Part shown: positions 1 through 64,000 of the stretch, piece by piece | Numbering within the stretch: the stretch's first letter is position 1 | Layout of the letters: the number at the start of each line of letters is the position of its first letter | Assembly: GCA_022820805.1 (NCBI GenBank) | Contig: JAJEEV010000043.1 | Span: forward strand, 11,363-75,362 | Source: Acidimicrobiia bacterium | GTDB lineage: Bacteria > Actinomycetota > Acidimicrobiia > Acidimicrobiales > Aldehydirespiratoraceae | Reading direction: 5' to 3' | Length of the DNA: 64,000 nt | Notes under the pieces: generated by a model | What the model was told of the DNA's origin: nothing | Databases searched by the model: none | Seen by the model: only the letters and a program-made list of their open reading frames with translations | Program-made: the position numbers and the translations under genes

Positions 1-263
1 GCCAGCAGATCGGGGCTGTCCCCGACGACGACGGTGGTTGCGCTGCCGAGGCGGCCGGTGTCGCGGCCGGAGGCGGCGAAGACGGCCGCGGCCCGAGGGC
101 CCCTGGTGGCGATCCTTGCGTCGAGGCCGCAGCCGGCCCGGGTCGGGGCGTCGTCGGCGGGCTCCGGTGCGGCTTCTGACGGCGCTGCGATCGGGTCCGA
201 TCGCAGCAGCCGTGTCGCTCCAGCCCCGGCACGCTGCGCGATCTGGGACAGCCTGCGACGCAC
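1..263 (-). CDS. hypothetical protein, N-terminal part only (gene runs off the left edge)
   Basis: Not in the ORF track because it has no stop in the window. The minus frame from GTG at 263 reads VRRRLSQIAQRAGAG...AAVFAASGRDTGRLGSATTVVVGDSPDLL, with strongly G/C-biased third codon positions. The other frames are Arg/Pro-rich junk. VVVGDS weakly resembles SGNH/GDSL block I. Confidence 0.3.
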   Translation of the reverse strand, partial: MRRRLSQIAQRAGAGATRLLRSDPIAAPSEAAPEPADDAPTRAGCGLDARIATRGPRAAAVFAASGRDTGRLGSATTVVVGDSPDLL

Positions 264-268
264 GCCTG

Positions 269-300
269 CATTATGGCACTGCTCCTCATTACGGCACTGC
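269..300. repeat. 14-bp direct repeat x2 (CATTAtGGCACTGC / CATTAcGGCACTGC), period 18
   Basis: Read directly at 269-282 and 287-300. On the minus strand the proximal copy gives CATAAT 6 nt upstream of the GTG at 263. Confidence 0.6.
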
Positions 301-303
301 ACC

Positions 304-411
304 TAGAGGCCGAGCGGGTAGCTGCGCGAGTCCGGTTCATACGGCGCGAGGCCGTGGCCCGAGCGGCCCGTGAGCGCAGCGAACAAGAGCGGGAATGACA
401 CCGCCGCGCCG
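304..411 (+). repeat. intergenic element, copy A (AGAGGCCGAGCGG box + variable spacer + about 62-nt conserved core)
   Basis: Near-identical to 17991-18100. Its core GCGAGGCCGTGGCCCGAGCGGCCCGTGAGCGcAGCGAACAAGAGCGGGAATGACACCGC is shared with copies at 29821, 30696 and partly 44312. Confidence 0.85.
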
Positions 412-476
412 CTAGGCGCTTGCGAGCACTACCGCACTGCACTTCCGCGGACCCGGGAGATCCTAGGATCATCGCC

Positions 477-1304
477 GTGAGCGGTCGCGACCAGCGTCTA
501 TTCGACCTAACCCAGCCGCCGCCGCCGGCCGCCTACCTGCGCGAGGCCTGGCGGAGGCGGGACTTCGCGATCCAGGTGCCCGCCCAGGACCTGCGGGCCC
601 AGAACATGGGCACCGCGCTGGGACAGCTCTGGCACCTCGCCAACCCGGCCCTGCTGGTAGGGGTCTATTTCCTCATCTTCGGCGTCGTCATCGACACCAG
701 CCGGGGAGTCGAGAACTTCCTGGGCTTCCTCATCGTCGGCGTGGTCCTGTTCCATCTGACCCAGCGGGTGGTAGTCGACGCTGCTGTGTGCATCAGCCGC
801 AATCTCGGCCTGATCCGCTCGGTCCAGTTCCCCCGGATCCTCCTGCCGGTGGCGGCCCTCAACGGGCAGACCGCCGCCTTCGTGCCCGCGCTGGCGCTGG
901 CGCTCGTGGCGGTCATCGTCACCGGCGAGCTCCCGTCGTTGCGGTGGCTGGCGCTGCTCGGGGTGCTGGCCGCGCAGTTCCTGTTCAACCTGGGCGCGGC
1001 CCTGCTCGTGGCCCGCATCGGGGCCAACGTCGCCGACCTGCGCCAGCTCCTGCCCCACCTGTTCAGGCTGCTGTTCTACGCCTCGGGGGTGATCTTCAGC
1101 GTGGACGCCTTCGTCACCAGCGAGGCCTGGAGGCGGGTCTTCGCGCTCAACCCCCTCTACGACGTGATCACCTGCGCCCGCTGGTGCCTGCTGGGCGAGC
1201 CGGTCGACGGCTGGGTGGTGGCCGGAATGCTGGCATGGTGCCTGGTGCTGCCGGTGGCGGGATTCCTGGTGTTCCGCCGGTCCGACCAGCGGCTGGGGGC
1301 GTGA
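477..1304 (+). CDS. wzm: ABC-2 type polysaccharide/teichoic-acid exporter permease (Wzm/TagG-like)
   Basis: ORF 420..1304. It has multiple TM segments and an ABC-2 permease pattern (LREAWRRRDF..., LNPLY). Its stop overlaps the ATG of the next gene (ATGA at 1302-1306). The start is uncertain: I chose GTG 477, with TTG 420 as the alternative. Confidence 0.8.
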   Translation: MSGRDQRLFDLTQPPPPAAYLREAWRRRDFAIQVPAQDLRAQNMGTALGQLWHLANPALLVGVYFLIFGVVIDTSRGVENFLGFLIVGVVLFHLTQRVVVDAAVCISRNLGLIRSVQFPRILLPVAALNGQTAAFVPALALALVAVIVTGELPSLRWLALLGVLAAQFLFNLGAALLVARIGANVADLRQLLPHLFRLLFYASGVIFSVDAFVTSEAWRRVFALNPLYDVITCARWCLLGEPVDGWVVAGMLAWCLVLPVAGFLVFRRSDQRLGA

Positions 1305-2050
1305 TGGCCTCGAACACGGCCGTGACCGTGCGCGTCGACGAGGCCCACGTGTACTACCGGGTCTACGAGGATCCGGCCGCGGGGATCAAGAAGCTGTTCT
1401 CCGAGGGGCGGACCCGCAGGCGCTTCCGCACCATCCGGGCCCTGCGGGGAGTGAGCCTCGAACTTCGCGAGTCGGAGACGCTCGGGCTGATCGGCGCCAA
1501 CGGCTCGGGAAAGACGACGCTGCTGTCGGCGATGACGGGCCTGCTGCCGCTGGAGTCCGGCTCCATCCTCGGCCGCTCCAGGCCGTCGCTGCTCGGGGTG
1601 TCGTCCGCCCTGCGGCCTGCGCTGTCGGGCCGGCGCAACATCCTCATCGGCGGGCTCGCCCTCGGCTTCACCAAGTCCGAGATCGAGACCCGGGCCGACG
1701 AGATCATCGACTTCTCGGGGCTGCGCGACGCCATCGACCGGCCGATGCGCACCTATTCCTCGGGGATGCGGGCCCGCCTGCAGTTCGCCATCGCCACGGC
1801 CCGGATCCCCGACGTCCTGCTGATCGACGAGGCGCTGACCGTGGGAGACGAGGACTTCCGCCGCCGCAGCGCGGAGCGCATCAACGAGATCAGGTCCGCC
1901 GCGGGATCGGTGGTGCTGGTGACCCACATCATGGCGGAGATCGACCGCTACTGCGATCGGGTCGCCTGGCTCGACGAGGGGATCCTCAAGGCCGTCGGCG
2001 AGCCCGGTGAGGTCGTCGGCGCCTACCTCGCGTCCACCGCGGCCTGCTGA
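1304..2050 (+). CDS. wzt: ABC exporter ATP-binding protein (Wzt/TagH-like, short form without a C-terminal carbohydrate-binding domain)
   Basis: In-frame ATG inside ORF 788..2050. It has Walker A GANGSGKTT, signature YSSGMRARL and Walker B LLIDEAL. Confidence 0.9.
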   Translation: MASNTAVTVRVDEAHVYYRVYEDPAAGIKKLFSEGRTRRRFRTIRALRGVSLELRESETLGLIGANGSGKTTLLSAMTGLLPLESGSILGRSRPSLLGVSSALRPALSGRRNILIGGLALGFTKSEIETRADEIIDFSGLRDAIDRPMRTYSSGMRARLQFAIATARIPDVLLIDEALTVGDEDFRRRSAERINEIRSAAGSVVLVTHIMAEIDRYCDRVAWLDEGILKAVGEPGEVVGAYLASTAAC

Positions 2051-3051
2051 GAACGCGCCCGGCCGTTCTTGCGGGTCCGGCCCGCCAGGAACCCGGCACC
2101 CCATCCGAGGTGCATCACCGCGAAGGCAGCGGCTGCCCTGGCCCGGTCGAGCCGGTCCGGCAGGGCGCCACGCAGCCTGCAGGCCGCGGTCGCGCACGCG
2201 GCCGCGTACACGACGGGGAGGGCGGCCGCCTGCCAGCGGCGGGCTGCCAGCCCGATCAGCGAGACCGCCAGACCGGCGACCAGTGCCGGGGGCGTGAGCT
2301 GCCTAAGGCGAAGCGACCGGGGATGGAGCTTCAGCACCGCCCGCTTCCAGGACCCGTAGGCGAAGTACTGCCGGGCGAGGCCGGCCAGGTCCGGGCGGGG
2401 CATGTAGTCGACCACGAGTGCCGGGTCGAGCCACACGATGTGACCCTGCTCGCGCAGGCGCCAGTTGAGCTCGTAGTCCTGGTTGCGATCCAGCGTCTCG
2501 TCGAAGCCGCCGACCCCCTCGAGCGCGGCGCGGTCGAACACGCCGAGGTAGACGGTGTCGGCCGGGCCCTGGAGCGAGCCGCGCCGGAACGCGGCGGGAC
2601 CGCCGCCGAAGGGCGAGGCCATCGCGGCCGCGATCGCACCCGGCCAGCGGCCGGAGGCCGCCGGCCGCTGGACGCCGCCCACGTTGGCCGCGCCGGTCCG
2701 GGCCATGGTGGCCACCGCCCGCTCGATGTAGTCGGGCGGAAGGCGAGACTGGGCGTCCACCCTGGCCACGACAGGTCCGTCCGAGGCCGCCACCGCGATG
2801 TTCAGGCCCGCGGGCGTGGTCCCGGCGGGGTTAGCCACCGTGCGGACCGGAACGTCGATCGAGGTCGCGGCCAGGAGTCGCTCCGTGCCGTCGGCGCTGG
2901 GTGCGACCGCCACGGTCACGTCGATGGGGCCGCGGTAGGTCTGGGACGCGATGGCGGCGAGGCATCCGGCGATCACCTCAGCGCAGTCGCGGGCCGGCAC
3001 GACCACAGACACCCGGGGAAGGCCGGGATCCGCCGCCGGGCCCGGGCTCAT
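2023..3051 (-). CDS. family 2 glycosyltransferase with C-terminal TM segments
   Basis: C-terminal 342 aa of ORF 2023..3621. Key residues: VSVVVPARD..., DAQ, DYELNWR. Its ATG at 3051 overlaps the upstream stop (ATGA). The 3' end overlaps convergent wzt by 28 nt. Confidence 0.8.
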   Translation of the reverse strand: MSPGPAADPGLPRVSVVVPARDCAEVIAGCLAAIASQTYRGPIDVTVAVAPSADGTERLLAATSIDVPVRTVANPAGTTPAGLNIAVAASDGPVVARVDAQSRLPPDYIERAVATMARTGAANVGGVQRPAASGRWPGAIAAAMASPFGGGPAAFRRGSLQGPADTVYLGVFDRAALEGVGGFDETLDRNQDYELNWRLREQGHIVWLDPALVVDYMPRPDLAGLARQYFAYGSWKRAVLKLHPRSLRLRQLTPPALVAGLAVSLIGLAARRWQAAALPVVYAAACATAACRLRGALPDRLDRARAAAAFAVMHLGWGAGFLAGRTRKNGRARSQQAAVDAR

Positions 3052-4388
3052 ACCCCTGAACGGCGAGCCATCACCAGCAGGCTCTTGACCATGATCTCCC
3101 AGTCGAGCACGGGCGACCAGTTGACGATGTACTGCAGGTCGTGGCCCAACTTGTACGCGGGATCGGTCTGGTAGTGGCCCTGCGTCTGGGCCAGCCCCGT
3201 GAGTCCCGGCGGGATGTCGTGGCGCCGGCCGTACCCGGCGATCTCCTGCTCGTGCCGGGCTACCAGTTCCGGTCGCTCCGGCCGGGGACCGACCAGCGAC
3301 ATGGTGCCGGTGAGCACGTTCCAGAGTTGCGGGAGCTCGTCCAGCCGGGTGCGCCTCAACCAGGCCACGCCGGCGATCACCCGCGGGTCGTCGCGCACCG
3401 CCAGTTCCGGGCCGGCCCGTTCGGCGTCCGGGCCCATGGTCCGGAACTTCACCGCCGTGAACGTGCGGCCGGCGTGCCCCACTCGCTGCTGGCGGTAGAG
3501 GACGCCGCGCCCGGCCCGCACGCGGACATACGCCGCCACCGCGAGGCTCAAGGGCACCGCGACGGGCGCGAGCACCAGCAGGTACAGCAAGTCCATCAGG
3601 CGTTTGAACCGTAGGCGGCACACCGGCAGGGCGTGCGCTCTGAGCGCCACGAACGGCATGCCGCCGATCTGGCGGGTCCGTTGCAGCCCCAGCAGGGTGT
3701 CGGAGGGGGTGATGCGCCGGTAGACGCCCACTCGCCGGCTCTCCAACTCCCCGAGAGGCTCGGGGTACAGGTAGTCCAACGGCTGGCCGGACAGCAGCAG
3801 CAGGTCGGTGGCACCGGTCCGGTCTATCTCGGCAACGATGTCCGACGGGGCGTGGGACTGCCCGACGATGCTCGCCGCGGGCTCCGATTCGTGCAGGTGG
3901 CGGAGGGCCGACTCGACGTCGCGGGGCTCTCCCAGCAGCAGCACCCGGGGCTGGCCGCAGCGGCGATGCCTGACCCTGCGGGCCAGCCAGCGGTTGAAGG
4001 ACACCAGCAGACTGGCCAGGCCGGCCAGGACGACGAGGTTGGCGCGCGGCATCAGGTAGCGCCCGGTCAGCAGCGTGACGGTGGCGTCGGCTCCAACGGC
4101 CAGCAGGGTGAGCAGCGTCGCCCGGGGCAGCCAGGGCGGCCGGCCCAGGCGCTGCTCGTACTCGTACATCCCGCCGAAGTAGTAGATGGCCATGTGCAGC
4201 CCGGTCGCGATGGCGAAGCCCACCGCATAGTGCGACACGGGGTAGGTGGGCCAGTCGAAGCCGAACCTGACCGTGGTGATGGCCGCCATGAGCCCGAAGA
4301 GGGTGACGGCGTCGATGATGTGGAGATAGCGGAAGCCCAGCCTGCGCAGGATTGGGGTGTTGCCTGCTGCTCCGGCCGCGGTCCTCAC
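3048..4388 (-). CDS. polyprenyl-phosphate sugar phosphotransferase (WbaP/exopolysaccharide initiating enzyme family)
   Basis: C-terminal 446 aa of ORF 3048..6371. It has 4-5 N-terminal TM segments, then KRLMDLLY..., FKFRTM-like AVKFRTM, DELPQLWNVLTGTMSLVGPRP. The proposed GTG at 4388 overlaps the upstream stop (GTGA). Confidence 0.85.
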   Translation of the reverse strand: MRTAAGAAGNTPILRRLGFRYLHIIDAVTLFGLMAAITTVRFGFDWPTYPVSHYAVGFAIATGLHMAIYYFGGMYEYEQRLGRPPWLPRATLLTLLAVGADATVTLLTGRYLMPRANLVVLAGLASLLVSFNRWLARRVRHRRCGQPRVLLLGEPRDVESALRHLHESEPAASIVGQSHAPSDIVAEIDRTGATDLLLLSGQPLDYLYPEPLGELESRRVGVYRRITPSDTLLGLQRTRQIGGMPFVALRAHALPVCRLRFKRLMDLLYLLVLAPVAVPLSLAVAAYVRVRAGRGVLYRQQRVGHAGRTFTAVKFRTMGPDAERAGPELAVRDDPRVIAGVAWLRRTRLDELPQLWNVLTGTMSLVGPRPERPELVARHEQEIAGYGRRHDIPPGLTGLAQTQGHYQTDPAYKLGHDLQYIVNWSPVLDWEIMVKSLLVMARRSGV

Positions 4389-6364
4389 TGGTCTCGCATC
4401 AGCGGCGGCAGCGGAACGTCGTTGTCGAACGCGCCGGGCGCTCCTGCCAGCCTCCACACGAGCACCGCCATCCGACCCCTGGTGACTGAGTCGGCCGGAT
4501 TGAAGTCCTGGGAGCGGCTGCCGGCCGTCTCGAACTCGTCGTCGATCCAGAGCTGGTGCTCCACCATCCACCGGGCGGCCTCGAGGTAGTAGTCGTTGAT
4601 GCCGATGTCGGTGAACGGGACGGGGTGGTTGCTGTAGGTGCGTCCCGCGAAGCGCCACAGGAACGCGGCCAGCTGCGAGACCCTGAGATTCTCGGTCGGG
4701 CAGAACAGCACGGGGTTGGTGCTGCAACCCACGGTGATGCCCTGGTCCACCATCCATCCCACCGCTTCGGCGTAGTAGCTGTCCGGCTCGACGTCGTCGA
4801 AGGTGAATGACCCGTCGACGGACTGGGGCTCTCCCGCGAAGCGCCACAGGAACGTCGCGAACTGGGCACGGGTCAGCGAGCGCTCCGGCGAGAAGGTCGT
4901 GGGGGTGGTGCCGGTGGTGATCTCGTTGTTGAGCATCCACGCCACCGCCTGCGAGTAGGGCGCGTCGTGGGCGACGTCGGTGAACGGGAGGGTGTGGACG
5001 TTGTAGCCGCTCTCGGTGTGGGAGCCCTGGAGAGCGAGCCTGGTGGACAGCAGCTCCCGGCAGCCGGGCGTATTGCGGCATCCCAGCCTCAGCGCGTAGT
5101 AGAAGCGGTAGCCGTAGGGATCGCCGTCGTCGTTGCGGACCTCGAGGGTGCGATCGCTGCCGACCAGGGTCACCAGGGAGTCGTCGATACGGCCCGAGGG
5201 CCCGGCTCCGCTGATGTAGATCTCCACGATGTCGCCGACGTCCAGGTCGGCGAAGGGATAGTCGGCCAGCCACTCGGCGATCTGGTCGCCGGTGTAGGTG
5301 CGCTCCCAGGAGTGGGTGGGGTTCTTGGGGTCGCCGTTGGCGTCGGGGGCAGCGTCGTAGGGATCGGGCTTTGCCAGCAGGTACGGCACGTGAGCCCGGC
5401 GGGGCTCCTCGTTGGCGGCGGTGTAGCCGCCGTTGGAGGAGCTGTAGTAGCCGACGATCACCTCGATCGGGTCCGTGCTGGTCGCCTGGTAGGTGAGCAC
5501 CGTGTCGTCGGTGGCGTCCACCTGGGCCGTCCAGTTGCTGTGGCCGGGCTCCCGCTCGTAGTCCCACGCCTTGTACTCCTGGTCGCGGGTCGAGGCGTAC
5601 AGGTCGAAGGGAGCGGCCCAGTTGGCCCGTTCGCTCATGATGGCCACCGCGTAGCTGCGGGCCGCGACCGCCTGCGCCTTGAGGGCTTCGACCGGCCAGG
5701 AGTGGGCCATCTCGTCGAGGCCGTAGAGGTACTGCTGCATGGTCAGCTCGCCGATCACCAGGCAGTACTGGTGGGAGGTTCGGCTGCCGCAGTTGGCGAT
5801 GCCTCCGGCCGCCGGAGTCAGCTGGAACTCCCCGTGTGCGTAGCGCTCGGTGCCGTTCACGGTGTTGGAGACCCGCACCGGCTCGCCGTCGTTGAATCCG
5901 ACGGTGAGCACCGTGCCGCTGCAGAAGCCCCGGCACCAGTCGATGTTGCTGGAGTTGATGTACCAGCCGCCGTCGCCGCGGCGCACGGTCAGGGTGTTGA
6001 CGGTGGTGTCCAGGAAGCGGCCGTCCATGGAGACCGTCAGCTGCCCGGTGGGCCTGAACACGGTGGTGTTGTGGATCGCGATGCGCACGTCGACGTCGTC
6101 GGGCACCAGGGCGGGATCGGTGCGCAGCTCGGTCCCGTCGTAGTAGAAGGCCAGGATCTCCTGGAAGGTGAACCCGGCCTCGGCCCGGCCCAGGGCGCCG
6201 TACTGGCTCAGGCCGAGCCCGTGGCCCCAGCCGCCGCCGAGGAAGGTGAAATCGTCGTCGCTGGGGCCGTGGGGATGGGCCGTCGCCGGCACGGCCAGAG
6301 TCGCGAGCAGGACCGCCGTGGCCGACAACAGCGAGAGCAGCCAACGAATGGGATGGGAGGGCAT
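4385..6364 (-). CDS. secreted SpoIID/LytB-domain protein with three C-terminal SLH (S-layer homology) repeats
   Basis: ORF 4385..6364. It has a signal peptide (MPSHPIRWLLSLLSATAVLLATLAVPATA), a SpoIID-like core (GHGLGLSQYGA, YYSSSNGGYT) and three repeats of the form F(T/D)D(V/I)...Y..A..WM......F.P....TR......LWR.AG. Confidence 0.8.
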   Translation of the reverse strand: MPSHPIRWLLSLLSATAVLLATLAVPATAHPHGPSDDDFTFLGGGWGHGLGLSQYGALGRAEAGFTFQEILAFYYDGTELRTDPALVPDDVDVRIAIHNTTVFRPTGQLTVSMDGRFLDTTVNTLTVRRGDGGWYINSSNIDWCRGFCSGTVLTVGFNDGEPVRVSNTVNGTERYAHGEFQLTPAAGGIANCGSRTSHQYCLVIGELTMQQYLYGLDEMAHSWPVEALKAQAVAARSYAVAIMSERANWAAPFDLYASTRDQEYKAWDYEREPGHSNWTAQVDATDDTVLTYQATSTDPIEVIVGYYSSSNGGYTAANEEPRRAHVPYLLAKPDPYDAAPDANGDPKNPTHSWERTYTGDQIAEWLADYPFADLDVGDIVEIYISGAGPSGRIDDSLVTLVGSDRTLEVRNDDGDPYGYRFYYALRLGCRNTPGCRELLSTRLALQGSHTESGYNVHTLPFTDVAHDAPYSQAVAWMLNNEITTGTTPTTFSPERSLTRAQFATFLWRFAGEPQSVDGSFTFDDVEPDSYYAEAVGWMVDQGITVGCSTNPVLFCPTENLRVSQLAAFLWRFAGRTYSNHPVPFTDIGINDYYLEAARWMVEHQLWIDDEFETAGSRSQDFNPADSVTRGRMAVLVWRLAGAPGAFDNDVPLPPLMRDQ

Positions 6365-6404
6365 GTACCACCGTCTCCTGTCAGCCGCCCGCCGGGCGGG
6401 GAGC

Positions 6405-7187
6405 CTAGCGCCCTGCAGCGCCGGATTCGCCGTCGCGGTCGGCGACGGCGACGAGGTAGGCGTCCACCACTTCGTCGGGGTCGCCCACTGAGCGGAGCCG
6501 GCCGGCGTCCAGCCAGCCGACGCGGTCGCACAGCCGGCGCACCAGCGCGGTGTCGTGGGACACCAGCACGATGGTCGTGCCGCCGGCGCGGAGGCTCTCC
6601 ATGTGGTGCAGGCACCGCTGCTGGAACTCCTCGTCGCCCACCGCGATGACCTCGTCCACGAGGAGGATCTCGGGCTCGACGTTGACGGCCACGGAGAAGC
6701 CCAGACGCATGTACATCCCGCTGGAGTAGATCTTCACCGGAGCGTCGATCTGGTCGCCGACCCCGCTGAAGTCGATGATCTCGTCCATGGCGGCGGCCAT
6801 CTGGCGCCGGCCGAGCCCGAGCATGGCCCCGTTGAGGAACACGTTCTCCCGGCCGGTCAGCTCGGGATGGAAGCCGGACCCGAGCTCCAGCAGGGCCGAG
6901 AGCCGGCCTCGGGCCGCGATCCGGCCGCTGGTGGGGCGGTGGATCCCGGCCATCAGCCGCAGCAGCGTGGACTTGCCGCTCCCGTTGTGGCCGATGAGGC
7001 CGAAGAACGAGCCCTGCTCGATGGCGAGCGACACGTCTCGCAGGGCCCACAGGTGCCGGACGTCGCGGCGGCCGAAGCGGATCACCGCCTCCTTGACCGA
7101 GGTCGGGCGGTTCAGTTCCAGACGGAAGCGCTTGGAGACCTCGGCCACCTCCACGGCCGGTTCCGGCTCCCGGGACGGGCCGCTCAC
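6405..7187 (-). CDS. wzt: ABC exporter ATP-binding protein (second Wzt-like, short form)
   Basis: C-terminal 260 aa of ORF 6405..8039. It has Walker A GHNGSGKST, signature YSSGMYMRL and Walker B LLVDEVI. GTG 7187 overlaps the permease stop (GTGA). Confidence 0.9.
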   Translation of the reverse strand: MSGPSREPEPAVEVAEVSKRFRLELNRPTSVKEAVIRFGRRDVRHLWALRDVSLAIEQGSFFGLIGHNGSGKSTLLRLMAGIHRPTSGRIAARGRLSALLELGSGFHPELTGRENVFLNGAMLGLGRRQMAAAMDEIIDFSGVGDQIDAPVKIYSSGMYMRLGFSVAVNVEPEILLVDEVIAVGDEEFQQRCLHHMESLRAGGTTIVLVSHDTALVRRLCDRVGWLDAGRLRSVGDPDEVVDAYLVAVADRDGESGAAGR

Positions 7188-8023
7188 GGCTCCTCGCTGA
7201 TGGCCATGGACCGGCGTCGGAAGAAGGCCAGGCCGAGCGCGAAGACGCTGAGCGACCAGGCCGCGGCGGTGGCCAGGTCGGCCGCGTCGGGCACCTCCAG
7301 GAAGTAGACCGCATCGCGGGCCACCGCGATGACCGAGTTGAGGGGGTTCAGCTCGACGAGACGGGCCATCGGCAGGCCGTAGGCCCGCTCGGGCACGATG
7401 TCGGGCGTGTAGACGATCGGCACCGTGAAGAACCCGATACTCAACACGATGGTGGTGAGGTGCTGGATGTCGCGGTAGCGGGCGTTGACGACGGCTGCCG
7501 CGAAGCCGAGTCCCAGAGCGAACATCGCGGCCAGCAGCATCGCCACCGGCAGGAACACCAGCGTCCAGGACACGTTCGCCATCGCGGTCATGATCAACAC
7601 CAGCACCAGGGCCTCGAGGCTGCTCTGCAGCAGTGTGGCGACGGCGCCTCCGACGAGAGCGGTCTCGGTCGGGAAGTAGATCTTCTTGCGCAGCTCGCTC
7701 ACGCCGTCCATCCACCGCATCGAGCCGTTCACGATGGTCGAGAAGGCGTTCCAGACGACCAGCCCGGAGAACAGGTAGAGGGCGAACACCTCGGCCTGGC
7801 CGTTGGCGGTGGCCGGCGGGGCGGCCCGGTAGATCACTCCGAAGACGAGGCTGTACACCGCCACCGTCGTCAGCGGCTTCAGCAGTGACCACAGCCAGCC
7901 CAGCAGGTTGCGCTTGTAGAGCGCCTTGGTCTCGCGCTCCGCGAAGCTGCGAACAAGCCTTGCGCCGGTGCGGGCTGCGGGCGACAGCAGCGCGGTGCGG
8001 GAGCCGGGTTGGTTGACCGCCAT
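7184..8023 (-). CDS. wzm: ABC-2 type exporter permease (second Wzm-like)
   Basis: ORF 7184..8023. It shows a six-TM pattern, KKIYFPTE and LNPLNSVI motifs typical of ABC-2 permeases. Confidence 0.85.
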   Translation of the reverse strand: MAVNQPGSRTALLSPAARTGARLVRSFAERETKALYKRNLLGWLWSLLKPLTTVAVYSLVFGVIYRAAPPATANGQAEVFALYLFSGLVVWNAFSTIVNGSMRWMDGVSELRKKIYFPTETALVGGAVATLLQSSLEALVLVLIMTAMANVSWTLVFLPVAMLLAAMFALGLGFAAAVVNARYRDIQHLTTIVLSIGFFTVPIVYTPDIVPERAYGLPMARLVELNPLNSVIAVARDAVYFLEVPDAADLATAAAWSLSVFALGLAFFRRRSMAISEEP

Positions 8024-8060
8024 AGTCGCCGTGGATCATAGGATGAAGCGGAGACCGACC

Positions 8061-8804
8061 ATGGACCGCACTTTCGCCGCGGCGACTCTGCAGAGTCTGG
8101 ACCTACGAGCCGACACCCGGTTGCTGGCGGTCTGCGCCGGCACCGACGACTGGGAGCTTCTGACCGGGCTGGGCTTCACCGATGTGGTGGTGTCCAACCT
8201 CGACGAGTCGTTCTCGCCGATGGTGCCCGAGGCGGTCTGGTCCCACCAGGACGCCCAGTCGCTGACCTTCGAGGATCGCTCCTTCGACTGGGTGTTCGTG
8301 TCCGAGGGCCTTCACCACTGCCGCTCGCCCCACCGGGCGCTCCTGGAGATGTACCGCGTCTGCCGGGTGGGGCTGGTGGCGATCGAGGCCCGGGACAGCG
8401 CGCTGGTGCGGCTGGCCGTCCGGCTCGGCATGGCCGACTCCTTCGAGCTGGCCGCGGTCGTGGACCAGGGCGGCCGGTCCGGCGGGCTGGACAACACCAG
8501 CGTTCCCAACCATGTGTATCGCTGGACCGAGGCTGAGGTGATCAAGACCCTGCGGTCCTACGACCCGACCGGCGAGGTCCGCGTCGAGTTCCGCCACGGG
8601 CTCCGCCTGCCCACCGCAGACGCCACCGGAGCCCGGCGGCGGTGGGCGGGACGCCTCGCCCGGCCCGCGCTGGCGGCGTTGTGTGCGATCTCCCGACGCC
8701 AGGGCAACCAGCTGGCCATCATCGCCCGGCGCCCCACGGAGCTGTACCCGTGGTTGCGACCCGCCGATGGCGGGGTCGAGTTCAATCCCCGATACCGAGC
8801 GTGA
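8061..8804 (+). CDS. class I SAM-dependent methyltransferase
   Basis: Within ORF 7926..8804. It carries a Methyltransf_11-like region (LLAVCAGTDD..., FDWVFVSEGLHH). ATG 8061 has GGAG 6 nt upstream; ATG 8043 is the alternative. Divergent from wzm. Confidence 0.65.
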   Translation: MDRTFAAATLQSLDLRADTRLLAVCAGTDDWELLTGLGFTDVVVSNLDESFSPMVPEAVWSHQDAQSLTFEDRSFDWVFVSEGLHHCRSPHRALLEMYRVCRVGLVAIEARDSALVRLAVRLGMADSFELAAVVDQGGRSGGLDNTSVPNHVYRWTEAEVIKTLRSYDPTGEVRVEFRHGLRLPTADATGARRRWAGRLARPALAALCAISRRQGNQLAIIARRPTELYPWLRPADGGVEFNPRYRA

Positions 8805-8825
8805 CCGGGGCCCCGATCGGAAGCC

Positions 8826-9782
8826 CTAGCCTGGCGATCCGTCCTCGGGGGTGATCTCGGTGACGTCGGCGCCCTGGTGTAGCCTCCGGGGCTTCGACAC
8901 CCGTACCACCAAGTCGGCCAGCAAGCCGATCACCAGCGTCTGGATGGCCGCGAAGCCCAGCAGCAGCGTGTTGGTGGCCACCCGCAGGTCCTTGGCCGCC
9001 AAGTCGTAGCCGAGCTTGGCCGCGAAGGCCGCGACCAGCACCGCAGCCAGGGGCATGAACACTCGCAGCGGATCGTGCGAGAGCATCATCCGTATGACCT
9101 GGAGCACGTACCGCCGGGTGTCGGCCCACCAGCGGAACTTCGAGCGACCCGAACGGGGCCGGTACTCGATGGGCGTGTAGCGGACGCTGTAGCCGTTCAT
9201 CAGGTACGACATCGTGATGGTGGTGACGCACGAGAAGCCGTCGGGGAGCTCGCCGAGGAACTGCTCGGCGACGTCGCGGCGCATGGCCCGGAAGCCCGAG
9301 TTGAGGTCGGGGATCCGGGTCCGGGTCAGGTACGAGGCCAGGCAGCGGATGGCCCACTTGGCCGGAACCCTCAGCGCCTTGACGGTGCCCTGCTCGGAGG
9401 TCCGGGCTCCCACCAGTTGGTCGGCGTCGCCCAGGTCGGCCACCAACTCGGGTATCTCATGGTTGGGGTAGGTCATGTCGGCGTCGGTCCACACCACCAC
9501 CCGTCCACGCGCCGCCCGGGTGCCGATCCGCCGGGACGAGCCCGAGCCGCGGTTGCGGGCCGAGCGCAGCAGGCGCACCCCGTCCCGGCCGAGGGCCAGC
9601 TCGGCGGAGCCGTCGGTGGATCCGTCGTCGACGACCACGATCTCCCACGAGTACTCCGAGGCCTCCAGCGCCGCGGCGATGCGGTCGAGTTCCGCAGCGA
9701 GATGGGCCGACTCGTTGTAGACCGGCAGCACGACGCTCACGTCGAGATCGGGCCTCTCGAGACCAGGTTGCCCTGCGGTCAC
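8826..9782 (-). CDS. polyprenol-phosphate glycosyltransferase (GT2, GtrB/ArnC/Ppm-like, with two C-terminal TM helices)
   Basis: ORF 8826..9782. Key residues: VSVVLPVYNE, VVVDDGSTDGS, TDADMTYP. The C-terminal hydrophobic pair is typical of lipid-phosphate sugar synthases. Confidence 0.8.
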   Translation of the reverse strand: MTAGQPGLERPDLDVSVVLPVYNESAHLAAELDRIAAALEASEYSWEIVVVDDGSTDGSAELALGRDGVRLLRSARNRGSGSSRRIGTRAARGRVVVWTDADMTYPNHEIPELVADLGDADQLVGARTSEQGTVKALRVPAKWAIRCLASYLTRTRIPDLNSGFRAMRRDVAEQFLGELPDGFSCVTTITMSYLMNGYSVRYTPIEYRPRSGRSKFRWWADTRRYVLQVIRMMLSHDPLRVFMPLAAVLVAAFAAKLGYDLAAKDLRVATNTLLLGFAAIQTLVIGLLADLVVRVSKPRRLHQGADVTEITPEDGSPG

Positions 9783-9819
9783 AGAGTCGATCCTACGCAG
9801 CGGCCGATCGCGCCATTGT

Positions 9820-10914
9820 TCACGGCACGTACACGCCGTGGAAGGCGAGGGTTGTGAGGCACACCATGCCGGCGCCCGCAGCGCCGACGATCCAGCGGTC
9901 CAGCCACCGGTGGCGGCTCACCATCGCCGCCGCGACCACCAGCGGGAACGCGCTCAGGGCGTAGCGTTCCAGGCTGTTGAGGTTCTCTGCCGCCAGCAGC
10001 AGCCCGAGGCTGACCGCCGCGTAGAGGGCCATGGGACGGCTGAGCCTCCGCACGGCGACCACGGCCAGCGCGACCAGCGCCACCGCGGCCAGGAAGTGCA
10101 GCAACTCGCCGGTGTCACCGTGCGCTCCCCGCCACGCTCCCCGAACGAGCCTGCTCACGGGGTCCACGAAGTCGCCCCGCAACTCCCGCTGCTGATCGAG
10201 CGGGGCGCCGCCGTCGCCGAGCGCACCCTGTGACCAGCCGATGAACGTGGCCGCCCCGGCCAGCGGGGCCACGGTGGCGGCCAGCGCGCCCGCCCGGCGC
10301 CCCGGTCGCTGCGACCACTCCGGCCACGCCATGAACGCGACCGGCAGCTCCAGCAGCGCGCCCACCGGCCGGGTGAGCCCGGCGAGGTATCCGACCGCGG
10401 CGGCGACCCACCAGCGCCGGCGGCGGGCCAGCAGGAACACCGGCAGGGCCAGGGTCAGGTACAGCGCCTCGGTGTAGGCCAGCACCAGCACGAAGGAGGG
10501 CGGGGCCAGCGCCAGCAGCCTCACCGCCCGCCGGGCAAGGCGCCCGTCGCCGGTCTCGTCGACCACCAACCGGTGCAGCAGAACCCCGGCTGCCAGCGCG
10601 GCCGCGTTGGCCAGTATCACCAGGGCGACTCCCGCGTCGATGCCCGGGATCCAGGCCGCGGCCCGTCCCAGGAGGGGCCACAGCGGGAAGAAGCGCAGCG
10701 CCGGATCGGCCGCGTCGGCGTAGCCGCTGATCGCGATGGCCTCGTACCAGCGGCCGTCCCAAGCCAGGAGGCCGTCCGAGACCGGGGTGAACGCAGGCGG
10801 CGGCTCGAGGCGGTTCACCACCGCGGTGGAGATGATGTAGGCGGCCGCCACGTAGAGCCGGGCCTCGGCCCAGGCCGCCAGCGCGACCCGCACAGACGGG
10901 CTCGACAGCCTCAC
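9820..10914 (-). CDS. polytopic membrane protein, PIG-V-like mannosyltransferase family (GT-C fold candidate)
   Basis: C-terminal 364 aa of ORF 9820..11025. It has the WDGRWYEAIAISGY motif and many TM segments. GTG 10914 overlaps the upstream stop (GTGA). Confidence 0.6.
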   Translation of the reverse strand: MRLSSPSVRVALAAWAEARLYVAAAYIISTAVVNRLEPPPAFTPVSDGLLAWDGRWYEAIAISGYADAADPALRFFPLWPLLGRAAAWIPGIDAGVALVILANAAALAAGVLLHRLVVDETGDGRLARRAVRLLALAPPSFVLVLAYTEALYLTLALPVFLLARRRRWWVAAAVGYLAGLTRPVGALLELPVAFMAWPEWSQRPGRRAGALAATVAPLAGAATFIGWSQGALGDGGAPLDQQRELRGDFVDPVSRLVRGAWRGAHGDTGELLHFLAAVALVALAVVAVRRLSRPMALYAAVSLGLLLAAENLNSLERYALSAFPLVVAAAMVSRHRWLDRWIVGAAGAGMVCLTTLAFHGVYVP

Positions 10915-12419
10915 GATCCCGCCGCCGGGTGGCGTATCAGCGCCATGTGCTCGTAGGTCGTCCGGGCTCCCACGACCGTCTCGGCCGCCCGGCTGTGGCG
11001 CAGCTTGGCGGCCAGGCTGCCGCACTCGGACTCGAAGCCCCGGTAGCCGGCCGCGGTGACGAACCAGACCGCTCCGTCCGGCCCGGCGCGATCGAGGGCC
11101 TCGGCCGCGGTGTCGCCGGGCGAGGCCGCCGCGATCCGTTCGGAGTAGTCGTACCAGTCGACGAAACGCGGATCGGCGGTCGGCGGATGGGTCAGCACCG
11201 TCAATCGTGTGTCCAGGTATCGCAGCACCGCCGGGGCCAACTGGTCGGGGCAGGTGACGACGATGTCGCCGTCGCGGGCCCGGGCGTCAATCGCGTCAGC
11301 GACCTGCTCGCCCTGGGACCGGTCCCGCCGAGCCTCGTCGACGTTGACGAGCACCCCGAACACCGCCAGCGCGGCCAGCGCCGCTGGGGCCAGCCACCGG
11401 GGGAGTCCGGCCAGCCCGCGCCCGGCCAGGGCCAGCACCAGCGGTACGACCACCGCGGTGTAGCGGGCCTCGAACGCGCTGCCCGCAACCATGGCCACCA
11501 GCCCGCCGCCTGCGAGCGTCGTCGCGGCCACCGCCACCAGCGGAGCGCCCCGGTGGCGGCCCGGCCAACCCAGCTCGACCCCGCCGGCAACGGTGCCGAC
11601 GAGCGTGGCCCCCAGCACCGCGGCACCGGCCAGCACCACCCCCAGCAGCACGGGCTCGAAGCGGCTGCCGCCGCCCATTGCCTCGATCGACTCCACCGCC
11701 ACCTCGGCGGGTCGGGCCCATTTCGCCCAGGGGGTCCCTGTGTGCGCCGCCTGCTCGACCAGGACCGGCAGCCAGGGCACGAACCCGATCCACCCGCACG
11801 CGTAGGCGGCCAGCACCGGGCTCAGCTCCTCCCTGGCCGCCGGGGCCCGCAACCATCGAACGGCCAGGACCGCGGACGCGGCCGCGGCCAGCCAGATCAT
11901 CCAGTAGTGGGTGTGCAGTCCGGCCGCGACCACCAGTGCCAGAGCAACCAGCCGGACCGGGCTCCGCCGCTGCAGGGCCGTCTCGGTGCACAGCCAGCCC
12001 GCGGCGGCCAGCAGCACCACCAGGGCATACATGCGGGCCTCGCTGCCGTAGCGGACCAGGAAGGGCGACGTCAGGGCGAGCACGACCGCGTAGCGGGCCG
12101 CCTCGTCGCCCAGCCTGCGCCGGGCGGCGGCCCAGATCACCGCGGCCGCGGCCAGCGAGAAGATCCCCGACAGCGCGCGGGCCGCCGCATCGGAGTCGCC
12201 GAAGGCCTCGAGCCAGACGCCGAGCACCGCGTAGTACAGGAGGGGATGGCCGTCGTGGCGCAGCGCCTCCACCGCGTCGCTGATCGTCAGCGAGGCGATG
12301 TTCACCGAGAGGGCCTCGTCGAGCCACATCGGTGACGGCGCTATGAACCTCAGCGCCGTCCCGGCCACGGCCGCCGCCACCGCGACTACCCACAGCCCCG
12401 TGTTCGCTCGGCCTCTCAC
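10911..12419 (-). CDS. GT-C fold glycosyltransferase (ArnT/PMT-like, families 39/83)
   Basis: C-terminal 502 aa of ORF 10911..12716. It has a first-loop acidic motif MWLDEALS, about 10 TM segments and a soluble C-terminal domain. GTG 12419 overlaps the accA stop (GTGA). Confidence 0.65.
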   Translation of the reverse strand: MRGRANTGLWVVAVAAAVAGTALRFIAPSPMWLDEALSVNIASLTISDAVEALRHDGHPLLYYAVLGVWLEAFGDSDAAARALSGIFSLAAAAVIWAAARRRLGDEAARYAVVLALTSPFLVRYGSEARMYALVVLLAAAGWLCTETALQRRSPVRLVALALVVAAGLHTHYWMIWLAAAASAVLAVRWLRAPAAREELSPVLAAYACGWIGFVPWLPVLVEQAAHTGTPWAKWARPAEVAVESIEAMGGGSRFEPVLLGVVLAGAAVLGATLVGTVAGGVELGWPGRHRGAPLVAVAATTLAGGGLVAMVAGSAFEARYTAVVVPLVLALAGRGLAGLPRWLAPAALAALAVFGVLVNVDEARRDRSQGEQVADAIDARARDGDIVVTCPDQLAPAVLRYLDTRLTVLTHPPTADPRFVDWYDYSERIAAASPGDTAAEALDRAGPDGAVWFVTAAGYRGFESECGSLAAKLRHSRAAETVVGARTTYEHMALIRHPAAGS

Positions 12420-14173
12420 TCGATCACTGCGATGGTGTCTCCGCCTCCCACCGAGTCCCCGACCTGCACGCGGATCTCGGTGACGGTCCCGGAGCGGCCG
12501 GCCGCGATGTTGTTCTCCATCTTCATCGCTTCGAGAACGGCCACCGGCTCGCCTGTCTCCACCTCGTCTCCCACCTGCACCAGGAGCTTCACGATCGTGC
12601 CCTGCATGGGGACGGTCACCTCCGCCGCGCCGGTGCCCACACCCGACGGTCCCCGGGCCCGGCGTCGTGCTGCGCCCGGACGGTTGCCGTCGCCGTCGGC
12701 GGGATCCGGGGCCCACAGGGCCACCTTGAAGAGCTTGCCCTCGACCTCCACATCGACGGTGTGGCGCACGCCGGACCCCCGGCCGTCGGCGGGAGCGTCA
12801 CCGGCGCCGGGGGACTGCCCCCCGACGGTCGACAGGTCGAGCTGTTCCTCCACCCACCGCGTCGAGTGGGTCACGGCCGCAAAGTCCCGATGGGCGAGGA
12901 CGGCCTGAGCGGCGCCGATGGTGGTGGCCACCCCCTCGACCTGCATCTCCGACAGGGCTCGCAGGCCCCGAGCGATGGCGGTGTCGCGATCGCGGCCCCA
13001 GACGACGAGCTTGCCGATGAGGTTGTCGTAGTAGGGGCTGACCGTGTCCCCGGCCTCGTAGCCGCCGTCCCAGCGGATGCCGAGGCCCTGGGCGGGGCGC
13101 AGTCCCGTGATCGGCCCGGGGCATGGGAGGAAGGCGCCCCCGGCGGGATCCTCGGCGTTGACCCGCACCTCTATGGAGCAGCCGGAAGTCGTGATGTCGG
13201 ACTGGGAGAAGCCGATCCGCTCGCCGACCGCGATCCGGAGCTGCTGCTCCACGAGGTCGATTCCGGTCACCAACTCGGTGACGGGATGCTCCACCTGCAG
13301 CCTCGTGTTCATCTCCAGGTAGTAGAACTCGCCGTCGGCGTAGAGGAACTCGACGGTGCCGGCGTTGATGTACCCGCAGCCGCGTGCCACCGCCACCGCG
13401 GCATCGCCCATGGCCGACAGCACCTCGGGATCAATGCTCGGCGCGGGAGCCTCCTCCACCAGCTTCTGGTGCCGGCGCTGGGCGGAGCAGTCCCGCGTCC
13501 CGAGGTGCACGCAGTTGCCGTGGGCGTCGGCCAGGACCTGCACCTCGACGTGGCGGGCTCGATCGAAGTAGCGCTCCATGTAGAGCTCGTCGCGACCGAA
13601 GTAGGCGAGCGCCTCGCGCTGGGCCGACTCCACCGCGGCGGCCGCCTCCGCGGCGGCCGCCACCACCTTCATGCCCCGGCCGCCCCCGCCGTAGGCGGCC
13701 TTGACGGCCACCGGCCAGCCGTGGGCATCGCCGAAGGCCTCGACCTGGGACGGGTCGACCACGGGCTCGGTGGTGCCCGGGACGGGATCCACCCCGGCCT
13801 GGACAGCCGCGCCGCGGGCCGAGATCTTGTCTCCCATGACCTCGATCGCCGCGGGGGGCGGACCGATGAAGGCGACGCCCCGCGAGGTCACGGCCCGTGC
13901 GAAGTCGGCGTTCTCGCTGAAGAACCCGTAGCCGGGATGCACCGCGTCGGCGCCGCTGCGCTTTACGGCGTCGACGATGGCCTCGGTCCGCAGATAGCTC
14001 TCGGCCGCGGTCGAGCCCCCCAGAGCGAAGGCCTCGTCCGCGAGCCGAACATGCATGGCGTCGCGGTCCTCGTCGGAGTAGACGGCGGCCACGGCGACCC
14101 CCATCTCGCGGCAGGCTCTGATCACCCTGACCGCAATCTCGCCCCGGTTGGCCACCAGCACCTTTGAGAACAC
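12416..14173 (-). CDS. accA: acyl-CoA carboxylase alpha subunit (biotin carboxylase + biotin carboxyl carrier domain)
   Basis: ORF 12416..14341. FSKVLVANRGEIAVRVIRA, the ATP-grasp core and the C-terminal biotinylation motif EAMKMEN are present. Start set at GTG 14173 (VFSKVLVANRGE). Confidence 0.92.
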   Translation of the reverse strand: MFSKVLVANRGEIAVRVIRACREMGVAVAAVYSDEDRDAMHVRLADEAFALGGSTAAESYLRTEAIVDAVKRSGADAVHPGYGFFSENADFARAVTSRGVAFIGPPPAAIEVMGDKISARGAAVQAGVDPVPGTTEPVVDPSQVEAFGDAHGWPVAVKAAYGGGGRGMKVVAAAAEAAAAVESAQREALAYFGRDELYMERYFDRARHVEVQVLADAHGNCVHLGTRDCSAQRRHQKLVEEAPAPSIDPEVLSAMGDAAVAVARGCGYINAGTVEFLYADGEFYYLEMNTRLQVEHPVTELVTGIDLVEQQLRIAVGERIGFSQSDITTSGCSIEVRVNAEDPAGGAFLPCPGPITGLRPAQGLGIRWDGGYEAGDTVSPYYDNLIGKLVVWGRDRDTAIARGLRALSEMQVEGVATTIGAAQAVLAHRDFAAVTHSTRWVEEQLDLSTVGGQSPGAGDAPADGRGSGVRHTVDVEVEGKLFKVALWAPDPADGDGNRPGAARRRARGPSGVGTGAAEVTVPMQGTIVKLLVQVGDEVETGEPVAVLEAMKMENNIAAGRSGTVTEIRVQVGDSVGGGDTIAVIE

Positions 14174-14213
14174 GAGGTCATTGGATAGCCGATCGCGGCC
14201 CGGATCGCACAGA

Positions 14214-15026
14214 ATGCTCGATGTGGCGTCCCAGACAGCACCGGCTCCCGACGCGGCCGAGCGGCTCCCGCTCAGCTCCGCGGCGGCCCGGCGGGCGGGT
14301 CTGGGACCGTTGCTGCACACGGTCTCGACCGGCTCCACCAACGACGATCTGGCCCTCGCGGCCCGTCGCGGCGACAGGACGCCGGCGGTGCTCGTGGCCG
14401 ATCACCAGACGGCGGGAAGGGGACGTCTGGGACGGCACTGGATCGATGCCGCCGGCGGCGGTTCGGTGGACGCTTCGCTGCTGGTGAGCTTCCGGCTGCC
14501 GGCCGCGGTGTCCGAGGCCTTCGACCGCGCTGCCGCGGTGTCAGCCTCGGCGCTGGTCGCCGCGTCCGGGGCCCTGGCCGGTTCTGGGGCCCAGGTTCGG
14601 GCCAAGTGGCCCAACGACCTGCTCCTCGAGGCGCCCGGCGTCTCCGGCAAGCTGGCCGGCGTGCTCTCGGAGATCGTCGAGGGCGACCCGCCGGTGGTGG
14701 TGGTGGGCCTCGGCCTGAACCTTGCCGCTGCGCCCACCGAGCCCGGTGCGGTCTCGTTGGCCCAGGCCGGCGGCCGGGCCTCCCGCGACCGGCTGCTGGA
14801 GTCGTTGCTCGACGCGCTCGCCGGCTATCTCCCCGATCCCGCCCGAGCCCGGGCGGAGCTCGCGGCCGCGTCGGCGACCATCGGGCGCCCGGTCCGGGTC
14901 GAACTCTCCGACGGCACCTCGGTGGAGGGGGTCGCCCGGCAGATAGACGCCTCGGGGCGCCTGGTGGTGGCGTCTGGGGGCCGGGACGTGCGGATCGAGG
15001 CCGGCGACGTGTTCCACCTGCGCTGA
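14214..15026 (+). CDS. birA: biotin--[acetyl-CoA-carboxylase] ligase
   Basis: Within ORF 14148..15026. It has the GRGRLGRHW and KWPNDLL motifs. Divergent from accA. Confidence 0.85.
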   Translation: MLDVASQTAPAPDAAERLPLSSAAARRAGLGPLLHTVSTGSTNDDLALAARRGDRTPAVLVADHQTAGRGRLGRHWIDAAGGGSVDASLLVSFRLPAAVSEAFDRAAAVSASALVAASGALAGSGAQVRAKWPNDLLLEAPGVSGKLAGVLSEIVEGDPPVVVVGLGLNLAAAPTEPGAVSLAQAGGRASRDRLLESLLDALAGYLPDPARARAELAAASATIGRPVRVELSDGTSVEGVARQIDASGRLVVASGGRDVRIEAGDVFHLR

Positions 15027-15080
15027 GAACCAGCGCTCGCCCTCTGAATCAGCCCTTCGGCGGGAGCCCCGCCGGTACGC

Positions 15081-16676
15081 TTGGCCGCCGTGACCGACGG
15101 ACGAGAGGTGGTGCTGCGGCGCACTTGGCCGCAGCGCCTCGTCGCGGTCGGTTGCCTGGCTGTGATCGTCGCCGCCGTGGCCCTCGCGGACTTCGCCGAG
15201 CACGTCGAGGAGGTCTGGAGAGACATCGACCGGGTCGTCATAATCAACGAGGGCCAGTACGGCCAGGACCCGCTGCTGCGAACCGACACCGAGCCCGGCG
15301 AGCCCGTCAACTTCCTGATCGTCGGGACCGACAGCGCCCTCGGGCTGGATCCCGACGACCCGGTGATGAGGGGCCGGGTCGTCGACCCGACCGGCCGGAG
15401 CCTGGCGGACACGATCATGCTGGTGCGCCTCGATCCGGTGTCCGGGTCGGCTTGGGTGCTGTCGATCCCGCGGGACCTGTGGGCCGTGGTCCCCGGCGCG
15501 CAGGACAACCGCATCACGTCCGCCCTCTACATCGGCGGTGCCGACCTGCTCGTCGCCACGGTGACGTCGATGTTCGACGTGGAGATCAACCACTACGTCG
15601 AGGTCAACCTGGCCGGGTTCCGGGAGGTGGTGGACACGCTCGGGGGCGTCCCGGTGTGGTTCAACAACCCGGTGCGCGACGACCGGCTGTCGTTCAGCAT
15701 CACCGAGCCCGGCTGCCATGTGCTCAACGGCGAGCAGGCCCTGCACTACGTCCGCAGCCGCCGCTACACCGAGTTGATCGACGGCCGCTGGAGGATCACC
15801 GGCGGTGACGACTTCACCCGCATCGAACGCCAGCAGGACTTCCTCGTGCTGGCCCTCGATCGGGCCATCAACCGGGGGGCCCGCAATCCGTCCACCATGG
15901 TCGAGTTGCTCGACTCCGCCTCGGCGAGCCTGACGCTCGACCAGGATCTGACGCTGGCGGAGCTGATCGCCCTGGGCGAGGCCTTCGCCGACTTCAATCC
16001 CGAGAACCTCCAGCGGGAGCGGCTCGAGGTCTACACCGTGTGGTGGCCCGACGGCAGCTACAAGGGTGAGGCCGCCTACAGGGGAGCGAACGCACCGTTG
16101 CTGGAGATCTTCAGGGGCGCGGCCGATTCGGTGAGGCCCTCGGAGGTGTCGGTGACGATCGCCGGCTTCCACGACATCTTCCGGGACGACGCGGCCTCGA
16201 GGCTGGCGGGCGAGGGATTCGATGTCGTGGACTCGGTGCCGTCTCCGGACATCCCCGAGACCGTCGTGCTGCACGGCACCGGCCACCGGTCCGAGGCCCT
16301 CACCGTCGCCCAGTACCTGGAGCCGGTGCCCTACGTCGTCGAGGACGAGCGGGTCGACGGGGTGGTGGCCGTGCTGGGAGCGGACTACGGAGGGATCAAC
16401 TTCGTGTTCCAGGCTCCGATGGCCGAGGTGCGCGCCCGGGTGCAGGCCCGCGGCCTGCCACCGCTGCTGCCCGACCCCGGTTCGGGCTTCGCGCCGGCGT
16501 CCACCGGCGCCGGCGAAGCGCTCGCGCCGGTCGTTCCCGCCGGCGGAGCGACCGCTTCGCTGGCATCAGCAGCAGCCACCGGCAGCCTCGTCGCACTGGC
16601 CGCCCAGTCACCGGACCCCGACTCCGGGCCACCCGTCATCCAGGGCCGACCGCCGGAGGGGGAGTCGTGCAGCTGA
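15081..16676 (+). CDS. LytR-CpsA-Psr (LCP) family glycopolymer ligase with LytR_C domain
   Basis: ORF 15081..16676 (TTG start). It has an N-terminal TM segment, then LIVGTDS...ADTIMLVRLDP...SIPRDL...NHYVEVNLAGF. Confidence 0.88.
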   Translation: MAAVTDGREVVLRRTWPQRLVAVGCLAVIVAAVALADFAEHVEEVWRDIDRVVIINEGQYGQDPLLRTDTEPGEPVNFLIVGTDSALGLDPDDPVMRGRVVDPTGRSLADTIMLVRLDPVSGSAWVLSIPRDLWAVVPGAQDNRITSALYIGGADLLVATVTSMFDVEINHYVEVNLAGFREVVDTLGGVPVWFNNPVRDDRLSFSITEPGCHVLNGEQALHYVRSRRYTELIDGRWRITGGDDFTRIERQQDFLVLALDRAINRGARNPSTMVELLDSASASLTLDQDLTLAELIALGEAFADFNPENLQRERLEVYTVWWPDGSYKGEAAYRGANAPLLEIFRGAADSVRPSEVSVTIAGFHDIFRDDAASRLAGEGFDVVDSVPSPDIPETVVLHGTGHRSEALTVAQYLEPVPYVVEDERVDGVVAVLGADYGGINFVFQAPMAEVRARVQARGLPPLLPDPGSGFAPASTGAGEALAPVVPAGGATASLASAAATGSLVALAAQSPDPDSGPPVIQGRPPEGESCS

Positions 16677-16692
16677 CCCGGACGGGCCGTTG

Positions 16693-18012
16693 ATGCCTGT
16701 CAACGTCGAGCGGTCCCTGCCGGCGGATGTGGCCGTCGTCGGCGCCGGGTACGTGGGTCTGACCACCGCTGCGTGCCTGGCTGAACTCGGTCACCGGGTC
16801 ACCTGCACCGACGTCGACGGAGCCAGGATCGCCGGGCTGAGGCGGGGCGAGGTCCCGATACACGAGCCGGGACTGGCCGGGCTCGTGAAGTCGGGGCTGG
16901 ACGCTGATCGTCTCTCCTTCGTCCTGGGTTCGGCGGAGGCCGCAGCCCGTGCCGACTTCGTTTACCTGTGCGTGCCCACACCGGCGGACCCCCAGGGCGG
17001 CACCGACTTCAGCTACCTGGAGGCGGCCGCCTCCGAGATCGGTCCGAGTCTCAGACCGGGATCGGTGGTGGTCAACAAGTCCACCGCGCCCCCGGGCACC
17101 ACCGCGAGGCTGCAGCGGGCGCTGGGCCGCGTCGATGTGGCGGTGGCCTCCAATCCCGAGTTCCTGCGACAGGGGTCGGCGGTGCGGGACTTCCTCAACC
17201 CCGCCCGGGTCGTGGTCGGTGCCGACGACCCGCCGGTGGCCGAGCGGGTGGCCGGCCTGTTCGCAGGACTCGACGCGCCGGTGCTGATCACCGACTCGGC
17301 CTCGGCGGAGACGACCAAGTACGCGGCCAACGCCTTCCTGGCCATGAAGCTCTCGTTCACCAACTCGGTGGCCGCCCTGTGCGAGGCGGTGGGGGCCGAT
17401 GTGAACGACGTGCTCGCGGGGATGGGCTATGACCCGCGCATCGGCCGCGACTACCTGAGCCCCGGACCGGGCTGGGGAGGATCGTGCCTGCCCAAGGACA
17501 CACGGGCCCTGATCGCGGCGGCCGCCGAGGCCGGCTACGACTACACGCTGCTGCGCAGCGTGGTGGCGGCCAACGATTCCCAGTTCGACAGGATCGTCGA
17601 CAAGGTCGCCGGCCGGGTGCCCCTCGACGGTGCGCGGATCGCTCTGTTCGGCCTGGCCTTCAAGGCCGGGACCGGCGACACCCGCGACTCGCCTGCCCTC
17701 GAGATCGCCCAGCGGCTGCGCGCTGCCGGCGCGGCGGTGCGGGCCTTCGATCCCGCGGTCGCCGCCAGCCCGGCCGCCCAGGCGATCGGTGTCGCCGTGG
17801 TCGACGACGCCTACGCCGCCTGCGACGGTGCCTCCGCGCTGGTGGTGGCCACCGAGTGGGAGGAGTTCAGGCGGCTCGACTTCGACCGGATCGCACAGGC
17901 GATGGCGCAGCGCCACGTGGTGGACGCCCGCAACATGCTGGACCGGGCCGTGCTGGAGCGTCTCGGCTTCACCTACACCGGACTGGGTGTGAGAGGCCGA
18001 GCGGGTAGGTGA
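16693..18012 (+). CDS. ugd: UDP-glucose 6-dehydrogenase
   Basis: C-terminal 439 aa of ORF 16222..18012. Key residues: VAVVGAGYVGL, the catalytic region GWGGSCLPKD, and FKAGTGDTRDSPA. The last 7 codons and the stop lie inside repeat copy B. Confidence 0.9.
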   Translation: MPVNVERSLPADVAVVGAGYVGLTTAACLAELGHRVTCTDVDGARIAGLRRGEVPIHEPGLAGLVKSGLDADRLSFVLGSAEAAARADFVYLCVPTPADPQGGTDFSYLEAAASEIGPSLRPGSVVVNKSTAPPGTTARLQRALGRVDVAVASNPEFLRQGSAVRDFLNPARVVVGADDPPVAERVAGLFAGLDAPVLITDSASAETTKYAANAFLAMKLSFTNSVAALCEAVGADVNDVLAGMGYDPRIGRDYLSPGPGWGGSCLPKDTRALIAAAAEAGYDYTLLRSVVAANDSQFDRIVDKVAGRVPLDGARIALFGLAFKAGTGDTRDSPALEIAQRLRAAGAAVRAFDPAVAASPAAQAIGVAVVDDAYAACDGASALVVATEWEEFRRLDFDRIAQAMAQRHVVDARNMLDRAVLERLGFTYTGLGVRGRAGR

Positions 18013-18100
18013 GCGAATCGGTTCATATACGGCGCGAGGCCGTGGCCCGAGCGGCCCGTGAGCGAAGCGAACAAGAGCGGGAATGACACCGCCGCGCCGC
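17991..18100 (+). repeat. intergenic element, copy B
   Basis: Aligns almost base-for-base with 304-411. It overlaps the 3' end of ugd. Confidence 0.85.
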
Positions 18101-18198
18101 GACCGGCTCTCACCTCCCCTCGCACGTTCTCCGGGGCACCGGCTGAAAGGGCCGAGCGGTGGCCGCGTGCCCGGCGGCCACCGTGGGAGACTCGGTGG

Positions 18199-19293
18199 AT
18201 GCTCCGTGTGGCCGCGGTCGTGGAACAGTGCTGGCACCGGGTGCCGGGCGGCACCGCGGTCGCCGCGATCCGCACCCTCGACGCTCTGGCCGATCGCGGC
18301 GATGTCGACCTGGTGGGCATCGCCGCCCGTCACCGCCGGCCGGCCCCGGACGGTCTCGGGCCCCCGATTCCGGTCCGGCACGCTCGACTGCCCCGGCGGG
18401 CGCTCTATGACGCCTGGCACCGCTTGCGGGCGCCGTCGGTCCAGCGCCTGGCGGGACGGGTGGACGTGGTGCACGCCACCGGGGGTGCCGTGCCTCCGTC
18501 GGGGCGGGCCGCGCTGGTCGCGACGGTCAACGATCTCGCCTTCCTGAGGCGGCCGGAGTGGTTCACTCCCCGGGGCGTGCGCTTCGCCACCCGGGGGTTC
18601 GAGCTGGCCCGGGCGCAAGCCGATCTGGTGATCGCACCATCGCGAGCGACGGCGGCCGACCTCGCCGCACACGGCGTCGACCCCGAGCGGGTCCGGGTAG
18701 TGCCGCTGGCGGCTGCCGGGGCATCGCCCGACGCGGCCGAGATCGATGCGGTCCGGGCCCGCTACCGCCTGCCGGAGGTGTTCGCGCTGTGGGTCGGCAC
18801 CGCCGAGCCCCGCAAGAACCTGACCGGGCTGCTGAGGGCCGCGGAGCGCACCGCCACCGCGGTGCCGCTGGTGCTGGCCGGCCCTGACGGCTGGGGGCTC
18901 GACGCACCGGAGCTGGTCTCCGGCGCGGCCTGCGACGTGGTCCGCCTCGGCTTCGTACCCCAGCGTGAGCTTGCCGCGCTGTACGCCGCCGCCCGGGTGT
19001 TCGTCTATCCGAGCCTGATGGAGGGCTTCGGGCTTCCGGTTCTGGAGGCGATGGCTCAGGGCACGCCGGTGGTAACCAGCGCCGGAACCGCCACCGAGGA
19101 GGTCTGCGCCGATCCGGCGTCGGTGGTGGACCCCGCCGATATCGACGGGCTGGCCGCCGCCATCGACGCGGTGGTGGCCGACGACGCAGAGCACTCCCGG
19201 CGCTCCGCCGCGGCCCGTGCCCGGGCTGCGGGGTTCACCTGGAGCGCGACCGCGGCCGGCGTGCGGAGCGCCTACGGGGAGGCCTGCGCATGA
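18199..19293 (+). CDS. GT4 (GT-B fold) glycosyltransferase
   Basis: Within ORF 18058..19293. ATG 18199 has GGGAG upstream. It carries the C-terminal EGFGLPVLEAMAQGTPVV motif (E-X7-E region). Confidence 0.85.
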   Translation: MLRVAAVVEQCWHRVPGGTAVAAIRTLDALADRGDVDLVGIAARHRRPAPDGLGPPIPVRHARLPRRALYDAWHRLRAPSVQRLAGRVDVVHATGGAVPPSGRAALVATVNDLAFLRRPEWFTPRGVRFATRGFELARAQADLVIAPSRATAADLAAHGVDPERVRVVPLAAAGASPDAAEIDAVRARYRLPEVFALWVGTAEPRKNLTGLLRAAERTATAVPLVLAGPDGWGLDAPELVSGAACDVVRLGFVPQRELAALYAAARVFVYPSLMEGFGLPVLEAMAQGTPVVTSAGTATEEVCADPASVVDPADIDGLAAAIDAVVADDAEHSRRSAAARARAAGFTWSATAAGVRSAYGEACA

Positions 19294-19303
19294 GGAGCAC
19301 CGG

Positions 19304-20449
19304 GTGACTGCTGTGCGGGTGCTGGCGAACCTGTGCTCGGTGGTGCCTGGACAGGTCGGCGGCTCCGAGCCCTACACCGCCCGGCTGCTGGCCGCGGTGG
19401 CGTCACAGTCCCCTGCTCCGGGCGCCGCCGTGGAGCTGGAGCTGGCGTCGCTGGCCGGTGTGCGACCCGCCCATCCCGAGTTGGACGGGCTGGTGTGGCA
19501 CGAGGCCCCATGGCGGCCCGACAGCCGGGTGCGGCGGGCGGCGGTCGAGTCGACCTGGCTGGCCCGCCTGTCGGCCCGATTCGACGCGGTGCACCACTTC
19601 GGTGGCCGGCTGCCCGCTCGGCGGACCGGCGTGTCCGTGCTGACCGTTCACGACATCCAGCCGTTGGACGTTCCCGCCAACTTCTCGGCGCTGAAGCGCC
19701 GGTATCTGGGGTGGGCGCTGCCCCGCAGCGTTCGCTCCGCCGATCTGGTGGCGGTGCCTTCGCAGTGGGTGGCCGACCGGCTGGCGGAGCGTCTGGACGT
19801 GCCGCCCGAGCGAATCCAGGTGGTCCCGCCGACCTACGCCCGCGCCCGGCGGCCACCCGACACCGCCCAGGCGAACGCAGACCCGGCGCTGGGTGTCGAT
19901 CAGCCCTTCGTGCTCTACCCGGCGGCCACCTACCCCCACAAGAACCACGCGATGCTCATAGCGGCCCACGCCGCGGCTCGGGCCCGCCACCGCGACCTGA
20001 AGCTGGTGCTCACCGGCGCCAGGGGCCGCGCCCATGCCGAGGTGGCCGAGCAGGTGGCCCGCGCTGCCGGCGTGGCGCACCTGGGATGGGTGGACGGCGA
20101 CCGGCTCTCGTGGCTGATGTCGGCCGCTGCCGCGGTCGTGTTCCCGTCGCGCTATGAGGGTTTCGGGCTTCCTGTCCTCGAGGCCATGCACTCGGGCACC
20201 CCGGTCGTTGCCGCCGACGCGGCCGCGCTGCCGGAGGTGGCGGGCGGCTGCGCCACGCTCGTCGATCCCGACGACCTCGACGGCTGGGTCGACGCGCTGG
20301 CCGAGGCCGGGTCCGGGTCGCCCCGCATCCGCGAGCAGGTGGAACGGGGCCGGACCCGCGCCGCCGACTTCGCTCCGGACCGGGCGGCGGGCCGGCTGCT
20401 GGCGGCGTGGCGGGCCGCGGTCGACCGCGCCGGGGAGCCGGCACGGTGA
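19304..20449 (+). CDS. GT4 (GT-B fold) glycosyltransferase
   Basis: Within ORF 19217..20449. GTG 19304 has GAGGAG 6 nt upstream. It carries the YEGFGLPVLEAMHSGTPVV motif. Confidence 0.85.
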   Translation: MTAVRVLANLCSVVPGQVGGSEPYTARLLAAVASQSPAPGAAVELELASLAGVRPAHPELDGLVWHEAPWRPDSRVRRAAVESTWLARLSARFDAVHHFGGRLPARRTGVSVLTVHDIQPLDVPANFSALKRRYLGWALPRSVRSADLVAVPSQWVADRLAERLDVPPERIQVVPPTYARARRPPDTAQANADPALGVDQPFVLYPAATYPHKNHAMLIAAHAAARARHRDLKLVLTGARGRAHAEVAEQVARAAGVAHLGWVDGDRLSWLMSAAAAVVFPSRYEGFGLPVLEAMHSGTPVVAADAAALPEVAGGCATLVDPDDLDGWVDALAEAGSGSPRIREQVERGRTRAADFAPDRAAGRLLAAWRAAVDRAGEPAR

Positions 20450-21687
20450 GGCTGCTGGTCCTGTGCCCGCACTACGAGCCCGACGTCGCCCCCACGGGCG
20501 AGGTCATGACCGCCATCGTGGCCGAACTGGCCGGCCGGGGCCACGAGGTCCGGGTCGTGACCGCTCTGCCCTGGTACCGGAATCATCGGGTTGAGCCCGG
20601 CTGGCGGGGACGCCCGGTGCGGTCGGGGACCGCTCCCGGCGGCGTCGCGGTCACCCGGGTCCACCCGTTCCCGACCGCGAAGGGCCGCGTCGCGTCCCGC
20701 GCCGCCGGCTTCGCCGGCTTCACCGCGCTGGTCACCGCAGCCGCCGTCGCCACGCGGGACCGCCCCGACGCGGTGCTGGCCATGTCGCCGCCCATCACGC
20801 TCGGTCTGGCCGGCTGGGCCGCAGCCCGTCGCTGGAGGGCGCCGCTGGTGTTCAACCTGCAGGACATATTCCCCGACGCGGCCATCGACACCGGGGCCAT
20901 CCGCGGCCGGCGGCTGGTGGCCGCGGCCCGCCGCCTGGAGCGGTTCATCTACGACCGGGCCGCGGCCGTCACCGTGCTGTCACAGGACATGGCGGCCAAC
21001 GTGGAGGCCAAGCTCGACGCCGGCCGGTCGGGAGCCGTGCGGGTGATACCGAACTTCGCCGACACATCGCGGATCCGCCCCCGCAGCCGCGACACCGCCT
21101 ACCGGGCCGAGCACGGCCTGGGGGACCGGACCGTGGTGATGTACGCCGGCAACGTCGGCTTCTCGCAGCCGCTCGACCTGATGGTGGAAGCGGCCCGGGC
21201 GCACCGCCACCGCGACGACGTCGTGTTCGTGGTCAACGGCGAGGGCTCGGCCCGTCCCGCGCTGGAGGCGTCGGCGGCCGGGCTGCCCAACCTGGTGTTC
21301 GTCGACTACCAGCCGACCGAGCGCCTCGACGAGGTGCTGGCGTCGGCCGACATCGGTGTGGTCGTGCTGCGCGAGGGCCTGGCCCGCTCGAGCGTTCCCT
21401 CCAAGATCTACTCGATCCTGGCTGCGGGCCGCCCGGTGGTGGCCTCGGTCGATCCGGGAACGGAACTGCCCCGAATGATCGAAGAGGCCGGCTGCGGCGC
21501 CGCGGTGGCTCCCGGTGACGGGGCCGCCTTCAACGCCGCGATCGCAGCGTTGCTCGACGACACCGATGGGCGCGAGGCCATGGGGCGGCGGGGCCGTGCC
21601 TATGTGGAGGGATGCCTGACACCGCAGGCGGTCGCGGGCGCCTACGAGGAGTTGTTCGCGGCGCTGACGGGCAGCGCGGGTACCTGA
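20446..21687 (+). CDS. GT4 (GT-B fold) glycosyltransferase (WcaI-like)
   Basis: Within ORF 20407..21687. GTG 20446 overlaps the upstream stop (GTGA). Key residues: RLLVLCPHYEPDVAPTG and the C-terminal PSKIYSILAAGRPVV. Confidence 0.8.
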   Translation: MRLLVLCPHYEPDVAPTGEVMTAIVAELAGRGHEVRVVTALPWYRNHRVEPGWRGRPVRSGTAPGGVAVTRVHPFPTAKGRVASRAAGFAGFTALVTAAAVATRDRPDAVLAMSPPITLGLAGWAAARRWRAPLVFNLQDIFPDAAIDTGAIRGRRLVAAARRLERFIYDRAAAVTVLSQDMAANVEAKLDAGRSGAVRVIPNFADTSRIRPRSRDTAYRAEHGLGDRTVVMYAGNVGFSQPLDLMVEAARAHRHRDDVVFVVNGEGSARPALEASAAGLPNLVFVDYQPTERLDEVLASADIGVVVLREGLARSSVPSKIYSILAAGRPVVASVDPGTELPRMIEEAGCGAAVAPGDGAAFNAAIAALLDDTDGREAMGRRGRAYVEGCLTPQAVAGAYEELFAALTGSAGT

Positions 21688-21772
21688 GAGCCCGGCGCGG
21701 CGCGTCGGTGTCAGCGCCGCCGTCGCCCCGGCGGCGACCGGGCTTCGATGTCAGCCGATAGCGTGACGCCCC

Positions 21773-22525
21773 GTGGCTCAGGCGAGTTCTTCGAAGAAGG
21801 TCCAGCGGGCCGCCCGTGCGGCGGCCGCGCCCAAGGGCGGCCGCGAGCGCCGGGAGCTGGGCTTCCCGATGATCCTGGTGGCGGTGGTCGTGCTCGGCGT
21901 CTCGCTGGTGGTCTTCGCCCGCTCGTCGCGGCCCCCGCCCGAGGCGCCCAGGGTCGGCAACGACCACTGGCACTCGGCCTACGCCATCTACGACTGCGAC
22001 CGCTTCCTCCCCGCCTTCACAAGCGCCGCCGATCCCGACGGGATCCACTCGCATCAGGACGGCGTGATCCACATCCACCCGTGGAACAGCTCCGCGTCGG
22101 GAGACGACGCCCGGCTCGACGTGTTCTTCGAGTCGATGGGGGCGAGGATCACCGACGACGAGATCAGCGGCCCCGGCATCGGCGTGCTCGAAGCGGGATC
22201 CGATTGCAACGGCGAGCCGACGGTGATCCGGGCCGTGCGCTTCGCCCGGATCGACCCGAGTGCCGACATGGCCGGCGCCGACGATCCCATCACGGGCCTG
22301 GCCGACGTCTACGAGGTGGCAGAGGAGTACACCGACGACTTCTCCGACGTCCGCCTGCTCGGTGACCTGGAGGCCTTCACGTTCGCCCGGGTGCCTGCCG
22401 GTGCCGAGGTGCCCAAACCGCCCGAGACCCGCCTCCAGACGGCCTTCGCGGCATCGGGCGGGAACCTGATCTCGAGAGGTCCGGAAACCGACCTCGACCC
22501 GACGGACGCCCCGCCGACCGAATAG
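21773..22525 (+). CDS. conserved-looking hypothetical protein, N-terminal membrane anchor, histidine-rich motifs
   Basis: ORF 21773..22525 (GTG start). It has a TM segment FPMILVAVVVLGVSLVVFA, then DHWHSAYAIYDC and HSHQDGVIHIHPW. I do not recognise the family. Confidence 0.55.
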   Translation: MAQASSSKKVQRAARAAAAPKGGRERRELGFPMILVAVVVLGVSLVVFARSSRPPPEAPRVGNDHWHSAYAIYDCDRFLPAFTSAADPDGIHSHQDGVIHIHPWNSSASGDDARLDVFFESMGARITDDEISGPGIGVLEAGSDCNGEPTVIRAVRFARIDPSADMAGADDPITGLADVYEVAEEYTDDFSDVRLLGDLEAFTFARVPAGAEVPKPPETRLQTAFAASGGNLISRGPETDLDPTDAPPTE

Positions 22526-22533
22526 GGGCCGGG

Positions 22534-23538
22534 GTGCAGGCGATCCTGCTGGTCGGCGGCCTCGGCACCCGGCTGCGGCCCCTGACGCTGACCACCCCCA
22601 AGCAGATGCTGCCGGTGCTGCACCGGCCGATGCTGGAGTACGCGGTGTCCGGTCTGGCGCGCCACGGGGTGGACAGGGTGGTCCTGGCCCTGGGCTACCA
22701 CGACGACGCCTTCCGGGCCGCCTATCCCGACGGGCGGTGCGCGGGGGTGGAGCTGTGCTGCGTGGTCGAGCCCGAGCCGCTCGACACCGCCGGGGCGATC
22801 CGTTTCGCCTTCGAGGCCTCGGGCATGGACGCATCCGCGGGCACCTTCCTGGTGGCCAACGGCGACGTGATCACCGACCTCGACGTCGGAGAGATGCTGC
22901 GGCTGCATCGCTCGGCCGGAGCCGAGGCCACGATCCACCTGATCGCCGTGGACGACCCGTTCCGCTACGGGGTGGTGGTGACCGACCCCGGCGGGCGGGT
23001 CAGCGCCTTCGTGGAGAAGCCCCCGGGGCCTCGCTCGCCGAGCAGCTGGATCAACGCGGGGACCTACCTGATGGAGCCCTCGGTGATCGGGCGCATCGAC
23101 GCCGGCAGGCGGGTGTCGGTGGAGCGTGAGGTCTTCCCGGCGATGGTCGCCGACGGGGCCCTGTGGGCTCTGCGGCAGAACACCTACTGGGTCGACGTGG
23201 GCACTCCGCAGGCGTACCTGCGGGCCCAGCTCGACCTGCTCGACGGCCGGCGGGGGCCGGCGGCGGCCGGGGTGTCGGCGGAGGCCTCGGTCGATGCTGA
23301 GGCGGTGATCGAGCGCAGCGTGGTCATGGCGGGAGCCGTAGTGGGCGCGGGCTCGGTGGTGCGGGGCTCCGCGGTCCACTCTGGGGCGGTAATCGAGGCG
23401 GGCGCGACGGTTCTCGATTCCGTGGTGGGGTCAGGTGCCACGGTGGGGCGGGGCGCCCGGGTGGCCGACGGCACGCTCATCGGGGAGCGCTTCACCGTCG
23501 CGGCTGGGGCCGACCTGTCCGATGCCAGGGTGCCCTAG
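22534..23538 (+). CDS. manC: NDP-sugar pyrophosphorylase, mannose-1-phosphate guanylyltransferase-like, with C-terminal left-handed beta-helix
   Basis: ORF 22534..23538. Key residues: AILLVGGLGTRLRPLT..PK, plus C-terminal hexapeptide repeats. Context includes gmd, rmd, manA and manB. Confidence 0.8.
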   Translation: MQAILLVGGLGTRLRPLTLTTPKQMLPVLHRPMLEYAVSGLARHGVDRVVLALGYHDDAFRAAYPDGRCAGVELCCVVEPEPLDTAGAIRFAFEASGMDASAGTFLVANGDVITDLDVGEMLRLHRSAGAEATIHLIAVDDPFRYGVVVTDPGGRVSAFVEKPPGPRSPSSWINAGTYLMEPSVIGRIDAGRRVSVEREVFPAMVADGALWALRQNTYWVDVGTPQAYLRAQLDLLDGRRGPAAAGVSAEASVDAEAVIERSVVMAGAVVGAGSVVRGSAVHSGAVIEAGATVLDSVVGSGATVGRGARVADGTLIGERFTVAAGADLSDARVP

Positions 23539-23546
23539 GCGGTTTG

Positions 23547-24542
23547 ATGGCGACGCTGGTCACGGGGGGCGCGGGCTACATCGGCAGCCATACGGTCGTC
23601 GCGCTGCACGATGCGGGGCGCGAGGTGGTGATCCTCGACGACTTCTCCAATGCCTCGCGCCGGGCGGTGGATTCGATCCGGGGCCTGACCCACCGGGACT
23701 TGCCGGTCGTGGAGGGCGACGCCGGCGATGCCGATGTCCTGGCTGCGGTCTTCGGTGGGCATCGGATCGACTCGGTGGTCCACTTCGCGGCCCGCAAGAG
23801 CGTGGCCGAGTCGGTGAGGGACCCCGTCGGCTACTACCGCAGCAACCTCGGATCTGTTGTCGAGCTGGCTGCTGCGGCCGTGGAGCGGGGCGTCCGGCGG
23901 CTGGTGTTCAGCTCGTCGGCCACCGTCTACGGGTCGGCGTCGTCGCTGCCGCTCACCGAGGAGTCGGAGACCGTCCCGGAGAGCCCCTACGGCGAGACGA
24001 AGCTGATGGGTGAGCGCATCCTGGCCGACGCCGCGGCCGCCTCGGATCTGACCGCGGTGATGCTGCGCTACTTCAATCCGGTCGGCGCGCACCCCTCGGG
24101 GCTGATAGGGGAGGACCCTTCCGGGGAGCCGGAGAACCTCGTGCCCCGGATCATGCAGGTCGCCGCTGGCCGCCGGGACCGGCTGGAGGTCTTCGGAGCC
24201 GACTACGCCACCGTCGACGGCACCGCAGTGCGGGACTACGTGCACGTGATGGACCTGGCCGAGGGCCATGTGGCTGCCCTCGATGCCGACATCGCCCCCG
24301 CCCGCAGCCGGGTCTACAACCTCGGCACAGGCTCGGGGACCACGGTGCTGCAACTGCTGGCCGCGGCCGGCGAGGTCCTGGGGTCGAGCGTCCTCTACGA
24401 GATGGCCGGCCGCCGCCCCGGCGACGTGGAAGCGTCGTGGGCCGACTGCACCCGAGCCCGCGACGAGCTGGGCTGGAGGGCCACCAGGAGCCTCCACGAG
24501 ATGCTCACCGACCACTGGAACTTCACCCACCACCACCCCTGA
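23547..24542 (+). CDS. galE: UDP-glucose 4-epimerase
   Basis: ORF 23544..24542 (ATG at 23547). Key residues: VTGGAGYIGSH, catalytic YGETK, and FNPVGAHPSGLIGEDP. Confidence 0.9.
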   Translation: MATLVTGGAGYIGSHTVVALHDAGREVVILDDFSNASRRAVDSIRGLTHRDLPVVEGDAGDADVLAAVFGGHRIDSVVHFAARKSVAESVRDPVGYYRSNLGSVVELAAAAVERGVRRLVFSSSATVYGSASSLPLTEESETVPESPYGETKLMGERILADAAAASDLTAVMLRYFNPVGAHPSGLIGEDPSGEPENLVPRIMQVAAGRRDRLEVFGADYATVDGTAVRDYVHVMDLAEGHVAALDADIAPARSRVYNLGTGSGTTVLQLLAAAGEVLGSSVLYEMAGRRPGDVEASWADCTRARDELGWRATRSLHEMLTDHWNFTHHHP

Positions 24543-24648
24543 CGGCCACGGCAGCTAGCTACACGCTGGCAAGCAGGTTCCACTAGAATACATTTAACAA
24601 TAATGTAAATGCTTGACAGATGTCATACCCCTATGGGGTGCTGTCGTC

Positions 24649-26133
24649 ATGTTGATTGAAGCCGCCCGCCGGGCCGAGGCCGCCGCCAAGGAGATGCTGG
24701 CGCTGGTGAATGCCGGGGACGCTTCGTGCGAGGAGATGCGCGAGATGTTGCCGGTTTCCAAGGCCATTGTCGCGATCACGTCGGCCGCGCAGACCTCAGC
24801 CGCGGCGAACATCGCAGCCCGGGACCGTCACGGCGACGGGGGCGCGGAGGTGCTGGCCTCAGGTGCGGGACTGTCGCGGCAGGATGCCCGCAGCCAGGTC
24901 AGGACCGCTGAGGCGCTGCGTGACACGCCCAGGCTGCGCGACGCGGTGGAATCGGGGCGGGTATCTGTGGCGAACGCGAGGCGGCTTGGGGAGGCTGTGT
25001 CGAAGACCAGCGCGGCCGATGTCGCTGATGATCGGGACCTGTTGGCCAAGGCCGAGTCGATGCGGCCCGAGCAGTTCACCAAGGAGGCCCGCCGCTGGAT
25101 GGTGGATCGTCAGGGTGACGGCGGCGAGGGCGAGCATGCCCGTCAACGGGCTCGGCGGTGTGTGCGGATGTGGAACGCCGACGACGGGATGGTGCACCTG
25201 CGCGGGGAATTCGACGCAGTCACCGGCGAGCGCATCCGCAACCGGCTGCGCATCGAGGCCGGCCGCATGCACGACGGCGACAGGAAGCACGCCGCCGCTA
25301 ACGGCAGCGGGCACCAGCGGCGCAGCTTCGACCAGTGCATGGCCGACGCCCTCGAACACCTCACCACCAACCGCTCCGACAGCCAGGGGACCAAGCCCTT
25401 TGCTGATATCTGTGTGGTCGCGCACGTCGATGAAGACACCGGCAAGTTGGTCGCTGAGCTTCCCGACGGGGCACGGCTGCCCCAGTCGGTGCTCGAGGAA
25501 CTGGCCTGCAACGCAAAGTTCACCGGCATCATCTATGACCGCCGGGGCCGGCCGATATGGCGGGCCCAGAGTGTGCGCCGCGCCACCGACGCCCAGCGCC
25601 AGCTGCTGATCGCCCGCGACGGGGGATGCTTCGCCTGCGGCGCCCACCCCGACATCTGCGACGCCCATCACGTGAAGCCCGTGTCCGAGGGCGGGGCCAC
25701 CAGCATCGACAACATGGTGCTGGCCTGCTGGAGCTGCCACCACAAGATCCACTACCTCCGCTGGCAGATCCACGGCCCGCCCGGCAAGCGCACACTGCAC
25801 CCGCCCCAGGCGGAGACCTACGGCCCCGCCCACGCCCCCGAAGGGCCGAGCCTGTTCTGCTCAGAAGCGCCCGCCGTACGCGACCAGGCCGGGCTGCTAG
25901 AGCCCGTCGCGGCCCAGTCCCCGAACACGCTGGTACTTCGCATTCCGAAGGCAACCCGCGCCCCCGATCACTCGCCGGCGAACAGATCCCGACAACGCGG
26001 CGCACGGCCGGCGCAGCACAGCGATCCGCCGGGGAGACCCAGTCCGGCGACCGCCCGGGCGGCGCTGGTGAGATCGCACACCAGGTCGGCCGGCACACCG
26101 GGCGCCCTCAGCGGTGACCGTGGGCCGCCGTGA
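24649..26133 (+). CDS. DUF222-type HNH endonuclease (13E12-repeat-like protein)
   Basis: Within ORF 24613..26133. It has the N-terminal DUF222-like region and the C-terminal HNH box CFACGAHPDICDAHHVKPVSEGGATSIDNMVLACWSCHHKIH. An AT-rich patch precedes it. The low-complexity tail makes the true stop uncertain. Confidence 0.8.
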   Translation: MLIEAARRAEAAAKEMLALVNAGDASCEEMREMLPVSKAIVAITSAAQTSAAANIAARDRHGDGGAEVLASGAGLSRQDARSQVRTAEALRDTPRLRDAVESGRVSVANARRLGEAVSKTSAADVADDRDLLAKAESMRPEQFTKEARRWMVDRQGDGGEGEHARQRARRCVRMWNADDGMVHLRGEFDAVTGERIRNRLRIEAGRMHDGDRKHAAANGSGHQRRSFDQCMADALEHLTTNRSDSQGTKPFADICVVAHVDEDTGKLVAELPDGARLPQSVLEELACNAKFTGIIYDRRGRPIWRAQSVRRATDAQRQLLIARDGGCFACGAHPDICDAHHVKPVSEGGATSIDNMVLACWSCHHKIHYLRWQIHGPPGKRTLHPPQAETYGPAHAPEGPSLFCSEAPAVRDQAGLLEPVAAQSPNTLVLRIPKATRAPDHSPANRSRQRGARPAQHSDPPGRPSPATARAALVRSHTRSAGTPGALSGDRGPP

Positions 26134-26167
26134 CCCGTGTGGGGCGTGGCTGCGGGAGGCGCGGTGG

Positions 26168-26872
26168 TTAGCGGAAGAGGTCGTCGGTGGGGGAGCGGAC
26201 TATCTCCTCGGCGACGGAGCCGGTGCGGAACCAGGACTCGTCGAGGCCCCGCACGACTGCGACGGGGACGCCCTTGGCCTTGCCCATGACCAGGTCGGCG
26301 GCTGCCGCGATCTCGTCGGCCACGGCCACCTCGGTCACCTTGAGCTCCCGGCCTAGGGCGTCGGTGCTGCCCCGCAGGTCCACCACTGCGGCGATGCCTG
26401 CGCAGCCGATGGCGGTGTCGGTCACGCCGCGGCGCCACGGCCGGCCGAAGGTGTCGGAGACCACCACCGCCACCTCGACCCCGACCAGCGCCCGGATCCG
26501 GTCTCGGATGCGGCGGGCCGAACGGTCCGAGTCCACCGGCAGCAGAGCGGCGTAGCCCTCCTCGACGTTGCTGAGATCGACGCCGGCGTTGGCGCACACG
26601 AAGCCGTGGGCCGTCTCGGAGATCACCAGGTCTCCCCGCCGGCGCAGCACCCGGACCGACTCCTCCTCCACCAGCGGCTTGTGACTGGTCGGGTCGGCAG
26701 GGTCGACGGCCGCGAGCCGCCCCTCGGCCTTGGACACCACCTTCTGGGTGACCACCACACAGTCCCGGTCACGCAGCGAGCCGGGCCCGGCCGCGGCGAC
26801 GATGAGCGCGCCCAGGTCGTCTCCGGGCCGCACCTCGCCGATGCCCTCAACTCCAAGGATCTCCAGGTTCAT
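26168..26872 (-). CDS. cofE: coenzyme F420-0:L-glutamate ligase (stand-alone CofE, no FbiB-type C-terminal nitroreductase domain)
   Basis: ORF 26168..26872. Key residues: VVTQKVVSKAEGR, ANAGVDLSN, SDTFGRPWRRG. Confidence 0.88.
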   Translation of the reverse strand: MNLEILGVEGIGEVRPGDDLGALIVAAAGPGSLRDRDCVVVTQKVVSKAEGRLAAVDPADPTSHKPLVEEESVRVLRRRGDLVISETAHGFVCANAGVDLSNVEEGYAALLPVDSDRSARRIRDRIRALVGVEVAVVVSDTFGRPWRRGVTDTAIGCAGIAAVVDLRGSTDALGRELKVTEVAVADEIAAAADLVMGKAKGVPVAVVRGLDESWFRTGSVAEEIVRSPTDDLFR

Positions 26873-26906
26873 GGGCTCTCCAGGCTCATGGGATCTCGAG
26901 GCTCAT
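26856..26906 (-). repeat. 17-nt tandem repeat x3 of the cofE start region, forming two 6-codon mini-ORFs
   Basis: The minus strand reads ATGAGCCTCGAGATCCC / ATGAGCCTGGAGAGCCC / ATGAACCTGGAGATCCT. Each ATG overlaps the previous TGA. Confidence 0.9.
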
Positions 26907-27832
26907 GACGACACCGCGGCCACGGTGCGGCGGGCCAGCTCGGCCGCGGCCTGCGGCGAGGACATGATCGTGGGAGCCACCACGGGCCGCACCCCGGCGT
27001 CGGCCACCGCCGCGGCCAGGCCGGCGTCGGCCTCGTCGATCACCAGGGCGGCCACCAGGTCCCGGTAGCGGCGGGCCACCCCCACCACGCTGGCCTCCTC
27101 GCCCAGCTCGCGGAGCATCCGGTCGGCGGGACCCTTGAGGGCGGCGCCCGCCACGATGGGCGACACGGCCACGTTGCGCTCCCGCCGGGAGCCGAGGGCG
27201 TCGGCCACTCCGCCGACGGCCAGGATCGGGCCTATGGACACGACCGGGTTCGACGGAGCGATCACCAAGACGTCGGCGTCGGCGATGGCGTCCGTGACGC
27301 CCGGGGCGGGCACGGCGTCCTCGGCTCCGGCGAAACGCACCCCGGAGATGGCGACGTCGTGGCTGAGTCGCACGAAGTACTCCTGGAAGCCGATCTCGGT
27401 GCCCGAGGCCAGCGTGACCCGGGTCTCGATCGGCTGGTCGCTGGCGGGCAGGACCCGGCAGCGCAGGCCGCGGGCCGCCGCCAGCCGGGCGGTCACCTCG
27501 CTGAGAGGGTGCCCCTGGCGCAGCAGCGTGGTGCGGAACAGGTGGGTCCCGATGTCGCGGTCCCCGAGGTTGAACCAGGCGTCGATCCCCAGCGCCCTCA
27601 GCTCGTCGAGCGCATTCCAGGTCTCGTCGGCCAGGCCCCAGCCCCGCCCAGGGTCGATGGCGCCCGACAGCGTGTAGACGACGGTGTCGATGTCGGGGCT
27701 GACGTGCAGGCCGTGCAGCTCGATGTCGTCGGCCACGTTCACCACCGCGGCGACCTCACCGGGGGGCGTCACCTGGAGCTGCCCGGCCAGGTAGCGGGCC
27801 GCGCCCACACCCCCGGCCAGGACTGTTATCAC
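26903..27832 (-). CDS. cofD: 2-phospho-L-lactate (or EPPG) transferase, F420 biosynthesis
   Basis: ORF 26903..27832. Key residues: ITVLAGGVGAAR..., PSNPVVSIGPIL. Confidence 0.9.
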   Translation of the reverse strand: MITVLAGGVGAARYLAGQLQVTPPGEVAAVVNVADDIELHGLHVSPDIDTVVYTLSGAIDPGRGWGLADETWNALDELRALGIDAWFNLGDRDIGTHLFRTTLLRQGHPLSEVTARLAAARGLRCRVLPASDQPIETRVTLASGTEIGFQEYFVRLSHDVAISGVRFAGAEDAVPAPGVTDAIADADVLVIAPSNPVVSIGPILAVGGVADALGSRRERNVAVSPIVAGAALKGPADRMLRELGEEASVVGVARRYRDLVAALVIDEADAGLAAAVADAGVRPVVAPTIMSSPQAAAELARRTVAAVSS

Positions 27833-27851
27833 CGCCGCGTCCCGCCCCGGT

Positions 27852-29799
<1,948 letters not shown>

Positions 29800-29820
29800 A
29801 GCGCATGAACGCGCAGGCTA

Positions 29821-29920
29821 AGAGGCCGAGCGGGCCAGCCGCAATTCCCTAGTCATGGGGACACCGAGCGAGGCCGTGGCCCGAGCGGCCCGTGAGCGCA
29901 GCGAACAGGAGCGGGAGTGA
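29821..29920 (+). repeat. intergenic element, copy C
   Basis: AGAGGCCGAGCGG box, 34-nt spacer, then the core with three substitutions (c, g, g). It lies in the divergent region between rmd and the isochorismatase gene. Confidence 0.85.
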
Positions 29921-29990
29921 CACCGCTGCCACGCAACCGATTCTCACCCCATGCACGTCGCATCCGGGCGGCGCCTGCCACACTTGTCGC

Positions 29991-30656
29991 ATGGCGGGGG
30001 CGTCGGGTCGAGACGGGCGGCTGGCAGCTCTGGTGGATCCGGGCTCCACCGCCGTGCTCACTATGGAGTTGCAGCGGGGCGTGGTGGGGCCCGGTGCGAT
30101 GATGGCGGCCCTGGCCGAACAGGTCGCGGCCAGCGGCACGATCGCGGCTGCGGCCTCGGTGTGCGAGGCCGCTCGGGCGGTGGGCGCCCGGGTGGTCCAC
30201 TGCACGATGGAGACCCGGCCCGACGGGGCGGGCGGAGCGGTCAACTGCCGGATACTGGGCCTCGCCGACCGCATGCGCCGCGAGGGGGCCTCCCCCACCG
30301 AGTCCGGCACCGAGGGCGCCCGGCTCGTGCCCGAGCTCGGCGAGGATCCCCGCGACCTGGTCGTGTCGCGCTGGCACGGTCTCACGCCGTTCACGTCCAC
30401 CGCGCTCGACCAGACCCTGCGGAACCTCGGCGTCGCGACCGTCGTGGCCACCGGCGTGTCGGTGAACGTCGGCGTCGCGGGCCTGTGCCTCAGCGCCGTC
30501 GACCTCGGCTACCAGGTCGTGCTGGTTCGGGACGCGGTGGCCGGAGTGCCCGCCGCCTACGCGGAGTCGGTTATCGACAACACGCTGGCCATGGTCGCCA
30601 CCGTCGTCACCGCCTCGGAGCTGTTGGACGTGTGGAACTCACTCCCGGCGCGGTGA
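29991..30656 (+). CDS. isochorismatase-family cysteine hydrolase
   Basis: Within ORF 29892..30656 (ATG 29991). Key residues: TAVLTMELQ, VVATGVSVNVGVAGLCLSAVDLGYQVVLVRDA (catalytic Cys region). Confidence 0.75.
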   Translation: MAGASGRDGRLAALVDPGSTAVLTMELQRGVVGPGAMMAALAEQVAASGTIAAAASVCEAARAVGARVVHCTMETRPDGAGGAVNCRILGLADRMRREGASPTESGTEGARLVPELGEDPRDLVVSRWHGLTPFTSTALDQTLRNLGVATVVATGVSVNVGVAGLCLSAVDLGYQVVLVRDAVAGVPAAYAESVIDNTLAMVATVVTASELLDVWNSLPAR

Positions 30657-30695
30657 CGTGCCGGCGGCGCCACCAGCGCAGCGGGCACGCCCGCC

Positions 30696-30810
30696 AGAGG
30701 CCGAGCGGACAAGACCCGACCCGCTCGCCACCGTCGCGAGCCGGCCAGCGAGGCCGTGGCCCGAGCGGCCCGTGAGCGAAGCGAACAAGAGCGGGAATGA
30801 CACCGCCGCA
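30696..30810 (+). repeat. intergenic element, copy D
   Basis: AGAGGCCGAGCGG box, 39-nt spacer, then a core identical to copy B. Confidence 0.85.
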
Positions 30811-30927
30811 CAGCGAGATGCTCGCGAGCAATCACCGCTCCGCCATTAGCCTCGGCTGATCGCATCCTCCGTCGACAGCACCACGCCCGCACCGGGCGCA
30901 TCCGGCACCGCCCAGCAGCAGCCCACA

Positions 30928-33900
30928 GTGCTGGCTGTGGTGGTCGCCCACCGGCCGGGCGACTGGTTCGAGGAGACCCTCGAGTCGCTCTCGCTCCAGG
31001 ACTACGAGTTCCTGAGCGTCGCCGTCGTGGACGCGGCCGGATCAGGGATCGGTCCTCGTGTCGCGGCGATCCTGGACGGCGCGGAGGTCATCGACGCGAC
31101 CGGCGCCCTCGGCTTCTCGGAAGCGGCCAACGCCGTGCTCTCGGCGGAGCTGTCGGCCGACTACCTGCTGGTGTGCCACGACGACGTGGCACTGGCCTCC
31201 GACACGGTCAGCACCCTCGTGGCGGAGGCGCTGCGGAGCAGCGCCGGCGTTGTCGGACCCAAGATCGTGGAATGGGACCGCCCTGAGATCATCCGCCACG
31301 CGGGCTACGACGTCGACCGATTCGGCGTTCCCGCCGACAGGGCCGGCGCCGATGAGCTCGACCAGGAGCAGCACGACGGCGTGAGCGACTCCTTCGCCCT
31401 GCCGTCGGCGGTGATGCTGATCCGCCGGGAGCTGTTCGTCCGGCTCGGCGGCTTCGACGCGGGCATGACCTTCCGGGGCGAGGACGTCGACTTCTGCTGG
31501 CGGGCCCAGATGGCCGGCGCCCGGGTGATGTTCGTCGGCGGCGCGGTGGCCCGCCACCGGGGCGGGCTCGCCTCGCGCACCGGCGTCGACGACGTCAGGC
31601 TCACCCAGACCCGGCACGCGCTGCGGGCCATGCTCGTCAACCACGGCCGGATCTCGCTCACCCTGTTCGTGCCGCTGGCCGTCCTGATGGCGATCGCCGA
31701 GATTGCGCTGGGGATCTTCACCGCCCACTTCGGACGGGCCCGCGACCTGGTGTCGGCCTGGGTGTGGAACATCTCCAACCTCGATGTGGTGCTCGAGCGC
31801 CGCCGGGCCAACGCCCAGGTCCGCAGGGTGCGCCAGGCCGACGTCACCGCCCTGCAGTACCTCGGCAGCGTGCGCCTGGTCTCGTTCCTGAGACGGCAGT
31901 TCGGTGGCGAGTCGAAGGGCCTGTTGAGCGCCGCGGGCCGCGGCGTGCTCGGGGGCCTGCGAACCGGTACGACCCGCCTCACCTTCGTCACCTGGGCGGT
32001 CGTGTTCGTGGTGGTGGTGTTCGGGTCGCGCCGCCTGCTGACCGACGGGGTCCCCGCGGTCGGCGACTTCGCATCGCTTCCGGAGACGGCCTCCGACCTG
32101 GTCAGGACGTGGTGGGGCGGATGGAGCGACCGGAACGCGGGAGCGCCCTCCTCCAACCTGGGCATCCTCTTCTACCTCGGCGTGGGCGGCTGGGTGCTGG
32201 CCGGGAGCCTGGGACTGCTTCGCACCCTGTCGGTGGTTCTGCCGATCCTGGTGGGCCTGCTGGGGGCCTACCGGCTGCTGGCCGCCACAGGCTCGCGGCG
32301 TGCCCAGGCCGGCACATTCATCGCCTACCTGCTCGTGCCCCTGGCGTCGTCGTCGCTGGCCGGAGGCTCCATGCCCGGCCTGGTCGGCTACGCGGTGGCG
32401 CCGTGGATGCTCCGGGAGCTGCTGCGGGCCTCGGGGACCGCCCCGTTCCGGTCAAGCCCCAAGCGGCTCGGCGGGCTGGCCCCGGCTGCGATGTCTTTGG
32501 GAGCCGCGGCAGGTCTCGCCGCCCTGGTCGTGCCCGCCTCGGTAGGGCTGGTCGCGCTGCTCACCGCGGGGCTGGTGCTGGGGAGCCTGCTCGCGGCCCG
32601 GCCCGGCTCCGTTCCCCGGCTGCTGGTCGCGGCCGTGCTGGCGGTGCCGGTGGTCGCCTTCGTGACGCTGCCGAACCTGGTGGACATGCTGGCCGCCGGC
32701 CCCTCGTGGGACATCGTCGCCGACGGGCGCGACGGCTCAGCGGGAACGGTCACGTTCGCCGAGATGCTGCGCTTCGCGGTCGGGCCCGACGACCCCGGCT
32801 CGTTGACATGGCTGTTCGCGGTGCCGATGGCGGTGCCGCTGCTGCTGGGACGGGGATGGCGCCTCGAGCAGGCCGTCCGCCTGTGGATCGTGGCCCTGGC
32901 CGCCTGGGGGCTGGCCCTCGCCGCGCAGCGGGGGATGCTGCCCTTCGGCCTTCCCGACCTGCAGCTGCTGCTGGCCCCGGCCGCGATCGCGGTGGCCGGC
33001 CTGTGCGGCTTGGCCGTGCTGTCCATCGAGCACGACCTTCGGTTCAGCCACTTCGGCTGGCGCCAGGCCCTGGTGCCGGTCATGGTGGCCGCGTCGCTGC
33101 TGCTGGCCTTCGGCAGGATCGGCGTGCTCGAGACCGGCGGGTGGGGCCTGGTCGAGCGCGACCACCACACAGCCCTTCGCTTCGAGCCGCCCACCGTCGT
33201 CGGGGCCTACCGGGTGCTGTGGATCGGTGCGCCCGAGTTCCTGTCGGTCGAGGGCCACAGCCTGAGCCCCGGCGTTGCCTGGGCGGCCACCTCCGGCGAC
33301 TCGGTGACGATCTCCGACCGTGCCCTGCCCATCGACTCGGGCCGCGCCGACCTCTTCGAGCAGGCGATCGAGGACATAGACGCAGGCCGTACCACCCGCG
33401 CCGGCCGGGTGCTGGCCGGCCTGGGCGTGCGGTACGTGGTTCTGCTGCACCGGCTCGCACCGGCTCCGTTCGTTGGCGAGGACCAGGCCCAGCCGGTTCC
33501 GGCCGGGCTGGCGGCCGCGATCCGCAACCAGCTCGACCTGGAGCTGGTCGAGGGAACCAACAGCGCGGTGGACATGTTCGTCAACACGTCCTGGACGCCC
33601 ATGCGGGCGGTGCATGCGCCCGGCTTCGACGAGGGCGTCGCCACGATCGCCGACCTCGAAGCCCATCCGATCACCCCCGGGGTGCCGGTCTTCTCCGGCG
33701 AGGGCCCGCCGTGGTCGGCCGAGATACCCGACGGCGCCGAAGTCCTGGTGGGGCACACGCCCCGTCCCGGCTGGGAGTTGACCCTCGACGGCGAGGCGAC
33801 TCCCAGGCGCGAGGCCCTGGCTTGGGCGAGGGCCTACCTGCCGGTCGACTCCGGTGAGGCCGAGCTGTCCTACTCGTCGCCCTGGTGGCGCCGAACCGGG

Positions 33901-33972
33901 CAGTTGCTGGGCGCGGCCGCGCCGGTGGTGCTGCTGCTGGCCTGGATACGACGCCGGATGGACCAGCACTGA
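30928..33972 (+). CDS. large membrane glycosyltransferase: N-terminal GT2 domain fused to a polytopic membrane region and a C-terminal extracytoplasmic domain
   Basis: ORF 30928..33972. GT2 residues are VVVAHRPGDW..., CHDD, GEDVDFCWR. At least 12 hydrophobic segments follow, then a soluble tail and a final TM segment. Confidence 0.8.
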   Translation: MLAVVVAHRPGDWFEETLESLSLQDYEFLSVAVVDAAGSGIGPRVAAILDGAEVIDATGALGFSEAANAVLSAELSADYLLVCHDDVALASDTVSTLVAEALRSSAGVVGPKIVEWDRPEIIRHAGYDVDRFGVPADRAGADELDQEQHDGVSDSFALPSAVMLIRRELFVRLGGFDAGMTFRGEDVDFCWRAQMAGARVMFVGGAVARHRGGLASRTGVDDVRLTQTRHALRAMLVNHGRISLTLFVPLAVLMAIAEIALGIFTAHFGRARDLVSAWVWNISNLDVVLERRRANAQVRRVRQADVTALQYLGSVRLVSFLRRQFGGESKGLLSAAGRGVLGGLRTGTTRLTFVTWAVVFVVVVFGSRRLLTDGVPAVGDFASLPETASDLVRTWWGGWSDRNAGAPSSNLGILFYLGVGGWVLAGSLGLLRTLSVVLPILVGLLGAYRLLAATGSRRAQAGTFIAYLLVPLASSSLAGGSMPGLVGYAVAPWMLRELLRASGTAPFRSSPKRLGGLAPAAMSLGAAAGLAALVVPASVGLVALLTAGLVLGSLLAARPGSVPRLLVAAVLAVPVVAFVTLPNLVDMLAAGPSWDIVADGRDGSAGTVTFAEMLRFAVGPDDPGSLTWLFAVPMAVPLLLGRGWRLEQAVRLWIVALAAWGLALAAQRGMLPFGLPDLQLLLAPAAIAVAGLCGLAVLSIEHDLRFSHFGWRQALVPVMVAASLLLAFGRIGVLETGGWGLVERDHHTALRFEPPTVVGAYRVLWIGAPEFLSVEGHSLSPGVAWAATSGDSVTISDRALPIDSGRADLFEQAIEDIDAGRTTRAGRVLAGLGVRYVVLLHRLAPAPFVGEDQAQPVPAGLAAAIRNQLDLELVEGTNSAVDMFVNTSWTPMRAVHAPGFDEGVATIADLEAHPITPGVPVFSGEGPPWSAEIPDGAEVLVGHTPRPGWELTLDGEATPRREALAWARAYLPVDSGEAELSYSSPWWRRTGQLLGAAAPVVLLLAWIRRRMDQH

Positions 33973-35480
33973 TGCGCTCGGTGAGAGTGCTCTCTGTGGC
34001 CGCCATAGCCGGCCTGCTGGCCGCAGGCGTCGTCGTCGACCTGCCCGACCGCCCGACGCCCGACCGCCCGGTCCGGTACCTGTCGTCGGTGCCCGCGCCG
34101 GCGGGCGTCGTGAGCACCTGGTTCTGTCCCGGCGGCAGCGGCCCCGACGGCGAGGCGGAGTTGACGATCCAGCTGGCGAGCGCGTCGGACCAGAGGCGAA
34201 CCGCCGCAGTGTCGGTCCTTCCCGGCGGGTCGGACGCCGCCGAGGCCAGGACCGTCGATGTCGAGATCGAGCCCGGGGACCAGATGCTGCTGAAGCCGTC
34301 GGAGGAGGTCCCCGGCGCCCGGTGGGTCGGCGCGGTGGTCGAGGTCGACGGCACCGAGGTGGTGGTCGAGCAGATTCTCGCGGCCAGTCAGGGGGACGTG
34401 GGACGCTCGGTCTGCCTCACCCGCACAGCCACCCGGTGGTTGGTGCCCCAGGGCGCGACCCGCCTGGCGGTGGAGGGCGAGCGGTTCATCGTCATGCTCC
34501 TCAACCCGTTCCCCGACATAGCGGTGGTCGACATCGAGCTGGTGGCCGACGTGGGCCGGGACACCATCGATGGTCTGGTGGTCCCGGCGCAGCGGGTGGT
34601 GGCGGTCGACGTGACCGAGGAGATCACCGTCGCGACCTCGGTGGCGGCCTTCGTCGAGGTCGTGTCGGGCCGGGTGGCCGCATCCTGGATCCAGGTTGTC
34701 GACGGGCTGATCGCCGGGCGCGGTGCCCGGGCCTCGGGAGCGGTGCCCGACGCGGCCCCGCTGTGGCACCTGCCGGTGGCCGGGGCGGGTCCGGCTCGCC
34801 GGGACGTGGTCGCGGTTGCCAACCCGTCGGCTGACGAGGTCGCCGAGGTGGACCTGGAGATCATCGCCGAGGTGCCGGGCACCGAGGTCAGCCCCATCGA
34901 GATCACCGTGAGGCCGGGGCGGTCGGCCCTGGTCGACCTGTCGGAGCAGGGCCGCCTCGAGGGCATCGGACCGTTCAGCGTGCTGGTGCGCTCGCTGGAC
35001 GACGTTCCGGTGGCCGCGTCGATCTCCAGCGTCACGCTTGTGGACGTTGCGGAGGGCGACGACGGTGCCGACGGCGCCGACGGTGACGGCGGTGAGGCAG
35101 CCCCGACGGTGGCGGGGTCCACCGCGACGACGGGATCGGACGCAGCCGCCCGCCGCTGGCTGGTGGCCGCTGAGGCGTCCGAGACCGAGACCGGAACCGA
35201 AGGCGGCGAGTCATCGGTCCTGGTGGTCGTGAACCCGTCGTCGGTCGGGATCGCCAGGGTGGTCCTCAGCGTGGACGGGTCAGAGGTCCGTCACCTCGAG
35301 GTCGCGCCACGCCGCCGTGCCAGCGTCCCGCTGGACAGGTTGGGCTCCGGTCGCTTCGCGGTGGAGGTGGAGTCGTCCGCGCCGGTCGTCGTCGGCCTGG
35401 AGCTCATCGGGCTCACGTCCCGCACGGCCTCGCTCGGCGCGGCCCTGTCCGAGCCGGTGCCCGCGGCCGAGATCCGCTGA
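33972..35480 (+). CDS. secreted/anchored hypothetical protein, probably the DUF5719 family that accompanies large actinobacterial GT2 proteins
   Basis: Within ORF 33885..35480. ATG 33972 overlaps the upstream TGA (TGATG). It has an N-terminal TM segment and a beta-rich repetitive body. The family assignment is from memory only. Confidence 0.55.
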   Translation: MRSVRVLSVAAIAGLLAAGVVVDLPDRPTPDRPVRYLSSVPAPAGVVSTWFCPGGSGPDGEAELTIQLASASDQRRTAAVSVLPGGSDAAEARTVDVEIEPGDQMLLKPSEEVPGARWVGAVVEVDGTEVVVEQILAASQGDVGRSVCLTRTATRWLVPQGATRLAVEGERFIVMLLNPFPDIAVVDIELVADVGRDTIDGLVVPAQRVVAVDVTEEITVATSVAAFVEVVSGRVAASWIQVVDGLIAGRGARASGAVPDAAPLWHLPVAGAGPARRDVVAVANPSADEVAEVDLEIIAEVPGTEVSPIEITVRPGRSALVDLSEQGRLEGIGPFSVLVRSLDDVPVAASISSVTLVDVAEGDDGADGADGDGGEAAPTVAGSTATTGSDAAARRWLVAAEASETETGTEGGESSVLVVVNPSSVGIARVVLSVDGSEVRHLEVAPRRRASVPLDRLGSGRFAVEVESSAPVVVGLELIGLTSRTASLGAALSEPVPAAEIR

Positions 35481-35495
35481 GATTTCCGTTGAGAC

Positions 35496-37481
35496 TCAGG
35501 CCGTAGGCGTGGGGACGCCGGCGGGCGAGCCGGTGGTGCCCTCGCTGGAGCCCTGGCCGTTGTCCGCCTTGAGGGCGGCGGCCTCGCCCAGGGCCGAGCC
35601 CTGGCGTGAGACCGCGATGAGCCTCTCCACCTCTTCGCCGCTGATGGTCTCGTGCTCGAGCAGGGCCCGGGCCACAAGGTCGAGGCCGTGGCGGTACTCG
35701 GTGAGGGTCGACCGGCACCGGTCCTGCTGCTCGCGCAGGATGCGCTCGATCTCCTCGTCGATCACCCGGGCGGTGTCGTCGCTGTAGTCGCGGGTCTGCA
35801 TCAGGTCCTCGCCCAGGAACACCTGGTTCTGGGAGCCCCACGCCATCGGGCCGAGCTTGTCGGACATTCCCCACTCCCGCACCATCGACTTGGCCAGCGC
35901 GGTGGCCCGCATCAGGTCGTCGGCGGCGCCGGTGCTGACGATGCCGAACACCAGATCCTCGGCTATGCGGCCGCCGAACATGACCACCAGCCGGTCGAGG
36001 ATGTAGTCGCTGCGGTAGATGTGGCGGTCCTCCTCGGGCAGCTGCATGGTCACGCCGAGCGCCATCCCGCTGGGGATGATGGTGACCTTGTGGAGCGGGT
36101 CGGCGGTGGGCAGCACCGCGGCGCACACCGCGTGTCCGGCCTCGTGATAGGCGATGGCTTCCTTCTCGTCGTCGGAGAGGGCCAGCGACTCCCGCTTCTG
36201 GCCCATGAGGACGCGGTCCCGGGCCTGCTCCACATGCCGGGCCGCGATCTCCTCCTCGCCGTCGCGCACGGCGTACAGGGCGGCCTCGTTGATGAGGTTG
36301 GCCAGGTCGGCGCCGCTCATTCCCGGTGTGCCCCGGGCCACCACGTTGAGGTCGAGGTCCTCGGCGGTGCGCTTGCCCTTGACGTGCACCTCCAGGATCG
36401 CGTGCCGGTCCGAGAGCTCGGGCAGCGGCACGACCACCTGGCGGTCGAAGCGTCCCGGGCGCAGCAGGGCCGGGTCGAGGATGTCGGGCCGGTTGGTGGC
36501 CGCCATCATCACGATGCCTTCGGAGCCCTCGAACCCGTCCATCTCCGAGAGCATCTGGTTGAGGGTCTGCTCCCGCTCGTCGTGGCCGCCCCCGAGGCCC
36601 GCGCCCCGCTTGCGTCCGATGGAGTCGACCTCGTCGATGAAGATGATGGCCTTGCCCATCTTGCGGGCCGACTCGAAGAGGTCCCTCACCCGGCTGGCGC
36701 CGACGCCCACGAACATCTCCATGAAGTCCGAACCCGTCACCGACAGGAACGGCACCCCGGCCTCGCCCGCCACCGCCTTGGCGATGAGCGTCTTGCCCGT
36801 GCCGGGCGGGCCCACCAGCAGCACGCCCTTGGGGACCCTCGCTCCGATCTCGGCGAAGCGCTCGGGCATCTTGAGGAAGTCGACGATCTCGGTGATCTCC
36901 TGTTTGACTCCCTCGTAGCCGGCCACATCGTCGAAGGTGGTGCCGGGACGCTCGGTCGTGTAGGTCTTCGCCCGGCTCCTCCCTATCGACATGATGCTGC
37001 CCATCTGCCCCTGGGCCCGGCGCTGCATCCACCAGAAGAACAGGATGAGCAGGCCGATCGGCAGCAACAGCGGCACGATCGACAGGAAGAAGTTGGTCTG
37101 GGGGGTGTCGTAGCGGAACTCCGGCACGTGCTGGTTGATCAGGGCCGTGTCCGCGTCCGGGAGCGGCAGGGGCCCGTTGGAGACGTACTCGGTGCCGTCG
37201 AGGGCGGTCGCCTTGATGCTGCCGCTGTTGTTGTTGTAGGTGCCCTGCGCGATCCGCCCCTCGGTGACCCGCTCGAGGAAGTCCGGGTAGGAGATCTCGT
37301 TGCCGGACTCGTCGGGGAGCATGGTGGTGGCCATGAAGACCGCGATGACCGCGCCGATCATCAGCCAGATGACCAGGCGCGAACGCCGCTGGACCTCCGG
37401 CCTGGGCCGGGGCGGAGGCGGCTGGCTCCGCTTGCGGTCCGGATGCTTGGGCGGCGGCGGGGGCGGCGGGCTGTCAGCCAC
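35496..37481 (-). CDS. ftsH: ATP-dependent zinc metalloprotease FtsH
   Basis: ORF 35496..37481. It has Walker A GPPGTGKT, Walker B IIFIDEVD, the SRH region and the zinc site HEAGHA. It also has a proline-rich N-terminal extension. Confidence 0.95.
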
Positions 37482-37513
37482 GATTCCAGACTAGTCCGGT
37501 ACCGTAGCAATCC

Positions 37514-38230
37514 ATGCGGCCCACGATGCCGGCCACGACACGGCTTGTATGGGCGGCAGCCGGGTGGGCCGCAGGGTTCGTAGCCAGTGTTGCGGCCACC
37601 ATCGTGGCCGTGTCGATCGTGTCGGCATCCGGCGATGGGGGAGCCACCGGCGAGGAGCTCCTCGAGGACCTGTCGATGGTGGGACTCGTGGCCCTCCAGG
37701 TGCCGCTGTGGCTGGGGCTCTTGGGGACGCCGGTGCTCGCCCGCCGCTACGGCCTCCGCTGGCGCGAGCAGCTCGGGTGGCGGATGCGGGTCATCGACGT
37801 CCCGGTCGGGATCGGGATCGGGCTGGCGCTTCAGATCGTGGTCGTGCCTCTGCTGTACTGGCCGATACTGCGGATCTTCGGGGACTTGGACGTCGAGGGG
37901 CCCGCCCGCGACCTGACCGAGCTGGCGGACAGCCCGGTCGAAGTCGCGCTGCTCGTCGTGATGACCGTGCTGCTGGCGCCCCTCACCGAGGAGGTGTTCT
38001 TCAGGGGCCTGCTGCAGGGCGCGCTGCGGGACCGGATCGGTGCGTTCTGGGCGGTGGCGATCGCGTCGGTGGTGTTCGGGATCACCCACTTCCAGCTGGT
38101 GCAGTTCCCGGCCCTGGTCCTGGTGGGAGTGGTCAACGGTCTGCTGGTGCTGCGCACCGGCCGCCTCGGTGCGGCCCTGTGGTCCCATGCCGGCTTCAAC
38201 GCGGTGACGGTGGCGGTGCTGCTGTCGTGA
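37514..38230 (+). CDS. CPBP-family intramembrane glutamic endopeptidase (CAAX protease-like)
   Basis: ORF 37514..38230. Motifs are EEVFFRG, FGITH and HAGFN. Confidence 0.85.
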   Translation: MRPTMPATTRLVWAAAGWAAGFVASVAATIVAVSIVSASGDGGATGEELLEDLSMVGLVALQVPLWLGLLGTPVLARRYGLRWREQLGWRMRVIDVPVGIGIGLALQIVVVPLLYWPILRIFGDLDVEGPARDLTELADSPVEVALLVVMTVLLAPLTEEVFFRGLLQGALRDRIGAFWAVAIASVVFGITHFQLVQFPALVLVGVVNGLLVLRTGRLGAALWSHAGFNAVTVAVLLS

Positions 38231-40962
38231 GGCCGCTCGGCGGTGTCGCCACGGCAGGAAGGCGCGTCGGGGCTGTGCTGGTCGGCGCGGTGGTCGCGCT
38301 GACGGTCGCCTTCGTGGTCCTCAACGTCCGGCCATGGCTGTGGTTCGACGACACCACCCCCACCGGCGGAGACCTCGGCGCGCACGTCTGGGGGCCGGCC
38401 TACCTGCGCGATGTGCTGATACCGGAGCTCAGGCTCACCGGCTGGACCCACGACTGGTACGCGGGCTTCCCCGCCTTCACCTTCTACATGGTGATCCCGT
38501 CACTGCTGGTGGTGATCGTCGACGCGGGCCTCGATCTCGGCATCGGCCTGTACGCCTACCTGGCTGTAGTCGCGGCTGCGGGCGGGCTCGCCTGGGCGAT
38601 CGTCGGGCGCACCCGGTGGACTGCGGCCCAGCGCTGGGCCGTGGCGCTGGGCGTCGCCGGGATCGCCGGGGCGGCGAAGCTGTTCATCGACGACCTCGAG
38701 ACGAACCGTGCCGTCGCGGCTCTGCTGCTCCCGGCCGCCTGCGGGGGGTGGGCGTGGCACCTGCTGCGATCCCGGCCCCGCTGGAGGGCCCCAGCCGCGG
38801 CAGCGGCGTCACTGCTGGCGCTGCTCGTGGTTCCCATGCCCTACGGCGTGTCCCTCAAGCTGGTGGCGATCGCCGGGGTGGTCGCCCTGCCGGTGGCCGT
38901 CTGGGCCATGGCCCGGTGGGCGGGGGTGGGACTCGAGGGCCAGGCCCTGGCCTCCGCGGCCACCCTGCTGTTCCTGTTCGACCGCTCGTTCAACATCTAC
39001 GGCGGCAACCTGATGTCCACGATGGCGGGCGAGTTCGCCTACTCGCTCGGCCTGGCCGTGGCGGTGCTCTTCATCGGCATCGCGGCCCGGGGCATCGACG
39101 CCGGCCGCCACCGCCTCCTGGCCGGCGCGCTGCTGGCCCTCACCGGGCTGCTGCACCTGTTCTCGGCCTTCCTCGCCCTGGCCGCGACCGCGGCGCTGCT
39201 GCTGACCGGCCGGTGGCGCCGGGCCGAATGGCTCGAGCGGCTGAGATGGACCCTGGCCGCCGGCGCGCTGGGAGCGGCCCTCAGCGCCTGGTGGGTGCTG
39301 CCCTTCTGGTGGAGCCGGAGCCTGCTCAACGACATGGGCTGGGGCAAGGAGCGCCGCTACCTGTCGTCACTGTGGTCGCGCAGCTCCTTCGACTACAACT
39401 TCCTGGTAAACCACCCCCCGCTTCAACTGTTCGTGGTCGTGGCGCTAGCGGGCTCCGCGCTGCTGCTTCTGAGACGGTCCCGGCCGCTGCGACTGAGGCT
39501 GTCCCGGCTTCACGCCGCGCTGGCGGCAACCGGGGCCATCTTCGCGGTGGCGTTCGTGGTGATGCCTGAGGGGCGGCTGTGGAACGTCAGGATCCTGCCC
39601 TTCTACTACCTCACCGTCTACCTGACGGCCGCCCTCGCCGTGGGCGAGCTGATCGGATGGGCCCGCTCACGGCTCGATCAGCGGCACGCGGCCCGCACCG
39701 AAGCGGGAGCCGACGTCGGCCGGCCGGGGGCCGTCGCCGGATCCGTCACCGCCGGCGGGTGCGTTGCGCTCGCCGTGGTCGCGGTGCTGGTGGCGGTGGG
39801 CCTGCCGCTGCGCTCGCTGCCCGGCGGCAGCCTCGGCGACGACGGCGTCTACCGCTGGGGGCCCTTCAGCGCGAGGGACTCCAACCTGGGCTCCTACTGG
39901 GTGCAGTACAACTTCGAGGGCTACGAGGGCCGGAAGCCGACGGCGGACGGAGGCGGCAGCGCCGAGTACTGGGAGCTGGTCGACACCATGGGCCGCGTCG
40001 GCGAGAGCCGGGGCTGCGGCCCGTCGCTGTGGGAATACGGCTCGGGGCGGCTCGGCTCCTACGGCACCCCGATGGCGCCGATGCTGCTGCCCTACTGGAC
40101 CGACCGGTGCATCGGCTCCATGGAGGGTCTCTACTTCGAGGCCTCGTCCACGACGCCCTACCACTTCCTGATGCAGTCCGAGCTGTCGGCTGCGCCGTCA
40201 CGGGCCCAGCGCGACCTGCCTTACAGCGGCCTCGACGTGGCCCGGGGGACCGAGCACATGCGGGCCATGGGCGTGCGCTACTACATGGCCTTCTCCGACG
40301 ACGCCGTGCGCCAGGCCCGATCGGTGCGCGGGCTCACCGAGGTTGCCGACTCGGGTCCGTGGGTCGTGTTCGAGGTGGCCGGCAGCGCGCCGGTGACCGG
40401 CCTGGACAGGCTGCCGGTGATCGTGGAGGGCATCGACCGCTCCAGCGACTCCTGGCTGGAGGCAGCCGTCGGAGCGTTCCTGGTCCAGGGTCCCGATGCA
40501 CCGCTGCTCGCGGCCGACGGGCCCGAGGAATGGCCGCGGATGGTCCTGCCGAGCACCCATCCCGAGACCGACTCCGAGAACGGCACCGGCCCCGCGCCCG
40601 AGCGGGAGCAGGTGATGCGCCGGCTGGCCGCGCTGCTGCCGGAGTCGGCCCCCCGCAGCGACATCGAGCCGGCCGTAGTGAGCGATGTGGTCCGCCGGGA
40701 CCACTCGATCTCGTTCTCGGTCGACCGGGTCGGCGCGCCGGTGCTGGTGCACACCTCGTACTTTCCCAACTGGTCGGTATCGGGCGCGCAGGGCCCCTAC
40801 CGGGTCACGCCGAACTTCATGGTCGTCGTGCCCACCGACACCGACGTGCGCCTCAGCTACGGGCACAGCGCGGTGGAGTGGATTGCGCTCGCGATCACGC
40901 TCGGCGGTCTGGCCGTCGTAGGGTGGCTCCTGGTGTTCCGGAGACAGTCAGCCATACCGTGA
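38227..40962 (+). CDS. large polytopic membrane protein, GT-C-fold glycosyltransferase candidate (YfhO / PTPS-related membrane protein-like)
   Basis: C-terminal 911 aa of ORF 37549..40962. GTG 38227 overlaps the CPBP stop (GTGA). It has a first-loop TGGDLGAHVW, about 12 TM segments, a large soluble domain and a terminal TM segment. Confidence 0.6.
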   Translation: MRPLGGVATAGRRVGAVLVGAVVALTVAFVVLNVRPWLWFDDTTPTGGDLGAHVWGPAYLRDVLIPELRLTGWTHDWYAGFPAFTFYMVIPSLLVVIVDAGLDLGIGLYAYLAVVAAAGGLAWAIVGRTRWTAAQRWAVALGVAGIAGAAKLFIDDLETNRAVAALLLPAACGGWAWHLLRSRPRWRAPAAAAASLLALLVVPMPYGVSLKLVAIAGVVALPVAVWAMARWAGVGLEGQALASAATLLFLFDRSFNIYGGNLMSTMAGEFAYSLGLAVAVLFIGIAARGIDAGRHRLLAGALLALTGLLHLFSAFLALAATAALLLTGRWRRAEWLERLRWTLAAGALGAALSAWWVLPFWWSRSLLNDMGWGKERRYLSSLWSRSSFDYNFLVNHPPLQLFVVVALAGSALLLLRRSRPLRLRLSRLHAALAATGAIFAVAFVVMPEGRLWNVRILPFYYLTVYLTAALAVGELIGWARSRLDQRHAARTEAGADVGRPGAVAGSVTAGGCVALAVVAVLVAVGLPLRSLPGGSLGDDGVYRWGPFSARDSNLGSYWVQYNFEGYEGRKPTADGGGSAEYWELVDTMGRVGESRGCGPSLWEYGSGRLGSYGTPMAPMLLPYWTDRCIGSMEGLYFEASSTTPYHFLMQSELSAAPSRAQRDLPYSGLDVARGTEHMRAMGVRYYMAFSDDAVRQARSVRGLTEVADSGPWVVFEVAGSAPVTGLDRLPVIVEGIDRSSDSWLEAAVGAFLVQGPDAPLLAADGPEEWPRMVLPSTHPETDSENGTGPAPEREQVMRRLAALLPESAPRSDIEPAVVSDVVRRDHSISFSVDRVGAPVLVHTSYFPNWSVSGAQGPYRVTPNFMVVVPTDTDVRLSYGHSAVEWIALAITLGGLAVVGWLLVFRRQSAIP

Positions 40963-41684
40963 GACTCTCGGTGGTGGTTCCCGCCTACCGCGAGGTGGGC
41001 CGCATCGGCACGACCGTGGCCTCCCTGCGCGACGCCCTCGCGCCCGCGCACTCCGACGGCGGCGTCGAGATCGTGGTGGTCGACGACGGCTCCGACGACG
41101 GCACGGCCGAGGCCAGCCGGGCCGCCGGGGCCGACGTGGTGGTGGAGTTCCCGGCCAACCGGGGCAAGGGCGCCGCGGTGCGCGCCGGGATGCGGGCCTC
41201 CTCCGGAGCGGTCGTGGCCTTCACCGACGCCGACCTCTCCTACGCGCCCGACCAGATCCTCGGACTGCTCGAGGAGGTGGAGCAGGGAGCCGACGCCGCC
41301 GTGGGGGACCGGCGCCATCCCGACTCGGTCGCGGTGACGGATCCGTCCTGGTTGCGGCGGGCCGGCAGCCGGGCGGTGGCAGCGGCGTGCAGAATGCTCC
41401 GGCTCGGGCGGGGCCACGACACCCAGTGCGGCTTGAAGGCGTTCTCCCGGGAGGCGGCCAGCGAGCTGCTCGACGCTTCGGTGATGGAGAGGTTCGCCTT
41501 CGACGTCGAGTTGCTGTTCCTGGCCGAGCGTCTCGGCATGCGGGTGCGAGATGTGCCGGTGGAGGTGGTCAACAGCCGGGTGTCGTCGGTGCGGGTCGCC
41601 AGCGACGGCTGGGCTCTGGTGCTCGACATGTTCCGGATCCGAACCCGGGCGCTGCTGGGCCGGTACCCCGATATCGACGGCTGA
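40959..41684 (+). CDS. soluble GT2, polyprenol/dolichol-phosphate hexosyltransferase-like
   Basis: C-terminal 241 aa of ORF 39579..41684. GTG 40959 overlaps the upstream stop (GTGA). Key residues: LSVVVPAYRE, VVVDDGSDDGT, TDADLSY, QCGLKAF. Confidence 0.8.
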   Translation: MRLSVVVPAYREVGRIGTTVASLRDALAPAHSDGGVEIVVVDDGSDDGTAEASRAAGADVVVEFPANRGKGAAVRAGMRASSGAVVAFTDADLSYAPDQILGLLEEVEQGADAAVGDRRHPDSVAVTDPSWLRRAGSRAVAAACRMLRLGRGHDTQCGLKAFSREAASELLDASVMERFAFDVELLFLAERLGMRVRDVPVEVVNSRVSSVRVASDGWALVLDMFRIRTRALLGRYPDIDG

Positions 41685-41693
41685 GAGGCCGGG

Positions 41694-43037
41694 GTGGGCG
41701 ACTTCGACGCCATCTTCAAGGCCTACGACATCCGGGGGATCGTGGGCGAGCAGATCGACGCCGGAGCCTGCTTCGCCATCGGAGGCGCCTTCGCGGGCCA
41801 CGTGCGCGACCGCGGCGCTTCCCGGGTGGTGGTCGGCCGTGACATGCGCCCCGACGGAGCCGAGCTGTCGGGCGCCTTCTGCGACGGCGTCGTCGCGGCC
41901 GGGGTCGATGTCGTGGACATCGGGCTGTGCGCCACCGAGGTCGTGTACTTCGCCTCCGGGACGCTGGACGCGCCCGGCGCCATGTTCACCGCGTCGCACA
42001 ACCCGGTGGGTTACAACGGCATCAAGCTCTGCGGGCCGGGCGCGTCGCCGATCGGAACCGGCACCGGACTCGGCGACGTCAAGGCGCGGGCGATCGAGGG
42101 GCCTCCGGCGGCTGTCGCGCCCGGGCGGGCGGAGCGCCGCGACCTCCTCGACTCCTACGTGGAGCACGTCCGGTCGTTCGTGGACATCGCTGCGCTGCGA
42201 CCCCTGCGACTGGCCGTCGACACCGCCAACGGCATGGGGGGCCTGGTGGCTCCAGCGGTGTTCGAGACTCTGCCCTTCGAGGTCGACTACCTCTACCCGG
42301 AGCTCGACGGCACGTTCCCCAACCACCCGGCCGATCCCCTGAAGCCGGAGAACCTGGTCGACCTGCAGGACCGGGTTCGGGACGGGGCCGCCGACGCGGG
42401 CCTGGCCTTCGACGGCGACGCCGACCGGGTCTTCGTCGTGGACGAGGGGTCCGGCGCGATGTCCGGATCGCTGACCGCGTCGATCCTCGCGGTGGCGATG
42501 CTGGAGCGCGAGCCGGGCGCGACCGTCATCCACAACCTGATCTGCTCTAGAGCCCTGCCCGAGATCGTGTCGGAGAGGGGAGGGCAGGCGGTGCGATCCC
42601 GGGTGGGGCACTCGTTCATGAAGCAGGCGATGGCCGCCCACTCGGCGGTCCTCGGGGGCGAGCACTCCGGCCACTACTACTTCCGCGAGAATTTCGGCGC
42701 CGACGGTGCCATGATCGCGGTGCTGGTGCTGCTGGAGGCGCTCAGCCGCCACGGGGGCCGGCTCAGCGAGCTGGCCGCAACGCTGGAGCGCTATGCCGCC
42801 TCCGGGGAGATCAACACCGAGGTCCCCGACCCGGCAGCCGCGATCGAGCGGGTGGCGGCCGTGTTCGAGGGCTGCGAGCAGGACCGCCTCGACGGCCTCA
42901 GCGTCGACTGCGGCGACTGGTGGTTCAACCTGCGGCCCTCGAACACCGAGCCGCTGCTGCGCCTCAACCTGGAGGCCGCCGGGGCCGGCGACGTGAAAGC
43001 CCGGGTGGCTGAGGTGCGCGCCCTGATAGTTCCGTAG
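41694..43037 (+). CDS. manB: phosphomannomutase/phosphoglucomutase
   Basis: ORF 41694..43037. It has the active-site loop TASHNPVGYNGIK, metal site FDGDADR and sugar loop GGEHSGH. Confidence 0.9.
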   Translation: MGDFDAIFKAYDIRGIVGEQIDAGACFAIGGAFAGHVRDRGASRVVVGRDMRPDGAELSGAFCDGVVAAGVDVVDIGLCATEVVYFASGTLDAPGAMFTASHNPVGYNGIKLCGPGASPIGTGTGLGDVKARAIEGPPAAVAPGRAERRDLLDSYVEHVRSFVDIAALRPLRLAVDTANGMGGLVAPAVFETLPFEVDYLYPELDGTFPNHPADPLKPENLVDLQDRVRDGAADAGLAFDGDADRVFVVDEGSGAMSGSLTASILAVAMLEREPGATVIHNLICSRALPEIVSERGGQAVRSRVGHSFMKQAMAAHSAVLGGEHSGHYYFRENFGADGAMIAVLVLLEALSRHGGRLSELAATLERYAASGEINTEVPDPAAAIERVAAVFEGCEQDRLDGLSVDCGDWWFNLRPSNTEPLLRLNLEAAGAGDVKARVAEVRALIVP

Positions 43038-43082
43038 CATCAGGGGCCAGGACACTCCGCCGCGACTCCAGGAGGTTCCGTC

Positions 43083-43343
43083 TTGACGCTCGATGCCCGG
43101 CTGCTGGAAATCCTCGCGTGCCCGTCCGACAAGGGTCCGCTGCTGTACTTCGACGACGAGCAGGCGCTCTACAACCCGCGGCTCCGGCTCCGCTACCGGG
43201 TTGAGGACGGCATCCCGGTGATGCTGATCGAGGAGGCCACCACCGCCGACGACGCCGAGCATGGTCGTCTGGTGGCCAAGGCCGAGGCCGACGGCTTGCG
43301 GCCCACCTTCGAAGCCGGCGATGCCGGCGGGCGCGACGGCTGA
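43083..43343 (+). CDS. Trm112-family small protein
   Basis: ORF 43083..43343 (TTG start). Key residues: LLEILACPSDKGPL...EDGIPVMLIEEA. Confidence 0.7.
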   Translation: MTLDARLLEILACPSDKGPLLYFDDEQALYNPRLRLRYRVEDGIPVMLIEEATTADDAEHGRLVAKAEADGLRPTFEAGDAGGRDG

Positions 43344-43358
43344 TCGGAGCGGCGCGCC

Positions 43359-44318
43359 ATGGCCACCGAGGAGCTGTTCGAGGCACTCAGGCATCTGCCG
43401 GACCAGGTGCGCGATGCTGCCGTGGCCGCAGCCGACGTCGAGGGCCTGCCCGGTCCCGCCGAGATCACCGACGTGGTGATCGTGGGCGCGGGCGGGGGAG
43501 GGGTCGCCGGCGACGTGGTGGAGTCGGTCGCCCACTTGCAGGGCTCGGTGCCGGTGCAGGCCACCGGCGGGCTCAGCCCGGCCTGGCTGTCGGAGTCGTC
43601 GCTGGTGGTGGCGGTGTCGCAGTCGGGCGACGACCGGCCGACGGTGGCTGCGACCCGGGTCGCCCATGCCAGCGGCGCCCGCATGGTGGCCGTCACCTCC
43701 GGCGGCGAGCTCATGGAGATGTGCACGGCCTGGGGTGTGCCTGTCGCGAGGGTGGACCCCTTCGCCGGCCCGGCCGCCGGACTGGGCGTGGTGATAGTGC
43801 CGGTGCTGGTGCTGCTCGAGCGGGTGGGCGTGCTGGCCGGCATGAACCGGCTGATCTCCGAGAGTGCCGAGCAGATCGAGGCCCGCCGACGGCTCATCGA
43901 CGCCGATCCTGGGTCTGTCGAGGCTCTGGCCGAGAGCGTGCGGGGACGGATGGCGGTGGTGTGCGGCTCCGGCGGTGTCGGCAAGCACGCCGCCCGTCGC
44001 TGGGTGCACCGGCTCGACCGTGTCGGCGGTGTGTCGTCGGTGCGGCGCAACCTCCCCGCCGACGAGGCCGAGGCGGCGTCCTGGGCCACGCTGGCCCGAA
44101 GGATCGGAGCCGGGGTCACCGCGATCGTGCTGCGCCACGACTTCGAGCCGCCGGGGCTCTCCGATCGCATCGACCTGCTCGGCTCGGCCGTCACCGCCCT
44201 GCACGAGGTGCGGGCCGCGGGCGAGGGCGCTCTGGCCCAGCTGCTGGACCTGGTGCTCGTCGGCGACGCGGTGGCGGAGCTGGCCGCGCCGCGCCGCCCT
44301 GCCCTCGAAGACCCGTGA
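43359..44318 (+). CDS. SIS-domain protein (phosphoglucose/phosphomannose isomerase-like)
   Basis: ORF 43359..44318. It shows a two-SIS-lobe pattern (VVIVGAGGGG..., VVAVSQSGDD). Its position between manB and manA matches the actinobacterial arrangement. Confidence 0.65.
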   Translation: MATEELFEALRHLPDQVRDAAVAAADVEGLPGPAEITDVVIVGAGGGGVAGDVVESVAHLQGSVPVQATGGLSPAWLSESSLVVAVSQSGDDRPTVAATRVAHASGARMVAVTSGGELMEMCTAWGVPVARVDPFAGPAAGLGVVIVPVLVLLERVGVLAGMNRLISESAEQIEARRRLIDADPGSVEALAESVRGRMAVVCGSGGVGKHAARRWVHRLDRVGGVSSVRRNLPADEAEAASWATLARRIGAGVTAIVLRHDFEPPGLSDRIDLLGSAVTALHEVRAAGEGALAQLLDLVLVGDAVAELAAPRRPALEDP

Positions 44319-44350
44319 GCGCGGCGAGCAAGAGCGGGAAACCCGGCACC
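44312..44350 (+). repeat. truncated/diverged copy E of the intergenic element core
   Basis: CCCGTGAGCGcgGCGAgCAAGAGCGGGAA matches the central core. The TGA of its CCCGTGAGC is the stop codon of the SIS gene. Confidence 0.6.
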
Positions 44351-44402
44351 GGACCACGATGAGCGGGCAATCCGCCTGCGCTCGCTCGGGGACGGCCGCG
44401 GC

Positions 44403-45566
44403 ATGGAGCTGATCGAGGGCGTGGTCCGCCACTACGACTGGGGATCGCTCACCGCCATACCGGAGTTGCTGGGCCGGGCCGGGACCGGAGAGCCCTGGGC
44501 CGAGCTCTGGCTGGGCGCCCACCCGGCCGCGCCGGCCACGGTGGGGGCCCGGGCCGAGCCGCTCGACCGGCTGATCGCGGCCGACCCGGTGGCGGCCGTG
44601 GGCCCTGCGGCGGCGTCGCGGTACGGCCGGCTGCCGTTCCTGCTGAAGGTGCTGGCCGCGGCCGCCCCGCTGTCGCTCCAGGCCCACCCCTCGGCCGAGC
44701 ACGCCGAGGCGGGGTTCTCGCGCGAAGAGGCCATGGGGATCCCCCGGGACGCGCCCCAGCGGATGTTCAGGGACCGCTCGGCCAAGCCCGAGCTGATCTG
44801 CGCTCTCAGCCGTTTCGAGGCGCTCTGCGGCTTCCGCGGCCCGGAGCGGACCGCGGCGCTGCTGGGGACCCTCGACGCGCCGGGTCTGGACTCTCTGCGA
44901 GGCCGTCTCGACGGTCTGCCCGGCTCGCAGATGCGCGATGTGCTCGCCTGGCTGCTGACCCTCGATCGGCCCGCGGCAGCCGCACTGGCCGAGTCCGCGG
45001 CCGACGCCTGCGCAGCGTCGCGTGATGACGACGAATGGTCCGGGCTCCGGTCGGCGGTGGCCGAGCTGGGCGCCCGTCACCCCGGCGACGTGGCGGTGGC
45101 CGTGGCGCTGCTGTTGAACCATGTGGTGCTGGCCCCCGGAGAGGCCCTGTTCCTCGACTCGGGGTGCCTCCACGCCTACCTGGGCGGCACCGCGGTGGAA
45201 CTGATGGCCGACTCCGACAACGTCGTGCGGGCCGGCCTGACGTCCAAGCACGTCGACCCGGCCGCCTTGTTGGAGATTGTCGAGGGCGCCGCGTCAGATG
45301 CTCCGGTCCAGCGCCCGCAGCCGGTCGACGGCATCGTCACCTACCACACGCCTGTGGCGGAGTTCTCGCTGCACCGACTCGAGATCGAGGGGTCGCTGAC
45401 GGTGGCAGCGGGACCGGCGGTGCTGCTGTGCACCGACGGATGTGTGGAGGCCGGCGGCCTGACCCTGGACCGCGGGACTGCAGCCTGGTCTGGCGCGAGC
45501 GAGCCCGAGGTGGCGCTGTCGGGGAAGGGAACCGTGTTCTGCGCCAGTCTCGGCGCCGGAGCCTGA
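44403..45566 (+). CDS. manA: mannose-6-phosphate isomerase, class I
   Basis: ORF 44403..45566. Key residues: YDWGS, ELWLGAHP, LPFLLKVLAA..PLSLQAHP, and the C-terminal cupin region. Confidence 0.9.
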   Translation: MELIEGVVRHYDWGSLTAIPELLGRAGTGEPWAELWLGAHPAAPATVGARAEPLDRLIAADPVAAVGPAAASRYGRLPFLLKVLAAAAPLSLQAHPSAEHAEAGFSREEAMGIPRDAPQRMFRDRSAKPELICALSRFEALCGFRGPERTAALLGTLDAPGLDSLRGRLDGLPGSQMRDVLAWLLTLDRPAAAALAESAADACAASRDDDEWSGLRSAVAELGARHPGDVAVAVALLLNHVVLAPGEALFLDSGCLHAYLGGTAVELMADSDNVVRAGLTSKHVDPAALLEIVEGAASDAPVQRPQPVDGIVTYHTPVAEFSLHRLEIEGSLTVAAGPAVLLCTDGCVEAGGLTLDRGTAAWSGASEPEVALSGKGTVFCASLGAGA

Positions 45567-45708
45567 GATCTCGGGGTGGTTTCTGCGGGTATGCGACACG
45601 TTCCTCTCCCGAGATTCGGCGGGCAGGGATCGGCTGTGACGTGCGGTTCGACGCCGGCTGACGGCCGCCCGGGTCGTTCGCACCCCGGGCACGGGTAGAC
45701 ACTGCTCT

Positions 45709-47139
45709 ATGGAAATGCGTGTTGCCGATCTCTCGCTGGCGCCGCTGGGACGGGCCGAGATCCGTCTGGCCGAGCACGAGATGCCCGGACTCATGGCGTT
45801 GCGGGGCCGTTACATCGACGATCAGCCCCTGGCCGGCGCCCGGATCGCGGGCTCGCTGCACATGACCGTGCAGACCGCGGTGCTCATCGAGACGCTGGTC
45901 GCCCTGGGCGCCCAGGTCCGGTGGGCGAGCTGCAACATCTTCTCCACTCAGGACCACGCGGCCGCGGCCGTCGCCGTCGGCCCCGGCGGCACCGTCGACG
46001 AGCCCCGGGGAGTGCCGGTGTTCGCGTGGAAGGGCGAGACCCTCCCGGAGTACTGGTGGGCCACCGAGCAGATCTTCCGCTGGCCCGGCGGGGGCGGGCC
46101 GAGCCTCATCCTCGATGACGGGGGAGACGCCACCCTGCTGGTCCACAAGGGACTCGAGTACGAGCGGGCAGGGGAGGTCCCGGCCGCCGGCGACGACGAC
46201 TCCGAGGAGTGGACCGTGGTCCTGGACCGGCTCCGTGACATCGCCCGCGATGACCCCGGGTTCTTCTCTCGGGTGGTGCCGACCATCAGGGGAGTGTCCG
46301 AGGAGACGACCACCGGCGTGATGCGGCTGCAGCAGATGCTGGAGCGGGGCGAGCTGCTGTTCCCGGCCATCAACGTGAACGACTCGGTCACCAAATCCAA
46401 GTTCGACAACCACTACGGCTGCCGCCATTCGCTGATCGACGGCATCAACCGGGCCACCGACGTGATGATCGGCGGCAAGGTGGCCGTGGTGTGCGGCTTC
46501 GGCGACGTGGGCAAGGGATGCGCCGCGGCCCTGAGGGGCCAGGGCGCCAGGGTGATCATCGCCGAGATCGACCCCATCTGCGCCCTCCAGGCGGCCATGG
46601 AGGGCTACGAGGTCAACACCCTGGAGGCGGTGGTGTCGGTCGGCGACATCTTCGTCACCGCCACCGGCAACGCCGGGGTCATCAGCGCCGGCCACATGGC
46701 CCGCATGAAGCACCAGGCCATCGTGGGCAACATCGGGCACTTCGACAACGAGGTGGACGTGGCCGGGCTGAACCGCATGTCGGACGTCCAGCGGGTGAAC
46801 ATCAAGGCCCAGGTGGACGAGTACGTCTTCGGCGACGGCCACTCGGTGATCCTGCTGTCGGAGGGCCGGCTGCTGAATCTGGGCAACGCCACCGGGCACC
46901 CCAGCTTCGTGATGTCGTGCAGCTTCACCAACCAGGTTCTGGCCCAGATGGAGCTGCACGCCAACGCCGACTCCATGCCGATCGACGTGACGACCCTGCC
47001 CCGCCGCCTCGACGAGGAGGTCGCCCGGCTGCACCTCGACTCGCTCGGCGTCCGCCTGACCCGGCTCACCCCCGAGCAGGCCGGCTACATCGGCGTGGAC
47101 GTCGACGGGCCCTACAAGCCCGACCACTACCGCTACTGA
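45709..47139 (+). CDS. ahcY: adenosylhomocysteinase
   Basis: ORF 45709..47139. Key residues: [24 protein letters not shown] site GFGDVGKG, and the C-terminal PYKPDHYRY. Confidence 0.95.
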
Positions 47140-47186
47140 CGGGCCATCCCGCGGAAGGGTCCCCCCACAGAGGGTAGCTTCACCCC

Positions 47187-48713
47187 GTGGGAAGGCGTGC
47201 GCTGCTGGTGGCGGCCGTGGTGGCTGCGCTCGTTCTGCAGGGCGCGCCGCTCGCGGTCGCCCAGGAACTGGCGTATCCGGGCGGATCCTTCTCCGATGAC
47301 AACGGCAGCGGTCACGAGGCCAACATCGAGGCCATAGCCGCAGCGGGCATCACCAGGGGGTGTCGTCTGGGTTCGGATCATTTCTGCGGTTCCGATCCGG
47401 TGTCTCGTGAGCAGATGGCGTCGTTCCTGGTGCGTGCGTTGGAGTTGCCGGCGGCGCAGGAGGACTATTTCGTCGACGACGATGGCAGCTTCCACGAACC
47501 CAGCATCAATGCGTTGCGTCTGGCCGGCATCACCAGGGGGTGTCGTCTGGGTTCGGATCATTTCTGCGGTTCCGATCCGGTGTCTCGTGAGCAGATGGCG
47601 TCGTTCCTGGCCCGGGCGCTGGGCCTCGAGCCGGTGGAGCCGCTGCCGGTCCCGTGGCGTCTCGAGCTCGTGGTCGACGGCGTGGTGGGCGGCACTACCG
47701 ACCTGCAGGCGCCGGCGGGGGACGATCGGCTGTTCCTGGTGCTCAAGGACGGCCTCATCCGGGTCATATCGGACGGTGCGTTCCTGCCCGAGCCCTTCCT
47801 GGACATCCAGGAGCTGGTCCGCAAGGACGCCTCTGAGCGGGGCCTGCTGGGAATGGCCTTCCATCCGGGCTACGCCGCCAACGGCAGGTTCTTCGTGTTC
47901 TACACCGACCTCGACGGCCACAGCCAGGTCGTTGAGTACAGGGTGCACGCCGAGGACCCGGACCGGGCCGATGCCGCCAGCGCCCGGGCCGTCATCACGT
48001 TCGAGCAGCGCCCGACATCGCCCACCCACAAGGGAGGCCAGCTCCAGTTCGGCGCCGACGGGTACCTCTACATCGCGGTGGGTGACGGGGGAGGTGCCGG
48101 CGACCCGTTCGGGCACGGCCAGAACCCGTTCACCGAGCTGGGGACCATCGTCCGGATCGATGTCGACCGCGGCGACCCCTACGCCGTGCCGGCCGGCAAC
48201 CCCTTCGCCGACGGCGTTGACGGCCTGCGGGAGATCTGGGCCTACGGCCTGCGCAACCCCTGGCGGTTCAGCTTCGACGACGGCCTGATCTACATCGGCG
48301 ATGTCGGCCAGACGGGATGGGAGGAGGTCAACATCGCCGACGCGGGCACGGGCGGGATCAACTACGGCTGGGCCACCATGGAGGGACCCGAGTGCCTCGG
48401 ATCCTCATCCTGCGACACGACCGGACTGTTCACGCCGCAGGTGTCCTACCCCCGCGGCAACGGGGTGTCGGTGATCGGCGGCTACGTCTACCGGGGATCG
48501 GCCATCCCCGAGATGGTCGGCCGGTACTTCTACTCCGACTTCCGCAGCGACTGGATCCGCACGTTCCGCTACGACGGCGCCGTGAGCGAGCACTACGACT
48601 GGTCGCGTGCCGTGGAGCGGCCGAGGTTCATATGGTCCTTCGGGGTGGACGGCCACGGCGAGCTGTACGTGCTGGGCCGTTGGGAGGTGTGGAAGGTGGT
48701 GCCCAACTCCTGA
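47187..48713 (+). CDS. secreted PQQ-dependent sugar dehydrogenase-like beta-propeller (sorbosone/glucose dehydrogenase family) with two N-terminal SLH-like repeats
   Basis: ORF 47187..48713. It has a signal peptide, two repeats of F.DD.GS.HE..I.A...AGITRGCRLGSDHFCGSDPVSREQMASFL.RAL, then GLLGMAFHP, GGQLQFG.DGYLYI..GDGG and GLRNPWRFSFD. Confidence 0.75.
   Translation: MGRRALLVAAVVAALVLQGAPLAVAQELAYPGGSFSDDNGSGHEANIEAIAAAGITRGCRLGSDHFCGSDPVSREQMASFLVRALELPAAQEDYFVDDDGSFHEPSINALRLAGITRGCRLGSDHFCGSDPVSREQMASFLARALGLEPVEPLPVPWRLELVVDGVVGGTTDLQAPAGDDRLFLVLKDGLIRVISDGAFLPEPFLDIQELVRKDASERGLLGMAFHPGYAANGRFFVFYTDLDGHSQVVEYRVHAEDPDRADAASARAVITFEQRPTSPTHKGGQLQFGADGYLYIAVGDGGGAGDPFGHGQNPFTELGTIVRIDVDRGDPYAVPAGNPFADGVDGLREIWAYGLRNPWRFSFDDGLIYIGDVGQTGWEEVNIADAGTGGINYGWATMEGPECLGSSSCDTTGLFTPQVSYPRGNGVSVIGGYVYRGSAIPEMVGRYFYSDFRSDWIRTFRYDGAVSEHYDWSRAVERPRFIWSFGVDGHGELYVLGRWEVWKVVPNS
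47346..47610 (+). repeat. 85-bp perfect direct repeat (47346-47430 and 47526-47610) inside the two SLH-like modules
   Basis: The two stretches are identical letter for letter. Sequence on both sides of them has diverged. Confidence 0.9.
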
Positions 48714-48716
48714 GGG

Positions 48717-49430
48717 TCAGCCGCCCCTGAGCGTCAGCACGTAGTCCGCCACCGCCTCGATCTCCTCCCGGGTGAGTCCGGGAGGCTTCGGCTCGAAGTC
48801 CCATCCGTCCATGTCGGTGCCGGCCACGCCGAAGCGGATCACCTCGATGACGGCGTCCCGCTCGAGCGTCGACGCCTGGAGGTCGGCACCGGTGCCGTCG
48901 CCGTCGCCGCGGTGGCAGGAGTCGCAGGTTGCGTCGAGAAAGACGGCGAACCCGTCGATCGAGGGCTCCGGCGCCGCGGTGGTCGGCGCCGCGGTGGTCG
49001 GCGCTGCCGTAGTCGGGGCAGCGGTAGTGGTGGGCTCGGTTCCGTCAGCAGATGTCGGAGCCGCGGTGGTAGTAGGGGTGGGCTCAGCGGGAGCCTCGGA
49101 TGCCGGTGCCGCGGTGTCGGTGACCTCGGCCCCGTCAGCAGGACCGGTCGGTGCTGCGGTGGTGGGCGCTGCGGTGTCGGTGGTCGGGGCTGCGCTCTCG
49201 GGTGTGGCGCCGTTTGAGCCCGCCGCATCGCCGGCGAGTGCTTCGGTGGTCGTGACGGTGACGTCGTCGGCGGGCGCGGGTTCGGGTGCGGCACCGTCAG
49301 CCGATGGTGCCGGAGCGACCGCGGTCGCGGTTGTCCCGCCGCCGAGGCTGTCGTCGGCGGCACAACCGACCATCAGGAGGGCCGACACGAGCAGGAGTCT
49401 GACGGGGTGCATGGTGAGTGACGCGGTCAT
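48717..49430 (-). CDS. lipoprotein c-type cytochrome with Thr/Ala/Pro-rich linker
   Basis: Within ORF 48717..49472. It has a lipobox LLMVGC, a long TTAAP-type linker, the heme motif CDSCH and a distal Met region GTDMDGW. The start is ATG 49430 or 49412. Confidence 0.7.
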   Translation of the reverse strand: MTASLTMHPVRLLLVSALLMVGCAADDSLGGGTTATAVAPAPSADGAAPEPAPADDVTVTTTEALAGDAAGSNGATPESAAPTTDTAAPTTAAPTGPADGAEVTDTAAPASEAPAEPTPTTTAAPTSADGTEPTTTAAPTTAAPTTAAPTTAAPEPSIDGFAVFLDATCDSCHRGDGDGTGADLQASTLERDAVIEVIRFGVAGTDMDGWDFEPKPPGLTREEIEAVADYVLTLRGG

Positions 49431-49513
49431 CACCGTAGTTCCAGCCCCGAACAGCCAGACACTATGGGGCATCCCAACGGAGCGACCGCGGTCGCCAATT
49501 CGAGAGTCACTAG

Positions 49514-49542
49514 TTGACAGTCATCTAGGCAATGTGTAGATT
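49514..49542 (+). promoter_or_regulatory. sigma-70-type promoter candidate for the substrate-binding protein gene
   Basis: TTGACA (49514-49519), exactly 17 nt of spacer, then TAGATT (49537-49542). It lies about 60 nt upstream of ATG 49601, which has GGAGGAG. Confidence 0.55.
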
Positions 49543-49600
49543 CGTCCCGCCGGGCGGTTGCTCGGTGACGCAACCGACACGAACAGACCTTGGAGGAGCC

Positions 49601-50821
49601 ATGAGCTGTGCTGGGAATGCGACCGATGGAAGGCGGAAGCGAGGCAGGGGGGCAGGCTTGGCGTTGTCGGTTCTTGTGCTGATGGCGCTCCTGGCTGCCG
49701 CGTGCGGCGGTGACGACGATGACAGCAGCGCCCCTCAGCCTGCAGTCGCGGAGCCTGCCGTCGCGGAGCCGGAGGCTGAGGAGCCTGCCGCTGAGGAGCC
49801 TGCGGTCGAAGAGCCGGAGGCTGAGGAGCCTGCGGTCGCGGAGCCTGCCGTCGCGGAGCCGGAGGCTGAGGAGCCTGCCGCTGAGGAGCCTGCGGTCGAG
49901 GAGCCGGCCGAGCTCACCGAGGTCAACTACCAACTCGGCTGGTTGGCCGACAACGGTGTCCTCGGCGAGGTCGTCGCCAAGAGGATGGGCTGGTACGGGG
50001 AAGAGGGGATCGAGCTCAAGATCGATCCCGGTGGTCCGAGCATCGACGGGGTCGCACAGGTGGCCTCCGGGCGGGCAACGATCGGTCAGCTGTCCTCGAG
50101 TCCGTCGGCGATGCTGGCCGTCTCCCAGGGCATTCCCCTCCAGGTGTTCGCGGTCGGAACCCCCGAGCACCCGTACGCCTTCTTCGCCAAGGGTGACACG
50201 CCGCTTGATTCGCCCGACGACATGCGCGGCCTGGTCGTCGGCGTCCAAGCCACGGGCGTGATACTGGTCGAAGCCCTGCTCGCGGCCAACGACATGACCC
50301 GCGACGACCTGGGAAGCCTGGAGACCGTTGGCGGCGACATCACGCCTCTGCTGACGGACCAGGTCGACGTGTTCACCGGCTGGGTCACCAATGTGGGCCA
50401 ACTGAGCCAGGTGCCTGATCGCAACACTCTGCGGCTGTGGGACGCCGGCGTGCCGCTCTACGCACACATCTACTACGCGTCCACCGACACCATCGCGAAC
50501 AATCCTGAGATCCTGGAAGGCTGGCTCCGTGCCACCGCCCGGGGATGGGCGTTCGCGGCGGCCAACCCCGAGGAGGCGGTGCAGTTGCTGATCGACGAGT
50601 ACCCGGACTTGGAGTTCGACTCCCAGCTGGCCGGGGCTCAGATCCTTCTGGGAATCAAGGAGAACGCCGGTGTCGACGCGCTGGGCGGCTTCGGCTGGTT
50701 CGACCTCGACGTCTGGCAGTCGCAGATCGACCGGTGGGATGCCCTGGGCCAGTTCGACGCCGAGGCTCCGGCACTCGAGGATGTGGTCACGACCGCGATC
50801 CTCGAGGCCGCAAGCTCCTAG
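49601..50821 (+). CDS. ABC transporter substrate-binding lipoprotein, NMT1/THI5-like (NitT/TauT family)
   Basis: Within ORF 49532..50821. It has a lipobox LLAAACGG and an acidic repeat linker, then VNYQLGWLADNG...GIELKIDPGGP, typical of the sulfonate/nitrate/HMP-type SBP fold. Confidence 0.8.
   Translation: MSCAGNATDGRRKRGRGAGLALSVLVLMALLAAACGGDDDDSSAPQPAVAEPAVAEPEAEEPAAEEPAVEEPEAEEPAVAEPAVAEPEAEEPAAEEPAVEEPAELTEVNYQLGWLADNGVLGEVVAKRMGWYGEEGIELKIDPGGPSIDGVAQVASGRATIGQLSSSPSAMLAVSQGIPLQVFAVGTPEHPYAFFAKGDTPLDSPDDMRGLVVGVQATGVILVEALLAANDMTRDDLGSLETVGGDITPLLTDQVDVFTGWVTNVGQLSQVPDRNTLRLWDAGVPLYAHIYYASTDTIANNPEILEGWLRATARGWAFAAANPEEAVQLLIDEYPDLEFDSQLAGAQILLGIKENAGVDALGGFGWFDLDVWQSQIDRWDALGQFDAEAPALEDVVTTAILEAASS
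49739..49906 (+). repeat. 90-bp tandem repeat (about 1.9 units) encoding the PAVAEPAVAEPEAEEPAAEEPAVEEPEAEE linker
   Basis: The unit starts at 49739 and again at 49829, with only a few substitutions. Confidence 0.85.
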
Positions 50822-50967
50822 GCGTTCACAGCCCGAGCCGTCAGCGCCCGCCGCTCCGATGGCGGCGCTGCGGCTCGTGGGCCGAGCACCGTCGGTGCCG
50901 CATGGCCCGACCCTAGAGTGATCGTCGGACCAGCCGTCCGTCACCCATCGGGAGCGATTGTCAGCGC

Positions 50968-51723
50968 ATGGACGACACACGAGTCAGCAAGCCAGCCTCG
51001 CGCACCTCGCAGCTCGCGGACCGGGTGCTGGAGGCGATTCGATCAGGGGAGTACCAGTCCGGCGACCAACTGCCCACCGAGCATGCCCTGGCGGAGCGCT
51101 ACGGCGTCAGCCGGGCGAGTGCTCGGGCCGCTCTCGGAATGCTGGCGGACAGGGGATTCGTCTACCGGCTCCACGGGCACGGGACCTTCGTAAGCCGCCG
51201 GTCGGCCAGGGTTCATACGCTGAACGAGGCGGTCAGCTTCGGCACGATGCTGGCTGCCCAGGGACTCGAGTACGAGGTCCGGGTCCATGACGCGGCCGTC
51301 GTCCGCGCCGGCCTGGAGGTTGCCAGCGCCCTCGACCTGGAGTCCCCGGACGCGCCGGTGCTGAGGTTCCGCAAGTCGTTCCTGGTCGGATCGGAGGCAT
51401 ACATGCACAATGTGAATTCCGTCCCGCTGGCTGTAATCGGTGCCGATGCTGCCGAGCGAGCCTGCGAGGACCATTCGGTACTCGATCCGCTCGACTCCCT
51501 CATCGACTCCAATTCGGCCGCGCCGACCGCCTACGTGCTCTCAACCCTCGAGCCGGTGTCCGCCCCTCTCGGCGACTACGAGGAACTGCCCGTCGACGAC
51601 GGCACGCCGTTCATCAAGGTGACCGAGGTCGGGTGGACGGAGAAGGACCGTCCCATCTGGTACTCGATCGAGTTCCACTCCGCGAGCCCGCTGGTCATGC
51701 AGGTCATGCGGGTCAAGTACTAG
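50968..51723 (+). CDS. GntR-family transcriptional regulator, HutC subfamily (UTRA effector domain)
   Basis: ORF 50968..51723. The winged helix is LPTEHALAERYGVSRASARAALGMLADRGFVYRLHGHGTFV. The C-terminal region is UTRA-like. Confidence 0.85.
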   Translation: MDDTRVSKPASRTSQLADRVLEAIRSGEYQSGDQLPTEHALAERYGVSRASARAALGMLADRGFVYRLHGHGTFVSRRSARVHTLNEAVSFGTMLAAQGLEYEVRVHDAAVVRAGLEVASALDLESPDAPVLRFRKSFLVGSEAYMHNVNSVPLAVIGADAAERACEDHSVLDPLDSLIDSNSAAPTAYVLSTLEPVSAPLGDYEELPVDDGTPFIKVTEVGWTEKDRPIWYSIEFHSASPLVMQVMRVKY

Positions 51724-51767
51724 GCAACAAGTACCAGGCAGGAGCCTCGCCTGGCGCCGCCCCGCGG

Positions 51768-52076
51768 TCACGGCCGCGGGGCCGCGGCAACCGCGGGGTG
51801 ATCCTCCACCCTCCGCGCCGATCCGCGGTCGGCTTCAACCAGTCCGGCGGTGGCCTCGCGGTTGATGGCAAGGAACTCCTGCTCGGAGGACGGCACCCAG
51901 CGCGCCTTGTAGATGGCCTCGACCGGGCAGAGGCTCTCGCAGGCTCCGCAGTCCACGCAGGTGACCGGGTCGATATAGAACATGCGCTCGGCCGGATGGA
52001 TGCAGTCGACGGGACACGCCGTCAGGCAGGCGCCGTCGACGCAATCGATGCAGGGCGACGTGATCACGTAGGTCAC
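51768..52076 (-). CDS. ferredoxin (7Fe-type, [3Fe-4S][4Fe-4S])
   Basis: ORF 51768..52076 (GTG start). Key residues: TYVITSPCIDCVDGACLTACPVDCI and CVDCGACESLCP. Confidence 0.88.
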   Translation of the reverse strand: MTYVITSPCIDCVDGACLTACPVDCIHPAERMFYIDPVTCVDCGACESLCPVEAIYKARWVPSSEQEFLAINREATAGLVEADRGSARRVEDHPAVAAAPRP

Positions 52077-52079
52077 CGC

Positions 52080-52853
52080 TCACATCCCCGACCATTGCGG
52101 ACGGCGCTTCTCCCGGAACGCCGCGGGACCCTCCAGCGCGTCGGACGAGGCCATCTGCGCTCGGACCTCCGGCAGATCCGCCTGATTCGCTTCACGGGCG
52201 GGCAGATGCTGTGTCTGGTTGATCAGCGCCTTGATGGCCGCCAGTGACACCGGCGAGCACGACAGCAGGGCGTCGACCCACCGTGCTACTGCGGCATCGA
52301 GCCCGTCCCGAGGCACCACTTCGTTGACGAAGCCCATCCTGAGGGCCTCGGCCGCGTCGAACATGCCGCCGGTCAGCAGCAGCTCCATGGCGTGCTTGCG
52401 CGAGACGTGCCGGACGGCGTTGACGATGCCCCCGTCGATCGGCAGGCGCCCCACTCGGGGCTCCACCAAGCCGACTCGCGCGTCCTCGGCCGCGACCGCG
52501 AGGTCGCAGCCGAGGACCATCTCGAACCCGCCGCCCACCGCAACACCGTTGACCCGGGCGATGACCGGCTTGGTCAGCGACGTCCGCAGCGCCAGCCCGC
52601 CGAAACCGTCCGGGTCGCGTGACGCCCAGTAGTCGTGCCCGTCGGGCTGGGGCTCGTGAATGTCCGCGCCGGCGCAGAAGGCCTGCTCGCCGGCGCCGGT
52701 CAGCACCACGACCCAGACCCGGGGATCGGCTTCAGCCGTCCGCCAGGCATCGACCAGCTGGGAGTGGTGCCCGCTGTCGATGGCGTTGCGGCGGTCTGGG
52801 CGGTTGATGGTGACCTTGGCCACGTGCCCGGAGATGTCGATGTCGATGGTCAT
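52080..52853 (-). CDS. enoyl-CoA hydratase/isomerase (crotonase) family protein
   Basis: C-terminal 257 aa of ORF 52080..53078. Key residues: INRPDRRNA, FCAGADI, VNGVAVGGGFEMVLGCD. ATG 52853 overlaps the upstream stop (ATGA). Confidence 0.88.
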   Translation of the reverse strand: MTIDIDISGHVAKVTINRPDRRNAIDSGHHSQLVDAWRTAEADPRVWVVVLTGAGEQAFCAGADIHEPQPDGHDYWASRDPDGFGGLALRTSLTKPVIARVNGVAVGGGFEMVLGCDLAVAAEDARVGLVEPRVGRLPIDGGIVNAVRHVSRKHAMELLLTGGMFDAAEALRMGFVNEVVPRDGLDAAVARWVDALLSCSPVSLAAIKALINQTQHLPAREANQADLPEVRAQMASSDALEGPAAFREKRRPQWSGM

Positions 52854-54004
52854 GAGCCGCTCGCCCCGCCCGCCGTGTCGAGCAGGTCGCGAAGCCACTG
52901 GTTGCCGGCGCCCAGGAGCGGGGCAGTTTGTCCCACTCTGGCCGGGGTCTCCGAGAGGTGGATCGGGGAGCCGATGTGCCGTTCGGTCCGCACGCCGGCG
53001 GGATCGCTCACGTCGATGATCATCGGCGCCGAGTGGTCGTCGGCGAGGGCCTCTCCAAGCGATCGGACCGGCGCGCACAGTATGTCCACCGACTCGAGTC
53101 GGGAGATGTTGCCCTCGACCGTGTGTCGAGCGGTGGCCGCCTCGATCATCGCGTGCAGGGAGTGCTTGTTGGCCTGCCGCGACTCCCCGTCCCGGAACTC
53201 GTCGAGCATCGACAGGTCCTCGATGTCCAGCGCGATGCAGATGTCTCGGAGCGGGTTCTCCCTGAAGGCGCCGACGATCACGAGTTGACCGTCCGATGCC
53301 CCGAACACGCCGGTGAGCGGTAGTGACGCCCAGTTCAGCTCGGGGGCACCGGCAAGCTCCATCGCGGCTTCCTGGTGCTGGAGAGCGACCATCGAGTCGT
53401 AGAGCGAGACCTCGACCCTCTGGCCCAGTCCCGTGCGATCCCGGGCCATGAGGGCGAGCAGGATCCCCTGGGCGAGGTGCATGGCGGCGCCGTAGTCGGC
53501 GATGGACGTCGGATAGATCGCAGTGGGGTGGGTTGCGTCCGCCTTCCGGAGCATGACGCCGGTGTAGGCCTGCGCCAGGATGTCCTGGCCGCCCTTGTGC
53601 CTGTACTTGCCTGTGGGGCCGAAGCCGGTGGCCTCGGCATAGATGATGCGGGGATTGACCGACCTGACGCTCTCATAGCCGAGGCCGAGGCGCTCCATCA
53701 CCCCGGGCCGGAAGTTGTTCACGATGACGTCGGAGACTTCGACGAGTCGCCGGAGCGATTCGGCGTCGTCTTCGGATCGCGGGTCCAGTTCGACGCTTGT
53801 CTTGTTGCGGTTGACGCTGGCGAACGCGGCGTTGTTGGTTCCGGGCTCGTGGGGGAGGGATCTCCGGAAGATGTCGCCGATCCCGGGCCGTTCGACCTTG
53901 ATGACCTCAGCGCCGTAGTCGCCCAGTATCTGGGTGGCCGCCGCGCCCATTATCACCTGTGTGAAGTCGAGGACCCTGACGCCGTCGAGCGGGAGCGCCG
54001 TCAT
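52850..54004 (-). CDS. family III CoA-transferase (CaiB/BaiF/Frc-like)
   Basis: ORF 52850..54004. Key residues: LDGVRVLDFTQVIMGAAATQILGDYGAEVIKVE, NFRPGVMERLGLGY. Confidence 0.88.
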   Translation of the reverse strand: MTALPLDGVRVLDFTQVIMGAAATQILGDYGAEVIKVERPGIGDIFRRSLPHEPGTNNAAFASVNRNKTSVELDPRSEDDAESLRRLVEVSDVIVNNFRPGVMERLGLGYESVRSVNPRIIYAEATGFGPTGKYRHKGGQDILAQAYTGVMLRKADATHPTAIYPTSIADYGAAMHLAQGILLALMARDRTGLGQRVEVSLYDSMVALQHQEAAMELAGAPELNWASLPLTGVFGASDGQLVIVGAFRENPLRDICIALDIEDLSMLDEFRDGESRQANKHSLHAMIEAATARHTVEGNISRLESVDILCAPVRSLGEALADDHSAPMIIDVSDPAGVRTERHIGSPIHLSETPARVGQTAPLLGAGNQWLRDLLDTAGGASGS

Positions 54005-55401
54005 GGTGTCGTCACCAGGGCGGTGCCGTCGATCGTCGCCCTCGGCGACGGGATGTCACCGGGATCGGCACCCTGTGAGCGGAGCTTCCCCTGAAGGGTG
54101 GCGACGTCGATGTCTCGCAGGTCGGTCGCGGTGTCGACGGCCATGGCCGCGGCGACGCCGGCCGCTTCGCCCATCGCCATGCAAGGCGGGATCTCGCGGC
54201 TCAGCTTCTGGGCGTCAGGCTCGACCGAGTAGTGCCGGCCGGCGACCAGGAGCCCGTGTGTGTCCTGGGGCAGCAGCGCGCGGTAGGGCGTGTAGTAGCC
54301 GCGGCCCCGGGCGATGCTGTCGCGGAAGTGGCGTCGCTTGACGACGTCGTCCTTCGTGACCACATAGTCCCCGCGGATGAGCCGTGTCTGGCGCACCCCG
54401 AGCTGCGGCGCGACGTCGACCAGCACGGCGTGCTCGAATCCGGGAATCCGTTGCCGGGCGAACTCGAGCAGCTCCGCGACCCGGCGCCTGCCCTCGTCGT
54501 TGGCCGCGGTCTGATCGAGGGGGGTCAGGCCGTCGTAGCCGGTCATGTGCGGCGCGTTGCACCAGACGATTCCCGGCAGCGGGGTCAGCAACCACCAGTG
54601 CTCCCATGCTCCGCCGAGGATTCGCTTGGCTTCCCGGTCGAGTTCATAGGCGGCCCGGGGCTCCTGCCGGTCGAAGGCCATGGCGGTGTCGGTGTCGACG
54701 TTACCGAGCCGGAACACGGTCGTGACGAGGTAGGACCCCTGCACGAACGGCGCGCCGGCGGTGAAGGCCACGTCGGCGTCGCCGCTGCAGTCGATGACGG
54801 TCTCGGCGAGGAGGGCCTCGGGGCCGGTCTTGGTGTGGCAGACCACCCCGCTGATCCGGTTGCCCTCCATGATGGGCGAATGGAACGGCGAGTGCAGCCG
54901 GAGCGAGACGCCGCTCTCGGTGATCATGTCGTGTGCCGCGGTCTTCCAGCCCTCCGGGTCGAAGGCGACGCTGTAGACGATGGGCTTGATCTCTCCGGGC
55001 TGGTGGAAGTCGATCGCTCCCCACCGACGCCACTTCTCCCAGGCGGCCTCGCTGAGGACACGGTCCTCGGGCGGCGGATAGACGGCCAGGCCCATGGCCT
55101 CGAGGCGGTCGATCATCTCTTGCGCGATGCCGCGGACGGTGATCTCGTCCTCGTCCACGATGTCGTCGAGGACCAGCACCATGCCGCCTGCAGCCATGCC
55201 GCCGAGGTGGGGGTACCGCTCCACGAGCGTCACGGACGCTCCGTTGCGGGCGGCGGCCACCGCGGCCGACATGCCTGCCGGACCCCCGCCCACGACGACG
55301 ACGTCGCACTCTGCGGCCACTGGCGCAGACGTGGCCTCTATGGGAATGGTTGCAGCTTGCATTGGATCCTTTTCCGCCTGTGGGACATCATCGGAGTTCA
55401 T
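54001..55401 (-). CDS. FAD-dependent oxidoreductase (FAD_oxidored/GIDA-like family)
   Basis: Within ORF 54001..55413. ATG 55401 overlaps the permease stop (ATGA). Dinucleotide fold: DVVVVGGGPAGMSAAVAAARNG. Confidence 0.75.
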   Translation of the reverse strand: MNSDDVPQAEKDPMQAATIPIEATSAPVAAECDVVVVGGGPAGMSAAVAAARNGASVTLVERYPHLGGMAAGGMVLVLDDIVDEDEITVRGIAQEMIDRLEAMGLAVYPPPEDRVLSEAAWEKWRRWGAIDFHQPGEIKPIVYSVAFDPEGWKTAAHDMITESGVSLRLHSPFHSPIMEGNRISGVVCHTKTGPEALLAETVIDCSGDADVAFTAGAPFVQGSYLVTTVFRLGNVDTDTAMAFDRQEPRAAYELDREAKRILGGAWEHWWLLTPLPGIVWCNAPHMTGYDGLTPLDQTAANDEGRRRVAELLEFARQRIPGFEHAVLVDVAPQLGVRQTRLIRGDYVVTKDDVVKRRHFRDSIARGRGYYTPYRALLPQDTHGLLVAGRHYSVEPDAQKLSREIPPCMAMGEAAGVAAAMAVDTATDLRDIDVATLQGKLRSQGADPGDIPSPRATIDGTALVTTP

Positions 55402-56210
55402 TCGGGTTGCCACCGCACGACGATGCGTTCAAGCAGAGCAATCGCCGCAAACAGAACGAGGGCCAGAATCGACGCGAAGATCATGGTCGCGTACAGCAGG
55501 GAAGTCCTGAAGTTGAACGTCGCGAGGATGATGAGGGCTCCGAGTCCTTCGTCCGACCCGATCCACTCCGCGACCACCGCCCCGATGACCGATGCGGTCG
55601 AAGCGATCTTCAACGATGCGAAGAGGAACGGCAGGGACTTGTAGATCCTCAGCTTCCAGAAGACTTCCCACTTGCTCGCCGACAGCACCCGGAACAGCTC
55701 GACGGACTGGGAGTCCACCGACTGCAGCCCCTCCACCATGTTCACGAGGGTCGGGAAGAACGAGATCAGGGCGGCGATCACGATCTTGGGGGCCAAGCCG
55801 TTGCCGAGCATAAGGACGAGTACGGGCGCGATGGCCACGACCGGAATCGTGCGAATCACGATCACTATGGGCAGGAACATGCGCTCCAGGATCCGGCTGT
55901 GAACGAAGACGATCGCCAGGAAGATGGCTCCCAGAGAACCGATCAGGAAGCCGCCTATGCTCTCGATGGCGGTCGGCTTGGTATTGCTCCATAGAGTGTC
56001 GAAGTCGGTGCGCAGGGACTCCCACACATCACCGGGCGGCGGAACGACATAGTTCGGGACGTCTCGGACAGTGATGATCGATTGCCAGACGGCGATGGTG
56101 ACCACAAAGCCGAGGACCACCCAGAAAACCGTCCGCACGTGGGTCTGCCACGGTGGGCGCGGCGGGCGGCGCGGCACGCCGTCACCGTCGGCGATTGCCT
56201 CACGCCTCAT
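55398..56210 (-). CDS. ABC importer permease (NitT/TauT family)
   Basis: ORF 55398..56210. It has six TM segments and an EAA-like loop (SASKWEVFWKLRIYKSLP). ATG 56210 overlaps the ATPase stop (ATGA). Confidence 0.85.
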   Translation of the reverse strand: MRREAIADGDGVPRRPPRPPWQTHVRTVFWVVLGFVVTIAVWQSIITVRDVPNYVVPPPGDVWESLRTDFDTLWSNTKPTAIESIGGFLIGSLGAIFLAIVFVHSRILERMFLPIVIVIRTIPVVAIAPVLVLMLGNGLAPKIVIAALISFFPTLVNMVEGLQSVDSQSVELFRVLSASKWEVFWKLRIYKSLPFLFASLKIASTASVIGAVVAEWIGSDEGLGALIILATFNFRTSLLYATMIFASILALVLFAAIALLERIVVRWQPE

Positions 56211-57007
56211 GCCGTCTCCAGTGCCCTTCGAACCTGCGCGGCGATGGCCACGTACTCCGGGTCCTCGCGAAGCTCGGGAGGGCGTGGGTATCCGATCGGC
56301 ACCTCGATCTCGGCGTGAACCCGACCGGGGTTGGCCGACATGACGACGACGCGCTGCCCGAGGAAGACGGCTTCATCGATGCTGTGAGTGACGAACACGA
56401 TCGTCGTCGCAGTCTTGGCCCAGATGCTCAGGAGTTCGACGTTCAGCCTGCCGCGGGTGATCGCGTCGAGGGCCCCGAACGGCTCGTCCATGAGGAGGAT
56501 CTGCGGCTGCGTCACCAGCGCCCGAGCGATCGAGACCCGTTGGCGCATGCCACCGGAAAGTTGCTGGGGGTACGCGTTGTGGCGCCCGTTGAGGCCGACT
56601 AGATCCAACAGCTCCCCAGGGTTGCGGTGGGGCCGGTCGCGGGTCACTCCGCTGCCCACCTCCAGTGGGAGTTCGACGTTGCGGATCGCCGTCCGCCACG
56701 GCAGCAGCGCAGCATCCTGGAACACGAACCCGAGGCGCCGGTCTCGACGGGCGTGATCAGGGGGAGCCCCGAAGACGGCCACGCTGCCCGCCGATGGAGC
56801 AAGGAGGTCGGCGATCAATCGGAGCAGTGTCGACTTGCCGCACCCTGATGGGCCGATGACGGTGACGAGTTGCCCGCCCCCGATCCTGACCGAGAGATCT
56901 TGAAGGGCGATTATCTCGCCTTGATCGGTAGCGAAGCGGACGGTGGCGTTCGTCACGTCGATCGCGGTCTGTGCTTCTCGATCGTCCGTCAGCTCCTCGG
57001 ATTCCAC
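56207..57007 (-). CDS. ABC importer ATP-binding protein (NitT/TauT family)
   Basis: Within ORF 56207..57067. It has Walker A GPSGCGKST, signature LSGGMRQR and Walker B LLMDEPF. Start set at GTG 57007 (GGAG upstream), because the promoter candidate lies downstream of TTG 57067. Confidence 0.88.
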   Translation of the reverse strand: MESEELTDDREAQTAIDVTNATVRFATDQGEIIALQDLSVRIGGGQLVTVIGPSGCGKSTLLRLIADLLAPSAGSVAVFGAPPDHARRDRRLGFVFQDAALLPWRTAIRNVELPLEVGSGVTRDRPHRNPGELLDLVGLNGRHNAYPQQLSGGMRQRVSIARALVTQPQILLMDEPFGALDAITRGRLNVELLSIWAKTATTIVFVTHSIDEAVFLGQRVVVMSANPGRVHAEIEVPIGYPRPPELREDPEYVAIAAQVRRALETA

Positions 57008-57044
57008 TCCGCTCCCTTGGGTCAGAAGGTTGGCGAGCCAACGG

Positions 57045-57074
57045 ATTCTAGAGCAGTTGATTGTCAACCGTCAA
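57045..57074 (-). promoter_or_regulatory. sigma-70-type promoter candidate for the ABC/oxidoreductase operon, overlapping a palindrome
   Basis: The minus strand reads TTGACG, 18 nt of spacer, then TAGAAT. The spacer contains the palindrome GTTGAttgTCAAC (plus strand 57056-57068). Confidence 0.5.
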
Positions 57075-57157
57075 CTAGCCTCAGATAACGTGGCGGGCAG
57101 GCCTCAAGGGGTATCCCCCGAAGACGGCGCAGGTATTCAGGTTCGGAGAAAGCACTG

Positions 57158-58015
57158 ATGGAAACACCCCGGCTCCCCCGTGTGCTCGTCCCGGTGGCTA
57201 CGCCGTTCGCGCCGGACCTCACCGTGGCGATCCACCGATTCCTGGCGCATTGCGACGAACTGGTCCGCGCCGGCGCCGGCCTCGCCTTGTTCGGGACCAC
57301 CTCCGAGGCCAACTCGCTGGCGCTCTTAGAGCGCCGGACAGTCCTGGAAGCGGTGCTCGTCCATGGGACGCCGGCCGGGCTCCTGATGCCGGGCACGGGG
57401 ACCTGCTCGATTCCCGACACGGTGGCGTTGACGAGCGAGGCGGTGCAGGCCGGGTGCCCCGGGGTCCTCATGCTCCCGACCTTCTTCTACAAGAACCAGA
57501 CGGCCGACGGGATCGTCGCGTACTACTGCGAGGTGATCGAACGCGTCGCCGACGAGCGCCTGCGGATCTATCTCTACAACATCCCAGCCGTGTCCGGAGT
57601 CTCAATCTCCGTTGACGTCCTGGGGCGGCTCACCGACCGGTATCCGGCCGTCATCGCAGGATTGAAGGACAGTTCAGGGGATTGGCCGACGACCCGGGCT
57701 CTCCTGCACGGGGCTGTACCCAGGCGGCTGGATGTGTACGTCGGGTCCGAGCGCTATCTGCTGGCGACGCTGGCGGCGGGCGGTCGCGGGTGCATCAGCG
57801 CGACCGCCAACGTCAACGCGGCTGCGATCGTCGACCTGGCTGAACAGCCACGTCGCGCCGACGCCGAGGCCAGACAGCGTGACCTGACTGCGATGCGGGC
57901 CGTCATCGAGGCGTCGGGACCCCTCATTCCCGTTGTGAAGGCGCACCTGGCGGCCCGCTATGGCCGGGACGGCTGGCGCCGGGTGCGGCCGCCCCTCACG
58001 GCGCTGGACGGCTGA
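57158..58015 (+). CDS. dihydrodipicolinate synthase/N-acetylneuraminate lyase family class I aldolase
   Basis: ORF 57158..58015. Key residues: GTTSE, YLYNIP, and the Schiff-base lysine context GLKDSSG. Confidence 0.8.
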   Translation: METPRLPRVLVPVATPFAPDLTVAIHRFLAHCDELVRAGAGLALFGTTSEANSLALLERRTVLEAVLVHGTPAGLLMPGTGTCSIPDTVALTSEAVQAGCPGVLMLPTFFYKNQTADGIVAYYCEVIERVADERLRIYLYNIPAVSGVSISVDVLGRLTDRYPAVIAGLKDSSGDWPTTRALLHGAVPRRLDVYVGSERYLLATLAAGGRGCISATANVNAAAIVDLAEQPRRADAEARQRDLTAMRAVIEASGPLIPVVKAHLAARYGRDGWRRVRPPLTALDG

Positions 58016-58092
58016 GCCGCGTAGCGTGCGTCGGCGACGCAGTCCCGAACCGCCGGTACGGTGGGGCCGCGATCTGGCCGAAGGGAGAACAG

Positions 58093-58959
58093 ATGGCGGT
58101 CGAACGGAGCTGCTGGGCCATACCCGACGCACTCAACGGGGTCGATCTGGCCCACTTCGCCAGAAGGGTCGAGGAGCTCGGATACTCGCGGCTCTGGGTG
58201 GCGGAGACCCTCGGGCGCGACCCCTTCGCACAGCTCGCGCACCTCGGGGCGGTGACGTCCACGCTGGGGCTGGCCAGCGGGATAGCCAACGTCTACAACC
58301 GCCACGCCGGCGTCATGAAGCAGGGGGCCCACACCGTCGCCGAGCAGACCGGCGGCCGCTTCACGCTGGGCCTCGGCGTGTCGAGCCCGGTGATCGTCAA
58401 CAAGATCCGGGGCATTCCCTACGACAAGCCGCTGTCGTTCATGCGCGCCTACCTCGACGCCATGGACGCAGCCCACTACACGTCGGTGCGGCCGGCGGAG
58501 CCGGTCCCGGTGGTCCTGGCCGCGCTCGGACCCCGGATGCTGGAGCTGGCCGCCGAGCGCACCGACGGCGCCCACCCCTACAACACAACCCCGGAGCACA
58601 CCGCCTTCGCCCGCTCGGTGATGGGCCCCGACGCGCAGTTGTGCGTGGAGCAGAAGGTGATGCTCACCACCGACGCCGAGCAGGCCCGCGCCACCGGCGG
58701 CGAGGTCGTGAAGTTCTACACCCGGGCCCCCGGCTACCGGAACTGCTGGAAGAGTCTGGGCTTCGACGACGACGACATCGACGGCCTCTCGGACCGCTTC
58801 GTGGACGCCATGGTGGCCTGGGGCGACGTGGACGCCATCGAGCGCCGGCTGGCCGAGCACGCCGACGCCGGCGCCACCCAGGTCCTGGTGCAGGTGCTGC
58901 ACCCCTCGGCCGGCGTCGGCGCCATCGACTACGACGCCCTGGCCGCCCTCGCGCCGTGA
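58093..58959 (+). CDS. luciferase-like (LLM class) oxidoreductase, probably F420-dependent
   Basis: ORF 58093..58959. Key residues: GYSRLWVAETLGRDPF, FTLGLGVSSP. The size and pattern match the actinobacterial F420-dependent LLM subgroup. Confidence 0.7.
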   Translation: MAVERSCWAIPDALNGVDLAHFARRVEELGYSRLWVAETLGRDPFAQLAHLGAVTSTLGLASGIANVYNRHAGVMKQGAHTVAEQTGGRFTLGLGVSSPVIVNKIRGIPYDKPLSFMRAYLDAMDAAHYTSVRPAEPVPVVLAALGPRMLELAAERTDGAHPYNTTPEHTAFARSVMGPDAQLCVEQKVMLTTDAEQARATGGEVVKFYTRAPGYRNCWKSLGFDDDDIDGLSDRFVDAMVAWGDVDAIERRLAEHADAGATQVLVQVLHPSAGVGAIDYDALAALAP

Positions 58960-59849
58960 AGGACCTAGCCGGACGGGTGGCGGTGGTCACCGGCGGGGCC
59001 AGCGGCATCGGGAGGGCGATGGCCGAGCGCTTCGCGGCCGAGTCCATGCGGGTGGTCGTGGCCGACGTCGAGGAGCCGCCCCTCGACGAGACGGTGCGGT
59101 CCATACGCGACGCGGGCGGTGAGGCCGTCGCGATGGTCTGCGACGTGTCGGCTTGGCCTTCGGTCGAGGCGCTGCGCGACGCCTGCAACGACGCCTACGG
59201 GCCGGCCGACGTGCTGTGCAACAACGCCGGCGTGGCCGCCACCGGCCCGGTGTCGGAGCTGTCCATCAAGTCGTGGGAGTGGTGCCTGGGAGTGAACCTG
59301 TGGGGGGTGATCCACGGCTGCCGGGCCTTCCTCGGCGCCATGATCGAGCGGGGCTCGGGCCACATCGTCAACACCGCGTCGGTGCTGGGTCACATCACCT
59401 CGGCCGGGATCGGCCCCTACAACGTCTCCAAGCACGGGGTGGTGGCGCTCAGCGAGACGCTGCACGCCGAGATGCTGGCGGACCAGACCGGGGTGGGCGT
59501 CACCTGCCTGTGCCCCGGGCTGGTGTCCACCAACATCCTGGACTCCGAGCGCAACCGGCCCGAGAGTCTGCGGGACCATCCGGGCGTGGTCGGGACGTGG
59601 GATTCCGACGCGGTCGCGGGCAGCGCCGAGTCCGAGATGCGGTCCGCGATCCGCGACCTCTACGCCCAGGCGCTGGTGCCGTCGGCGGTGGCGGACATGG
59701 TGGTGCGAGCCATCCGGGCCGGTGATCTGTGGCTGTTCACCGACCGGGACTTCGATGCGGCCATCGCGGCCCGCCACCGCGACATCGAGGACCGGCGCAC
59801 GCCCGGAAGCGCCGCATCCCTGGGCTCGGCCCTGCTCGGGGACCGGTGA
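58956..59849 (+). CDS. short-chain dehydrogenase/reductase
   Basis: C-terminal 297 aa of ORF 57960..59849. GTG 58956 overlaps the upstream stop (GTGA). Key residues: VTGGASGIG, NNAG, catalytic YNVSK. Confidence 0.88.
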   Translation: MKDLAGRVAVVTGGASGIGRAMAERFAAESMRVVVADVEEPPLDETVRSIRDAGGEAVAMVCDVSAWPSVEALRDACNDAYGPADVLCNNAGVAATGPVSELSIKSWEWCLGVNLWGVIHGCRAFLGAMIERGSGHIVNTASVLGHITSAGIGPYNVSKHGVVALSETLHAEMLADQTGVGVTCLCPGLVSTNILDSERNRPESLRDHPGVVGTWDSDAVAGSAESEMRSAIRDLYAQALVPSAVADMVVRAIRAGDLWLFTDRDFDAAIAARHRDIEDRRTPGSAASLGSALLGDR

Positions 59850-59880
59850 GCCTTCCCGCCGCAGCTCGGCGGAGCCAGCC

Positions 59881-60894
59881 TTGAGAGTCCTGGTCACCGG
59901 CGCGACCGGCTTCGTCGGGTCGCACGCGGCCAAGGCCGTCCAGGACGCAGGCCACACCGTCAGGGCGCTGGTGCGCACGCCGGCCAAGCTTGAGACGGTG
60001 ACGGCCAGGGTCGGGGTGGACCTCGCCTCGCTGGAGACGTCGGTGGGCGACATCCGCGATGCGGACTCGGTCGCGGACGCCGTCGACGGCTGCGACGCCG
60101 TCGTACACGCCGCCGCAGTGGTGAGCATCGACCCGACTGACGAGGCCGAGGTCTCCGAGACCAACTTCGCGGGCGCCCAGAACGTGCTCGACGCCGCGGT
60201 CGGGGCGGGCTGCGACCCGGTGGTGCACGTCTCCACGGGCGAGGCCCTGTTCCCGTTCCGGACCGATCCGGTGACCACCGACCATCCGGTGGGCACCGCC
60301 CGCCAGCCCTACGCCCGTTCCAAGGCCAAGTGCGAGCACCTGGCTCGGCGCCACCAGTCGCTGGGCCACGGCGTGGTCATCGTCTACCCCGCCCTCACGA
60401 TCGGGCCCGGCGACTACAACGAGTCGGTGCAGCTCCAGCCGATGAAGCTGTGGCTCACCAAGCCCATTCCCCGGTCCGGCTACACGATGACGATGGTCGA
60501 CGTGCGCGACGTGGCCGCGGTGATAGCGGCGTCCATCGAGCCCGGCCGGGGCCCCAGGCGCTACCTGATGTTCGGTCACACCCTCACCGCGGAGGAGATC
60601 CTGTCGGCGTTGCGGGAGGTCACGGGCCGCGACCTGAAGTCGGTACCGGTGCCCAGGGCGCTGTTCTCGGCATGGGGCCGCATCGGGGACGTGGCCCACC
60701 GGTTCGGCCGCGACCTGGTGCTCACCTCCGAGGCTGTGGAGTACATGTTCAACTACTGCGCGGGCGACAACTCGGCCACCGAGCGCGACACCGGCATTTT
60801 CCTGCGCCCGGTGACCGAGTCGCTGGTCGACACCTTCGCCTGGATGCGCGACGCCGGGCACGTCACCGCCGCCCAGGCCGGGGCCGTGCCTTAG
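59881..60894 (+). CDS. NAD-dependent epimerase/dehydratase family protein (extended SDR), paralog 1
   Basis: Within ORF 59722..60894. TTG 59881 has GGAG 6 nt upstream and aligns with the ATG of paralog 2. Key residues: VLVTGATGFVGSH, YARSK. Confidence 0.8.
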   Translation: MRVLVTGATGFVGSHAAKAVQDAGHTVRALVRTPAKLETVTARVGVDLASLETSVGDIRDADSVADAVDGCDAVVHAAAVVSIDPTDEAEVSETNFAGAQNVLDAAVGAGCDPVVHVSTGEALFPFRTDPVTTDHPVGTARQPYARSKAKCEHLARRHQSLGHGVVIVYPALTIGPGDYNESVQLQPMKLWLTKPIPRSGYTMTMVDVRDVAAVIAASIEPGRGPRRYLMFGHTLTAEEILSALREVTGRDLKSVPVPRALFSAWGRIGDVAHRFGRDLVLTSEAVEYMFNYCAGDNSATERDTGIFLRPVTESLVDTFAWMRDAGHVTAAQAGAVP

Positions 60895-60957
60895 AGTTCC
60901 CCAGAATCCTCCGGGAGGCAGAGCTATGAAGTTCCTGGCGAGGCTGAGGGGCCTGGC

Positions 60958-61974
60958 ATGAGAGTCCTGGTCACCGGCGCCACCGGATTCGTGGGGTCGC
61001 ATGCGGCCAAGGCCCTGCAGGACGCGGGCCACTCCGTGAGGGTCCTGGTGCGAACGCCGGCCAAGCTCCAGGCGGTCAGCGCCCGGGTGGGGGTCGACCT
61101 GGACTCGGTCGAGACGTTCCACGGCGACATCACCGACGCCGAGGCGGTCGCAGCCGCCATCGACGGCTGCGACGCGGTGGTGCACGCGGCCGCGGTCGTC
61201 GGGACCGACCCGAGCTCCGCGGCCCAGATCGAGGACAGCAACTTCGCGGGCGCCCTCAACGTGCTGGGAACGGCCGCCGACGCCGGCTGCGACCCGATCG
61301 TGCATGTGTCCAGCGCGGCGGCTCTGTTCCCGTTCACCACCGACCCCGTGACCCCCGACCATCCTGTGGGCGGCTCCCGGATGCCGTACGCCCGGTCCAA
61401 GGCCGAGTGCGAGCAGCTGGCCCGGAGGTACCAGTCCCAGGGTCACGGCGTGGTCATCATCTATCCCGGCGGCGTGGTCGGCCCGGGCGACTACAACGAG
61501 TCGACCCAGTTCGAGCCGCTCAAGCTGTGGCTGACCAAGCCCTTCCTGCTCTCGTCGGGCTACACGATCAACCACATCGACGTGCGAGACGTGGCCGCGG
61601 TGATCGCGGCGTCGATGCGGCCCGGCCGCGGCCCCAAGCGCTATGTGATGTTCGGGCACCACCTCACCTCCCAGCAGCTGCTGTCGCTGCTGTGCGAGGT
61701 CACCGGCCGGGACCTGAAGTCGGTGTCGATGCCCAGGGCGATGGTCGCAGTCCTGGGCCGGGTCGGTGACCTGGCCCGCCGCTTCGGGCGGGACCTGGTG
61801 ATCACCTCCGAGGGAGTGGAGTACATGTACAACACCTGCGCCGGGGACAACTCCTTCACCGAGCAGGACACCGGCGTCACGCTGCGCCCTGCGGCCGACT
61901 CGCTGGCCGACGCCATCGCCTGGATGCGCGACGAGGGCCACGTCACTGCCGAGCAAGCCGGGGCAGTGCCCTAG
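60958..61974 (+). CDS. NAD-dependent epimerase/dehydratase family protein (extended SDR), paralog 2
   Basis: ORF 60958..61974. It is collinear with paralog 1 along its whole length (MRVLVTGATGFVGSHAAKA.QDAGH.VR.LVRTPAKL...). Confidence 0.85.
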   Translation: MRVLVTGATGFVGSHAAKALQDAGHSVRVLVRTPAKLQAVSARVGVDLDSVETFHGDITDAEAVAAAIDGCDAVVHAAAVVGTDPSSAAQIEDSNFAGALNVLGTAADAGCDPIVHVSSAAALFPFTTDPVTPDHPVGGSRMPYARSKAECEQLARRYQSQGHGVVIIYPGGVVGPGDYNESTQFEPLKLWLTKPFLLSSGYTINHIDVRDVAAVIAASMRPGRGPKRYVMFGHHLTSQQLLSLLCEVTGRDLKSVSMPRAMVAVLGRVGDLARRFGRDLVITSEGVEYMYNTCAGDNSFTEQDTGVTLRPAADSLADAIAWMRDEGHVTAEQAGAVP

Positions 61975-62042
61975 ATACCAGCAAGATTAATAACTTTCAT
62001 TCAAAGCTGAGCTATTTCAATTCAAGGCTGTAGGGTGCGGCC

Positions 62043-62576
62043 ATGCAGGGGCCGCTCATCGAGGGCGTGGACGGGATGTGGTCGGGATGGTGCCACGAGG
62101 GCGGCGCGGCCGAGCTGGTGCGGTCCCTCAAGTACGGTCGGGTCACCGCCGCGGTGACTCCCATCGCCGACCGGATGGCGTCGGCGGCGGCCGCCGCGCA
62201 GTCCGTCGACGTCGTCACCTGGGTTCCCTGCAGCCCGACGCGGCGCACCGATCGGGGCTTCGACCCCGCCGAGCTGCTGGCCCGAGCCCTGGCTCGCCGG
62301 CTGGGGCTGCGGGCCCGCCCCCTGCTGCGCCGGCTCGACGACGAGCCCCAGACGGCACGCACTCGCGCCGGCCGCCTGGCCGGGCCGCGGCTGGTCGCCC
62401 GGCCGCGCCGCGTGCGGAACTCGGTGCTGGTCGTCGACGACGTGTGCACCACCGGATCGACCCTGCGGGTCGCGGCCGCGGCGCTCCGGGCCGGCGGGGC
62501 CGTCACGGTGCTGGCCGCCGTCGCCACGACGGCGCCCGCAGCGCCGCGCCAGCCCGTCGCGGTACCAATACCATGA
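62043..62576 (+). CDS. comF: ComF-family phosphoribosyltransferase-like protein
   Basis: ORF 62043..62576. Key residues: RGFDPAELLA, PRTase loop VLVVDDVCTTGSTL. It sits just upstream of hpf-secA, as in other actinobacteria. Confidence 0.8.
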   Translation: MQGPLIEGVDGMWSGWCHEGGAAELVRSLKYGRVTAAVTPIADRMASAAAAAQSVDVVTWVPCSPTRRTDRGFDPAELLARALARRLGLRARPLLRRLDDEPQTARTRAGRLAGPRLVARPRRVRNSVLVVDDVCTTGSTLRVAAAALRAGGAVTVLAAVATTAPAAPRQPVAVPIP

Positions 62577-62619
62577 GGGCTCATCGACGCTAAATCGACT
62601 TTGAGCAGAGAGGTTGGAT

Positions 62620-63210
62620 GTGGAAATCTCCATCAGCAGTCGCCACACAGACATCACGCCGGGCCTCGAGAAGGTCGTGCGAGCCAAGATCGGGCAGCTC
62701 GACCGGTACCTGGACGATCTCGACACCGCCGAAGTGCACTTCGACGAGGCCCGCAATCCCCGGATCGTCGACCGCGAGACCTGTGAGGTGACCCTGACCG
62801 GGCACGGCCACCGTCTGCGCTGCAAGGTCAACGCCCCCGACGCCTTCACGGCTGTGGACCTCGCCGAGGCCAAGCTGGAGCGCCAGATCCGCAAGCTGCG
62901 GACCAAGCTCCAGAACCGCCACCGGGGCCGCGGCGACACCATCCGCACCGGCGCCGCGCCCGGCTCGCACACGGCCGCCGACGCGGTCGACGGCGACGGA
63001 AGCGCCGATGAGGCCGACGACGAGCCCGAGCTGAGGATCGTCAAGACCAAGCGATTCCACCTCGGCCCGCTCACACCGGCCGAGGCCGCACTGAAGATGG
63101 ACCTGATGGGCCACGGCTTCTTCTTCTTCATCAACTCGACCACCGGGCGCTCCGCGGTCGTGTACCGCCGCGACGACGGGGCCGTCGGCCTCATCGACGA
63201 GGCCGGCTGA
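62620..63210 (+). CDS. hpf: ribosome hibernation promoting factor (long HPF)
   Basis: ORF 62614..63210. Key residues: EISISSRHTDITPGLE, C-terminal dimerisation domain RIVKTKRF...MDLMGHGFFFFIN. GTG 62620 has GAGAGG 7 nt upstream; TTG 62614 is the alternative. Confidence 0.88.
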   Translation: MEISISSRHTDITPGLEKVVRAKIGQLDRYLDDLDTAEVHFDEARNPRIVDRETCEVTLTGHGHRLRCKVNAPDAFTAVDLAEAKLERQIRKLRTKLQNRHRGRGDTIRTGAAPGSHTAADAVDGDGSADEADDEPELRIVKTKRFHLGPLTPAEAALKMDLMGHGFFFFINSTTGRSAVVYRRDDGAVGLIDEAG

Positions 63211-63228
63211 GGGACCGGGCCCGGGCCG

Positions 63229-64000
<772 letters not shown>

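Follow-up and report, generated by a model that had tools for sequence, protein, structure and literature searches.

A hypervariable tandem repeat at the cofD/cofE junction in a genus of Acidimicrobiia probably keeps cofE coupled to cofD through relay mini-ORFs

How might a gene keep its ribosome supply if the junction that delivers it is duplicated again and again? The window (the whole 64-kb stretch of DNA analysed here) raises this question between the genes cofD and cofE, where a tandem repeat places two very small open reading frames between the end of the one gene and the start of the other. The initial annotation described it as a triplicated 17-nt start region and offered two readings: that the 5' end of cofE was recently duplicated in tandem, or that the units form a termination-reinitiation ladder by which the CofD:CofE ratio is tuned. 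The three 17-nt units can be read directly from the minus strand at 26856-26906, where gtcgtc is followed by ATGAGCCTCGAGATCCC, ATGAGCCTGGAGAGCCC and ATGAACCTGGAGATCCT (26906 to 26856), and TRF reports a repeat at 26857-26907 with a period of 17, 3.0 copies, 88% matches and a score of 81. The features are as follows, with their sources in brackets.

26903..27832, minus strand: cofD, 2-phospho-L-lactate transferase, 309 aa (ORF list, TIGR01819, PF01933)
26890..26906, minus strand: repeat unit 1, ATGAGCCTCGAGATCCC (sequence, TRF, relay trace)
26906-26904, minus strand: ATG of unit 1, overlapping the cofD stop as ATGA (relay trace)
26886..26906, minus strand: mini-ORF 1, MSLEIP, with its TGA at 26888-26886 overlapping ATG 26889 (relay trace)
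26873..26889, minus strand: repeat unit 2, ATGAGCCTGGAGAGCCC (sequence, TRF)
26869..26889, minus strand: mini-ORF 2, MSLESP, with its TGA at 26871-26869 overlapping the cofE ATG 26872 (relay trace)
26878..26881, minus strand: Shine-Dalgarno-like GGAG in unit 2, at -9 to -6 of the cofE ATG, with a 5-nt spacer (sequence)
26856..26872, minus strand: repeat unit 3, ATGAACCTGGAGATCCT, the genuine cofE 5' end (sequence, TRF, N termini of homologues)
26168..26872, minus strand: cofE, F420-0:gamma-glutamyl ligase, 234 aa, starting MNLEIL (ORF list, TIGR01916, PF01996)

The stop codon of cofD is TGA 26905-26903. ATGA occurs at 26906-26903, 26889-26886 and 26872-26869, giving at each site the -4 overlap of a termination-reinitiation pair, and our relay-tracing script follows the path from the cofD stop through MSLEIP and MSLESP to cofE with a 4-nt overlap at every link. 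The triplication and the series of overlaps were thus described correctly throughout in the initial annotation, as judged by the sequence, TRF, the ORF list and the relay-tracing script.

Both flanking genes belong to the expected families. CofD scores 316.5 bits against TIGR01819 (cut-off 257.45, NCBIfam) and CofE 257.4 bits against TIGR01916 (cut-off 180.65, NCBIfam), and the two also match PF01933 and PF01996, respectively. Of the 449 positions of the FbiB-type model NF009810, CofE covers 12-243 only, indicating a stand-alone protein without the fused FbiB C-terminal domain, and the close CofE homologues listed have similar lengths. These close homologues are all 234 aa long and begin with M[S/T/N]LEIL at the position matching ATG 26872, and the TIGR01916 alignment on CofE starts at residue 3. 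The true start of cofE is ATG 26872, which is where annotation should place it, and the mini-ORFs should not be annotated as genes.

An error of sequencing or assembly, which the initial annotation had named among the findings that would undo its reading, can be ruled out. The identical 51 nt are present in the Logan assemblies of SRR16351690 (L081) and SRR16351691 (L082), which are independent of each other, the array is shorter than one sequencing read, and comparable arrays are found in long-read circular MAG chromosomes of relatives. The array is also far from what base composition would produce: dinucleotide shuffling of the window yields 0.02 expected arrays with a score of at least 81 per window. 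A search with the 17-mer allowing up to 3 mismatches found 4 sites in the 64-kb window against 0.24 expected; three of the four are the array itself and the fourth, a 3-mismatch match, is in line with chance.

To see how the junction looks elsewhere, we traced it in 180 fetched loci that encode CofE relatives, defining the close, genus-level clade by a CofE at least 88% identical to that of the window. The nearest MAGs carry the labels Acidimicrobiaceae or Ca. Aldehydirespirator, and the window belongs to Acidimicrobiia; names of samples and MAGs alone suggest sponge, coral and marine sources for the relatives. A direct NTGA overlap of cofD and cofE is present in 105 of the 162 Acidimicrobiia loci, which points to the direct -4 overlap as the ancestral and dominant state of this junction. 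Within the genus-level clade, the junction differs in nearly every lineage, and the following alleles were resolved.

No extra unit: L001, L172, L178
17 nt, one unit (mini-ORF MSLESP): L177
17 nt, two extra units: the window, L081, L082
17 nt plus a 104-nt segment: L164
18 + 74 nt, merged into a single 31-codon ORF: L174, L175
35 nt, two units: L083
38 nt, one unit: L003, L004, L170, L171
38 nt, two units: L167, L169, L179, L180
38 nt, five units: L005 (order A-B-A-B-A), L166
38 nt, six units: L165, L168
77 nt, one unit: L173
Two ORFs of 239 and 233 nt joined by GTGA: L163 (472 nt in total)

The array of the window thus appears, by comparison of these sequences, as one allele of cofD/cofE in a genus of marine or host-associated, Ca. 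Aldehydirespirator-like Acidimicrobiia. Whether the repeat number varies among relatives had been proposed as a check, and it does, with 0, 1 or 2 extra units of 17 nt and 1 to 6 units of 38 nt. The units of the relatives consist of the first x nt of cofE joined to the last y nt of cofD, with x and y varying between them. Such joined parts with varying ends are the product of tandem duplications across the junction, and the duplication origin proposed in the initial annotation is borne out by them. One further close locus, L176, has a run of N within a repeat of at least 340 nt at this junction, where its short-read scaffold is broken.

Two kinds of segment at this junction stand out. The 104-nt segment of L164 (1397-1500) has a lower GC content and an inverted repeat, CAGAAATCTGTA...TACAGATTTG; it forms a 35-codon relay ORF between the 17-nt unit and cofE, its 3' end is a copy of the cofD tail, and its core has no match in the other fetched loci (180 loci). 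In the distant Acidimicrobiia L069 (3838-3999, labelled Microthrixaceae), L113 and L077, units of 81-87 nt with hairpins (GTTCCGGG...CCCAGAAC) sit at the cofD/cofE ATGA, in two tandem copies in L069, with the relay kept. The core of the L069 unit has no match in any other of the 180 loci. From their sequence, these hairpin units may be MIRU-like elements.

The copy number of the array changes faster than the sequence of cofE. L165, L166 and L168 have 0 differences across 650 nt of cofE and carry different arrays, namely six identical units in L165, five units plus a 40-nt duplication in the cofD tail in L166, and four units plus two variant units in L168; L166 and L168 come from one and the same sample. 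Likewise, L169 has two units and L170 one, with 3 differences across 650 nt of cofE. The array behaves like a VNTR. Among the close relatives (88 kb), 13 of the 20 strong tandem arrays lie at the cofD/cofE junction, as against 4 of 92 among the distant relatives (853 kb). A genome-wide excess of tandem duplication as the cause was rejected, since off-junction arrays are about equally dense in both groups (7 in 88 kb and 88 in 853 kb). Arrays that are concentrated at the junction in close relatives and of ordinary density elsewhere indicate a hotspot specific to this lineage and this locus.

The age that the initial annotation gave to the duplication did not fare as well as its origin, and "recent" is not well supported for the window. 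Its units differ from one another at 2-3 of 17 positions, and both extra units retain AGC, the ancestral Ser codon (nearly all relatives have MSLEIL), whereas the real cofE has AAC. The CTCGAG variant of unit 1 also occurs in the lineages of L177 and L083. This picture contrasts with the six identical units of L165.

Related events occur next to this junction. At the GMD-cofD junction of L001 (approximately 3047-3080), a 17-nt tandem duplication, GTGATAGGCGCGGGCCG next to GTGATAACG, creates the 6-codon ORF MIGAGR*, which joins the GMD stop to the cofD start through two GTGA overlaps. The GMD-cofD gap of L173 was considered as another relay and rejected: its ORF stops 5 nt before the cofD ATG, with neither duplication nor overlap. 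In L166 (1214-1291; ENA ERZ25766727, a 4.19-Mb circular contig at 92x), a 40-nt tandem duplication (1 mod 3) shifts the frame at the 3' end of cofD, and the new frame runs on to the TGA of the second ladder unit, where it stops; coupling would thus be retained. A ladder of 2-mod-3 units should, from its sequence, offer a TGA together with a start in all three frames.

What the diverse alleles share is an unbroken chain of stops and starts. The chain from cofD to cofE is intact in 24 of the 24 close relative loci traced, a count that excludes L176 because of its N run, and L081 and L082, which carry the window's own array, have it too. A -1 overlap (TAGTG) in L174/175 is the sole link that is not a -4 overlap. 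The segment lengths of 17, 35, 38, 74+18, 77, 104, 233 and 239 nt are all 2 mod 3, so that the ORF from each copied start terminates on the TGA inside the next start. As a null model, we replaced the spacers by random sequence that matched the local composition and ranged in length from L-1 to L+1; a chain then arises with a probability of 0.25-0.34 per event, and of 0.09 for L163. The joint null probability over eight alleles is 1.8e-5, which is only approximate because the alleles are not fully independent events. The 35-nt unit begins with exactly the 17-nt unit, and the shorter one could have been derived from it or from a 38-nt unit by a deletion of 3n nt; a deletion linking the 17- and 35-nt units would itself need to be a multiple of 3 in length. 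Units of 38 nt are 37-90% identical across lineages, compared with approximately 90% for cofE, yet their length and the GTGA are retained, indicating that the constraint acts on frame and stop/start and not on the peptide.

The chain is not a universal property of the junction. No clean chain spans the 36-nt spacer of L002, whose CofE is 83% identical, and the chain is missing from 30 of the 162 distant loci, indicating that coupling at cofD/cofE is not universal. NTGA-linked ORF chains are also fairly common by chance in GC-rich DNA, and our scan of stop-to-stop ORFs in the window was noisy. The ladder interpretation of the initial annotation gains from the chain being intact in every resolved allele of the genus despite unrelated unit lengths and sequences, and this support is indirect.

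We propose that the array is a locally derived, hypervariable minisatellite on the NTGA overlap, selected to keep cofE translationally coupled through relay mini-ORFs, a reading to which we give a probability of roughly two in three. A tandem duplication over the junction takes in the end of cofD, the NTGA and the beginning of cofE, as the joined gene ends in the relatives illustrate, and the arrays afterwards grow, shrink and decay. Alleles persist only if every segment is 2 mod 3 in length and contains no in-frame stop, the filter visible in the comparison with random spacers. cofE would be translated by ribosomes passed on from cofD; the lack of GGAG or GAGG in single-copy relatives and the ancestral -4 overlap suggest that it probably depends on them. 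In the window, ribosomes terminating at UGA 26905-26903 would restart at AUG 26906 and translate MSLEIP, restart again at AUG 26889 for MSLESP and a third time at AUG 26872 for CofE, all hops being at the optimal -4 spacing. The efficiency of coupling is best at -4 to +3 nt and mostly gone past approximately 30-40 nt (PMC12548453, Brown & Wade 2025), and coupling was strict in 13 of 14 overlapping gene pairs assayed (PMC6728339, Huber et al. 2019). If a spacer of 34-470 nt were left untranslated, cofE would lose its coupling, which a chain of -4-linked ORFs would preserve. The mini-ORFs would act as ribosome relays whose peptides are immaterial. Chain-breaking alleles would be purged, and copy-number changes that keep the chain would drift nearly freely; as such changes never break the chain, they would be nearly neutral, which would account for the hypervariability. 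An effect on the CofD:CofE ratio, if any, is possible as a secondary consequence.

The extra units bring one feature that could alter the last hop. The GGAG of unit 2 arose through the duplication, and we found no GGAG or GAGG 5' of cofE in single-copy relatives. With an assumed canonical anti-Shine-Dalgarno tail, the predicted duplex has -6.4 kcal/mol, and that of a single-unit construct made in silico has -3.0; the cofE start is also predicted to be more accessible, at 0.41 (window) against 0.22 (single unit). Together with this GGAG, the higher predicted accessibility means that the extra units could, on balance, raise or lower CofE output. Similarly, in the units of L165 and in unit A of L005, the GGTG of the native cofD end has become GGAG, placed 5 nt ahead of the following GTG. 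A general model in which duplication makes a Shine-Dalgarno motif was rejected, as L177, L083 and L179 are without GGAG. RNA structure as a functional element was rejected as well, because the 151-nt junction folds no better than its shuffles (z = -0.19).

The same variability could be read as adaptive, the locus being a translational rheostat or of contingency type, in which selection on the number and the variants of the units sets the CofE:CofD ratio. A constant share of the ribosomes would get across each hop, or a hop would bring in a Shine-Dalgarno motif, and the ratio would determine a strain-specific length of the F420 oligoglutamate tail. The confinement of the hotspot to this junction and this genus fits such selection, as do copy numbers that vary between strains with identical flanks, even within one sample, and the GGAG gained 5 nt before the next start in the L165 units, L005 unit A and window unit 2. 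However, the gain is not general, given the three loci without it, the alleles, with between 0 and 6 units and as much as 470 nt, show no obvious tree pattern, and near-neutral drift of a chain-preserving VNTR is the simpler account of the same data; we regard selection for the ratio as doubtful. An extended version strikes us as unlikely: a heritable rheostat setting ribosome flow to cofE and the F420 tail length, in which a ladder of at least three units would also be a frame-independent catcher that rescues coupling, as in L166.

The array might instead be tolerated junk without coupling, with cofE initiating independently and 2-mod-3 units surviving through the harm done by the other classes. 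This explanation predicts nearly the same filter as the one observed: periods that are multiples of 3 would extend the CofE N terminus, and 1-mod-3 periods would lead to out-of-frame translation over the cofE start. The GGAG of unit 2 and the predicted rise in accessibility could support de novo initiation, and the overlapping pairs menDH and bioBF of E. coli have substantial or full de novo initiation (PMC6728339). Nonetheless, the long spacers of L163 (472 nt, null 0.09), L164 and L174 keep an internal chain that would be needless if cofE were independent, single-copy relatives have no Shine-Dalgarno motif 5' of cofE, and the ancestral state is mostly the direct -4 overlap, which together make independent initiation decidedly improbable. 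Insertion of a mobile interspersed repeat of true MIRU type is, with a sequencing or assembly artefact, very improbable. The hairpin units of L069, L113 and L077 look element-like, and the L164 segment has a lower GC content and an inverted repeat. However, the unit of the window is the cofE 5' end and has no copy elsewhere in the 64-kb window or off-junction in the fetched loci, the 38-mer is absent from the window, and the cores of the L164 segment and the L069 unit occur in no other of the 180 loci. The searches with the 17-mer, the 38-mer and the cores, over 64 kb and 180 loci, led us to reject an interspersed-element origin for the window array, and the identical arrays in independent assemblies, together with the long-read circular chromosomes, exclude an artefact.

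The closest known counterpart of the chain-preserving minisatellite is the mycobacterial MIRU-VNTR. MIRUs are a dispersed family with a common consensus at dozens of loci, thought to be mobile, and at senX3-regX3 the units measure 77 and 53 bp, each of them 2 mod 3. According to later papers (PMC12548453 and PMC3635867), the original description by Supply et al. 1997 concerned the intergenic region of senX3-regX3; the MIRU ORFs join neighbouring genes by a -4 nt stop/start overlap that preserves downstream translation (PMC12548453), and their copy number is polymorphic between strains. Like MIRU-VNTRs, the cofD/cofE arrays are tandem units of polymorphic copy number between co-directional operon genes, with unit ORFs that overlap their neighbours at -4 nt in all resolved close loci. 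Unlike MIRUs, the units are not interspersed in the 64-kb window and the 180 loci, because they are built from local gene ends, their lengths vary by lineage from 17 to approximately 240 nt, and the host belongs to Acidimicrobiia and not to Mycobacterium. This comparison is one of organisation, the units being visibly local copies of the cofE and cofD ends. To our knowledge, a 17-nt unit with a 6-codon ORF is far below any MIRU in size, and the known cases of termination-reinitiation are single hops between two real genes. The links themselves resemble the known ATGA/GTGA termination-reinitiation coupling (PMC6728339, PMC12548453), all being canonical -4 overlaps except for one -1 overlap. The difference is that 1-6 mini-ORFs without a conserved peptide would serve as serial hops here, in a coupling that we infer from the sequence. 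Short leader ORFs that deliver ribosomes downstream are known as coupled uORFs and from engineered short-ORF designs (PMC12548453). The mini-ORFs share with them the sole role of passing the ribosome to an overlapping downstream start, whereas leader ORFs are single and have their own ribosome-binding site, and the cofD/cofE ORFs are chained, fed by the upstream gene and variable in number. Contingency loci switch a reading frame on or off when the repeat number changes. The cofD/cofE array shares with them a hypermutable repeat where translation starts and copy numbers that differ between strains, but it contains no on/off switch, since every observed copy number leaves cofD and cofE intact and linked. 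Our literature search found nothing relevant on locally derived junction duplications of this type.

The junction amounts to a natural allelic series for serial termination-reinitiation, with 0-6 hops, ORFs of 6-80 codons and unrelated units at one and the same position. The mechanism of termination-reinitiation is debated with respect to 30S or 70S scanning, the efficiency per hop and the role of the Shine-Dalgarno sequence. A chain-preserving solution of the MIRU style is apparently possible by local duplication without a mobile element, which bears on the origins of MIRU-like repeats. The locus could also be used as a high-resolution VNTR strain marker for uncultured Acidimicrobiia that, from names only, are apparently sponge- or coral-associated, and short-read assemblies can break at such arrays, as in L176.

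Other repeats and gene changes were observed around the locus and in its relatives. A perfect in-frame tandem duplication of 18 nt (1.9 copies) at 28856-28890 on the minus strand of the window, also found in L081, lies in the C-terminal tail of an epimerase/dehydratase-family gene (28837-29799), directly before its stop and the start of GDP-mannose dehydratase. L176 has a 55-nt tandem duplication of 2.8 copies (2179-2334) across the cofE stop codon (PPADDLFR*). On the plus strand of the window at 24613-26133, a gene for a DUF222 + HNH endonuclease is convergent to cofE; it is also found in L163, L164, L173, L176 and L179, and an epimerase gene takes its place in L165-L168 and L177, indicating that the region 3' of cofE is variable too. 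Two Ca. Aldehydirespirator chromosomes have large 36-nt tandem arrays, with a 3n period, 5' of GMD/cofD (L005, 1041-1849, 22.5 copies; L004, 1884-2006, 3.4 copies). Finally, the window contains a large nested tandem array at 49737-49910 with periods of 15, 30, 45 and 90 nt and scores up to 328; as these periods are all 3n, it presumably encodes an in-frame acidic or proline-rich protein repeat.
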